Source of the DNA: Octopus sinensis
Lineage: Eukaryota
Assembly (NCBI RefSeq): GCF_006345805.1
Contig: NC_042998.1
Span: 14,446,001-14,510,000 of the forward strand
Direction of reading: 5' to 3'
Length of the DNA: 64,000 nt
A program made the translations under genes and the position numbers. Below, one piece after another: positions 1 through 64,000 of the stretch. The first letter of the stretch is position 1. Every line of letters starts with the position of its first letter. The notes under the pieces were generated by a model, which worked only from the letters and a program-made list of their open reading frames with translations, had not been told where the DNA came from and ran no database searches.

Positions 1-24
1 ATGTTTGACTTTTGGTTTGCATTC

Positions 25-65
25 GTAGCCCACGCTCTTAACCACTGCGCCATATGCCCACGGAC

Positions 66-131
<66 letters not shown>

Positions 132-260
132 TAACATCGAAAAATACCTTGCGAATGAGAACCTAGGTTCGAAATTTCACCCAAGACACCTGATGAAGGC
201 TAGAGGGTATATCCGCCGAAACATTTGACAAATATTCGTCAAATGGAAGTAATGTATTAT
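25..260. mobile_element. Family H (tRNA-like head + Penelope-like hammerhead module), divergent arrangement, decayed
   Basis: 25-59 is the reverse complement of a tRNA-like head (GGGCATATGGCGCAGTGGTTAAGAGC). After (AAT)n the plus strand reads AACATCGAAAAATACC...CAAGACAC-CTGATGA-AGGCTAGAGGGTATATCCGCC-GAAAC, homologous to 2750-2875 and 30828-31076. Confidence 0.6.
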
Positions 261-262
261 TA

Positions 263-316
<54 letters not shown>

Positions 317-569
317 GATCAATAAAATAAGACGTTTTTAGTAGACAAATGTTAGGTTTGCTGTAATAACATATGATAATGTGCGCATACTGAAAATATT
401 AGCAGCTATAACATTTGTTACCAACGAATCCTAAATTAATGGCTGTAGAACATATGATAAATATATATATCAGAGAGACATATCATATGATTACAGGTTT
501 TCGAAAGTTGAACAACACTTCTGAATTGATAGATTCTTTCAAGTATCTACAACTAAATTTATTCATAAA

Positions 570-1378
570 TCTATAATAATAAAGGCGAAATTCTATTTGT
601 CCGTCTGCGACCTCTGTAACTCGGCCTAAATTTGCGCTACATAGACATTATACCATTTTTGAATCTGGACGATCTCGGGACTTGAACATCCAGTATCATT
701 GGTTCTTGAACATCCAGCATTATTTGCTTCTTGAATATCCAGCATTGTGATCTGATTTAAAAGCATTTAGGTTGCTACTTCTAGCAAGGGGAAGCTTGGC
801 TGTTTCACACCATCTTGCTGACGCTTGTCAGATGACGTCAGAGATCAAGAAGGTTTGTTAATTTTACGTCGAGATAAGAACTTTGGAACAAATTGACCAA
901 GAGTTGGAATTCAACTTGGGACTGGTGCAATAGGAGGAATTACAACCATGTTTCGTGGTCTGCTACCACAACAGCTCCTTTATAGGATCCAGTTAGCTCA
1001 ATACATCATCAGGAGGAACCACGTCCGGTTTCGGCCCCTACTCCTCTACCGTTTTGACACGGCAGGGCCCCCCTACTTTTGAAGGTGTCTTCAGCTCTGG
1101 TGTTGGGTGCATGTCTTCTTTCTTCTTCTTTCTTCTGTTCCCTGGCCTCTTCGATGTATCGTCAGCTAGTGTCAGCCGGTGACTGACTGTCTTGTCAAAT
1201 TTTTCTCTTTAAATACCTGCCGCATAGGCTCCAGCAGGCAGCCCCAGCAATTATAGAATGAATCCATCCTTGACCTCTGATCAAACACTACCGGGGTATA
1301 TAGTCATTATAGACGTATTATGGTCATGCTATTTAGCTCCCTTTAGTGAGGAGCTAGGTTAAAATTCCGCACGGAGTA
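570..1378 (+). mobile_element. Putative non-autonomous Helitron-like element (3' end lost in the gap)
   Basis: Starts A|TCTATAATAATAAAGG...TGTCCGTCTG, a Helitron-type 5' end. Has a TAGCTCC/GGAGCTA hairpin near 1335-1357. Homologous (inverted) to 34465-35157 and, for 940-1210, to 27220-27495. Confidence 0.5.
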
Positions 1379-1478
1379 NNNNNNNNNNNNNNNNNNNNNN
1401 NNNNNNNNNNNNNNNNNNNNNNNNNNNNNNNNNNNNNNNNNNNNNNNNNNNNNNNNNNNNNNNNNNNNNNNNNNNNNN
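1379..1478. other. Assembly gap (100 N)
   Basis: Exactly 100 consecutive N; true distance across the gap is unknown. Confidence 0.99.
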
Positions 1479-1642
1479 TTATTATTATATTATTATATTA
1501 TTATTATTATTATTATTATTATTTTATTATCATCATTATTGTTGGTGTTGTTGTTAGTATTGAGTGAATGTCTATGTTCGCATGTGTGTGCACGTACGTT
1601 AGTTCATAAGGTAATATATATATACATACACATATTATATAA

Positions 1643-1682
<40 letters not shown>

Positions 1683-2197
1683 TACTATTCAATTGTGTTT
1701 TATGTATATGTGTATGGTGGCTCTGGTGTTGAGTAGTTTTCTGATCTAGAGAGGAAATATTTATTATCATACCTATATCTACATGTATATGCATACAGTA
1801 TATGAATATTTTATGCGTGTACTAACCTATATAAGTTCGCACGTGCGTATGTGTGTGTGCAAGCAAGTAATATAAGCACACACGTATATATATATATACA
1901 TATATATACACATACACAAACGCGCATGCACACAGAGACGCATGCACATACACACCACACACAAAACACACACTCAACATACACATACACGCACATACAT
2001 ACACCTACTTCAAACTGCCAGTGAAACACCTTTCTACTGACCATTCATTTACGCACATGTGAAGACGCATACAACCACGCAAAAGACCACCACTCCTGTA
2101 ACCATGCCGCTGAATTCTTCCTGCGAAATTAAGAGACACAATGTCCACTCACACATACACATATAATCAGCCAACACCACACAAACACCAGACACAC

Positions 2198-2238
<41 letters not shown>

Positions 2239-2401
2239 TTGAGCGCACGTACATACACACAGATACGTCTCTTACACTCTCCTGTCTTAGAAAGTACTTT
2301 TTCTTCACCCATTCCATTCCGGTTTATTTCAAAATGTAACCACATGTAGATCGATTTTTTTCTTCCGTGTTCCATTTCTCTTGAACTTTCCTCCGTCTCC
2401 T

Positions 2402-2436
2402 GTTTCTGACGAAGAGCTTTGCTCGAAACGTAAAAC
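2402..2436 (+). ncRNA. Minimal type-I hammerhead ribozyme motif (Penelope-like repeat)
   Basis: GTTT-CTGACGA-A-GAGC-TTT-GCTC-GAAAC-GTA-AAAC: stem I GTTT/AAAC, intact core, stem II GAGC/GCTC, palindromic ACGT stem III, GUA cleavage triplet. Confidence 0.75.
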
Positions 2437-2516
2437 TAACTTTCTTTCCTTTCCTGAGAGTCTGCCAATACTCCTGAGAGTCTGTTAATACGAGGTACTA
2501 GCAGACTCCTAAGTGA

Positions 2517-2552
2517 CTGGGTTCTCATTCCTATTTTTCGATGTTATTATTA

Positions 2553-2592
<40 letters not shown>

Positions 2593-2668
2593 GTCAGTGT
2601 TCAGGTCACTGCTTGGACTCGAACTCGGAATTATTAGCCCGCGCTCTTTACCATTACGCCATATGCCC
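2517..2668 (-). mobile_element. Family H 5' part: tRNA-like head, (AAT)n and start of body
   Basis: Minus strand has A box TGGCGTAATGG, B box GAGTTCGAGTCC (2615-2626), (AAT)n, then AACATCGAAAAATAGGAATGAGAACCCAG. Confidence 0.6.
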
Positions 2669-2749
2669 GTGGGCAATTATGGATTGAAATTTAGGGCTCA
2701 TAAATCTAATATTTTTCTATCCTTCCTTAATACTGGTTCACTAACAATG

Positions 2750-2875
2750 ATAATGATAATAACATCAAAAAATACCTTAGGAATGAGAACCCAGGTTAGA
2801 AATTTCCCCCCAAGACACAAACAAGATGAGGACAAATATCCGTCGAATGCATGTAATGTAAATAGTTATGATTTT
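2750..2875 (+). mobile_element. Family H body with hammerhead core deleted
   Basis: AACATCAAAAAATACCTTAGGAATGAGAACCCAGG...CAAGACAC is joined directly to AAACAAGATGAGGACAAATATCCGTC; the CTGATGA...GAAAC block seen at 190-222 and 30915-30947 is absent. Confidence 0.6.
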
Positions 2876-3007
2876 ATTCGGCAGATTTGCCTCTGAAATT
2901 TACATACTTATTGCAGTGAACCTTCAGTTTTCTGAGCCCTCTAGAAAAGCTCGAAAGGTTGGGCCTCCAGCGAGGTCTTTCAAGATACCCTTAAAGCTAG
3001 ACAGTGA

Positions 3008-3391
3008 AGGCGCAATGGCATAGTGGTTAGGGCAGCAGACTCGTGGTCGTACAATCATGGTTTCCATTCCCAAACAGGACGCTGTGAGCGTTTATTCAGC
3101 GAAAATACTTAAAGCTCCACGAGGCTCCAGCAGAGGGTGGTGGTGGCGAACCCTGCTGTACTCTTTTGCCACAACTTTCTCTCACTCTTTCTTCTGTCTA
3201 TTTCTGTTGTACCTGTATTCCAAAAGGGCCAGCATTGTCACACTCTGTATCACGCTGAATCTCCCTGAGAACTACGTTAAGGGTACATGTGTCTGTGGGA
3301 GTGCTCAGTCACTTGCACGCTAATTTCACGAGCAGGCTGTTCTGTTGACCGAATCATCTGGAACCTTCATCGTCGCAAGCGACGGAGTGCC
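3008..3391 (+). mobile_element. tRNA-derived SINE, family C
   Basis: A-box-like TGGCATAGTGG, decayed B box; full-length homology to 4438-4836 (inverted) and to 34915-35072. Confidence 0.8.
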
Positions 3392-3563
3392 ATAACTTTT
3401 ACATACTATCAGGAACATATAAGGTGCATGCATACACATATATCCACAGAGATGACCTTGAAATGTCTCAGATAACGACATATAACAAACAGTTCACTTT
3501 TGCATTCATTATTTATGATATTTACGTTTAAACTACATAAGAAATAATACGAACACATAATAC

Positions 3564-3601
<38 letters not shown>

Positions 3602-3729
3602 AAGAGAAAGAGATTGATAGATGGAGAGAGAAAGATAGATAGATAGAGATGGAGAGAGAGAGATAGGGATATATATATATATATATATATATAGAAAGAG
3701 AGAGAGACAGAGATAGCTAGCTAGCTAGC

Positions 3730-3763
<34 letters not shown>

Positions 3764-3772
3764 ATATAGATG

Positions 3773-3834
<62 letters not shown>

Positions 3835-3840
3835 CAGATC
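3564..3840. repeat. Compound (GATA)n/(GA)n/(TA)n microsatellite
   Basis: Directly visible tandem tetra- and dinucleotide runs. Confidence 0.95.
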
Positions 3841-4437
3841 ATATCTTAAGTGATAATTGCATGGAGGTTTGGCGGCGGGTGGGGAGCGACGCCGGAGCTC
3901 AATAAATGTCAAATACGTTTTTTCTTTTTAATAATTATTTCGCCTCTAGCAAAATAAATCCTTATTTTCAATAATACTGTTGTGTAATCTAGTCAACTGT
4001 GTTGATATACGGATTACATCAGCTGTCAACTCCTCTTGATGTTGTTGCTAGTTTGTCTTTTTTTGTTTTGTTTATAGGCTTCTTCTTCTTCTGCAGTGTT
4101 TTCTTTTTCCTCTTATCGTAGTAGTGGTAGTGGTAGTAAGAGGAATGTCGAAATGGTAGGTTATTATTTATTTATTTTAGTTGCTTAATATCTTTCATTC
4201 GGTTGTTCTGGTAGTTGATACCTTCTCATTCTCCATATTCTTGAGTGGTTAAAAGTCATTTTTTTTTCTTCTCCTTTTTATGTATTTATATATTTTTGTC
4301 TTTGTTATTTCGTGTTTTTTGGGGTTTTTTTGCTTCGTCTTGTTTATTTGCTTGTCTACTCGTTTATTATTATTATTATTATTATTATTCTTTTTTTCAG
4401 CATTTATGTGTTTACTCTGTCAATTTATGAAGGATCT

Positions 4438-4836
4438 TCTTCTCTTCTTCTTAAGCACTCCGTCGGTTACGACGATGAAGGTTCCAGTTGATCCAATCAA
4501 CGGAACAGCCTGCTCGTGAAATTAACGTGTAAGTGGCTGAGCACTCCACAGACACGTGTACCCTTAACGTAGTTCTCGCGGATATTCAGCGTGACACAGA
4601 GAGTGACAAGGCCGGCCCTTTGAAAATACAGGTAGAACAGAAACAGGAAGTAAGAGTGAGAGAAAGTTGTAGTGAAAGAGTACATCAGGGATCACCACCA
4701 TCCCCTGCCGGAGACTCGTGAAGCTTTTAGGTGTTTTCACTCAATAAACACTCACAACGCCCTGTCTAGGAATCGAAACCGCGATCCTACGACCGAGAGT
4801 CCGCTGCCCTAACCACTGGGCCATTGCGCCTCCACC
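4438..4836 (-). mobile_element. tRNA-derived SINE, family C, with 13-bp target-site duplication
   Basis: A box TGGCCCAGTGG, B box GGTTTCGATTCC, short AAG-rich tail; TTATGAAGGATCT is repeated at 4425-4437 and 4837-4849. Confidence 0.85.
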
Positions 4837-5537
4837 TTATGAAGGATCTACCTTACTGATATCCAAAGAATACCTCGAATAAAAGACGTTAAATTTTGTA
4901 TTTTTAGAGACAGATAGACGGATAGATTGAGGAAAAGGAAGAAGAGGAATGAAAAGAGAGGGAGAAAAAAGAGAGGGGAAAGAGAGAGAATGTAATGGAA
5001 AGTGCTATCGTATACTGGGATTAAATTAAGGATCTTTCGAGGACGGGGCTAGTCATTAGCCTGGTCGGCATTTTATCATTTTGGTATTCCAGTATATAAA
5101 GTACTCACTAGAGAAGTATTGAAGCCTATTTTCTCCTCCCCATCTCCTCCTCTCTCCCTCTCTCTCTCGATTTCTCTACCGCTCCCCCTCCCCCTCCCTC
5201 TCTCTCTCTCTCTCTCTATTTATCTATCTATCTATCTCTCTCTCGATCTCTGAATACGCTACACGAATGGGCTAAGAAACGAATGTTCGTATTTCTACCC
5301 CCAAAGTCGTGGACACAGGGAAGAAAGAAAGAAAGAAAGAAAGAAAGGAGAGAGTTCGTTTTTTTCTTTTTTATTTCTTTCAGTCATTTGACTGCGGCCA
5401 TGCTGGAGCACCGCCTTCTGGGCTAGTGGCGCAGATTGGCTGGTAATATGCCATACGGTTTCACCATCTTATCCACAGATTCTGCACTTATCACTTACTG
5501 ATATATTGTCTATTTTGTATTTTATGTAGTTTGTTCT

Positions 5538-6040
5538 TTGAGTGAGAGAGCAGAGCATGCCATCAAAGTGACACTGGGGTAAAATATACGAAGCCCAGTA
5601 TACACACCATGTCTATCCGTCTGATAAGGGTACACCGGGTACATGCATCACAACCATATGTGCACGACATGGTGATCTCATATTAAGATAAACAGCGCAT
5701 GACCTTGCAGGTGGGGGCCCAGTTAGAATTTTCTTCTGGTCGAGTAACCCATCCCGCTCAAAAGGTCCCTGAATAAGGACTGTTTAAGGATATTGAACGA
5801 ACCACCTATGTTTCCAAAGGTGAATTATTCAAACCTCTAAGAATTCCTTTCAACACATGGCTATGATGCTCCCCCACTACTTCTGCTCGTGATCAGAGAT
5901 GCACATATCGTCATCCACTAAGGGACATGGTCAACTGGTTACGGTCAAACAACTGACAAGCAAATCTGTGGTATTGAGCAGAATATTTGCTGTAATCCAC
6001 CTTTTATACCAAGACAAAACAATGTAGATGATAACACTTC
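5538..6040 (-). mobile_element. Family D: 5'-truncated retroelement 3' end (about 500 bp)
   Basis: Shares a constant end (...GCATGCACTGCTCTCTCACTC) with 6064-6245 and 18803-18990 and has a variable opposite end, as expected for LINE 3' ends. Orientation is inferred from the (AAT)n tails of the other two copies. Confidence 0.6.
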
Positions 6041-6063
6041 TATTATTATTATTATTATTATTA

Positions 6064-6245
6064 TTGAGTGAGAGAGCAGTGCATGCCATCAAAGTGACAC
6101 TGGGGTAAAATATACGAAGCCCAATATACCCATCATGACTACCCATCTGATAAGGGTACACCAGGCACATGCATCACAACCATATGTGCGCTACATGGTG
6201 ATCTCATATCAAGATAAACAGCACATGACCTTGCAGGTGGGGCCC
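6064..6245 (-). mobile_element. Family D short copy inside (ATT)n
   Basis: Homologous to 5538-5720 and flanked by ATT repeats on both sides. Confidence 0.65.
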
Positions 6246-6319
6246 TTATTATTATTATTATTATTATTATTATATTATTATTATTATTATTATTATTATT
6301 ATCATTATTATTATTATTA

Positions 6320-6400
<81 letters not shown>
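6246..6400. repeat. (ATT)n microsatellite (tail/target of the Dong-type LINE)
   Basis: About 150 bp of ATT repeats. Confidence 0.95.
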
Positions 6401-6402
<2 letters not shown>

Positions 6403-8333
6403 TATGTTTGACTTTTGCTTTATATTTGTACAAGTTGGCTCCAAGTCCCCCAGAGACCTCAAGAGACAACAGGGTTGGAAGTTCATGTTGTTGTTATGCC
6501 TAGTGTGCCATATATTTGTGGGGTGGGGATGTTGTACTAATGAATGTCTAAAAAAAAAGGTTTTTTTTTTTTTTTTTTTTTTAAACCGAAAATTATGTTT
6601 GTTTTAACTTGAGATTACATAGAGAGTATTTTGCGTAGGATATGAGCAGTTCCCATGAGCACTATCTTTTGAACTTCTGCCATTTTTGGGTTTCGTGGTA
6701 TCTGAGTTAGGTAGCTATCAGCCCCTTTTGCTATCATTCCCAGGGCACCTATGACAACAGGTATTGTTTTAGTCTTCAGCTTCCACATTTTGCTGATTTC
6801 TATTTCAAGATCTTTATATTGCTCAGTTTTTGGTAGGTCTTGACAGATACGTTTATATCGATTGGGACAGTCATATCAATGAGGAGGCATGTTCTTTGTT
6901 TGAAGTTTTCAATATGATGTCTGGCCTATTTGCATCTATCTTCTGTCAGTTTGAATGGTGAAGTTCCAGAGGAGTGAGATGTGGTCATTTTCAAGCACTG
7001 GGGGTGGTTTGTGTTCCCACCAGTTTTTTTCATGGGGCAAATCCAGGTTTTTACAGATTACCCAGTGAATATATTGTGCAGCTCTATCGTGCCTGTTGAG
7101 ATACTCTGTAGGCGCTAGAAGACTGCACTTGGAGACCACATGGTCAATGGTTTCATTTTGTTGCTTGCATACACGACACGTTGGACTGCTTCTGATCTTT
7201 AATATGTTGGGCTGGTAGTGTTCTTGTTCTTTGGTAGGCATTGATCTTGAGCTGCTATGATAAACCCCTCTGTTTCAGATTTTAAGCCAGAGGCCATTAG
7301 CCATTGATGGGTCAGGGCTTTGTCGATATCTGCATTATTCGCTCTCTTTGGGTATTTGCCATAGAGAGGTTTTTCTTGCCATTTATTATTCAGAATATCT
7401 AAGGCCGCAGTTTTGGCACGGGTTTTCATGCGCCTAGCTTTTTCTGTGCTTGTTTCTTGTATATCTATCTCTAATTCCGAAATTGGTTGTATTCGGAATT
7501 CACTTAGATATTCCTTTGCCTGTTTTGTGACTGAGTATGATGCTTTCTTGTTTTCATGTTTTGAGACAAGTTTTAGCATCCAGTCCTCAGAGTTTTTCAG
7601 GTAGGTGTCTAGGCCAATTGTAGCAATCTTCATTGTTATTGCCAGTTGCAAAAGACCACGGCCTCCCTCTTTTCTTGGCAGATAGAGTCGTTCTGTATCT
7701 GCCTTAGGGTGGTGCATTCTATGCATTGTCAACAGTTTCCTTATTTTTCTGTCGAGCTGACATATTTCAGTAATTGACCAGTTAACAATATTGAAACTGT
7801 AAGTCACGACTGGTATAGCTAATGCATTGATTGCTTCGATCCTGTTTTCTTGCATTCAGCTCTGTCTTGAGTATTGCTCTCACTCTTCGATAGCATTCTC
7901 TCCTGATCCTTTCCTTCATCTCTGAATGCCTTATTCCGTTCCCTTCAATTATCCCTAGGTACTTGTAGCTCTCCGGGATCTAGTTCTTTTATGACATTCT
8001 GTTGGTCAAGGTTAACGTTAGATGTTTCTGTCATTTTTCCTTTGATAAAGGTAGCCTTTGCACATTTATCGAGGCCGAATTGCATTCTGATGTCGTCACT
8101 GAATTGTTTGACTATCGCTAGTAAGCCCTTGAGTTGTTGATCATTTTTTGCAAAAAGCTTTAAATCATCCATGTAAACGAGATGATTTATATTTTTATCA
8201 AACATTTTATACCCCTACTGCGCATCATTGAGCAGCTTTGAGAGAGGTATTAAGGATAAACAAAAGAGGAGTGGTGACAGTGAGTCACCCTGGAAAATGC
8301 CACACGAAATTTTTACATCACCAGCATTTAGGG
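6401..8333 (-). mobile_element. 5'-truncated R4/Dong-clade non-LTR retrotransposon (RT + CCHC + restriction-like endonuclease)
   Basis: Minus-strand translation gives GIFQGDSLSPLLF, NHLVYMDDLKLFAK, ERLYLPRKEGGRGL, CRVCKQQNETIDHVVSKC...RHD, RPDII...LIDMTVP...KYKDLE and GTAHILRKILSM*. A ~210-bp 3' UTR follows; (TAA)n lies on both flanks. Confidence 0.9.
6615..8333 (-). pseudogene. Disrupted ORF of the Dong-type LINE
   Basis: Split across frames (track ORFs 7945-8205, 7199-7855, 6936-7241), with an in-frame TAG just upstream of the YMDD segment and several frameshifts. Confidence 0.85.
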
Positions 8334-8364
<31 letters not shown>

Positions 8365-9593
8365 TATATTATTATTATTATCTATTCATTATCATTATCA
8401 TTATTACGACTTGGAAAGTTACCTGAATTTTACACGTGTCTGAGGAACAATGAGATAATTAATCGCAAACCTCTCAAGGAGAAATTCAACTGGGACCAAG
8501 CAGATAAACATCTATCGTCGAGAACGACTGAGAACTCAGCGGGTATTCTCAAATTTCGCAATACCAGTGAAATCAAATAGCCTCCATCGACCTTTGTGTG
8601 GGGTCTCATCGCTTTGGTTTGGTTTGACAGCTCAAGATAAGGAGCTGGAACAAACAAAAGCTAAGATATAAACTCTGAAGCAGTTCTCTCCCCTGAAGGA
8701 AAATTTTCACCCTTTCCGCCATCTTACAGTAGTCACTCTCTCCCCCTCTCTTTCACTCTCTCCCTCTCTCTCTTTCTCTTATGTGTTCCCTCTCTTACAC
8801 TTTCTCCCTTGTGTTCTCTCTCTTTCTCTCGTAAGCAACAATAAGCAGTAGCAGCTGCGGTCACCGGTCAACTAGCCACGTTCTTAATTGTTATTTGCCA
8901 ACAGGCCCCATGGATTGTTATTCATTCAATTTAGTTGATTTTGTTCTTGTCATTGCTCTTGGTATTGTTATTCTTGTTCTTGATACTGTTGATGTTGTTG
9001 TTACTGCTATAGTTACCAATGCTGTTTGCAAGATCATAGAACATCCCTCATAGAGCCATCAAATACACAGAATCCCTCGTGAACTTGACTTTGAACAACT
9101 AGTGTTATACAGAACAAAGTGTTTTACATATTTCAGTATTTGTTTTATATCTTCATACGCAAACAATAGCGTGCTTGGCGTTAGTTTACCAACGAGGCAA
9201 TCACCTGGTTCATTGAGTTTCTAACGGTGAGATTGACAAGGGAGAGTTACGATTTCCCGAGGGGCTTCGCTTGGAATGCACCTTTTTCTTCTTTCCTTTC
9301 CTTTTTTTTGCTTTTATGATTGATTTTTTTTTTGGTTTATTTCTTTGGTTTTTCTTCCTCAAATATTGACATCTTGTCCGATATACATCAGTGGAAATAT
9401 ATATTTACACGTACACGCAAGTGCACACAGAGGCATATACACACCTATATATGCAGACGCACACACACATCACATTAACAGGCACAAAGGTGCATGAATA
9501 TAAACACACTTGCAACATACAACATATAAGCATATTAGCGTATACATGAATCCGTGTTCTTGATTTTTTGCTTAATTAGAGCGGTAAAAATCC

Positions 9594-9749
9594 AGGAGTG
9601 GCTGCGTGGTAAGTAGCTTGCTTACCAACCACATGGTTTCGGGTTCGGTCCCACCGCATGACACCTTCTGCAAATGTATTTTACTATACTCTCGGGCCAA
9701 CCGAAGACTTGTGGGTGGATTTGGAAAACGGAAACTGAATGAATCCCGT

Positions 9750-9784
<35 letters not shown>

Positions 9785-9835
9785 CTGTGTTTGTTCCTCC
9801 ACCACCGCTTGACAAAACTTCTCTCTCTTTCTCTC
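9594..9835 (+). mobile_element. tRNA-derived SINE, family B (5' half)
   Basis: GGAGTGGCTGCGTGGTAAGTAGCTTGCTTACCAACCACATGG head, decayed B box, internal (TA)/(TG) tract; homologous to other B copies. Confidence 0.75.
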
Positions 9836-9879
9836 TCTCTCTCTCGAACATCATTTCTCGATCTTCATTACTTGACTTA

Positions 9880-9931
9880 CACACACACACACACACACAC
9901 ACATATATTATTATATATATATATATAATAC

Positions 9932-10016
<85 letters not shown>

Positions 10017-10053
10017 ATATATATATATATACATGTATATATATTACCATATA

Positions 10054-10119
<66 letters not shown>

Positions 10120-10200
10120 TGTATAATATATACATATAATATATATAATATATCTATATATATATATACATATATATATATATAATATATATACATATAT
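9880..10200. repeat. (CA)n/(TA)n microsatellite
   Basis: Directly visible; source of several artefactual YI-rich ORFs. Confidence 0.95.
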
Positions 10201-10718
10201 TGTTATGGTATATTCTATTAAGAAAGTAGTAGAATGCAGTACAAAGCACGTCCACCTTCTGCTGTTCAGTAGGAATATTATACGCTCTTCCAGGATTTTT
10301 CAGTTATATATATATATACATATACATTGCCAGCATATATACAGATAGACACCCCAGAATTTGTGAGTTGAAAATTTTAAGGAATATCACGAAACACACT
10401 CATAAAGCTATATATAATGGCGTGTAAATAGACGAAGCCTGCTTTCGACATTTTCTTTCCAAAATGGTTTTTCAGACCAATATTTACAAGCTATTATTTA
10501 TGGCTTCATTTGTGTGTTTTGAGATACTCCCAAAACGAATATATTTTGGTCTAGGCGCATGCGTGGCTGCGTGATAAGAAGCTACCTCCCCAATCACATG
10601 GTTATGGGTTCCAGTTGCACCTTCGACAGGTATCTTATACTTTAGCCCCGGGCCGATCAAGGCATTGTTAGTGGATATTAGTAACCAGAACGTGAAAGAA
10701 GCCTGTAGTGTGTGTGTT

Positions 10719-10755
<37 letters not shown>

Positions 10756-11047
10756 AAAATGAAATCAAGAATTAATTAATTATGAGAACATTTGGCGCGC
10801 TGGAACGAGGGCATTTGAATATAACTAGGAATATAATATGCCGTACTGCTCGTGTTTTTGACCTCATGTTAAGATATGGCGTGCGGTTCGACAAATTATA
10901 TTTTTGACGGACTCCACTGATGTTTACTTGTTTTTCTTTTCGGATTATGGCTGCTGTTGCTTAGTGAGTGGGATTGACTCAGTGCACAGCCTTTCCTCAC
11001 TTTTAAAAAAGTCTTCTTGCACAGGCATTGCATGATAACAACATTGA

Positions 11048-11091
11048 TTAAGCTTTGTGCAATGGCCATACTCGATAACGAGGGGGAAGCC
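11048..11091 (+). mobile_element. Short 3' tail of an RTE-like LINE
   Basis: TTAAGCTTTGTGCAATGGCCATACTCGATAACGAGGGGGAAGCC nearly matches 49834-49877, which follows an RTE-type C-terminal ORF. Confidence 0.5.
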
Positions 11092-11094
11092 ACC

Positions 11095-11129
<35 letters not shown>

Positions 11130-11130
11130 G

Positions 11131-11578
11131 TTAAGGTAAGTTAATTTTTTGGCTCAAAAAGCAAAAAGCAAGGCCATGTAGGGGGACATGGAGGTATGTA
11201 CAGGGAGGGTGTTCATGCAAAGAGTTCAGGCCATTTCTGGTCAAGAGAGACTTTGAACCGAGCGGTTGTCGGCATCGTCACTATGTCGTCCGGCAGCTTA
11301 TTCCACAGATCCGCAACCCGGACGGAGAAAGCCCCTCTCCTTCGATTGAGATGAAATCGTCGCAGATAGAGCTTTTCGGAGTGACCCCGCAGCCGATGCT
11401 CAGGAGCAGGAGTGAAGAACAGCTCTTTCGAGAGGTTACACTTTCCGCTTATGATGTTGTGAGCAAGAATGAGATCACCACGGCGTCATCGTTTTTCTAG
11501 AGAATAAAGTTCGAGCGTCTTCAGCCTTTCTTCATAAGACAAATGCTTGAGACCAAGAACCATGCGGGTAGCCAGCTT
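11131..11578 (-). mobile_element. CR1-clade LINE 3' fragment
   Basis: KLATRMVLGLKHLSYEERLKTLELYSLEKR*RRGDLI...LRGHSEKL...FSVRVADLWNKLP (CR1 ORF2 C-terminus), short 3' UTR and TTAAC-type tail. Confidence 0.85.
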
Positions 11579-12129
11579 ATATATATATGTATATATTTGA
11601 ATTCTTAAAGTATCTACGAGAGATGAGCATACTGTTTTTCAGGCTGTCTTTAGTTTTCTTCTAAGTTTACTCATAATGCTTGTGTGGCCTCGAGGCTACA
11701 GAAATCCATATTCAATGCTGATATAAAAAAAGAAATGTCTTCGTGTGTCAGCATACACTGATACATAAACACATTTACACGGCGTACGCGCATACACATG
11801 CATGCATGCATACACTTTTCTACGCACGCATATAAACTGCCACTTTCCATGGAGAAACAAGGAAATAGTGGAAATTTTTCCTTAATTTTTTCTCTTTGTT
11901 CGATCGTTTGTGCCTATTTACGTCCACATACAATTGTTCGTGTATGTGTGCGTGCGCGTAGAAGAAATTATGCCCACGCACATATACATTGATGCGCACG
12001 CGAAGTTATATACCGTTATTGAAAGACATACGGCAATGTGCCAAATGTGTTCACGGTGATATGATAATAATATAACATCTGAGCTGAACGTATGCGCTTG
12101 CATCGGTCCACACACGCACACATATTAAA

Positions 12130-12500
<371 letters not shown>

Positions 12501-13184
12501 TGTACACACACGCACGCATATATATATAAGATCAAAGTGTAATATGTATATATATATATATATATATATATGCTAAATGCATTTACTGCATTTGTGCACA
12601 TTCGAGTGTGCGTGCGCATGCGTTTTACGCAGCAGAGAGTATATTCCATGAACGTTATCATTTCTATTTCCATACCAAAATTTTACTCTAGCGTGCAAAA
12701 AAAATATCCTATTCATGACTGTCCTTTCATCGGAAGATTTATGAGGTTCCTTTCTTTAGAAATAGATCTACTTCTTTGGAAAAAGAAAATACAAATTATT
12801 GCTTTCAACCTGAATATATCAAAGTTTTTTGCATTCAACAGTTACATTTCTCTGCATCCAATTTAGATTCACTCAGGAATAGAGAAATGCTTCAGAATAG
12901 AGATAGCATCACGCATATTATTTAATTCTTGAATAACTTATATTTTCATCTCTGTGACTTTTGCGGACAACAACACACCAATTGTCATCTTTTTATCGTG
13001 ATCCACAGGATAGGTGAGATTGTTGTTGTTTGTTGTAGAAGAGTAGTGAACTGAGTAAATGTATACGGGTTTGAACTATCTCCTGTTAGGTGCGAATTTA
13101 AGGGTACCGAAGAATGGGGTTCCGCCGGCTCTTCGAAGAGGACGCTGTCCTCCTAAGGGTCTTAGTTAAGCGAGATGTCCCGTG

Positions 13185-13260
13185 GTTGATTTGCTCGACT
13201 AAAGGCGATGCTCCAGTATGGCCACAGTCACATGACTGAAACAAGTAAAAAGAGTAAAAA
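13185..13260 (+). mobile_element. SINE family B 3' tail
   Basis: GATTTGCTCGACTAAAGGCGATGCTCCAGTATGGCCACAGTCACATGACTGAAACAAGTAAAAAGAG matches the B tail. Confidence 0.7.
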
Positions 13261-13395
13261 AAAAAGAGTATGTATACAAAAACACATACGTTCATTCATA
13301 CATAGGCCAACACATATGCTCACGCACAAATATATATATATATATACATACATATATATATATAGATTATATATATATATTATATATATATATAT

Positions 13396-13456
<61 letters not shown>

Positions 13457-13483
13457 AGAGATAGATAGATAGATAGATAGATA

Positions 13484-14170
13484 TGTTTCTTTATTAGCCA
13501 CACAGGGCTGCACACAGATAGAACAAATTACAAGGTAGAGCTTTTCTTTTGAAGGTTTAAAAAAAAAAAAAAAAAAGGAAAGAGGGGAGTTTCGATCAAA
13601 AGGGATCGTAAGAGGAGAGAAAGAGGACAAAAAGGGGGGGTTAAAAAAAAAGGGGGGAGAGGAAAAAAAAATTGATCAATAGGGATCGTTATCACAGAAA
13701 TGTCAATATGAAGCGTAAAGGGGAGGACAGGTGAGGTTTACCCGTGGAAAGAAAAGCCTACGGAAAAGACCACGGTAACCTCGGTCAATGAAGTCACATT
13801 TTATATTTCTTTTTGTTTTTTTTTGGCAAATAAGCAAATCTCTGTTTTCAATTTCTGGGTCATAGGTTTGCTCAAGGTGGCTTCGTCATTCATACGTGCC
13901 ATTCTTGCTACATTCACCCATCTTTTTTTAAAACATTCGCTAGACAAAACTTGCCTCTCTACTCTCACTTTCCTTTTCAAGTGGTACTTGAAGAAGTTGA
14001 TGAGAGATTGACCAGAGAGGAAAGTGTTTGTCTCCAATCCTTTCAGACGCGTCCACCAGATACATTCTTTCGCCATAGCCACAAGGATGATGAAAATAGC
14101 TCTTGAAGGAAGGAGGCGTGACAATATTGACGATAGACTCAGCTGATAAACCGACTCGTCTTTCATCCAT
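13484..14170 (-). mobile_element. L1/Tx1-like LINE 3' fragment inside (GATA)n
   Basis: LSAESIVNIVTPPSF (frameshift) AIFIILVAMAKECIWWTRLKG...LINFFKYHLKRKVRVER...FKKRW resembles the L1/Tx1 ORF2 C-terminus. The 3' UTR ends AATAAAGAAACA, and (TATC)n lies on both sides. Confidence 0.65.
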
Positions 14171-14313
<143 letters not shown>

Positions 14314-15039
14314 TATGAGTACATAAGCTTTAGAGTGATAAACGAATCATAGAAATTAACGACTAAATGCAAGACCTAATCAAGTGTGAAAACAGTAACA
14401 CAAACAGCCAACGAAAGTTTTTTTTCTAACAAGCTAGCTCTCTAAGAGCTAAAATTTAATGAAAATACTTAACTTTGTAGAGGTTATTAGATCAACCTCA
14501 TTGCTATTGTGGATAAAGATAAATGTATTTCTAAAACATTTAATATACTTTACGGTAACAGAGATTTCATCAAAATTAAGACCGATAATACTACTCAGCT
14601 GAGGATTAAATTCGATAAATCATTGCAACAAAGGCTCAAATAGGTTCTATCTCTTTCCAGTACGTAGAATGAGTTTAATCTTGTTCACATCTGTGGCACT
14701 GTTAAGACGCACAAATCTAATAACACTCTACGACTACCACCATTCCATAATCTCTCAAATCGTTATAATCACGCACAGAATTTTCAAAACATAAGATAGC
14801 ATCGTAAAAGAAATATTTTCTTGACAGACACGATATTTAATCGCCTGATTAATTCCAATAAACTCTATAGGAAACTGATAAAAGTTATAAAATTTCCACC
14901 ATGGATGTCTAAAGTCTTTTCAGCGACGTCCAAGTAACAGTATCAATGTAGATAGTTTTTGCAAAATAAAACACGAGATGCATCGTGGAAGATTCTTAAA
15001 AACCTCTTCTTTACCTGCGCAACAGCGCTTTCCTTCTTC

Positions 15040-15836
15040 TTTCTTTACTGTCCACAAGGGGCTACATACAGGGGGCTACAAACAAGGGGCTACACACAAG
15101 GACAGACAAACGGATTAAGTCGATTATATCGACCCCGGTACGTAACTGGTACTTATTTAATCGACCCCGAAAGGATGAAAGGCAAAGTCGACCTCGGTGG
15201 AATTTGAACTCAGAACGTAGCGGCAGACGAAATACCTATTTCTTTATAACAAACAAGGGCTAAACACAGAGGGGACAAACAAGGACAGACAAACGGATTA
15301 AGTCGATTACATTGACACCAGTGCGTAACTGGTACTTATTTAATCGACCCAGAAAGGATGAAAGACAAGGTCGACCTCGGCAGAATTTGAACTCAGAACG
15401 TAGCGGCAGACGAAATACCTATTTTTTTATAACACACAAGGGGATAAACACAGAGGGGACAAACAAGGACAGACAAACGGATTAAGTCGATTATATCGAC
15501 CCCATTACGTAACTCGTACTTATTTAATCAGCCCCGAAAGGATGAAAAGCAAAGTAGACCTCGGCAGAATTTGAACACAGAACGTAGCTGCAGACGAAAT
15601 GCCTATTTCTTTATAACACACAAGGGGATAAACACAGAGGTGACAAACAAGGACAGACAAACGGATTAAATCGATTACATTGACACCAGTGCGTAACTGG
15701 TACTTAATTTATCGACCCCAAAAGGATGAAAGGCAAAGTCGACCTCGGTGGAATTTGAACTCAGAACGTAACGGCAGACGAACTACCGCTACGCATTTCG
15801 CCCGGCGTGCAAACGTTTCTGCCAGCTCGCCGCCTT
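15040..15836 (-). mobile_element. SINE family A multimer: one head and four ~180-bp bodies
   Basis: A single A-box head at 15790-15836, then a repeated GGTATTTCGTCTGC...GAGTTCAAATTCC...AAAGAAATA unit. Confidence 0.85.
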
Positions 15837-15922
15837 ATTCCGCTTTCCTTCTGCTGCCAATAAGATGATTTGCCCACCTAGAAGACGAGGTGTCTATTCG
15901 TGGCAGAGCAGTATATATGGTT

Positions 15923-16154
15923 AAGGCGGCGAGCTGGCAGAAACGTTATCACGCCGGGCGAAATGTTTAGCAGTATTTCGTCTGCCGCTACGTTCTGAGT
16001 TCAAATTCCGCCGAGGTCGACTTTGCCTTTCATCCTTTCGAGGTCGATAAATTAAGTACCAGTTACGCACTGGGGTCGATATAATCGACTTAATCCGTTT
16101 GACTGTCCTTGTTTGTCCCCTCTGTGTTTAGCCCCTTGTGGGTAGTAAAGAAAT
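15923..16154 (+). mobile_element. SINE family A monomer
   Basis: AAGGCGGCGAGCTGGCAGAAACG head, B box GAGTTCAAATTCC, tail GTAGTAAAGAAATA. Confidence 0.85.
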
Positions 16155-16621
16155 AAGTATATATGGTTAACGTGGATAAAAATGTCGTTCCCAAACATAA
16201 TCTCATCATCTACAACATGTACGTTGAACAGAGAGGGAGAGAGGTGGGGACATACTGGTAGGCTTTAAGAAATTTTGAAAATAACTGTATCCTTAGATTA
16301 ACAATCCAACATAATTCTAATATTCAAAAAATCAGACAAAAACTCCCTTTCGATATAAATGTTTAAATAAAAGAAATTCATAGAGCAAATCAGCACGTAT
16401 AATGAGGGTTTGGTGCTACTAGCTGCTATTTTTAGCTGAGATGAATTTAATCATTTGTTTCCTGGACTGGACATAGCGATATTTCCATCCTGTTATTTCT
16501 AGAATTTTGCGGTTTCTGAGTCTCACTCCTTTCATTCCTGATTTTCTTACCCTTTTTCTTGACATCCTTAACTGGGCACGCTTTGGATCTGACTCTGTAA
16601 CCCTCAAATATCATAAGGACA

Positions 16622-16844
16622 TGCTGGTAGAAACGTTAGCACGCCGGGCGAAATTCGTAGCAGTATTTCGTCTGTCTTTACGTTCTGAGTTCAAATTCCG
16701 CCGAGGTCGACTTTGCCTTTCATCCTTTCGGGGTCGATAAATTAAGTACCAGTTACGCACTGGAGTCGATGTAATCGACTTAATCCCTTTGTCTGTCCTT
16801 GTTTGTCCCCTCTATGTTTAGCCCCTTGTGGGTAGTAAAGAAAT
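16622..16844 (+). mobile_element. SINE family A monomer
   Basis: Same head, B box and tail as 15923-16154. Confidence 0.85.
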
Positions 16845-16984
16845 ATATTTTCCACGTCGCTTCACTACAAATCACCTCTCTTTAGCCCTGTTTCAACCAC
16901 TACCTTATACGGTGATATAAATGTGATGACCAGTTACGTATCTACACCACTTTCGATATCTCTTATCTTCCCTACTGAATTACC

Positions 16985-17046
16985 ATCATCAATTTTTCTT
17001 CAAATACATAAGGTTTTCCTTATGTATTTGAAGAAAAATTGATGAT
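16985..17046. repeat. Perfect 29-bp inverted repeat with 4-nt loop
   Basis: ATCATCAATTTTTCTTCAAATACATAAGG-TTTT-CCTTATGTATTTGAAGAAAAATTGATGAT. Confidence 0.95.
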
Positions 17047-17147
17047 AGTGCGTCTAACAATTTCAGTCTTCCATTTAGCTTGAGTGTTCAGTTTTTAAGG
17101 TGTAGCAGATAGTTCCATAGTTATTAAAGCACAGATAATTTTTTTTT

Positions 17148-17524
17148 ACTCTTTTACTCTTTTACTTGTTTCAGTCATTTGACTGCGGCCATACAGGAGC
17201 ACCACCTTTTAGTCGAGCAAATCGACCCCAGGACTTATTCTTTGTAAGCCTAGTACTTATTCTGTCGGTCTCTTTTGCCGAACCACTAAGTTACGGGGAC
17301 GTAAACACACAAGCAATGTTGGGGAGACAAACACAAACACACACACATTTATATATACATAACATATATACGACGGGCTTCTTTCAGTTTCCGTCTACCA
17401 AATCCACTAACAAGGCTTTGGTCGGCCTGAGGCTATAGTAGAAGACACTTGCCCAAGGTGCCACGCAGTGGGACTGAACCCAGAACAATGTGGTTGGTAA
17501 GCAAGCTCCTTACCACATAGCCAC
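17148..17524 (-). mobile_element. SINE family B, near full length
   Basis: Head TGGCTATGTGG, B box GGGTTCAGTCCC, CORE-like CCTTGGGCAAGT, (AAAAGAGT)n tail. Confidence 0.85.
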
Positions 17525-18139
17525 TTCGATTAGAAGTGGCAGAAAATAAATACTGCTTGATCATACAAGATTTTCTACTGTATAATATCTGTAAAATATC
17601 AGTTTGTTCTGTTAAGGTTAGGACTAGGGTAAGATTAGCATTAACATAGCTACTTACATGAGCAATTCTAAATGTTATAGTTGGAGTTATCGCTATCTTC
17701 AAAATTTTCTGTTAAATTATTTGGAATGTTTTTATCCATTAATTGGTCATTAATTTTTTCCGTCCTTTTATTTATTTAATGGCGTCCTTCGTTTTAGAGC
17801 TTTTTTTATTTATTATCTGTTTGAATTGGCTGCATTGATGTACATCGTCATCACTACTACCAACCAAAACAGCGCAACAGCAGCCGTTCAAGAATTTGGA
17901 CCTGGAGATCTCCATTTCCAGCGACTTCGAGGGCCACCTCCCAGTGGTGTCGGGCGTCAACGAAGAACCCTCGACTACAACAAGACGACCAAACTTTTTT
18001 TTTCCAAGGTATACGGTCTCCCGTCCCTAAGCCCTAGACCATCACCTAAGCACCCTTACCCGTCTTGTTGCTTAGCAACAACAACAACAACATCAACAAC
18101 AGCAACAAAAACAACAACAACATCAATAATTATAATAGT

Positions 18140-18718
18140 CCTTTCTACTCTAGGCACAAGACCCGAAATTTTGGGGAAGGGGACAAGTCGATTAGAAGGA
18201 CACCAGTACACAACTGATACTTAATTTATTGACCCCGAAAGGATGAAAGGCAAAGTCGACCTCGGCGGAATTTGAACTCAGAATGTAAAGACAAGACAAA
18301 ATACCTATTTCTTTACTACCCACAAGGGGATAAACACCGAGAGGACAAACAAGGACAGACAAATGGATTAAGTCGGTTACATCGACCCCAGTGCGTAACT
18401 GGTACTTATTTAATCGACCCCGAAAGGATGAAGGGCAAAGTCGGCCTCGGCGGAATTTCAGCTCAGAACCGGTAGACGAAATACCTATTTCTTTACTACC
18501 TATAAGGGGCTAAACACTGAGAGGACAAACAAGTACAGACAAACGGATTAAGTCGATTATATTGACCCCAGTGCGTAACTGGTACTTATTTAATCGACCC
18601 CGAAAGGATGAAAGACAAAGTCGACCTCGGCGGGATTTAAACTCATAACGTAACGGCAGACGAAATACCGCAAAGCATTTTGCCCGGCGTGCTAACGCTT
18701 CTGCCAGCTCGCCGCCTT
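18140..18718 (-). mobile_element. SINE family A multimer (3 bodies; terminal body has the alternative tail)
   Basis: One head at about 18670-18718 and repeated bodies; the 3'-most unit ends ...TTGTGCCTAGAGTAGAAAG instead of ...GTAGTAAAGAAATA. Confidence 0.8.
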
Positions 18719-18726
18719 TATAATAA

Positions 18727-18790
<64 letters not shown>

Positions 18791-18802
18791 TATTATTATT
18801 AT

Positions 18803-18990
18803 TCTAACTGGGTCCCACCTGCAAGGTCATGCGCCGATTATCTTGATATGAGATCACCATGTCACGCACGTATGGTTGTGATGCATGTGCCTGGGGTACA
18901 ACTTATCAGATGGGTAGTCATGATGGGTATACTGAGCTTTATATATTTTAGCCCAGTGTCACTTTGATGGCATGCACTGATCTCTCACTC
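18803..18990 (+). mobile_element. Family D short copy with (AAT)n tail
   Basis: Reverse complement of 5538-5720-type sequence, ending CTCTCACTC-AATAATAAT; lies within AAT/ATT repeats. Confidence 0.65.
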
Positions 18991-19024
18991 AATAATAATA
19001 ATAATAATAATGATGATAATATTC

Positions 19025-19205
19025 CTTTCTAATGTAGGCACATGGCCTGAAATTTTGTGGGAGGAGGCCAGTGCGTAAGTGGTACTTAGTTTATCGAAAG
19101 GCAAAGGCGACCACGGCGGAATTCGAACTTAGAATATAAGGACGGACGAAATGCCGGGAAGCATATTGCCTGGTGGGCTAACGATATTGCCAGCCCACCG
19201 CCTTG
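19025..19205 (-). mobile_element. Degenerate SINE family A (alternative tail)
   Basis: Decayed homology to the A head, B box and second tail type. Confidence 0.6.
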
Positions 19206-19779
19206 GCAACAATGATGAGGATGATGATGATGAAAATGCTCTGTGGTTAACCGTCTCCTTATATTTCGGGTTTGGCTACTCTACATTCACGTCTTTATTC
19301 AATACAAGAGATATTGGTTATAAGAGGAACATTTGCCGCATCCACATTATGGTACATATTATGCAATAAAGAAACAAAAAAGATAGAAAAAAAGAAAGTT
19401 AATCGCTTAGATCTGTCGTTTTTTAACTGAGCGATTCTTGGTATCGAAGAAGCCATGAAAATTTCACATTCTTCCACAAAGGATACGTATGAAAATTTAA
19501 GACTCCCCGACAGATACGTCTTTATATTCTATAATATAATAATCATGAATTGCAATTCGCGTGAAAAAGAGAAGAAAATAGCTCTTATATATCATTATTA
19601 TTAGGCAGATTTTCGATTTGGTCTAAATTGTAATTCATATGTTCAGATGTTCGATAAAAAAGGTAAAAGATAACCTCATACGTGTATGTATGCGTGTCTG
19701 AGTCATGTATGCATACACACGAACACACACACACGCATACACGCTCACACACGCACGCACGCGCACAGATAAACATATA

Positions 19780-19825
<46 letters not shown>

Positions 19826-19975
19826 TGATTGGATGTATATATATATAATGGATATATGAGTGTGTGTGTTTGTGTTTCTGGGTATGTATATATATATGTG
19901 TGTATATGCATTATTTAATATTTATATGTATACATAGATACATATATATGCATATATATATGCATATATATATAC

Positions 19976-20008
<33 letters not shown>

Positions 20009-20035
20009 GGCGTATGTGTATGTGTATGTATTTAT

Positions 20036-20088
<53 letters not shown>

Positions 20089-20190
20089 TAACTATATGTA
20101 CGTACATATGCATGTATATGTGTATACATATATTATATATATATATATATAATATATAATATATATATGTATATATATTATATATTATAC

Positions 20191-20252
<62 letters not shown>

Positions 20253-20487
20253 CAGATAGAAAGATAAAGAGAGAGGAGAGACCAATAAACTGTAATTGCG
20301 CATATGTACATATATATTTGCATACGTATAGATATTTATAAAGGGAGACAACCAGACAGGCACAGAGAGAAATATATTTTTGCGCATGTATATGCTACGT
20401 ATATATATATATATATTATATATATATATATATATTCATGCATATACCCAACTACCCACATAGTTATACGTGCATAACTATACACGC

Positions 20488-20548
<61 letters not shown>

Positions 20549-21339
20549 GTGCCCACACATATATCAACGTTTAGCTATAAGCCCGTATGCATGTATACAT
20601 ATCTACATGCCTGTATTTCTATACGTATATGCATATAAATATGTTCGTATGCACGAACATATAATTCAGGCGCATATGTTGATGGCTTTACATGCAATAA
20701 TGGCGTATGTTTATGGCTTAACAAGTTTATGCTTTAAGAATATGCAATAGTAATAAACTTCTCAAGCTATATTTCATAAAGTATATGGGTGTTTGTCAAC
20801 TCACTCTCATCGGTTATTACATCTCTTCGTCCTAGTACTAGATTTTTCACTTTATTTTATACTTCAGTCTGAGTATTTTTTTTTTGTCTTTCTTATATGG
20901 TGTATTTTTAAATACATTTTACTGTTTTATTCTATTTTATTTGTTTGATAGCGGATATGGTTATCTTGATGTATAACTGATCTGCAGCACTGATCATTAA
21001 ACATTATTTCTTACATCTGTATTATATATATGCCTTCTTTGTTTGTGCGCATCAGTGTGTATATGCGTGTCAATGCGTATGTACGTGTGTGAATGTGTGT
21101 GTTTGTAAATATATTTCAATGTATACATGTGTGTATACATAATCATGCTATATGCACATATTCTTACACAGATACACATATGCATAGATATAGAGTAACG
21201 TAAGGGTTTGGTAAGCTTGGCACCTATTTCTTGAATATTGCTTCTTTTCAAAATTCGTCTGATGGCGTTGAATTGTATTATCGCGTACAAAGAATCTGGT
21301 CTATCTGAAACACGGCACATAATGCCGCGTGTGTGTAAC

Positions 21340-21378
<39 letters not shown>

Positions 21379-21387
21379 TGTGTGTGT

Positions 21388-21568
21388 GTGGCTTTGTTGT
21401 AAGAAGCTTCCTTCCCAACCACATGGTTCTGGGTTCAATCCAGCTGTGTGGCACCTTTGGGAAAATTGCTGCTGTAGCCTTCAGCGAACCAAAGCTTCCT
21501 GAATGGATTTGGTAGACAGAAACTGAAAGAAACCAGTCGTGTATATAAATATATATAGATATATAGAT

Positions 21569-21602
<34 letters not shown>

Positions 21603-21830
21603 GTATGAGTGTGTATTTTTGTGTTTTCTATCCCTACCATCGCCGTTTGACAACCGGTGTTAGTGTGTTTACCTCTCCGTAACTTACCATTTCAGCAAGA
21701 GACTGATAGAATAAGTACTAGGTTTTAAAAAAATATGTCTTGTGGTCCATTTATTCCACTAAAACCCCCTCAAGACGATGCTCCAGCATAGCCGCAGTCA
21801 ACTGACTGAAACAAGTAAAAGAATAAAAAA
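21388..21830 (+). mobile_element. SINE family B, diverged
   Basis: Head, B box GGGTTCAATCC, internal microsatellite and B-type tail. Confidence 0.75.
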
Positions 21831-21837
21831 AAGTATA

Positions 21838-22884
21838 TACGCGGTACGTGCAAATAATATTGGAGTTTGTTTTATTCCTGTCAATTCTAATGTCACGTGT
21901 AAAATATTTCTTTGGGTAGGTAAACTTTTGCGCCGTTAAGCCTCGTCAGCTCCCGGTTGTTACGCATAGAGTACAGAGTGCGCTCTCGTCGGATTTTCAT
22001 TTATACCGAACGCATCGAGCATTAAGTAAGAAGTTGCCTTCCCATTAAGTTTTGGCAAATGCTTGGTGATACATAGAGAAGATTTGGTAGTGCTTTGGTG
22101 ACGATGCCATGAGCAAGGCTCAGATTAAGGAGTGATACAGCAGCTTCAAACATGACCGGACCTAAGTGAAGAGCGATGCATGTTCAGGCGGGTTTTCCAC
22201 AAGTCCATAGGAGCGAATTGAGAATTGATCAGCGAATTGTCATGGGAGAATTTTAACTCTGAACATAAAGTCAGACAAAATGCTGCTAAGCGTACTAACG
22301 ATTCTTTTCTACTCTAAGCACAAGGCCCGAAACTTTTTGAAGAGGGTGCTAGTCGATTAGATCGACCCCAGTACGCAACTGGTACTTAATTTATCGACCC
22401 CGAAAGGATGAAAGGCAAAGCCGACCTCGGCGAATTTTCAATCTCGTAACAACCAAGGAAATTTCTCACAAGGTCGGAATAAGAATCAGCGCATTCCATT
22501 TTCACGGCAGATTTGTGCATGCTGCGAATATCGGCGAAATTTCTTCTGAAGGTGCTCGCATAGCCGCAGAAGCAACTCTGCATAGAAATCGCTGGAATGT
22601 GCGAACTGTAACCCAGACTTCCAGAAGGCCATCACCACTGGTGATGAGACAAGGGTTTATGGTCTCTGCTCGATGCGTTCGATCTCCTTGCGTGAGAATG
22701 AAATTCCGACAAGCGCGTACTATAGGCGTAGCAACCGGCAACTGACGAAGCCTACCGAAGCGAATATTTTCACGCATGCGCAGGAAGGGTGGCTCCACCT
22801 TACACCCGAAGTATTTTTCTCTCGTAGCATTAGTTTTGGTAGGGGGAAAAATTAGTAGGATACTCTTTTGAACGCACCTCATGT
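21838..22884 (+). mobile_element. Internally deleted, decayed mariner element interrupted by a SINE-A unit
   Basis: FGDDAMSKAQIKE*YSSFK...RT*VKSDACSG (N-terminal HTH region) before 22248, and EISHKVGI...NPDFQKAITTGDETRVYG (first catalytic Asp motif) after 22438. Degenerate TIRs TACGCGGTACGTGCAAA / reverse complement CATGAGGTGCGTTCAAAA. Confidence 0.7.
22248..22438 (-). mobile_element. Composite SINE-A unit, near-identical to 25070-25261
   Basis: Includes the same old-copy/young-copy junction as 25070-25261; GAATTTT at both ends. Confidence 0.85.
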
Positions 22885-22889
22885 GTTTC

Positions 22890-22937
<48 letters not shown>

Positions 22938-23465
22938 AGAACAGACAGACAAATACAGAATACACACATACTTTATTATTATTAAAGCTGCAAAATACTC
23001 CGGTATTCGAGTACTATTTTTCCCACCTTGTTTCACATTTATATGCTTACTTTGGGTATATATATATATTATAACATATTATAATATATATATAATTTTA
23101 ATCCAAACGGGAACAAAAAAAACAACAACAATGGAACAAATACGTATTATTATTAATAGGCGCTCAGGAAAGGAATCGGAGGTATTTAATATATATATAT
23201 ATATAATATACACACAGATATATATATATATATTATATATACTATATATATAATATATAATATATATATATATATATATAATATTATATTATATATATAT
23301 AACTACATATATATATATATATATATATCTATATATATATATAGTATATAATAACAAATAATCACCTTATTTTAAATCATATGGATAATACCATACTAAA
23401 TTCTGGTGCCTTCATTAAGTACCATATTCATCTGAATATAATTTTACTGAACTTATATATTATAT

Positions 23466-23510
<45 letters not shown>

Positions 23511-23899
23511 GCACACGCACAGATAGGCAGATAGACAGGTAGACAGTCCGGCTGACAAATAGAAAACGAATACACATCAGCTGATGTTCCATTGAGAATC
23601 GTTTCTTACATACATTTTGAAATATGATAAGCTGATTATTTTATGGACAGATGCGTATAGAAAATTACGATGTCCATGCCCCTTGCATAGTTGGCTGGTG
23701 AAAAAACTGTGCTAAGTTCCATTATAAAGCTAAGAACGGCAGAGATTAGATAGACATGTCGACTATAGTATTTACTAGAGCGCCAATCACTTATTCATTT
23801 TCCGGTATAAAATGCCAATATCCAAATATCATTGTTGTAAATCATATGTGTTACGGATAAGTGAATGAGAATGTGTATAAAATGTAGTTGACTAATACT

Positions 23900-24303
23900 C
23901 TTTTACTCTTTTATTCTTTTACTTGTTTCAGTCATTTGACTGTGGCCATGCTGGAGCACCGCCTTTTAGTCGAGTAAATCGAACCCAGGACTTATTCTTT
24001 TGTAAGCCTAGTACTTATTCTATCTTACTCTTTTGCCGAACGCTAAATTACGGGGACGTAAACACACGACCATCAGTTGTCAAGCGATGTTGGGGGGACA
24101 AATGCAGACAGACAAATTTGTACACACACATATATATATATATACATATACGACGGGCTTCTTTCAGTTTCCGTCTACCAAATCCACTCATAAGGCTTTG
24201 GCCGGCCCGAAGCTATAATAAAGACACTTGCCCAAAGTTCCACGCAGTGGGACTGAACCCGAAACAATGTGGTTGGTAAGCAAGATACTTACCACACAGC
24301 CAA
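23900..24303 (-). mobile_element. SINE family B, near full length
   Basis: Same head, B box, internal (TA) tract and tail as 17148-17524. Confidence 0.85.
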
Positions 24304-24444
24304 TTCTATGATTAATATATATGTCAGGGAAAAAAAGACACAATTTTTCGGATTGTTTGCAGTACTTGACAGCATTCTGATATTGGTTTCAAATTTCGAG
24401 GCAGGTGATAAGACGATTGCATTGATCCTACGAGCTATGGCGGC

Positions 24445-25120
24445 GGATTGGCACACTAGGAACTCCAGGCACCCCTAGCAAAACGCTTAGGGATATTTCA
24501 TTCGGTTTTACATTCTGAGTTTAAATTCCGCTGTGGTTGACATTGACTTTAATTTTTTTCGGGATCGTTAAAATAAGTACCAGCTAACTCCCACCGCCCA
24601 AATTGCTAGCTTTGTACCAACATTTGAAACCAATATTACCAGATACCAGGGCGGTGAGCCGGTAGAATTGGTAGCTCGCCGGGAAAAATGCTCAACGGTA
24701 TTTCGTTTGTCTTTGCTTTCTAAGTTTAAATTCCGCCGAGATCAACTTTGCCTTTCATCTTTCTGGATCGATAAAGTAAATACCCCCCCCCCCCCCGCCA
24801 GAAATTGCTGGCCTTGTGTCCAAGTTTGAAACTGATATACAAAATTCTGCGGTATTTGAAATCAAAACGTAACAACAAACGAAATGCCACTGAATGTTTT
24901 CCCTAACGATTGTACCAGTTCGCCGCCTTAGCTTTTACAAATATTGACTTCAAAGGTCCAGCAATTTCGGTGGGGTGGGGTGGGGTGGGGTGGTAAGTTC
25001 ATTGCATCGATCCCAGTGTTCAACTGGTACTTATTTTATCGAACCCGAATGGATAAGTCGACCGCGGCAAAATTTGATCTCTGAACATAAAGTCAGACAA
25101 GATGCTGCTAAGCGTACTAA
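24445..25120. mobile_element. Cluster of older, degenerate SINE-A-like copies in both orientations
   Basis: Recurrent decayed GAGTTTAAATTCCGC and TTTCATC...GATCGATAAAATAAGTACC motifs. Confidence 0.6.
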
Positions 25121-25124
25121 CGAT

Positions 25125-25990
25125 TATTTTCTACTCTAAGCACAAGGCCCGAAACTTTTTGAAGAGGGTGCTAGTCGATTAGATCGACCCCAGTACGCAA
25201 CTGGTACTTAATTTATCGAACCCGAAAGGATGAAAGGCAAAGTCGACCTCAGCGGAATTTGAACTCAGAACGTAAAGACAGAAGTACATATTTCTTTACT
25301 ACCCACAAGGGGTTAAACACAGAGAGGACAAACAAGGACAGACAAACGGATTAAGCCGATTACATCAACCCCAGTGCGTAACTGGTACTTATTTAATCGA
25401 CCCCGAAAGGATGAAATGTAAAGTCCACCTCGGCGGAATTTGAACTCAGAACGTAAAGACAGACGAAATACCTATTCCTTTACTACCCACAAGGAGCTAA
25501 ACACAGGGGGGACAAACAAGGACAGACAAACAGATTAAGCCGATTACATCGACACCAGTGCGTAACTGGTACTTATTTAATCGACCCGGAAAGGATAAAA
25601 AGCAAAGTCGACTTCGACGGAATTTAAACTCAGAATGTAACGGCAGACGAAATACTGCTAAGCATTTCGCCCGGCGTGCTAACGATGCTTATTTCTTTAC
25701 TTCCCGAAAGGGGCTACACACAGAGGCGACAAACAAGGATAGACAAACGGATTAAGTTGATTATATCGACCCCAGTGCGTAAATGGTACTTATTTAATCG
25801 ACCCCTAAAGGATGAATGGCAAAGTCGACGTCGGCGGAATTTGAACTCAGAACGTAACGGCAGACAAAATACCTATTTCTTTACTACCCACAAGGGGCTA
25901 AACACAGAGAGGACAAACAAGGCAAAGTCGACCTCGGCGGAATTTGAACTCAGAACGCAACGGCTAACGATTCCGCCAGCTCGCAGCCTC
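25125..25990 (-). mobile_element. SINE family A multimer (about 5 units, one internal partial head)
   Basis: Repeated ~180-bp bodies; the 3'-most unit has the alternative tail; partial head near 25650-25685. Confidence 0.8.
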
Positions 25991-26395
25991 AGCTTTTACG
26001 TCTATTCCTAAGGCGCTAACTTACTTAGACACGCCGATGGCTTCGAATAACACAGTAGGAACAGGATTACTACCTTTTGTCCTGCATATTTAAATGCACA
26101 TTCAAATATGTGATAATTCATTTTATAATTCAATTAACCTAGAATGAAGTAATCAATATGTACAAACTGCTAAGTTAATTAGCAATGACAATTGATAATA
26201 ATTCACGCAGAACAGCGAGAAACCAAACAATAAAGCATTCGTTTAGTCTTGATACATTCATTCAGATTCGAACACGAATTTCTGATCATCACCGGAGAAG
26301 ACTTCCTCCCTTTAGAAGATGTATGCTGGTAACACATGCAATTCAGCAGTTTAAGTGAACTTTGATGGAAAACATTGATGGAAAAAACAAATGAT

Positions 26396-26400
26396 AAAAA
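26396..26400 (-). terminator. Pol III terminator (T5) of the tRNA-Lys gene
   Basis: TTTTT on the minus strand 12 nt after the discriminator base, with a second T-run about 10 nt further on. Confidence 0.7.
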
Positions 26401-26412
26401 TATTACCATTTG

Positions 26413-26505
26413 CGCCCACAGGGGGACTTGAACCCGCGACCCTCAGATTCCTTTGTTTTCTATTAACTTAAAAGTCTGATGCTCTACCGACTGAGCTATG
26501 TAGGC
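26413..26505 (-). tRNA. tRNA-Lys-TTT: tRNA-Lys(UUU) with 20-nt intron (26449-26468) at position 37/38
   Basis: GCCTACA TA GCTC AGTCGGTA GAGC A TCAGA CTTTTA [AGTTAATAGAAAACAAAGGA] A TCTGA GGGTC GCGGG TTCAAGT CCCCC TGTGGGC G. This gives a 73-nt cloverleaf with anticodon TTT at 26470-26472, intact A/B boxes and a paired acceptor stem (one G-U). There is one C50:C64 mismatch in the T stem. Confidence 0.9.
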
Positions 26506-26939
26506 AGCTGACGTAGATTCCCTTTGTATAGTATATAATGCTTAGATGATGCTTGGGTGACTAGTTTAGTTATGGACGTGTGTATCTTTGATTTTTAAAG
26601 AGATGTAGCCAGAGGAATATTTTATGGAAGTGAGAGAGGAGAGGTGGTAGGTGGCTTCTCTTTATACCAGTCTATACCAGTGTGTGTGAATGTACACATA
26701 TATCTAGGAGTACGTGTATGTGTAGGAAAAAGACATTTCTTTCTGTAAAGATACGATTTGTGTCGACGAAGTAAATATGCATGAATGGATGTATGTAGGT
26801 AGGTATTCATGCATACATGTATGTATGTATGTTTTATGTTTTCTCATGTATATAGTAACATATCTAGACATGCTCATATATATATATATTTATATGATAA
26901 AATTACAGAATTTTACAGTTCTAGTGATGGATTGGATCT

Positions 26940-28760
26940 GTAGTCTTTGAATTAGTTAACTCGTTTGAAGCTTTCCTTCAAGTAAGACACTAGTTTCTAA
27001 CAAAGATGAAAAGTTCCATCACTGGAATGCTGATAACAAAAATAATGTCACATGAGAGGTAGACCCCAAAACAGTACGCTTTCTCTCCTGATGACCCTAT
27101 ACACTTGCTGGCTTCCAGTATGCCGAGTTTTCGACTGCTAGCAGTTGCATGTACAAGTTGTTTGCAAAACATGAGCTTAGAAAAGTCTTGCATATTTTTA
27201 CTGTTCCGCTAGAAGGGAGAAATTTGACAAGACAGCCAGTCATCGCCCGCTGACACTCGCTGACGATACATCGAAGAGGCCAGGGAACAGAAGAAAGAAG
27301 AAGAAAAGGAGACATGCACCCAACACCAGAGCTGAAGACACCTCCGAAGTGGGGGGCACGTCAAAACGGTAGAGGAGTAGGGGCCGAAACCGGACGAGGT
27401 TCTTCCTGATGATGTCTTGAGCTAACTGGATCCTCTAAAGGAGCTGTTGTGGTAGCAGACCACGAGACACGGTTGTAATTCCTCCTATATGCAATGTGTG
27501 TGCTAGCTGGTTGATTTCTTTTTCTGAAAAGCCTAGCTTATCCAGATTATCCCTTTTGCTAAAAAACAACAAAAAAATATTATTTGTATACAAAGGCATT
27601 TATAATTGGGACATAGAATCTGAAGGTTTCGAATCAGTTCTCCGTAGTTAGCTTCTGTCTTTCTTTCATTTCACGGTACATACATGTTCTTATCTGCCCC
27701 AAACAACTATATCTGATGAGTTGCGTTTGCCCTTGGTAGATATTTTGAAGGAAATGCTTTACCAATGTTACTTGAGTTGATGTTTATGTGCGCATTTAAT
27801 ATATCCCAAATGCTGAAATACTTTGTGAGATATTTGCCTTGTAGTAAGAGTTCCGAATGCCGCAATTTTTCTAGGTCTGGTGTAATATTCTCGGGTCATT
27901 TTATCTTTGTTCATAACACATTCATGTGATATATTTTCTTCAATACCAAGACATATATAAACATCCTTTGTGTAAAAGGAGAAATAGTTAGACCCTTGAT
28001 GCGCAGGTTCAGGGTTTAGGGGACTGATTTTTCCACGTTCAACGACCAAATACATTTCTTTCGGCCAAGTTCCATTATATGTCAGCTGAAAATGTTAATA
28101 ACTACACTAGCTGCTCTTTGGCACTGTTAACATTTTTAGCATAAACCTTTCAGGTCACCCAGAAAGATATCATGGGTAACATTAATATCTCTAGAAGTTG
28201 CAGACAATAGCATGTAGCCATTTGATTTTTGCAGCAGGGATGATGATGGATTTAATGCCGAATTGAAAAGAATTACGGTAAGACTGTCCCATTGGAATAT
28301 TGCCTTTGGAATATTTATCATATTGGAGATTATCGATCCACTCTTAGTTGGTGCCCAGGTCTTTATGAACCTTTCAGATGCAGCGATTAACTCAGCAGAG
28401 ACTGTCGCCAAATGCAGAGACTTCGCAACTACGAGTGGGAAATACAGTTGATTGCATTTCTATAATCAAATTCTAATATCACAAGTTTTCTTACTTCGGA
28501 CAGTACAGCTTTGTTACAACTCCTTTCTTTCCGCCTGCCTGCCTGCTCATCAGTCATATATTTATCGATCCTCAATGATCGTGGAAGAATTAGTTGAGAC
28601 AGATTTTTGCAAAGCTGGACATAACATAAAGTAAACGTCAAGCCTATCGCTTTCTACCAACTCAGTGATTTCATTCTTGGCTACACGATTTGCCTGTTAT
28701 GTTAATTTGGCCTTCCATCGTTTTTTTTTTTTGTTTTTTTTTAATATGAATATTAATGGA
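26940..28760 (-). mobile_element. Old, heavily decayed R4/Dong-like LINE (RT region and C-terminus)
   Basis: EQAGRRK...EFDYRNAINCISHS, INIPKAIFQWDSLTVILFNSALNPSSSLL...GY...VTHDIFLGDLK and GTVKICKTFL line up with the QGDSLSP/YMDD/GTAHILRK motifs of the younger copy. Many stops; interrupted at 27220-27540. Confidence 0.6.
27220..27495 (-). mobile_element. Copy of the internal module of the 570-1378 element
   Basis: Reverse complement of about 940-1210. Confidence 0.7.
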
Positions 28761-29294
28761 TTTCTGTAAAATGTCAGCCTCTTGTACTCATATTCAACTA
28801 TTAGATTTCTCCTCATTATGTAGTTTGCCGACAGCCAGCGAAAATATTTCAGTGCTGATTGCGTGTTTTACGACCAATGTTGGTACAATATTCTTTACTA
28901 ACTGTATTTATTCACGATACATTAAACCTGTACTTTCACATGATTATCAGTTATTTCGCTTCGGTCTGTCACTATGTACTAATTAAGGTACTCTAAGGTT
29001 GACACCCTTGTTGTTCAAGACTTTATCACTACAACCAAATGATGTACAGATGTCTTTTAACAGTAACCTCATTTCTCATCTCATCTAAGGCAAGTCCTAT
29101 GGTGATAGAAGCGTAGCTCCGAATGCAGAACTAATCAGTCGGAAGTACACAGTTGCAAATCTGTGCATAAGAAGTTGGAGTCTAATCTTAACATCGTTGT
29201 TGTATCTTCTCATGACTGAGCAACCCTTTTTAAGGAGTGCATAGCTCACTCATTTCACTGACGACGACGATGCACAAATTGTGTGGCAATTATA

Positions 29295-29706
29295 TATTTC
29301 TTTACTACCCACAAGGGGCTAAACACAGAGGGGACAAACAAGGACAGACAAAGGGATTAAGTCGATTACATTGACCCCAGTGCGTAACTGGTACTTAATT
29401 TATCGACCCCGAAAGGATGAAAGGCAAAGTCGACCTCGGCGGAATTTGAGCTCAGAACGTAGCGGTAGACGAAATACCTATTTCTTTACTACCCACAAGG
29501 GGCTAAACACAGAGGGGACACACAAGGACAGACCAACGGATTGAGTTGATTATATCGACGCCACTGCGTAAGTGGTACTTAATTTATCGACCCCGAAAGA
29601 ATGAAAGGCAATGTCGACCTCGGTGGAATTTGAACCCAGAACACGTAGCGTCAGACGAAATACGGCTACGCATTTCGCCCGGCGTGCTAACGTTTCTGCC
29701 AGCTCG
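29295..29706 (-). mobile_element. SINE family A dimer
   Basis: One head and two bodies joined at AAAGAAATA|GGTATTTCG. Confidence 0.85.
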
Positions 29707-30747
29707 GTGAGGTTAAGCAATCACGATTAGGTTAAAGTACTTTAATAAAAACTGAACATTTATTGTTGGCATAAATCTGTTGGTTAAGTAAAGCCAAATT
29801 TATTGGGAAGATCAAGTCGTCTGTGACTTCATGTTTCGCCTATCGGCTTTTTCAGTCATTGAAAGGAATCTACTCGTGTTATTTATATATATAAATGGAG
29901 AGAAAAGCTGCGTCAAAAGAATGAGGTGTGAGTTTGGTTTTACAAATATGTTAACAAATTCAAAGAAGAAACTTTTTTATTTTGTCAAAGACAGCGAACT
30001 TCGTAAATTTTCAAAGGTCAGTCATGTGCTTAAAGGTCAAAAAGTATATGAAGTAGATAGGTCTGTATAATGGTAAGTATAAAGGACGCTTAAGATGGGA
30101 GTGGAGATTAGACAATAAAAAGCGAAAGAGGTGAGATGGTTTGTTTGATAGAAGATACTTGAAAATCAGAATTGAAAACAATAGCTTAGCAAGTTCAAAG
30201 TTTCTGACAAAATGACTGGCTTTTACAATGTTTTTTATTCTTAAAAATCTAATTGAGTTTTCAAATACTGGAGAAAAAAACACTTTTAACTTATTCGTAA
30301 TTGTGTTTGGTGTACCATTTTCATATATAATTTTAGTATGGCAGAAAAGAACTATATGAATACATTCTATATCACAACAGCATACTCGGTTGTAGTTCAT
30401 ATATATTTGAATTAAAGCCCGAAACATGACGGCCTGCTGGTCCTGTAATCGCTAGATGGTAGGGGTACGTTCTGCCGCTTACAATATATGTCGGGTGGAG
30501 ATTGCATCGATAACCAGCTAGAGGAGCCTTCTCCTTAGGGTTAAAAATAGTAAATAACGTCGGTTCCTACGGTTGAAGTGCCGAGAAACATTATTTCTGA
30601 ATATCGTTGTTACTTTCACCTCTTATAGAAATTTTCTAACTTGTTACATAGTTTGATGTATGTCTTATGTATAAGAAAACTATAAGTATTTTATTGATAA
30701 TGTTTGCTAATATAAACTTTTGGATTAAACAATACTGAGAGAATTTT

Positions 30748-30827
30748 AAGGCGGCAAGCTGGCAGAAACGTTAGCACGCCGGGCGAATTGCTTAGCGGTA
30801 TTTTGCGAGTCTTTACGTTCTGAGTTC
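30748..30827 (+). mobile_element. SINE family A 5' part, truncated at the B box by family H
   Basis: AAGGCGGCAAGCTGGCAGAAACG...GTTCTGAGTTC, then an abrupt switch to family H. Confidence 0.75.
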
Positions 30828-31076
30828 TATATTTAAGAGATGAGGAATTATGTACATTATTTACATTATTTACATTTGACGGATATTTGTCGTCATCTTG
30901 TTTCTTAACACAACGTTTCGGCTGATATACCCTCTAGCCTTCATCAGGTGCCTTGGGGAAATTTCGAACCTGGATTCTCATTCCAAAGGTATCATGCGAT
31001 GTTACAATTATTATTATTGAGGTCACTGCCTGGAATCGAACTCGGAATCTTGGGGTTAGTATCCCGCGCTCTTAAC
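30828..31076 (-). mobile_element. Family H: tRNA-like head, (AAT)n and hammerhead-bearing body
   Basis: B box GAGTTCGATTCC (31032-31043), short AAT run, body with intact hammerhead, 3' GTAAATAAT tandem repeats. Confidence 0.7.
30907..30952 (-). ncRNA. Minimal type-I hammerhead ribozyme motif
   Basis: GGCAC-CTGATGA-A-GGCT-AGAGGGTATATC-AGCC-GAAAC-GTT-GTGTT: stem I GGCAC/GTGTT (two G-U pairs), intact core, 4-bp stem II, palindromic AACGTT stem III, GUU triplet. Confidence 0.7.
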
Positions 31077-31529
31077 ATGAAGAGAAAAAAGAGGGTAAAG
31101 CAAAGAGTGAAAGAGAAAGAGGGAGACTGCTGTGTATTAAGTCTATAAAATTGTGCATAAAGTGTATATAGAAATTACATTATTTAATTATCCGATTCCA
31201 ATTTCTTTTACTTTCCAATGAATAACAGGCGAGCGACCATCTTTCCATACAGACACAAAACAGGCTATGCTTTCAGGCTTTTTGGATTAAGTTTTCAGAA
31301 ATATTCAAATGGGTTACCAGTAAATTCGTGAAATATTCACGGATCCCGCTAGATTTTAGAAATAGTATAAACTAAGTAATTATTGGGGGATTATGAAAAA
31401 AGATTCATTATTTGCTTTAAGTGGGTGTTATAACATTGAGTGTAAGGAGAGAGCAATGAATATGAAAATCGAAAATACGGGAGACATATTTAAAATGTAT
31501 GAGAGGTAATGGTGTCGTTAATGGTTATA

Positions 31530-31790
31530 AGTTGGACGCAAACTGTACGGAAGCCCGTCGTGGATATATAAATGTGTATGTGTGTGTGTGCGTTTTGTGT
31601 TTGTGTGTCCTCGTGATTGCGTCCCAATGTTGGTTGCTTACGTCACTGTAACTTAACGGTTCGGCAAACGAGACTGACTGATTGTGTACTAAACTTTAAA
31701 ATGAGTGCTAGGGTCTATTTGTTCGACTAAACCGTTTTAGGTGGTGACTCAAGATGGTCTCAATCCAATGACAGAAACAAGTAAAAGATA
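31530..31790 (+). mobile_element. Degenerate SINE family B (3' half)
   Basis: GAAGCCCGTCG...CTTAACGGTTCGGCAAAC...GAAACAAGTAAAAGA homology. Confidence 0.65.
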
Positions 31791-32742
31791 AATTATAGAC
31801 AGGTGTGTGTGTGTGTGGATGCATGCGTGCGTGTATGTGTGTGTGCGTGCGTACGTCCGTGCGTGTGTGCGTGTGTGTGTGTGCGTGCATACGTGCATGT
31901 GTGTGAGTCTGTATGTGTGTGTGTTTGTGTGTACCCGTGCCAGTATGTATGTGTGTGTGCGTGTGTGTATGTGTGTGATATTTTTTTTGTGCATATATTT
32001 GGTAGCTTTTATCTCTCATTGGAATGTAAGAATGATATAGTAGGCGATTATAGGGAGGATCGACTGCTCTTTCTAACAAGGCCTTGACCGTGTAGAAGAG
32101 GCTTCCTTGCGGGACACAATCACTAATAACAAAACTGCATTATCTCTTCAAGCTTTTATAGGGACATCACGTTTGAAACTAGCTAGAAACAATTACGTTA
32201 GATTTCATTTTAAAACAATATGGCAGCATTATAAATTTTTACAACGGGAAAGGGATGTGCTTCAGAAGAAAACTAACAAATGCTATGGTATTCTGTAAGA
32301 TACTCTCTTCAACTGAGCGTGGTAATTTAAATCTCGACTGAATTACTCTCACAATTTACCATATAACACATACACACGTACACACACACCCTCTCTCTTT
32401 CTTGATATATATATGTGCGTGCTTGTGTGTGTGTATATATATATATGCACATACACACATATATATATGCATATGTATATATATATATTATTATATCTAT
32501 CTATCTATCTATCTATTATCATCTATCTATCTATCTATCTATCTATCTATATAATCTATATATATATATATATAATATATATATATAGATATATATATAT
32601 AATATATATATATAATATATATATATATAATATGTATATATGTATATACAGGCACACTTTCTCTCTCACTCTTGGTGTATATCTATCTATGTATCTATCC
32701 ATATATATATACATACACATATACATATATATGTATATACAG

Positions 32743-32803
<61 letters not shown>

Positions 32804-33421
32804 TATATGCACGCGTGCACGCACACTGATGATATTAATGACTTGGAGTATAAAATAAAAACAAATAATGTAAAATAAGAATTATCGATGAGATAGGATT
32901 TTAATGAAGATGACTATAAAACACAAGTGTGTTATGGAAAATTTCTCTTATTATCCTTGTCTTTTAGTGTCAAGCATGCGCCTGTCAGTCATATTTCAAA
33001 ATACTCATAAAAAATATATGTGCAATCGAATATTTCTAGTTTAATGCATGCAACAAATTATATTATTTTAATTTAGAAGAAATGTTGAGAAGGAAAAGAT
33101 GGGATATTAATCGAATTTAATTTTTAACTCAATTGAAGTATCTCCGTTATGGTAAATTGGAAAGTCAATTTGTGAATGTGTATGTGCTGCTATATGCATG
33201 TATATATATATATATGCTATGTGTGTGGTGTGTGCGTGTGTGTGTGTGCGTGTGTGTGTGTGCGTGTGTGTATTGTGTGGAGTGTAATTTGTGTGTGTGT
33301 GTTTGTGCATGTTCTTGTGTATGTGCGCTTGTATGTTTGATTATGTGTGTATGTCTTATGTGCATATTCCTGTGTCTATGTGTGTATGTATGCATTTGTA
33401 TCGTGTATAAGTGTATGTATG

Positions 33422-33455
<34 letters not shown>

Positions 33456-33618
33456 TATATATATATACAAATATATATATACAAATATATATATATATAT
33501 ACGCAGACACATATCTACATACACATATATATATATATACACAGACACACTCATATATATATATGAATATATATACATACATATATGCATATATATACAT
33601 ACATGTATATATGTATAT

Positions 33619-33653
<35 letters not shown>

Positions 33654-33789
33654 CACGCACGGGCGCACACTCGCACATACACACAAATAATGATATAATA
33701 GGTGTATGTGTGTATGTAAGTGCAAATCACAGTATCCATATAATTATCGGATGATGTTATACATTGCTGGTCACAGTGCACTTCGTGGC

Positions 33790-33990
33790 CAGCTACTAAA
33801 CAACACCCCACCCACCTCGCCACCACCACCACCGCCTCCTCATTGGAAAGCCAGTCCATCTCAAGGTTACTCATTTGCAGCTGAGTGGAAAGGAAGAACT
33901 TGAAATGAAGGGCTTTTTGCTCAGGAACACAATGCGCTGCCGGTCTGAGAATCAAAACCAGGGTTTCAAAATCGTGAGTGCACTAGAGAG
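33790..33990 (-). mobile_element. Degenerate SINE family E
   Basis: TTGTGTTCCTGAGCAAAA...CTTCATTTCA...CACTCAGCTGCAAATGAGTAAC matches 43259-43504. Confidence 0.6.
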
Positions 33991-34103
33991 GGCATCCTCA
34001 CACACACAGACAGACAGACAGACACACATACACACACATACACACACACACACACACAGACACACGGATAGATAGCTAAGTAGATACAGACAAACATACA
34101 TGC

Positions 34104-34151
<48 letters not shown>

Positions 34152-34156
34152 TAGAC

Positions 34157-34191
<35 letters not shown>

Positions 34192-34192
34192 C

Positions 34193-34247
<55 letters not shown>

Positions 34248-34257
34248 CAGACATACA

Positions 34258-34292
<35 letters not shown>

Positions 34293-34344
34293 ATAGATAG
34301 CTAACTAAATATACAGACAAACATACATACACATAGACAGACAG

Positions 34345-34441
<97 letters not shown>

Positions 34442-34464
34442 CAGAGAGACAGACAGACAGACAC

Positions 34465-35157
34465 CGTGCGGATTTTAACCTGGCTCCTACGAGGAGTTAA
34501 TTGGGCCTGAAACCCAATACTAAAGAGGGCTAAAAAGCATGACTATAATGCGTCTATACTGACTATATGCCCCGGTGGTGTTTTATCAATGGTTAAGGAC
34601 GGATTAGAATTAATTCTGTAATGCAGGCATTCTATTGTTACAGTTCCAAGATGAATTCCAACTGTTGGCAAATCTGTCTCAAAGTTCTTATCTCGACGAA
34701 AAATTAACGACGCGAATATCATTTATCTCCCCTGCGATCTCTGACGTTATCTGACAAACGTCACCAAGATGGCGTGAATCAGCTAAGGTTTACCTGCTAG
34801 AAATAGCAACCTGAATGCTCTTGAATCGAATCTTAATGCTAGATGTTCAAGAACCAAATGAAGGGCAGAATTTCAATTCCAGGATCTTCCTGATTCCAAA
34901 AATGTATAATATATCTTGTCACTCTCTGTGTCACGCTGAATATCCCCGAGAACTACGTTAAGGGTACACGTGTCTGTGGAGTGCTCAGCCACTTACACGT
35001 TGATTTCACGAGCAGGCTGTTCTGTTGATTCGGATCAACTGGAACCCTCGTCGTCGTAACCGACGGAGTGCTTCCAATATATCTATGTAGAGCAAATGCA
35101 GGCTGAGTTACAGAGGTCCTAGATGGACAGACAGAATTTCGTTTATATTATTAAAGA
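34465..35157 (-). mobile_element. Second copy of the Helitron-like element, lacking the 940-1210 module
   Basis: 5' TCTTTAATAATATAAACGAAATTCTGTCTGTCC; collinear with 570-925 and 1235-1378; contains a SINE-C fragment at 34915-35072. Confidence 0.55.
34915..35072 (+). mobile_element. SINE family C 3' fragment
   Basis: Matches about 3235-3391. Confidence 0.8.
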
Positions 35158-35449
35158 CGTGTAGATACTGAAGTTTCCAAAGGACATTTGGACAAATGCT
35201 TTATCTAAGGTACCGGATGAACCTACATCGTGACAGGAAACACAATGAAAAGCAAGTCTTTCCAAAACGCCACGCCACAGAGAAAGAATTTAGAAAAGAA
35301 ATTCGGCAAATTTGGAATAAGAACCAATCAGGATAGAGGAGATGCCCTTTGCATGGTCGCAGCATTTGGCTGAAAACCAAAACATGAAGAATGTGTGTGC
35401 ATGTGTGTGTGTGTTCGTGCGCGCGTGTGTGTTTGTGTATGTATGTAAG

Positions 35450-36012
<563 letters not shown>

Positions 36013-36025
36013 GAGTATGTATATA

Positions 36026-36073
<48 letters not shown>

Positions 36074-36271
36074 ATATGTGTATGTGTGTGTGTGTGTATT
36101 TGTACAGGGTGAGCCATAATGGGACACATTTTAAATGCTAGTACCTTAGAATGTAAAAATGACAAAGGGTACCAAATATACAGAGTACCTAGTGTATCCC
36201 ATCGTTATGCTCACCCTGTACCTGCATACGTATATACACGCACAAATATGTATGTATGTATGTATATGTGT

Positions 36272-36595
36272 TAAGTTAAGTTAATTTTTTGGCTCAAAAA
36301 GCAAAAAGCAAGACCATGTAGGGGGACATGGAGTTATGTACAGGGAGGGTGTTCATGCAAAGAGTTCAGGCCATTTCTGGTCAAGAGAGACTTTGAACCG
36401 AGAGGTCGTCGGCATCTTCACTATCTCGTCCGGCAGCTTATTCCACGGATCCGCAACCCGGACGGAGAAAGCCCCTCTCCTTCGATTGAGATGAAATCGT
36501 CGCAGATAGAGCTTTTCGGAGTGACCCCGCAGCCGACGCTCTGGAGTAGGAGTGAAGAACAACTCTTTCGAGAGGTTACACTTTCCGCTTATGGT
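36272..36595 (-). mobile_element. CR1-clade LINE 3' fragment
   Basis: RRLRGHSEKLYLRRFHLNRRRGAFSVRVADPWNKLP...ELFA*; about 13 differences from 11131-11455 over ~325 bp (hand count). Confidence 0.85.
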
Positions 36596-36789
36596 GATGC
36601 ATGTAGGTCATGTGTGTGTTTCTTGGTGTTTGTTCACATTCCCGTAACATAGTGGTTCGACATAAAGCAACCGACGGTAAAAAAGCAATAAGTTCTGGTG
36701 TCGATTTGTTCGACTAAATATTTCAATCGCTGCAGTCTAATGTCTGAAACAAGTGGTCAGTGACTGTAACACTATACAAAACTATACCT

Positions 36790-37750
36790 GCCTACATACA
36801 TACACACACATACATACACAAACATAAATATACGCATGCGCACGCACATTTATACACACATACACACAAATATACGCACATAGAATAACTCATACAAACA
36901 GTGACGTACATACTTAGATACACATCAATACATAAAAGCACACACATATATTTATACACACATGCACACATATATATGTACGTACACACAAACATATACA
37001 TACACACGCGTACATAAATACATACATGCACACACTCATACACACACATAAATACATACATGCACACACACATACATTTGTACACACATACACACACACG
37101 CATACATACACGTACGTACACAAGCATATACATACACACGCGTGCATAAATTCATACATGTACACACTCATACACACATAAATACATACATACGCAGACA
37201 CGTACGCAGACACGTACATTCATACACATATACATTCACACACACGTACACAAAACATACATACACTTACTCATACGCACACATAAACACATACATGACC
37301 ACACACACATACATTTATACACACAAGCACGCATACACAGATACAGACATGTACCTAAATACATACATACATACATACATACATACATACATACATGCAT
37401 ACATACATACATGCATACATTAAGTACATACATACATACATACATACATACATTACATACATTCAGGCATACAGACATACATACAGACATAACATACATA
37501 CTACATAATGCATACATACATAAATACATACATACATTACATACATACATACATACATGCATACATACATACATACTACATGCATACATACATACATGCA
37601 TGACATACATACATACATACATACATGCATACATACATACATACATACATACATACATACATACATACATACATGCATACATACTTACATACGTACATAC
37701 ATACATACATGCATACATACATACATGCATACATGCTTACATACATACGT
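36790..37750. repeat. Degenerate (CA)n/(TACA)n array
   Basis: Directly visible. Confidence 0.9.
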
Positions 37751-37899
37751 GTGTGTGTGTGTACACGATAGATCCTCTCTTTGCTACAAAACGTGATGAA
37801 GCCCGGAACCTCGCAGTCCTTGGCAGGAACCCTGGGATATCCCAACATTAATCTAAAACAATTTTGTTCTGCTTCAGCGGTGCGTAACGTCAATGAAAG

Positions 37900-38520
37900 G
37901 CAGTCTGGGAAGAAGAGGAAGGGGAGGGTGGTGGGAAGGGGAGGTGAGGTGAGGTGGAAGGAGGGTGAGTGGAAGGAGGGTGAGGAGAAAGAGGGTGAAT
38001 GGAAGGACGGTGAGAGGTGAACGGTGAAGAGAAGAAGGGTGATAGAAGGAGGTGAGGAGGAGGTAAGGAGAAGGAGGGTGATAGGAGAATGAGGGTGAGG
38101 AGGAGGTAAGGAGAAGGAGGGTGATAAGAGGAGAAGAGTGATGAGAGAAGGAAGGAGGGTGATAAGAGAAAGAGGGTGAGGAGAAGGTGGGTAATATGAG
38201 AAGGAGGGTGAGTGGAAGGAGGGTGAGTGGAAGGAGGGTGAATGGAAGGAGGGTGAGTGGAAGGAGGAGGAGGAGGAGGAGGTGGATAAGGAGGATGAAT
38301 GGAAGGAGAGTGAGGAGGATAAGAAGGAGAAGGGGTGAGGAGGAGGGTGATAAGAGAAGGAGGGTGAGGAGAAGGAGGGTGAGTGGGAGGAGGAGGAGAA
38401 GGAGAAGGAGAAAGGAGTGAAGAGGAGGGTAAGTTAAAGGAGGGTGAGGAGAAGAAGGGTGAGAAGAAGGAGGGTGAGTGGAAGGATGGTGAGGAGAAGG
38501 AAGAGATGAAGGGATAAAAA
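37900..38520. repeat. Purine-rich minisatellite-like tract (GAAGGAGGGTGA-type units)
   Basis: Plus strand is almost devoid of C; recurring ~15-nt units. Confidence 0.9.
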
Positions 38521-38677
38521 ACCGCTAATAAGAAGGTGGTGAAAGCCAACTCAAAGATCTCATCTCCGATGACGTAACACAACTAATAATAGCAACATGA
38601 CTGAAAGCGAAGACTAGGAAATGATTGAGTAAAAAAGCGAGATGGAAAGGTAAAAAACGACTGATTAACAGCGACAA

Positions 38678-38718
<41 letters not shown>

Positions 38719-38845
38719 AGAGAGCATGTGTGTGTGTGTGTGTGTGTGTGATTACGGAGTTTGAATAAGACAGGATGAGATTTAAGCAAAGCGGAAAAGA
38801 GAATGTTATAAAGAAATTTAGGTAAATAACGAATAAAGATAGTGT

Positions 38846-38878
<33 letters not shown>

Positions 38879-39117
38879 AAAGGGAGGGGGAGGGAGAGAG
38901 AGAGAGATTGAGTGTGCATACACCTGTTTGTGTGTGTATGTGTATGTGTGTGTGTGTGTGTGTGAGAGAGAGATAGAGAGAGAGAGTGTGCGCCAGAGAA
39001 TAGACGAGAGAGCACGAAAGATATAAAGAAAAGTAGAGACGAATGGATGTAAGAAATTATAGCTAACAAGTTACATTATCATACATGTGTGCGCGTGTAT
39101 ATATGAATGTATGTATG

Positions 39118-39173
<56 letters not shown>

Positions 39174-39229
39174 GGTGAGTGTGGGTGTTTACACATATAC
39201 ATATATATGTATATATGTATATATATATG

Positions 39230-39611
39230 CATATATATATATATACGCACACACATACATACAGACATGCATGCCTACATACATACGTACAATATATATA
39301 TATATATGGGTGGATGTGGGTGTGTACACAGATACAGACATACATACCTACATACATACGTACATACATACATACGTACATGCGTATATACATACATACA
39401 TACATAAATACATACATACATACGTACATGCGTATATACATACATACATACACAACATACATACATACATACGTACATGCGTACATACATACGTACATAC
39501 ATACATACATACATACATACATACATACATACATACATACGTACATGCGTACATACATACATATATATACATACAAACATACATACAAACATACATACAC
39601 ACATACACACA

Positions 39612-39645
<34 letters not shown>

Positions 39646-39685
39646 CATACATAACATACATACATACATATATACATACATACAG
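39230..39685. repeat. Degenerate (TACA)n array
   Basis: Directly visible. Confidence 0.9.
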
Positions 39686-42423
39686 AGCAAAAGTTTGCCG
39701 ATGCAAGAAATCGATTATCTTTTTCTAGCCAGAGTAACAGTATATAGATTTTATACTGACATGAGCTTCAATAGACTTGGTCTTACAATTTATAGAAGCT
39801 GTGTTTCAGTTATGCATGAACACATATTGAAGTTTTCGATTTAAAATCAAAATCACTACTGCTTCATGAAGAAATGTTTTCTTTCGACTAGGCACAATGG
39901 TAAAAAAATTTTGCAACCAAGAAGTATAGTCGATTTATGCAAACACTGTAGAACTAGAATGATAGTTAAACATCGCTGCAACACACTTTCGTTTCCCGGT
40001 TCAGCCATTTTTACTTCATTTCACTTATTAAGCCGTGCCTGTAATCTCCGGCAGTAGTCAACAGTTTGTTTGCTCTTCACGTAATACGTGAACAGAAACT
40101 ATTCAACGATAAGTCAATGACCCATCAAATATTTCATGACCTTTTTTCTTAACATTTTCCTTTCTTATTTACAATACTTACTCGATAGAATTTATTCCGG
40201 TGTTGTTTGTACTAACTATTTTACCGTTCGCAAAATAGAGTTTGGACTTCGAAGAAAGATGGTCGAAATCAAACACTGTAAATCACTTAGTCAGGCGCTT
40301 AAATATTTCTACCAGTTCACTGACCGATCCTATTGTTTTTTTATTATTTAGATATTTCAGATAGTTTTGTGATTATAGTACTGGCCTACATATCAACAAA
40401 AGGATCTCGGAACTTTATATCACGACCTATCGAACAGCGGTTTCTTGTTGACTAGACCAAGAATGAAAGGGAGACACAAAAAAAAAACATTAAAAACATT
40501 ATTCTCGATTTGACTGTAAACTAATATGCTTCAAACTTTATTCATTTTTCTACCTCTTTCACCATGGCCACTAGACGGAAAACAAATTGTCTGACCTTCT
40601 TTGCTAAAGGAACGTGGTGAATCGATTTTCATAATAAACTCAGCCAACAACCGAATCCGTACCACAGGCGATAACGGCCACTCAACATAATTCCACAGTA
40701 GAGATACTATCATCCTGAGGGAACAATGATTCTATAGAAAACGGAATTCATCAATATAATTTGATATATAATTTTGCTCTGTTTAGTTGAGTAAACCCAT
40801 ATGGCTGGCCGAACATATGTCGGTAGCTCATGATGTTTTACGTTGGCTTTTTTCCTGTATTTATCTTCACTGACTATATATAGTCATTGTAGCATGTTGC
40901 GTGTACAAGTACTCCTATTCGGTTTCCACTTCCGGCTATCATTTCATTTTCTCTTTATATTGTTGTAACTGTTGTTGTTGTTTTCGGTGTTTGACCTCAT
41001 CTTACTCTTTATTAGACGATCATAAGATAAAAGTCATTCCAATCGTGGTTATTCTGTCATGTTATAGGAATATAAGTTCTACATTAACCGCATTCTTATA
41101 CAAGACTTTATAGTAGGTGATTATAGAGAGAACCGATCGCTGTTTGTTGCACGGCATAACACCGGAAAGGCTCGCTTATTTGCTCGTCGGTCACCTGTGT
41201 TCGTTTACAAGGCTCTCCTTTGTAAGATGTAGCTATTAACGATAACTCTATATTGTATCATAAGGTTTTGAAATGGAATGTTACCGAAATTTGCCGGAAA
41301 ACAATTATATCGTGGTCCTTAATTATGGCCGATATATAAACTTTTAGAAATGGAAAATAACATACACTAAGACGGCCAGTGTAAAGGTAGGTGGTACAGT
41401 TTAAAAGGGTGCACGGAATTTTATCAGTGAACAGGTCGCGGTCTTAAAGCGACTAAAATATTATGGCAAATTAAAATTTAATTGTTGAAGTGAATCTAAC
41501 GGTTTTTGTGTGTTTCTTAAATGGCTTATAAACACCTTCAACGCTGCAATTGTTATATATATAATATATATATATATATAATATATATATATATATTATA
41601 TGTGTGTGTGTGTGTGTGTTATATATGTGTATATATATGTGTGTGACAAACAGATGCTGTCTGACCAGCAGGCACGGACACATCTATTCACACCCACATA
41701 CTAACCTCCTGATAACCCAAAACCATTGATGCTTGAAGGGAAGTATACACCACACTGGGTAACATCTTTTTTTCTCAATTCAACCTTTCTGCTTAAACAA
41801 ACAGGTCAGTAAAAACATATTCTCGCCTTCAACTTAAAATATTCTGAGATGTATAAAAAATCCATTTTAATTTTGCTGTCAAAAGACTGTATATATATAT
41901 ACCAAAGACTGTATATATATACATGTAATGTGACAATTTGCGACAACCAATAATTAACACAACCAAATTCCAATAATATATTTGTTCTATCCTTCTGCCA
42001 AATTTTCCAAATATTCTCATCACACTATTGAACTTCTCTGTTACCAAACACTATATTTATACATGTAATGTGACAATTATGTATAAAAAACATTTTTGAA
42101 TTCATAATATCCAATGTGACAATTATGTAAAAAACTTTTTTGAATGCATAATATTCAATGGACAATTATGTAAAAAACTTTTTTGAACCCATATTATTCA
42201 ATGTTACTTTTAATGTTACTTTTGATAATCTTTTACCAAAGAGTGAAACCGGTTAGGTAAATAAACATCGTTTAAATTGCATTTTCAAACCTTTTTCTTA
42301 TTATATATATATAATAACATATTTATATACATATATATATATATATATATACATATATATAATGTATATATATATATATATATTATATATATATATTATA
42401 TATTATATATATATATATATATA

Positions 42424-42463
<40 letters not shown>

Positions 42464-42484
42464 TATATATATAATATATATTTT

Positions 42485-42655
42485 CGCTCCTTGTTTCTCT
42501 CCTTGTTTTTTTCTGTGTATCTTCTGTCGAAGAGCGTAGGCTCGAAAGTAAAAGACTTTTTCTATTTCTATTCCTGAGCGCCATAGTAATACATTGTTTG
42601 TTTGTACTCCACCTGTCTTCGTCTTTTGTTTATTTTCGTAAACCTTCCCGTTATA
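42485..42655 (+). mobile_element. Penelope-like terminal-repeat fragment with decayed hammerhead
   Basis: CTGTCGA-A-GAGC-GTAG-GCTC-GAAA-GTA followed by TTCCTGAGCG; related to 2395-2470 and, inverted, to about 23110-23175. Confidence 0.45.
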
Positions 42656-43258
42656 TATACATACATACATACATACATACATACATACATACATACATAC
42701 ATACATACATACATACATACATACATACATACATACATACTTTTTTTTCTATTTCGTAATTATCTCGGCGTTGAAACAGCGTTCCCAAAACACTGGATTC
42801 TCCTCCTTCACCACAAATTAACACCTAAATTTATTTTTTAATCTTTATAGTTCACTCTTTATCCTTCAATGGTTTCAATCATTGAACTGTGACCACGATT
42901 ACGTTACCGCCTGGAAAGGTGTTTGTCGAAATCGATTTGTGACTAATTCTGTCAGACCCTTTCACCGAACTGCTCAGCTACCGGAGCGTGAACAAACCAA
43001 CGTCGGTTGTCAGTCGGTGGTTTCCATCACTTAGAAGACATTGATCAATCCCGAGTTCAGTGAAAGATACTTGCCCAAGATTCAACGCGCGGGGGGTGGG
43101 CAAACTGAAACTAGGAGACTACAGCAGAACGATCTTCTTAAGCACACGCTCACATCTGCTTGATGGACATTACTATTTTCAGTTTTGCCTACTTAGACTA
43201 CAGCCAATTACCTTGAACTTCGATTCATACTATACATAGAAATAATTAAAAAATAAAT

Positions 43259-43504
43259 GCGCCCTTTTAAAGCCTAACCAGGCTCATGGGCCCGGTTTCC
43301 TGGATTCAAATGTCGTATGTGTTCCCCAACTGGATGGGATGCCAATCCCTCGCAGCGTTACTCATTTTTGCAAGCTGAGTGAACTGGAGCAACGTGAAAT
43401 GAAGTATTTTGCTCAAGAACACAACGCGTCGCCCGGTCCAGGAATCGAAACCACAATCTTACGATCATGATGCTGACACCCTAACCACTAAGCTACGCGC
43501 CTCC
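43259..43504 (-). mobile_element. tRNA-derived SINE, family E (CORE-like segment)
   Basis: A box TAGCTTAGTGG, B box GGTTTCGATTCC, then GTTGTGTTCTTGAGCAAAATACTTC. Confidence 0.75.
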
Positions 43505-44181
43505 GCACTATACACAGAAAGAATACACATTAATCTACGTTACACTACAGTACACTACAGTACTAAACACTCTAGTACACTATAATACTATACACTATAC
43601 AACTGTAGACAAATTCATCATACTACTCTGTACTATTACATCATAATACTACATCATACTACTGTACAGTATACTACATAACATCAGAATGTACTACGGT
43701 ACATCACATTAAAATTCATTGCATTACACAGCTTAGAATACAATGAAGAGCTGTCATGTTTCCATTCTTTTCCTATTTAATCTTAATTTTACGTTAGCTT
43801 CAGCGATGATTAATCTAGGTAGAAATTGTATGTGAGAATTTAAAAGAGAAATTAAAAATCCAAATTTATCACGTAAGAAATCAAATACCAAAGTATACTC
43901 CGTGAGAAAGTGTAAATGATGAAGAAAAATACCTTTGAGGAATGAATAGTTATCTTTTATTCGATTGTAACCATGCTGGGGTACCGTATTGCAGGACCTA
44001 GACAACCAAATTTACCCAGTGCCTATACTTTTTTTAGTATGGTACATATTTCAACATCCGCTTTTACCGAACTATACTAGAAGGATTTAAACAAGCCAGC
44101 ACTGTTACTAAGTGGCATAAGTCCAAGAAAAAAGACAAGCACACATTTGCATACACACTCATACAAAAATATGCATACATA

Positions 44182-44396
44182 TTGGGTTGTTCGGAAAGTT
44201 CGTGCCGATTTTTGAAGGAAAGGAACAGGTCAATAAATACTTACCATTACATCTTACTCAACCAAATATGAAACATTTTGTAGCACAATCTTTTCTTTTA
44301 ACTTGAAAATACCCTCTTGCCAGAATTGAGGTGCCTGGGATGGTAAGTCGAAAGGTAAGCTACTATAAATCGGCACGAACTTTCCGGACAACCCAA
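44182..44396. mobile_element. Mariner-derived MITE (215 bp)
   Basis: TA|TTGGGTTGTTCGGAAAGTTCGTGCCGATTT ... AAATCGGCACGAACTTTCCGGACAACCCAA|TA: 30-bp TIRs with one mismatch, TA target duplication. Confidence 0.9.
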
Positions 44397-44698
44397 TAAA
44401 TATATATGTTTGTGTGCATTTATGTGGATGGGTGTGTGTGTGTGAGAGAGTATGCGTGTGGTGTGTGTGTGTGTGTGTGTGTGTGTGTGCATACAATGCA
44501 CGACGGGTCCCCATGCAGTTTCTGTTCACTAAATAAAGGTTTGACTGGCGCAGGACTAACATTACATGAAAACAATTGCCCAAGATGCTGCTCTATAGGA
44601 CAGAACCCGAAATCACGTGTGTGTGAAGTAAGCTTCTTAACCTCACAGCCATGCATGATAGAAGCTTTTAATGTTATTTATTACTATACGTTTGTGTA

Positions 44699-45445
44699 AT
44701 GCGGCAAACTGGCGAAAAACGTTAGCACACTGGGCGAAATGCGTAGCGGTATTTCGTCTGCCGTTACATTCTGAGTTCAAATTCCGCCGAGGTCGACTTT
44801 GCCTTTCATCCTTTCGGGGTCGATAAATTAAGCACCAGTTACGGACTGGGGTCGATATAATCGACTTAATCCGTTTGACCTCTCTGTGTTTAGCCCCTTG
44901 TGGGTAGTAAATAAATAGGTATATCGTCTGCCGTTACGTTCTGAGTTCAAATTCCGCCGAGGTTGACTTTGCCTTCAATCCTTTCGGGGTCGATAAATTA
45001 AGTACCAGTTACGCACCAGTGCGTAATCGACTTAATCCGTTTGTCTATCCTTGTTTGTCCTATCTGTGTTTAACACCTTGTGGGCAGTAAAGAAATAGGT
45101 ATATCGTCTGCCGTAATGTTCTGGGTTCAAATTCCGCCGAGGACGACTTTGCCTTTCATCCTTTCGGGGTCGATAAATTAAGTACCAGTTACGCACTGGG
45201 GTCGATGTAATCGACTTAATCCCTATTTCTGTCCTTGTTTGTCCTCTCTGTGTTTAGCTTCTTGTGGGTAGTAAAGAAATAGGTATATCGTCTGCCGTTA
45301 CGTTCAAATTTCGCCGATGTCGACTTTGCCTTTTATCCTTTCGGGGTCGATGAAATAAGTACCAGTTACGCACTGGGGTCGATATAATCGATTAGCCCTC
45401 TTCCCCGAAAACTTTCAAGGCTTTGCGCCCAGAGTAGAAATAATT
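44699..45445 (+). mobile_element. SINE family A multimer: one head and four bodies, terminal body with alternative tail
   Basis: Junctions AAATA|GGTATATCGTCTGCC near 44915, 45095 and 45280; the last unit ends ...CCCAGAGTAGAAATAATTATT. Confidence 0.85.
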
Positions 45446-46323
45446 ATTATGCATTTGATTGGATTAAATATCAGTAAACTGGTTTGATGGCAAAAACAAA
45501 AACAAAGCCGACAAGCTGCTGTTTATCACACAGTTTCGTATCTTTATAATTTATTTATCGCGTTTAGTTGCAAATAAAATACGATCACATCATCCAAAAA
45601 AGATCTTATATAGGCTTTCTTTTATCGTGTGTTTTTTCACATTGCGATATGCGCTTCCCAGTGGGATACTTACTTATATGCGGAATATTTTAATTACTTC
45701 ACTGTGAAAGCTTTTATCCGATGGTTCTCGCTGAAGCAAACTGAATTTTTTTTACTTATCCTCTAAATAAAACCAATTTGTTGATTTTTCAGTGAGATGT
45801 TCTTATCTGATAAACGTTTGGAAACACTTTTTTAACGGGTTCTTACTTAAAATGGTGTACATATATTTACAGTAGACCTCTATACGAGTGATTGCGTTTC
45901 CATGCATGATATATATATATATATATATTACTGTTTATAGTTTGTACTGTCGTTACTGTCTTGTTTTTGTTACCATTTTTACCCCTCCGCAAAAAGATCT
46001 CAAATTTTATTTAATTTCCTTTTCGCGGGAAGGAAAGTTTCTATCTAAGATGCGTATCGCCTTCACCTTCGAAACGCAGAGTAGATGAAACCATGGCGAC
46101 TGAAGAAGGGGAATTTTCCTTGTGTTATTTGTCATGTACTCTATTTTTTCGTTGCTTAAGAAAAATGTCCATTTCCTTGGTTTTGTGTTTATGTTTTCGT
46201 TTCTCATTGCGTTCGACGTTTTTTTTTTTGGTGTCCTGTACCCATATATGCATGTATATATACATGTAGAGGTAGGTACGTACATATATGTATGTATATA
46301 TGCATATGTTTTTTTATCAATTT

Positions 46324-46382
<59 letters not shown>

Positions 46383-46384
46383 TG

Positions 46385-46706
46385 ATCAAAATAAAAACAT
46401 GATGCCAAGGATTCAGCGGTACATATGTTTCGGGCCTTTATTAGACAGATTTATAACAATGCATACATTGAGAGAAGAAAGAGATGGACGCTTCAATTCT
46501 ATGCTGTTGCCACATTATGTCGTACGCGAATGAGAGGATTTGCATCCTGAACCAAGAATTTTTGATGTAACACATGTCCTTGTGGAAGCTGTTGTGCGCG
46601 GCTGAAGAAGGCCGCAGACATACATTATGCATTGTTATAAATCTGTCTAATAAAGGCCCGAAACATATGTACCGCTGAATCCTTGGCATCATGTTTTTAT
46701 TTTGAT
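46385..46706. repeat. Perfect 81-bp inverted repeat with 160-bp spacer
   Basis: 46385-46465 is the exact reverse complement of 46626-46706; the ORF track shows the same peptide MMPRIQRYICFGPLLDRFITMH on both strands. Confidence 0.95.
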
Positions 46707-46911
46707 TAATTTACTCCACCACCTACACCACCAAACGGTATACACAGGTGCTTATAATTATCAAGTACTCACCCCGAATTTCTGTACTCAACTATATATA
46801 TATATATATATATATACATATATACGTACATATACAAACATATACGTAATATGTACACACGTGCACACACACGCACAAAATGTATATATGTATATATATA
46901 TGCATATATAT

Positions 46912-47060
46912 ACGTCCCTGTCACTTAGCGGTTCGGCAAAAAACCACCTATAGAATAAGTACTAGGCTTGCAAAGAATAAATCTTGGGGTCGACTTGCTC
47001 GACTAAAGGCGGTGCTCCAGCCGTTTTATTGTTTTATTTGTTTCAGTTAAATGGCTGAAA
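46912..47060 (+). mobile_element. SINE family B 3' part
   Basis: ACGTCCCTGTCACTTAGCGGTTCGGCAAAA...GACTAAAGGCGGTGCTCCAGC. Confidence 0.75.
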
Positions 47061-47327
47061 CAAATAAAACAATAAAACAAACAATATATACGTGCGTGTA
47101 TATGTGTGTGTAAGTGTGTGTGTGTGTGTGCGTGTGTGTGATTGTACATGTGTGTATGCTCAGGATTTAATTGCGAGCTGCTATTAGTTTCATGCCTATG
47201 ATAATACAATGGTCGAACAAGCCTGTACAGCGTGCCGTGTATTTTCAGGAAACTGACTATGAATACGCAAACTATAAATATATAAATATATAATAGTAGG
47301 AGTGGCTGTGTGGTATATAAATATATA

Positions 47328-47560
47328 TTTCTTTACTACCCACAAGGGGCTAAACACAGAGGGGACAAACAAGGACAGACAAAGGGATTAAATCGATTAC
47401 ATCGACCCCAGTGCGTAACTGGTACTTAATTTATCGACCCCGAAAGAATGAAAGGCAAAGTCGACCTCGGCGGAATTTGAACTCGGAACGCAACGACAGA
47501 CGAAATACGGCTACGAATTTCGCCCGGCGTGCTAACGTTTCTACCAGCTCGCCGCCTTAA
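47328..47560 (-). mobile_element. SINE family A monomer with 21-bp flanking direct repeat
   Basis: Full head to tail; TGTGTGGTATATAAATATATA at 47307-47327 and 47566-47586. Confidence 0.85.
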
Positions 47561-47751
47561 ACCGATGTGTGGTATATAAATATATAATAGTAGAGCATGC
47601 ATGCACCCTCTGCACGTGATTAAACTCGGAATGTTTGTGAGGAAGCCAGTGACTCAATTAGCTGACTTTTCCGATGGCACGCAGTTGTCCATAATGGTTG
47701 AATGGTCAAATCCAAGCTTCTCTACTAGTTCCTCATGTGTTGCAATAGGAT

Positions 47752-48150
47752 TGGCTCTGTGGTAAGTAGTTTGCTTACCAACCACATGGTTCCGGGTTCA
47801 GTCCCACTGCGTGGCACCTTGGGCAAGTGTCTTCTACTATAGCCTCGGGTCGACCAAAGCCTTGTGAGTGGATTTAGTAGACGGAAACTGAAAGAAGCCC
47901 GTCGTATATATGTATATATGTATATATGCATGTGTGTGTTTGTGTGAGTGTGTTTGTCCTCCTAGCATTGCTTGAAAACCGATGCAGGTGTGTTTATGTC
48001 CCCATTACTTAGCGGTTCGGCAAAAGAGACCGATAGAATAAGTACTGGGCTTACAAAAGAATAAGTCCCGGGGTCGAGTTGCTCGATTAAAGGCGGTGCT
48101 CCAGCATGGCCGCAGTCAAATGACTGAAACAAGTAAAAGAGTAAAAGAGT
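47752..48150 (+). mobile_element. SINE family B, full length
   Basis: Head, B box, short internal tract, (AAAAGAGT)2 tail. Confidence 0.85.
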
Positions 48151-48158
48151 AATATACA

Positions 48159-49429
48159 TTGGGTCATCTCATAAATAATGCAGTTCTTTCAATTACAGGA
48201 AATAACTTGGAGGGGAACAGGATCAACTACCTGCATTAACTTGCTATAAAAGCTGGTAGTAATTTTACCTTGCCCTTATTCTTAGTGAAAGTTTTGAAGA
48301 GTACTGTTCGATTTTAATAGTTATTTTTTCAAAGCTATAATGGTAGTGAGAAAGGGGTATTTTCGGCACATTTTGCTTTGTGAGTTCAATAAAGGCAACA
48401 ACGCAACGGAAAGTGCGATGAATATTAATGCAGTATATGGGGATCGGACAAGCGTAAGCCAGTGTTAACCGTGGTTCCAGAAATTCCGAGCCGGAAACTA
48501 CAGCCAAGAAGACGAGCCTCGTTCTGGACGATCTGGAAAGCTCGACGAATACGTCCTGCAAAAAGTGGTGGAACAAAATCCTATTGTATACCACACGAGG
48601 AACTAGTAGAGAAGCTTGGATTTGGCCATTCAACCATTCATGGACAACTGCGTGCCATCGGAAAAGTCAGCTAATTGAGTCAGTGCTTCCTCACAAACTG
48701 CCCGAGTTTAATCACGTGCAGAGGCTGCATGCATGCTCTACTTTGCTGTCACGTCTCATGAATGAACATTTTTTTTCTTTTGGACCGAATAGAGACTGGT
48801 GCCGAGAAATGGGTTCTCTATAAAAAATGTCAAGCGCCGAAGAGAGTGGGTAGAGAAAGGTGAAACACCAGCAACCCAGGCTAAAAGGTTTTCACCCACA
48901 TTAGGTGTTGTTATATGTTTCGTGGGATATGAAAGGTTTAGTCCACTTTGAACTTTTTAACCTAAACCAAAACGATAACAAAGATGATCTACTGCGAGCA
49001 AATTGGGCAGATTAATTCAGCGCAAGAAGAAAAACGTCCATCTTTGGTTCCAAGATGAAAGGTGTTGTTTCATCAGGATAATGCTCGACCACATAGAGAG
49101 AGGATGACATTCCAAAGACTGGAACAGTTTGAACGTGAAACGATACCCCACCCACCATATTCGCTGGGCATCGTACCATCTGATTATCACTTATTCTGCA
49201 GTCTGCAAAATCATTTAGACGGAAAAAATATGAATTCTATAGACAAAGAATATTTTTCGTCACGGACAAGTGAATTTTGGAAGAGGGGCCTTGCAAGTCT
49301 ACCTGATAGATGAAAGAGCATTGTAGAAAAATGAAGGCGTGTATATTTTAGATTAAAAAAGAACTTTGTTTATCTTAATTTTAAAAACTAAAAGAAGCAT
49401 AAAACGGTATTATTTATGGGATAACCCAA
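48159..49429 (+). mobile_element. Full-length but dead mariner (DD34D) transposon, about 1.27 kb
   Basis: TIRs TTGGGTCATCTCATAAATAATGCAGTT and reverse complement TTGGGTTATCCCATAAATAATACCGTT; right flank TA, left flank CA. Transposase remnants FRHILLCEFNKGNNATE...WFQKFRAG...EDEPRSGR and LFHQDNARPH...HPPYSLGIVPSDYHLF, with stops and frameshifts. Confidence 0.9.
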
Positions 49430-49558
49430 TATATATGCATGTATACATAGACACACACGCACATGCATATACATATAAATATATATTATGTATGCATGCA
49501 TGTATGTATGTATACATTTATGTACGAATGCATGTGTATATGAATGCATGTATGCATG

Positions 49559-49592
<34 letters not shown>

Positions 49593-49627
49593 TGTATGTA
49601 TGTATGTATGTATGTATGTATGTATGT

Positions 49628-49880
49628 ATGTATGTATCTGTCATATCTGTCGGGCATGTGGAAGAGAGTGTAATTCGGCAGGAGGACTTAAACGACGTGC
49701 ACAGGTACATAAAGCCCAGTTACAACTACAGCCGGCTATTACCGGTAAAGGTTTTAGTTGCCAATTTTGTACAAGACATTGTAGATCTTTAGCTGGGCTA
49801 AAAAGTCACATTCGATCACAGCACCAGTAACAGTTAAGCTTCGTGCAATGGCCATACTCGATAACGAGGGGGCAGCCATA
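49628..49880 (+). mobile_element. RTE-like LINE 3' end with two C2H2-like fingers
   Basis: CRACGRECNSAGGLKRRAQVH...CQFCTRHCRSLAGLKSHIRSQHQ* followed by a tail shared with 11048-11091; (TATG)n on both sides. Confidence 0.6.
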
Positions 49881-50492
49881 ATTTATGTATGTATGTATGT
49901 ATGTACGATTACAATTTTCTATGCAATAAATCTGTTCGTCTGCAGAAGATGAAGTAGTACAATTTCTGTGCTAATGAGGTCTATTGAGGTAGAAACTTGA
50001 GTTCACAGGTGGCCTTTTGCCTTCAAACAATCAGAATGTTTTTTTTTTTTCTTAAAGTAATGTCAACTTTCTAAAATTCCTGGGTCACTTGGTATTGGAA
50101 CCAATTGTCACGAAGCTATTGGTCAACGTTTTGAAGAATGGGGAATAATTTCAATATATCAGGAATTTATTCTGTATCTTATTTGATATTGCCTCATTCA
50201 ACTTTTTTTTGTATGTGTCTGTGTGTTTGAGAGAGAAAGTGTGTGTGTATGTTTGTATGTGTGTGTTTCTGTGTGTGTGCGTTTGTGTGCAAGTGAGCAT
50301 GTACATACACGCCCACTCATACACACTGACGCAGAAGACAATGAAAGGAAAAAAGTTGATTCGATAGACAAAGCAAACGGTAGACACTGTAGATACATGC
50401 ATACATATGTACATACGTACTTAAATACTTACACACACACACATGTAAATATACACATATACAGATACATATATACATACACACACATACAT

Positions 50493-50537
<45 letters not shown>

Positions 50538-51599
50538 CACACACACACACACACATATATATGTATATACATATATATATATATCTACGCGTATATATTC
50601 ATATATATTCATAAATAGACATACATAAGTGTGAGTGTGTGTGTGTGTGTACACGCATACATAATCATATATACGTGCTTATTCATATATATATACATAT
50701 ATATATATACATACACACACACACACACTCACTCACACACACACACTCACACACACACACTCACACATATACATGGGTAATAATCAATTTTTTCGAATGT
50801 ATACAAATATCTTCAATAAAGGACATAAAAAAATATTCCTTTGTTTATGAACAAAGTATTATACGATGAAAACTAGCGGAGAAGCAATGAAATTAAGACG
50901 CCACGTAAATACAGAGAGTACATTTGATTTCATAGCGAATGTTTTTCATTCTAAATCCTGATTCTCTGTGGAAATTCGCACATCATATTTGTTGCAGTAG
51001 CTAAGTTATTATACCCATACCCAAATATTGTATAGATGTATCGCCATTGACCAACATAAAAGTAAAGTGAAGAGCGCAAAAATCCCACAGAAAAAGAATT
51101 TATATGCGTCTGTAATAAATTATAAGAGACACAAGCAAACATAATAACATCGTCATCTTTATCAGCATCACCACCAACAAAGACCAGAGAAACCGTTTTT
51201 AGTTAACCAGTTAGTGAGTTTGATGCAAGACTGCAAGACATAATACCGAGAGGAGAAACAAACCAAATTAGAATACTGCAATAAGCAATAAAATATAGAA
51301 CAGTACACAGTACTACAGCACACTAGAGTTTTCTGCAATATACTACACTTCCCTACATAGTACAGTCAACTGTATTTTCGTCACGTTGTGGCACAATACG
51401 TATTAGTTTAAAATTTGGGGTCAGGTCCGGCAATGGTGAGGGAGGGTAACGTCGATTACGCCAATGCCAGTGCTCGACTGTTACTTAAGTTATCGGACTC
51501 GCAAGAGTGAAATGCAAAATTGACCTTGGCGGAATTTGATCGCAGAATGTAAAGAACCAGAAGAAACACTGCTAAGCATTTTGCCCACACAAAGCATCT

Positions 51600-52345
51600 C
51601 CAATGGTGATGACAGCGCCGATTCAGGACATTCATCTTCCTCCTCCTCCTCCAACATAATGCTTCTCATGGAAGCGGACGTTGCTGATTAAACCGCTGCA
51701 AGATTGGCAGGTTTTGTAGTACTGGGGGCGTGGAGGGCACTGAGTATGACCCCAAACAACAGCAGCAGGGCGTTGAGGATGATGTTTCCTCCTCTCTTTA
51801 TGCAGTCTCCTGTGTTCTGCTTTAAAACGCCCTTCTCCAGCATCATACACGGACCTCCATGCCTTCCGGTTGAAAGCCAGGGACTTCAATCGATTGCGAT
51901 GGACACTGCATAAAATGGGAACCCGCTTGAGTTGATCATGAAAACAACATTTTGGAATTCCATAAGGCCTACTTTCAGTTTCGATTTCGCATCCGGATTA
52001 TATGACCAACCCAACAGAAAAGGCAGCAATGGAAGGAGGCCGTAGATCCCAGTTTTCAGTGCTATTTCGGTATGAGGCAACTTGTCCTGTCCTTCGAGAC
52101 CGAGGGTAATTCGGGGCGATATGATATGCAGGGCTTTCAGTTCTCTGATCTGGCGCCGACAAAGAGTCCAGCACTCAAACGCGTACTGGAGGGTGGGTAT
52201 GCATACAGCTCGATGAACTTTGGTTTTTGTGCTTACTCTAATGTTTTTGTTCCGAAAGACTCGTTCACTGAGTCTCTCAAAAGTTGCAGAGGTCAAGTAG
52301 ATTGGAGGAGCATCTGTTCGTGAAGGAGTCCAGCATTGGAGATCG
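51600..52345 (-). mobile_element. RTE/BovB-like LINE 3' fragment, decayed
   Basis: ATFERLSERVFRNKNIRVSTKTKVHRAVCIPTLQYAFECWTLCRRQI and KSLAFNRKAWRS...KTCQSCSGLISNVRFH are RTE ORF C-terminal motifs. Confidence 0.75.
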
Positions 52346-52452
52346 TGCTTTCATGGGACAAGCACACATGCACATACAGAGATTCACAGAAGCATATGGA
52401 ATTATGTGTGTATGTGTGTGTGTGCATGTAAGTACGTACGTATGTATGCATC

Positions 52453-52486
<34 letters not shown>

Positions 52487-52954
52487 TGTATGTATGTATG
52501 TATGTATGTATGTATGTATGTATGTATGTATGTATGTATGCTCTTGGTATGATTATAAACTGTATCTGGTAGTTCGCAAGTTTCTGAGATTTAATGAGTG
52601 TGGAACCCTTGGTCGGTGTCAGGGTGCTCAGTAAAACTAATGAAAGTGAGGGATCCTTAGCTGTTATTGCAGCATCCTTTTAGACGAGGGACAACACTCT
52701 GCTGCAAAATCTGCGGTTTCAGTTCGATCCCTGGTCCTCTCGCATCTGCCTGTTAGTGGGTACTCGTTACAGAGACATAGAGTGTGGTACTCGTCATAGA
52801 CAAGCATTTATCGTTATAATCCAATGACATACACGTGTCTCTTTATGGTGACCTCATTTGTCATTCTATCTATTGAAAGTCCTATGGCAATATAATAGTG
52901 ACACGTGTTGACCTAACCAGTTGGAAGCACACAGTAAATTATATATTTTGTCTG

Positions 52955-53075
52955 TCACTTAAGCTTCAAACCATTCAGATCCACAACAGGACTAAACAGT
53001 CATCTGAGAAGTCATGGATGGAAAGTCAGGAAAACCACTGACAACGAGGATGCACAAAGAAACTGCTATCACCTG
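52955..53075 (+). mobile_element. RTE-like 3' end fragment
   Basis: KPFRSTTGLNSHLRSH zinc-finger remnant and ACAACGAGG tail motif. Confidence 0.45.
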
Positions 53076-53089
53076 CGAAGATAAAGCAT

Positions 53090-53400
53090 TCTCTATTTAA
53101 GAATCGTTATCGCAACCATGTTCCCAGTTTTAAGAGAATCAACAAAAGAAATCCAACATCTTTGGCTGATTTTGTATGGCGACTGAAGGAAGATAAAATT
53201 AAGTACAACATAATTTGGTCTATAGTAAGACACACGAAACCATACATTATCATTTCCAGGAAATGCCGACTCTGCTCCGAGGAATCCCTGTCTATTCTGT
53301 GGACCAACTGGAAGATCATAAATGGAATTTCTGAAAGATTCTCAAGTTGCCTATACGCATATAAATGTACTTTCGCACAATGCAGTAGGAATGAATTTGA
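53090..53400 (+). mobile_element. Penelope-like element GIY-YIG C-terminal fragment
   Basis: FKNRYRNHVPSFKR...TSLADFVWRLKE...IIWSIV...Y...KCRLCSEE fits the pattern FK.RY.NH..SF...T.LS..IW.LK...W.I...C.LC..E of PLE endonucleases. Confidence 0.6.
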
Positions 53401-53415
53401 GTAAGTGTTAACATA

Positions 53416-53980
53416 TTGGATTGTGCGGAAAGTTCGTGCCGATTTTTAAAGGAAAGAAAAAGGTCAATAAATACATGCCATTACATTTTTAATCAACCAA
53501 ATATGAACCATTTGGTTGCACAATGCATCTCCATCTTTCCTTTAACTTGAAAATACCCTCTTCCCAGAATTGAGGTGGTTCATGGCAAAGAATTCATCAA
53601 CGTATCTTTTTACGTCATCCAAGGAATTGAAATTTTTATCATTAAGACTATTCTGCAGAGGCCTGAATACGTGGAAATCCGAAGTAGCAATATCTGGTGA
53701 ATATGGAGAGTGGGGTAACACATCCCAGCCGAGCTGCAGCAATTTTTGTGGGGTTCCTAAAGCATCAAGTGCCGAAAATGAACTTTCTTATCTTTCATTT
53801 TTAAGGGTTACAGAATTAACACAGGTTATATGAACATAAATCTTCTTCCACGAAAAGATAGCTTAAACTGTGCTCTAAATGGAGGTGTAGTCAAATCCTA
53901 TTTTATGGACTCGACCATGTTCTAAAAGGGGTCGAAATGTAAGCTAATATGAATCGGCACGAACTTTCCAGACAACCCAA
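53416..53980 (-). mobile_element. Internally deleted mariner (565 bp), same family as the 44182 MITE
   Basis: Same TIRs with TA flanks; retains LGWDVLPHSPYSPDIATSDFHVFRPLQNSL on the minus strand. Confidence 0.9.
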
Positions 53981-54176
53981 TAATTAAGTATGGATGAATT
54001 AAGTTTAGTTTCAACCTCTCCATTCTTATAAACACCAAGTAGGTGTTTTACTCGCTTTGTGATCGTGAGAGCACCAAACCGCACGTGTTCGTATGCTTAC
54101 ATCTTCTCTTCGTGGATGCTTGTATGAGCGTGTTTACATGTGCCATGCAGCTTGCACGAGGGCGTTTATACATCTA

Positions 54177-54559
54177 CTAGCAGTATCGCCCGGCGTTGCT
54201 CAGGTTTGTAAGGGAAATAACTATAAAGCATTTTTAGAGAGTTATAGCCAAAAAATAGCAAAAAAATGGGAAAAAAATGATGGTAAATTTTTTTGAGAGT
54301 TAAAAAAGGTGGAGTTGCGTCCCCTAGACGGTCTGTGGTTTGGGTTTCTGATTCTCGATCCCATGTCGAATTTATCGATTTTTTTCAGAACTGGGGGAAC
54401 TTTTCAAAATTTTCGCTGCGTTAGTTTTGAATTATGACATTGGGCTATGTGTGTGTCAAGTTTCATCAGAATCGGTTGAAAGCCGTGGTCAGAGTGAGGG
54501 TACGAGAAAACAGACACACAGAAAACGCACAGACAAACTGCCGTTTATATAGAGAGAGA
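54177..54559 (-). mobile_element. Non-autonomous Helitron (383 bp)
   Basis: A|TC 5' end (TCTCTCTCTATATAAAC...TGTCTG), 3' hairpin CCTGAGCAACGCCGGG eight nt before CTAG|T, no TSD. Confidence 0.8.
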
Positions 54560-54572
54560 TATCCGTCAACGG

Positions 54573-54804
54573 AAGGCGGCGAGCTGGTAGAAACGTTAGT
54601 ACGCCGGGCGAAATGCGTAGCCGTATTTCGTCTGCCGTTACGTTCTGAGTTCAAATTCCGCCGAGGTCCACTTTACCTTTCATTCTTTCGGGGTCGATTA
54701 AATAAGTACCAGTTACGCACTGGGGTCGATATAATCGACTTAATCCCTTTGTCTGTCCTTTTTTGTCCCTTCTGTGTTTAGCCCCTTGTGGGTAGTAAAG
54801 AAAT
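54573..54804 (+). mobile_element. SINE family A monomer
   Basis: Full head, B box and first tail type. Confidence 0.85.
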
Positions 54805-55169
54805 AGGTTATTTTTACTACTTTTCTCACTGAATTCTGTGTTCGTTTTCTTTTTCTTTTTTTTTCCATTTGTGATTTGATCTTTTATTTTTGATCTTCTA
54901 TAGAAATGAAGATATTTCCTTCGTTTTGCTGATTTCTTTCCACGAAATAAGAAGATACATTGCGGAACTGATGTTTTAATGAGTTGTGTCTATTTATCAC
55001 CCGATAAGACACATCTGCACCGCTGGATGCTCCTGAACCAGTTGTTAAGTGACCCATCCGTGAAGAATCGATGCTAAATGTGACGAAATAATTGTCGTTA
55101 TTAATAATAAATTCTCATATTTTCCATCTTCCGTCTTTTATTTACCATAACTGTGTTTGTGTGTGCATA

Positions 55170-55205
55170 TATATACATTATTATTATTACTATCATCATC
55201 ATTAA

Positions 55206-55260
<55 letters not shown>

Positions 55261-55280
55261 TATTATCATCATTATTATTA

Positions 55281-55373
<93 letters not shown>

Positions 55374-55409
55374 ACATTATTACTATTATTATTATTATTA
55401 CTATTATTA

Positions 55410-55466
<57 letters not shown>

Positions 55467-55470
55467 CATA
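55170..55470. repeat. Compound (ATT)n/(ATC)n trinucleotide array
   Basis: Directly visible; source of poly-I/poly-Y/poly-L pseudo-ORFs. Confidence 0.95.
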
Positions 55471-55552
55471 TGTTATATAATATATAATTAATGATATATA
55501 TGTATACATATATATAATATGTATAATAATAATAAGAAGAAATATTAATAAT

Positions 55553-55583
<31 letters not shown>

Positions 55584-55621
55584 ATGAACGTACACTCAAA
55601 CGTACAGTTATGTGTGCGTCC

Positions 55622-55657
<36 letters not shown>

Positions 55658-56192
55658 CACCTCGTTTGAAGCATTGTTTAATAGACATGTGGATGTGTAA
55701 AAAAAAATTAAGCAAGCCATAAAAATACTTTTAAACAATAAAAATGTTTATTCGATACTTTGTCCTCAAAAGGCACTATAAATATAACAAAGAAGTCTGC
55801 TTTTATTCATGCTTTGGTTGTTAACTGGCCGAAATATCGAGTAAAAATCATTAACAGTTTTGTGGTTTTACCGCGTACCACAACTCTAGATGTAGGTATA
55901 TTATTTCTTCAAACAGACGCGCGTACACTTGTATACATGCGTGTGTATGTCTGTGTGTGTGTGTGCGTGTGTAAATATGTATGTATGCCTGCTAACATAC
56001 AAAGCAAAAATGAAAAAAACATACGTGCCAGCATAGAGGAAATGGAGAACAAAAATGGCGGGGGGTGGGGTGGGGGGTGGAAACGAAACAAAAGCTGAAT
56101 TATGCATTCATCTTTATGTCTACGAATGGTGGCACAAAGCGCAAACATCTGAGTCGCGGAGGAGTTGTGTTTTTCAGCTTCTTCCGAGAAAG

Positions 56193-56226
<34 letters not shown>

Positions 56227-56273
56227 ATCTATCTCTATGTGTGTCTGTCTGTCTATCTCTCTATCTATCTAAC

Positions 56274-56332
<59 letters not shown>

Positions 56333-57703
56333 TAAATAGATAGATAGATAGATACATACATACATACATACTTACATACATACTTACATACATATATAAT
56401 ATATATATATTATATATATATATTTGCATACATATATATATATGTGTGTGTATATGTATCTTTATATGTCTACATATATATATTTACATATATTTGTACA
56501 CAAAGACGTACGCACATGCACACACACACACAAACACACACATACATATATATATATGAGAAAAGGTTGAGTTCTATATCATGTGCAATATGTCATACTC
56601 ATCACACACTTTAAACTTATATATATATTATATATATATATATCATATATATTTTCACATATATATATATACATATATATATATATATTCATATATATTC
56701 CCGTATATATGTACAGAGAGTGTGAGAGAGTGAGAGAGAGAGAGAGAGTGAGACAGAGAGAGCGAAATAGAGAGAGAGAGAGATCCAGTTAGACGTAGTA
56801 TATATCAGTGCATATGACATATGTACCGATATATACTGTGGGTATATGTCTGTATAGGTAACATCATCTCTCTGTACATAGTACTTCGGTATATACATTT
56901 GATGATATATCAAGCATATATATATATCACACCTTTATTTATATGTCCCTATAATATATACATATGTGTGTGTGTGTATGTCCTTATCTCTGTGTATATG
57001 TGTGTGTGTGTATGTGTGTGTGTGTGTGTGTGTGCATAGTGTTTCCATGCAAGCCTCTATGTGTGTACGTTATATGTAAGTATACTTTAACTTCTAAATG
57101 ATATGCAAACATGTCTGACTTTGTGTCCTATTCATTTTTCCCTTATTTATAATGCACTCTTTTTCACTGGCTCCTCTTTCTCTCCCGCCTCTCTCCCTCT
57201 ATGTATGTATACGTGTGCTTACGTGTGTCTGTGTGTGTGTGTACGTGTGTGTATGTGTGTGTCTCCCTCTTTCGTTTTCTCCATGTGTAATAATAGTAAT
57301 AATATCGTTCGGCCTACTCAAGCGTTTTACTGCCTCATATAATCCCCTCCAGTGACCTATTTACAAAAATATCCATTTATTCATTGTGTACACAAATGCA
57401 TGTGTGTATGTGTATTTATGTATGTACGTATGTAAATATGTATGCATACACACACGTGTATATTTACATATATATATGTGTCTCTGTGTATAAAGACGTA
57501 CATTTAAACATAGATCTATATAAATATATACACGTACTTTTGTATGTATTGATGTCTATATATATGTCTATGTACGAATAATATATACCTATATATGTGA
57601 AAATTTATATTTATATATATATATATATATATATATGAATATACATACATTACATATATATTATATATATATGTATATGTATATATATATATATGTATGT
57701 ATG

Positions 57704-57734
<31 letters not shown>

Positions 57735-58142
57735 ATATTATATATGTATATATATATATATTATATATATACTAATATATATTGCATATATATATGTATA
57801 TATACATATGTATGTATATATGTAAATGTATATATATATATATACATTTATATATGTATGTATAAAGATATACATATGTATTCATACACACACACACATA
57901 CACTCACAAACAGATAAAGGGAGAGAGAGAGAGAGTGAAACAGAGTAAGAAATAGAAAGGTAGAGGGATACATATAAACACACATAAATACACTCAGACA
58001 TACACAGACACGCATACATACATACATATATACATACGCACATATGGAATTTCATATATTCATATGCTTCTGTGAATATTTGTATCAGGTTTTGAGTGTG
58101 CGTGTGTGTGTATGCGTGTGTGTGTGTGTGTGTGTGTGCGTA

Positions 58143-58193
<51 letters not shown>

Positions 58194-58833
58194 ATGTGTG
58201 TGTGTCCTTCGGATTAATAAATAAAGGTAACGTGCTGTCTACTTGTCGTAGTAATAGTCGCCGCGGTGTGCGATGGCGGTTTTGGTAGAAGAGGTCGCGC
58301 AGGGAGTAGATGGTGTTGGTTACCGCGGAGAGAAAGCCGATGATGATGGGTTGTAATAATAATGTTGGCGGTAATAACAGCTCTGTTATAGTGCTGGTTT
58401 ATGGAAGTACATTGGTGCCAGCGGTGGTTGTGATTGTGGTGGTGATTGTATGTTGGTACGGTGAGGTGTGAAGGTGCGGAGGTAGAATATGAGAAAGCGG
58501 CGCTGGAAGGTTTTTCCTAACGCTAAATGCTCGACAAATAATAGGTTTGTTCACAGTTCGACGGAGAGTTATTAAATACAAGGGTAAGTAAATAACAGAA
58601 TGAAACAAATCATAGTCTTAAATGCATGCATATGTGTGTGTTAATGTGTGAATGCGTTTGTGTGTGGGTGTGGGTTTATGTGTGTGCGTGTGTGTGCGTG
58701 TTTGGTGTGTATATGTGAGTCAGTATGTACGTGTGTGTGTGCATGTATGTGAACGTAATACGGTGTCCACTTTGGATGGAATATGAAATATATGTCAGGA
58801 ACAACATTTTGGGAAAAGAGATAAACTCATGTA

Positions 58834-58885
<52 letters not shown>

Positions 58886-59163
58886 ATATACATTTTACAC
58901 ACATGCACACACGTACACACAAACAACACAAGAACACACGCACAACATTATATATATATATATATATATATAGATATATAAAGGTGTGTATACTCGCCTG
59001 TGTCTATGTCAATATTAGAATGCCTATATTCATATGAATTCACTCTCTCTTTCTTTCACACATACACACACACATACACTCGTATGTGCGCTGTATGGGT
59101 GTGTCTGTGTCTGTGTGTGTGCGTATGTATATATTATATATGTTATATATACGTGTGTGTGTG

Positions 59164-59207
<44 letters not shown>

Positions 59208-59422
59208 CATACATACATACATACACACATGCACATTGAGAGAGAGCAAGAAAGACAGATGGGGAGACACAGACAGACAGACAAACAAGCAGATTGGCAG
59301 CCAGAAACAGACAGACAGGTAGGCAGGCAGTCAGACAGATAGATAGACAGATAGACTGACTGAGAGACAGACAGAGAGACAGACATACAGACGAACGGAC
59401 GGACGGACAGACAGACAGACAT

Positions 59423-59455
<33 letters not shown>

Positions 59456-59458
59456 TAG

Positions 59459-59538
<80 letters not shown>

Positions 59539-59789
59539 TTCTACACAACGGGAGATTTTTCTAGGATCGTGTTTCGTACAACAAATAATGGTGGCCAACT
59601 ACATTTGATCAGACAACCTTCTTCTGATACGGTGATACAGAGCACAGTTTTAACGCGGTAAGATATCATGAAGATAATGTGAAAATTCCACCTGAACAGA
59701 TCAATCTCTCACCAGATGGTTGAAGAAACATTCCATGGAACTAGCAACTCACCACACATACACATACGCACACAACTGTTTCACCTATG

Positions 59790-60420
59790 TCATCTGTCAT
59801 CTCTATGATCCTTAGACATAAGATGATCTTACGCGCTGATCCTTTCTAATTACGATGTTTTTCATTATCCTACATCATCATTATCAAAGCAATGAAATCA
59901 GTCGTCCACAAGCAATTGCAAAGCTATCTGCTAATTAATTAATCTCTAAAGAAAATCCAGCTTCCGACTAAATTATAGCACTGCAGATATTCTACCTTTT
60001 CATAGGCATGGAACAACTACGTTGATGGATGTAAAGAGATGTGTGACACAACCGTCGACATCACAGCAATTTTCGACAGAATTCGTTAAAACGAATTCTA
60101 TGTCTTGTACAATACAAGCTAAACTATTAGGATGACTTTCAAGCGAACTTAATTGGAAATATACTAAGGCCTGCTTTATGTGTGAACAATCTGATCGTCA
60201 TCCATCAAAATATCACTCGCATAAGTCCCAACACTTCTGTTGCTTCTATATTCATGAATGGTTTTCTGAAAACGAGTTACAGATTTGCTCTGACTACTCC
60301 CTACATGTTTGCATCAATAATACGGGCAGGAGAAACAATACGCGGTCTCAGAATAAACAGTCACTTTGCCAGGATGAAAGCCTGCTCAGACGATTGAAAA
60401 GTACCATATGAGTCATCAAA
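59790..60420 (+). mobile_element. Decayed APE-type LINE reverse-transcriptase fragment (CR1/L2/Jockey-like)
   Basis: KAMKSVVHKQLQSYL...SFRLNYSTADIL...AWNNYVD...VDITAIFDRI matches K.ME..V..QL..YL...GFR..HST...W...LD...LDI..AFD; many stops. Confidence 0.5.
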
Positions 60421-60432
60421 GTATATAAATAA

Positions 60433-60828
60433 CTAGTAGTATCGCCCGGCGTTGCTCGGGTTTGTAAGGGAAATAACTATATAAGCATTTTTAGAGATGT
60501 AAAGTATAATAGCCATCTCAATATGGCTAACCACAAAGGGGGGCTGTTACTGTAGCTTTTTACGTTCTGAGATTTAATAATAAATTTTTAGAGAGTTACT
60601 TCCCTTATATATGCCAAAAATGCATTAAATAATGGGAAAATTGATGGTAATTTTTTTTTTAAATCGTAGACTCATCGTAGACGCGCGCTAATACCCAGAA
60701 GGGCTCGATATGAATCACGACTATAAGATACCCGGTTTTGGTTAAACTGTACCGCAAAATGTGGGAGTAGTTAGGAATCTAAATCGTAGGAGACAGACAG
60801 CACACAACCTCACTTTTATATATAAAGA
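60433..60828 (-). mobile_element. Non-autonomous Helitron (396 bp)
   Basis: A|TCTTTATATATAAAAG...TGTCTGTCT 5' end, hairpin CCCGAGCAACGCCGGG (60445-60460) eight nt before CTAG|T. Confidence 0.85.
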
Positions 60829-61194
60829 TATGGACAGCAGTGGAGTGGAAGAACAATTTTACACTGCAGAGGTAAAGGTTTGAAGCGCCAAGAAATATTT
60901 CAAAAACGAGCATGACAATGAAGACCTAGTCACAAATTGAAAAGGCTAGTGATCTGTTTCCATTTTGTATATGGTCACAGGAAATTAGACGAGAGTTATG
61001 GAAACTTCAAACGTTGTTTGGTTATATGAAGTGAGATACATGTTACAGATAATGAGAAGTATCTCATACGGGGACGATTTTAATTGCTATTTCTTTTGAC
61101 TGGACTTGAGTCTTTGTAAGAAATAATAAAACGCGTGTGGAATATTCGTTAAATATAGTTTAACTGAACAATACGAATACAGCCACACATACCC

Positions 61195-61793
61195 TTATAC
61201 AAATGTAAGCAACATACGTACACACACACATACATACATACATACATACATACATACATACATACATACTACATACATACATACAACACATACATACATA
61301 CATAACATACATTTACATACAAATATATACATACATCCATACATACATACATACACACATACATACATACGTACATACATACATGCATACATAAATACAT
61401 ACATACATACATACATACATACATACCTAGACTACTACCTACATACATACATACATACTACATACTACATAACTACATACATACATACAACATACTACAT
61501 ACATACATGCATACATACATACATACATACATACTACATAAATACATACATAAATACATAAATACATACATACATAAATAAACACACATACATACATACA
61601 TACATACATACATACATACATGCATACCTAACACCTACCTACATACATACATACATACATACATACATACATACATACATGCATGCATACATACATACAT
61701 ACATACATACATACATACATACATACATAAACATACATACATAAATACATACATAAACACATCCATACATACATACATCCATCCATACATACA

Positions 61794-61824
<31 letters not shown>

Positions 61825-61825
61825 G
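61195..61825. repeat. Degenerate (TACA)n array
   Basis: Directly visible. Confidence 0.9.
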
Positions 61826-62089
61826 AAAGAAGAGTGCTATAGTTCGCTTGAAGCATTGCAGTATAGAAGTAGAATAAAAGAAAGGGGAAATGAGGAAAGC
61901 GTTTAAGACTGCAGAGAGGAATGTTAGAAAACCATGTTATATTTCAAGCACAAAGATACATCTTCAAAAGGATACAGTCTAAGAAATGTGTGTCTAGGTA
62001 GATCCTACCATTTGGATAACCGAACGGGCATGGACTCGGTTCTAGTCCGATGATTCTGCTCTAAAACAATCACCAGATTAAAAAAAAAA

Positions 62090-62250
62090 GGGTTAGCTGC
62101 CCATTTTTTCCGTCTACTAAATCCAGTCGCAAGGCTTCGATCGAAACCACGATACAGTAGAAGACACTTCTCCAATGTGCCACGCAGTTGGACCGAACCT
62201 GGAGCCATGCTTGCTGACAGCGCACTTTTTACTACACAGCCATACCTGCG
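62090..62250 (-). mobile_element. Degenerate SINE family B 5' half
   Basis: GTAGAAGACACTTCTCCAATGTGCCACGCAGTTGGACCGAACC homology to the B head region. Confidence 0.6.
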
Positions 62251-62538
62251 CTTTTACTACTCAGCCACGTATAAACATACTGCCCGTTTGTTCAGTATCG
62301 TAAACATATAACTTTTAAGTAACTTTTCTAGTAACATTTGAAGTACATAACATGCAATGCATATAAACACACATACTATTTTTCACTTAAAGTCATAAGC
62401 TCTATGACTAACGTTACTACTCTACTACTACTACTACTACACTACTACTACTACTAATACTACTAATACTAATACTACTATTAATAATAATAATAATAAT
62501 AATAAATAATAATAAAATAACATAAGGATAATAATGAT

Positions 62539-62584
62539 GACTTGGAGCTAACTTGTACAAACATAAAGCAAAAGTCAAACAGAA
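62539..62584 (+). mobile_element. 46-bp extreme 3' end of the Dong-type LINE inside (AAT)n
   Basis: GACTTGGAGCTAACTTGTACAAACATAAAGCAAAAGTCAAACAGAA matches the reverse complement of about 6400-6447 apart from two substitutions and a 2-nt gap. Confidence 0.8.
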
Positions 62585-62608
62585 TAAAATATAATAATAA
62601 TAATAATA

Positions 62609-62643
<35 letters not shown>

Positions 62644-62663
62644 TGATAATAATAATAATAATA

Positions 62664-62704
<41 letters not shown>

Positions 62705-63609
62705 TAATAATAATAATAATAATAATAATACTCTTCTACAACCACCACTACTGCTTGTAATAGAAGTAGTAGTAGCAGTTGCAGAAAGAAATAAACTTAA
62801 GTTTTAAGTAGAACATAATTTAATTTTTTTTTTTTAAAAAGCCTTTGTGCCTTACACAAAAACAGATATATAGAAAGAAATATATTTTTAACAAAAAAAA
62901 AAAAAAATTTTGCCAGCTTAGAGTAAGGCTTGTTAAGTGTATTGATATAAATACATTGTTCAGGAGGAAAGGGTCGGTAAAAAAAATGGTAGAATCGAAT
63001 TGACAGAAGTTAAAATAAATCAATATTTAATGCTTATATTTATTTGCATATATTTACGTAGATTCATATCGCAGTATAATGTATTTTCGTTCGTTTGTGT
63101 GGTATTGTGTGGATTGTAGTATATATTGTATTGTATTGTATTGTATTGTATTGTAATAGTTGTATGCCGGTCGCTTTTTATGTAGACATAAAAGGCATGA
63201 TATTTCTCCATATCTTCCTATTGAGTTCTTGATTTTGACATGAGGTCATATAATTTTTGAAGGAGAATGTAGCTCATGGAATCGATTACAGCCGATAGAT
63301 GGTATCTAATTTATCGATTCCACGAGCAAATTTGACTTTGAGGGGGACTTAAACTCAAACTGTAGCCATAAAGAACCACAATAAATAATTTCAATAGTGA
63401 TCTTCTTTCTGCATAGCGGCAGTTCCCGGCCGGCGTTAGACATTGAAATAATTGCCAGAACAAATTAAGAAATAATTATTTATAAATTACGTAATTACAC
63501 ATTATATAATGGCACACACATATGTACATGTATATATACATCCATACTTATATATATGCACGTATGTGTATATGTATATAATAGACCAAAGTGTACGTAC
63601 ACCGCTATA

Positions 63610-63860
63610 TATATATAATACGAAACGGGCCAAGAACACAAAACATCCGGACAGTTAGGTGAAAGAAAAATGGGACAACAAAACATCCAGGTAGACAATA
63701 CAAAGAAAACAAGGACGGGTCATTTGAAGTTTTCTTTCCTCAGTCGAGTACCAGATTATCTTCGCAAAAGGCATCCTCAGGAAAGGTATCCTCAAAAAGT
63801 ATCAAGAATGTGATGTTATGAGGATACCATTCCTGATGAAGGGGACATTGTCCACATGGT
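63610..63860 (+). mobile_element. Possible Penelope-like terminal-repeat fragment with broken hammerhead
   Basis: CTGATGA-AGG-GGAC-ATT-GTCC near 63832-63852 lacks the following GAAA; no second copy in the window to confirm. Confidence 0.3.
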
Positions 63861-64000
63861 TTGTTATATCTATTAATTTTTCTACCAGAACATGACCTCT
63901 AGAAATGGCCGTTGAAAGTGAAGCTCATCGAACTGTATTATATACCTTATATACCATTTATATTTTTTAAAAATCCACAACGAACATATGTGTGTATATA

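What the first reader, a model, noticed from the sequence alone, without database searches (positions are those of the whole stretch)
26396..26540. tRNA-Lys(UUU) with a canonical spliceable intron and a remodelled acceptor stem
Seen: a 20-nt intron between positions 37 and 38. Its AAAG pairs with C32-U35 and its third-last base is G, giving the C32:G anticodon-intron pair used by TSEN. The acceptor stem GCCUACA/UGUGGGC differs from the usual animal GCCCGGA/UUCGGGC yet stays paired, implying selection on structure. A T5 terminator follows and a TATA-like element lies about 30 nt upstream. Established: in human, Drosophila and C. elegans, intron-containing tRNAs are essentially Tyr(GUA), Ile(UAU), Leu(CAA) and in vertebrates Arg(UCU), whereas Lys(UUU) introns are familiar from budding yeast; animal tRNA introns are circularised by RtcB. 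I cannot check whether this is already reported for molluscs.
Basis: partly seen in the sequence, partly recalled or inferred. Interest (0 to 1): 0.7.

Follow-up and report, generated by a model that had tools for sequence, protein, structure and literature searches.

The report
Intron-bearing lysine tRNA gene, probably functional

Summary
A tRNA-Lys(UUU) gene lies on the minus strand at 26413-26505. It has a 20-nt intron at the canonical 37/38 position (26449-26468).

- **Splicing features:** the intron can draw a textbook 3-4-3 bulge-helix-bulge with a C32:G(-3) pair. Only 0.19% of intron shuffles do this.
- **Gene quality:** the acceptor stem GCCUACA/UGUGGGC is fully paired. The only flaw is C50:C64. 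The gene scores 56.7 bits on Rfam tRNA and has A and B boxes, T5 and T6 terminators, and TATATA at -32.
- **Novelty falls:** one metagenome scan for the same tRNA core with an insert at 37/38 found 107 contigs. Every one of the 87 distinct introns has G at -3. Twenty of 115 genes also have a non-Watson-Crick 50:64 pair. Some contigs carry animal-type genes (CDK inhibitor, LRRNT-LRR).
- **What stays unusual:** no other gene found has the window's acceptor stem.

I read it as a probably functional, lineage-specific Lys(UUU) gene, spliced by TSEN and RtcB. The host is probably an octopus, but that rests on repeats I recall from memory. Expression, gene copy number and mollusc-wide distribution could not be tested here. 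Interest is moderate to low.

The parts
26413..26505 (-). tRNA-Lys(UUU) gene, 93 nt including the intron. CCA is not encoded; the genome reads CAA after G73.
   Evidence: ARAGORN. Rfam RF00005 at 56.7 bits. Sequence.
26469..26505 (-). Exon 1, tRNA positions 1-37: acceptor 5' strand GCCUACA, D arm, anticodon stem 5' strand, C32 U33 U34 U35 U36 A37.
26449..26468 (-). 20-nt intron AGUUAAUAGAAAACAAAGGA between positions 37 and 38. G2U3U4 pairs with A12A13C14. A15A16A17G18 pairs with U35U34U33C32. G19, A20 and A38 form the 3-nt 3' bulge.
26413..26448 (-). Exon 2, positions 38-73: anticodon stem 3' strand, variable loop GGGUC, T arm GCGGG/UUCAAGU/CCCCC with C50:C64, acceptor 3' strand UGUGGGC, discriminator G73.
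26487..26498 (-). A-box-like internal promoter element, positions 8-19, TAGCTCAGTCGG.
   Evidence: Read and compared with the TRGCNNAGTGG consensus from my own knowledge. Invariant in all 32 aligned homologues, but the scan pattern fixed positions 10-48.
26424..26434 (-). B-box-like internal promoter element, positions 52-62, GGTTCAAGTCC.
   Evidence: Read. Consensus GGTTCGANNCC from my own knowledge.
26396..26400 (-). T5 run, 12 nt after the discriminator: the likely RNA polymerase III terminator.
26382..26387 (-). T6 run: back-up terminator.
26532..26537 (-). TATATA at -32..-27. A possible upstream TATA-like element, with weak statistical support.
   Evidence: 7.6% chance per 11-nt slot. Only 16 of 101 environmental homologues have a TATA-like motif at -40..-18.

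Best explanation
This is a nuclear, RNA polymerase III-transcribed tRNA-Lys(UUU) gene of an invertebrate genome. The host is probably an octopus, judged from repeats I recall from memory, not from a tool result.

**Proposed mechanism**
1. Transcription starts from the internal A and B boxes, perhaps helped by the TATATA at -32, and ends at the T5 run.
2. The pre-tRNA keeps the mature cloverleaf. The anticodon loop and the intron form a bulge-helix-bulge-like motif with three parts: a 3-nt bulge U36 A37 A(i1) holding the 5' cut site, a 4-bp helix C32-U35 with intron A15-G18, and a 3-nt bulge G19 A20 A38 holding the 3' cut site.
3. The tRNA splicing endonuclease (TSEN) cuts at 37|i1 and i20|38.
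4. An RtcB-type ligase joins the exons to give the anticodon loop CUUUUAA. It may also circularise the 20-nt intron.

**Shown versus inferred**
- Shown: the sequence, the possible structures, the comparative conservation of these features, and covariation in the stems.
- Inferred: transcription, cleavage, ligation, lysine charging and intron circles.

The altered acceptor and T stems are a lineage-specific, structurally compensated variant, not decay. The intron belongs to a widespread class of Lys(UUU) introns in marine eukaryotes.
For: **The gene is well formed**
- Two independent tRNA finders call it.
- Its Rfam score of 56.7 bits lies inside the 52.3-62.3 range of 20 environmental intron-bearing Lys(UUU) genes.
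- The canonical cloverleaf of the spliced RNA is -22.3 kcal/mol, 2.4 above its MFE. Homologues show a similar gap of 2.1-3.6.

**The intron looks spliceable**
- The 3-4-3 BHB register exists and is rare by chance, at 0.19% of shuffles.
- G at intron -3 occurs in 115/115 genes and 87/87 distinct introns. Position -4 pairs with U33 in 74/87.
- In Drosophila the proximal pair is C-G in all 16 intronic tRNAs, the 3' bulge is invariantly 3 nt, and the C of that pair lies 6 nt from the exon end (PMC6614914). All three hold here.

**The stem changes look selected**
- Every difference from the common animal sequence falls in pairs 4-7:66-69 and 49-50:64-65. These are the only pairs that covary in the family: 98.5% of cells are paired, 7 pairs change on both sides, and 0 of 500 shuffles reach the observed covariation.
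- 50:64 is non-Watson-Crick in 20/115 genes.
- Human LysRS needs the UUU anticodon and charges acceptor minihelices without sequence specificity (PMC9976931). The stem change should therefore not alter identity.

**Other points**
- T5 and T6 runs follow the gene.
- It is a single copy in the window, and about 400 nt on each side are unique there, so it is not a SINE head.
- In related environmental loci, intron identity is 75% against 37% for the flanks, so such introns are under selection.
Against: - There are no expression data.
- No second copy or orthologue with the GCCUACA stem was found: 0 of 115 metagenome genes and 0 in genome contigs.
- C.C is a poor mismatch, and the spliced cloverleaf is the least stable of those compared, at -22.3 against -23.3 to -27.5 kcal/mol.
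- The thermodynamic MFE of the pre-tRNA prefers another register, UUUU:AGGA, by 2 kcal/mol in the isolated arm. It does not draw the canonical T arm.
- The trailer before the T run is 12 nt, longer than in the homologues, whose T4+ runs start within 10 nt.
- The gene sits in repeat-rich DNA.
- The tRNAscan-SE pseudogene test could not be run.
Confidence: 0.68

Rival explanations
1. It is an inactive or decaying copy (pseudogene) of the lineage's Lys(UUU) gene. It still looks intact but is not expressed or not functional, for example because C50:C64 weakens the T arm.
For: - C50:C64 mismatch and U4.G69 wobble.
- Lowest cloverleaf stability among those compared.
- Unique acceptor stem with no homologue found.
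- Repeat-rich neighbourhood.
- Longer trailer than the homologues.
Against: - No change falls at any invariant or tertiary position, in the D or anticodon arms, or at the intron's critical positions.
- Three of the four changed acceptor pairs differ on both sides from the usual animal stem.
- 50:64 mismatches are common in apparently intact homologues that have terminators.
- The Rfam score is mid-range for the family.
Confidence: 0.24
2. It was acquired horizontally, for example from a giant virus or a mobile element, and is not a native host gene.
For: Giant-virus-like contigs carry intron-bearing Lys(UUU) genes with the same core, a U4.G69 wobble, a CCCCC 3' T-stem strand, a 50:64 mismatch and a UUCAAGU loop (L013/L109, L038/L110, L108).
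Against: - It differs from the viral genes at 8 of 73 positions by my own count on the alignment, including the discriminator (G here, U there). That is no closer than to cellular classes.
- I saw no viral ORFs near it. The flanks are host repeats and unique non-coding DNA.
Confidence: 0.04
3. It is a tRNA-derived SINE head or a chance tRNA-like sequence.
For: The window is full of tRNA-derived repeats.
Against: - It is a single copy with no repeat body or tail, and a terminator lies 12 nt downstream.
- It is a complete cloverleaf with a full-length model match at E 1.5e-09.
- Neither tRNA half matched in any of 100 shuffles.
Confidence: 0.02

Closest known systems
Saccharomyces cerevisiae tRNA-Lys(UUU) genes (tK(UUU)), all intron-containing
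   Same: - Same anticodon, with the intron at 37/38 and of similar size.
- The intron is specific to the UUU isoacceptor and absent from CUU. The same pattern is seen in environmental locus L048.
- Removing the yeast intron gives a respiratory-medium growth defect (PMC6582322).
   Different: - Fungal exon sequences differ.
- Fungi ligate with Trl1 and leave linear introns, whereas animals use RtcB and make circles (PMC6614914, PMC4536317).
- My recollection that the yeast intron also starts AG and has G at -3 was not checked here.
Animal intron-bearing tRNAs (Tyr-GUA, Ile-UAU, Leu-CAA, vertebrate Arg-UCU), the tricRNA sources
   Same: Canonical 37/38 intron, C-G proximal pair, invariant 3-nt 3' bulge, and 6 nt from the C of that pair to the exon end (PMC6614914). 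All are present here.
   Different: The isoacceptor differs. Lys(UUU) is not among the families listed for model animals (PMC12168002; PMC10275265).
Intronless vertebrate and insect tRNA-Lys(UUU) (human tRNALys3 type)
   Same: Positions 8-48 are identical to L007, and the T loop differs only at position 57. L007 carries the human-type exons GCCCGGA.../...UUCGGGCG. That L007 equals the human sequence rests on my memory.
   Different: - The window gene has a 20-nt intron.
- Positions 4-6, 67 and 68 are changed.
- T-stem pair 49:65 is flipped from C:G to G:C.
- 50:64 is C:C instead of A:U.
Environmental intron-bearing Lys(UUU) genes (L001-L107, L119/L120)
   Same: - Identical positions 10-48, by design of the scan.
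- Intron lengths 10-32 nt with a mode of 19-20. A at +1 in 68 and G at +2 in 63 of 87 distinct introns.
- G(-3) in all.
- Recurrent 50:64 mismatch.
- T-run terminators.
- The same A-stem-loop-AAAG-NN intron design in L027, L015 and L050 (class B). Intron 3' end CAAAGGA in L068.
   Different: - None has the GCCUACA/UGUGGGC stem or C:C at 50:64.
- No other sequence similarity to the window exists, so none comes from the same lineage.
- Their taxonomy is unresolved.
Archaeal bulge-helix-bulge splicing motif
   Same: The window intron can draw the strict 3-nt bulge, 4-bp helix, 3-nt bulge.
   Different: - Eukaryal TSEN measures from the mature domain and needs only a relaxed motif (PMC6614914, PMC10275265).
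- In the environmental set only 17 of 87 introns have the full 4-bp helix.

Membership tests
Cytoplasmic class I tRNA (Rfam RF00005) | Cloverleaf scoring above the family's gathering score over the full model. | tested here: met
   56.7 bits against 29, model positions 1-71 of 71. ARAGORN agrees.
Cytoplasmic class I tRNA (Rfam RF00005) | Invariant and semi-invariant nucleotides: U8, A14, G18 G19, A21, U33, G53, U54 U55 C56, A58, C61. | tested here: met
   All are present by direct reading. Apart from G53 and C56, which are only nearly invariant (at least 90%), these columns are invariant across the 32 aligned sequences.
tRNA-Lys(UUU) isoacceptor | Anticodon UUU at positions 34-36 after intron removal; UUU is sufficient for lysine identity with mammalian LysRS. 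| tested here: met
   The anticodon loop is CUUUUAA after splicing. The identity rule comes from PMC9976931. Charging itself was not tested.
tRNA-Lys(UUU) isoacceptor | Aminoacylation with lysine and use in translation. | not testable with these tools
   Needs tRNA-seq or charging assays.
RNA polymerase III type 2 gene | Internal A and B boxes and a downstream T-run terminator. | tested here: met
   TAGCTCAGTCGG and GGTTCAAGTCC read. T5 at +13 and T6 at +26. Consensus sequences are from my own knowledge.
Eukaryal canonical tRNA intron (TSEN substrate) | Intron between positions 37 and 38. | tested here: met
   A one-base ambiguity arises from the flanking A residues; the spliced product is the same.
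Eukaryal canonical tRNA intron (TSEN substrate) | Proximal (anticodon-intron) pair between position 32 and intron -3, followed by a 3-nt bulge holding the 3' cut site. | tested here: met
   C32:G18, with bulge G19 A20 A38. G(-3) occurs in 87/87 homologous introns. This register is 2 kcal/mol above the MFE of the isolated arm.
Eukaryal canonical tRNA intron (TSEN substrate) | Cleavage by TSEN, exon ligation, and intron circularisation by RtcB. | not testable with these tools
   Biochemical or RNA-seq evidence is needed.
tRNA pseudogene or tRNA-derived SINE | Dispersed multi-copy family, loss of invariant bases or pairing, no nearby terminator. | tested here: not met
   One copy in the 64 kb window with unique flanks. 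Invariant bases are intact. One mismatch, which is also found in 17% of homologues. A terminator is present. Whole-genome copy number and the tRNAscan-SE pseudogene score were not tested.
Molluscan (octopus) genome origin | Sequence identity to a named mollusc genome. | tested here: inconclusive
   Six copies of a SINE and a second repeat match octopus repeats only from my memory. No paper holds the sequence. The closest relatives of the RT fragment are 58% identical and unnamed.

The most novel reading that the evidence does not exclude
The Lys(UUU) intron may be an old, selectively kept feature of many marine animal lineages, possibly shared with fungi, that was lost in the vertebrate, insect and nematode models. 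It has a conserved design: A at +1, G at -3, and an A-rich tract pairing with U33-U35. On this reading the window's lineage would have combined it with a rebuilt acceptor and T stem. That rebuilding changes the tRNA's 3' end, which is the part retroelements use as a primer, so it could reflect conflict with LTR elements.
Probability: 0.2. Interest if true: 0.55.

Novelty: new member of a known kind. Interest (0 to 1): 0.3.

Why it matters
Textbook lists of intron-bearing tRNAs in animals come from a few model species: Tyr, Ile-UAU, Leu-CAA and Arg-UCU.

This gene and the 100+ environmental relatives suggest that Lys(UUU) is a further, widespread intron-bearing family in marine eukaryotes, apparently including animals. 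Its proximal pair is strictly conserved. In one group of related loci the intron sequence is clearly under selection.

This gives a second family, after Tyr, in which to ask why tRNA introns are kept. The question has some footing, because removing the yeast Lys(UUU) intron already gives a respiratory growth defect.

For this window alone, the finding is a good annotation rather than a discovery.

Tried and rejected
- **Naming the host organism.** Homologues of an RT fragment were at most 58% identical and mostly unnamed. Their contigs carry only ENA sample codes. ORFs next to the tRNA are not on record. No paper holds the SINE sequence. The octopus assignment therefore rests on my memory only.
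- **Naming the organisms behind the metagenome contigs.** CDI and LRR proteins had only unnamed metagenome relatives. Sample IDs 3300004085, 3300027377 and SRR6231233 appear in no searchable paper. I believe they are gutless-oligochaete metagenomes but could not verify it.
- **Literature on Lys(UUU) introns in molluscs or other invertebrates.** Searches found nothing. The supplement of PMC12168002 is not held.
- **Exact 5' exon in bacterial and archaeal genome contigs.** No match.
- **LTR primer-binding site complementary to this tRNA's 3' end,** sought as indirect evidence of expression. The only match in the window is the gene itself.
- **Bacterial-type promoter and terminator scan.** Not applicable and found nothing.
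- **Two mariner-like ORFs.** No Pfam hit.
- **A whole-window Pfam scan.** Prepared but dropped as low value.

Full report
**1. What is there**

ARAGORN finds exactly one tRNA in the 64-kb window: tRNA-Lys(UUU) on the minus strand at 26412-26505. With intron reporting on, it gives a 20-nt intron in the anticodon loop. Rfam's tRNA model matches 26413-26505 end to end at 56.7 bits (gathering score 29, E 1.5e-09), with a 21-nt insert after position 37.

In RNA sense the gene reads GCCUACA-UA-GCUC-AGUCGGUA-GAGC-A-UCAGA-CUUUUA-[AGUUAAUAGAAAACAAAGGA]-A-UCUGA-GGGUC-GCGGG-UUCAAGU-CCCCC-UGUGGGC-G.

- Exon 1 is 26469-26505, the intron is 26449-26468, and exon 2 is 26413-26448.
- Neither tRNA half has another match in the window at up to 3 mismatches, and no shuffle gave one.

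**2.

All of them hold.

- The acceptor stem has seven pairs: six Watson-Crick and U4.G69.
- C50:C64 is the only mismatch.
- All invariant and tertiary nucleotides, the D arm, the anticodon arm, the variable loop and the T loop are standard.
- CCA is not encoded.
- A T5 run starts 13 nt after G73 (26396-26400) and a T6 run at +26.
- TATATA lies at -32..-27 (26532-26537). However, 7.6% of 11-nt slots in this window hold such a hexamer, and only 16 of 101 homologues have one, so I give it little weight.

**3. Is the intron spliceable?**

1. The anticodon stem, 27-31 with 39-43.
2. A 3-nt bulge of G19, A20 and A38, holding the 3' cut site.
3. A 4-bp helix of C32-U35 with intron A15-G18.
4. A 3-nt bulge of U36, A37 and A(i1), holding the 5' cut site.
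5. A 3-bp helix of G2U3U4 with A12A13C14, closed by a 7-nt loop.

Only 0.19% of shuffles of the intron give this arrangement.

Thermodynamically, this register is -2.6 kcal/mol for the isolated arm. A slipped register (UUUU with AGGA) is -4.6. The whole pre-tRNA in cloverleaf plus BHB form is -22.3, against an MFE of -26.2. Energy alone therefore does not choose the canonical form, as is usual for unmodified tRNA sequences.

The comparative evidence is stronger. In Drosophila the proximal pair is C-G in all 16 intronic tRNAs. The 3' bulge is always 3 nt, and the C of that pair is always 6 nt from the exon end (PMC6614914). The window gene meets all three conditions.

**4. Relatives elsewhere**

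I scanned the metagenome collection once. The pattern was the D and anticodon-arm core, a 6-36-nt insert at 37/38, then the 3' anticodon stem and variable loop.

- The scan returned 107 contigs.
- The viral collection gave 3 more.
- The bacterial and archaeal genome collection gave one contaminated MAG contig.

Parsing gave 115 genes with 87 distinct introns and 31 distinct spliced sequences.

- Intron length is 10-32 nt, with a mode of 19-20.
- Among the 87 distinct introns, 68 have A at +1 and 63 have G at +2.
- G at -3 occurs in 115 of 115 genes and 87 of 87 distinct introns. Neighbouring positions are mixed.
- Position -4 can pair with U33 in 74 of 87 introns.
- 113 of 115 genes have a fully paired acceptor stem.
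- 93 of 101 genes have a T4+ run, all starting within 10 nt.

Their Rfam scores are 52.3-62.3 bits, which bracket the window gene.

Some introns share the window's design of A, a stem-loop, AAAG, then two bases (L027, L015, L050). L068 shares the 3' end CAAAGGA.

The intron-bearing Lys(UUU) gene is therefore not a one-off.

**5. Who are these relatives?**

- About 19 loci sit on giant-virus-like contigs or dense tRNA arrays.
- Three loci of the largest class (L009, L079, L063) each have a CDK-inhibitor (CDI) ORF downstream of the tRNA, about 1.4 kb away in L063. The domain lies in the N-terminal half, as in animal Cip/Kip proteins.
- L030 and L025 carry LRR ORFs, with an LRRNT domain in L030.
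- These features point to animals, but I could not name the taxa. All homologues are unnamed metagenome proteins, and the sample codes are in no searchable paper.
- I believe several samples are gutless-oligochaete metagenomes. That is memory, not a result.

Three further observations came from these loci.

- Within the largest class, intron identity between loci is 75% against 37% for the flanks, so the intron is under selection there.
- In L048 the neighbouring Lys(CUU) gene has no intron.
- None of the contigs shares any other sequence with the window.

**6. The altered stems**

On the alignment of the 32 distinct spliced sequences, 98.5% of cells in the cloverleaf are paired. Seven pairs change on both sides, and no shuffle reaches the observed covariation.

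- The variable pairs are 3:70-7:66, 49:65 and 50:64.
- The window's differences fall only in 4-7:66-69 and 49-50:64-65.
- Pair 50:64 is unpaired in 6 of 32 distinct sequences and 20 of 115 genes: U.C in 10, C.U in 5 and A.C in 5.
- The mismatch is therefore a family trait, not a decay mark.
- No other gene has GCCUACA/UGUGGGC or C.C at 50:64.

Human LysRS relies on the UUU anticodon and is not sequence-specific for the acceptor helix (PMC9976931). Lysine identity should therefore be kept.

One caveat applies. My scan fixed positions 10-48, so their invariance in the set says nothing.

**7. Surroundings**

The window is AT-rich (about 36% G+C) and full of microsatellites.

- It holds six copies of a tRNA-like SINE.
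- It holds a second 180-220-bp repeat family that ends about 440 bp from the tRNA.
- It holds a non-LTR reverse-transcriptase remnant.
- It holds a 100-N gap.
- The tRNA and about 400 nt on each side are unique in the window.
- No protein-coding gene is evident nearby.

**8. Verdict**

The gene is real and its intron has every sequence feature of an animal TSEN substrate. The stem changes look selected rather than decayed.

I give 0.68 to a functional, spliced Lys(UUU) gene and 0.24 to an intact-looking but inactive copy. Horizontal acquisition, a SINE head or a chance match account for the small remainder.

The claim of rarity among animals is weakened by the environmental set. It is not settled, because taxonomy and the mollusc-wide picture need tRNAscan-SE on whole genomes. 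I found no paper that reports Lys(UUU) introns in molluscs or other invertebrates. Surveys of GtRNAdb name Tyr, Ile-UAU, Leu-CAA, Arg-UCU and Met-CAU as the intron-rich families (PMC12168002).

Noticed in passing
window 9583-9797(+), 21373-21587(+), 35439-35653(+), 47736-47950(+), 24104-24318(-), 17325-17539(-): Six copies of a roughly 170-bp tRNA-like SINE, each ending in a (TA/TG)n tail. This is the only hint at the host organism, and it is unverified.
   Followed up: partly
window 25400-25970, and copies near 15040-16160, 16630-16850, 18185-18700, 29295-29690, 44720-45390, 47319-47540, 54594-54814: A second repeat family of 180-220-bp units, partly tandem, with a tRNA-like T arm (GAGTTCAAATTCCGCCGAGGTCGACTTTGCC). 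One block ends about 440 bp downstream of the Lys gene.
   Followed up: partly
window 6726-8328 (-): Remnant of a non-LTR retrotransposon reverse transcriptase (RVT_1 and zf-RVT, both just below Pfam cut-offs). The closest relatives are 58% identical. Named relatives are from corals, a sea star and a hydrozoan.
   Followed up: partly
window 1379-1478: A run of 100 N: an assembly gap.
   Followed up: no
L013/L109 (97.6-kb contig), L038/L110 (87.9-kb GVMAG contig), L108, L037: Giant-virus-like contigs carry Lys(UUU) genes with 10-24-nt introns at 37/38, all with G at -3. L037 has 23 tRNA genes in 12 kb. The viral tRNA introns seem to follow the host splicing rule.
   Followed up: partly
L119/L120 (contig CBDBEG010000035.1 of a 'Rubritalea sp.' MAG): A tandem array of 1054-bp units, each with Asn(GUU, intron), Glu(CUC) and Lys(UUU, intron) genes. 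It looks like eukaryotic DNA binned into a bacterial genome.
   Followed up: partly
L068 1448-1541, L027 1058-1148, L057 97-186, L119 122-212: tRNA-Asn(GUU) genes with 17-21-nt introns sit beside the intron-bearing Lys(UUU) genes. Asn is another family not on the usual animal list.
   Followed up: no
L009, L079, L063 (also L111): A Lys(UUU) gene lies upstream of a CDK-inhibitor (CDI domain) ORF in three different metagenomes. Across class A loci, a conserved YGA sits just 5' of the tRNA, and the intron is far more conserved than the flanks.
   Followed up: partly
L007 (OFDO01002803.1, 1609 bp): A Lys(UUU) gene with the human-type acceptor and T stems and a 22-nt intron lies on a short AT-rich contig. 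Next to it is a 325-aa ORF that looks bacterial (methyltransferase-like by eye). The pairing is unexplained.
   Followed up: no
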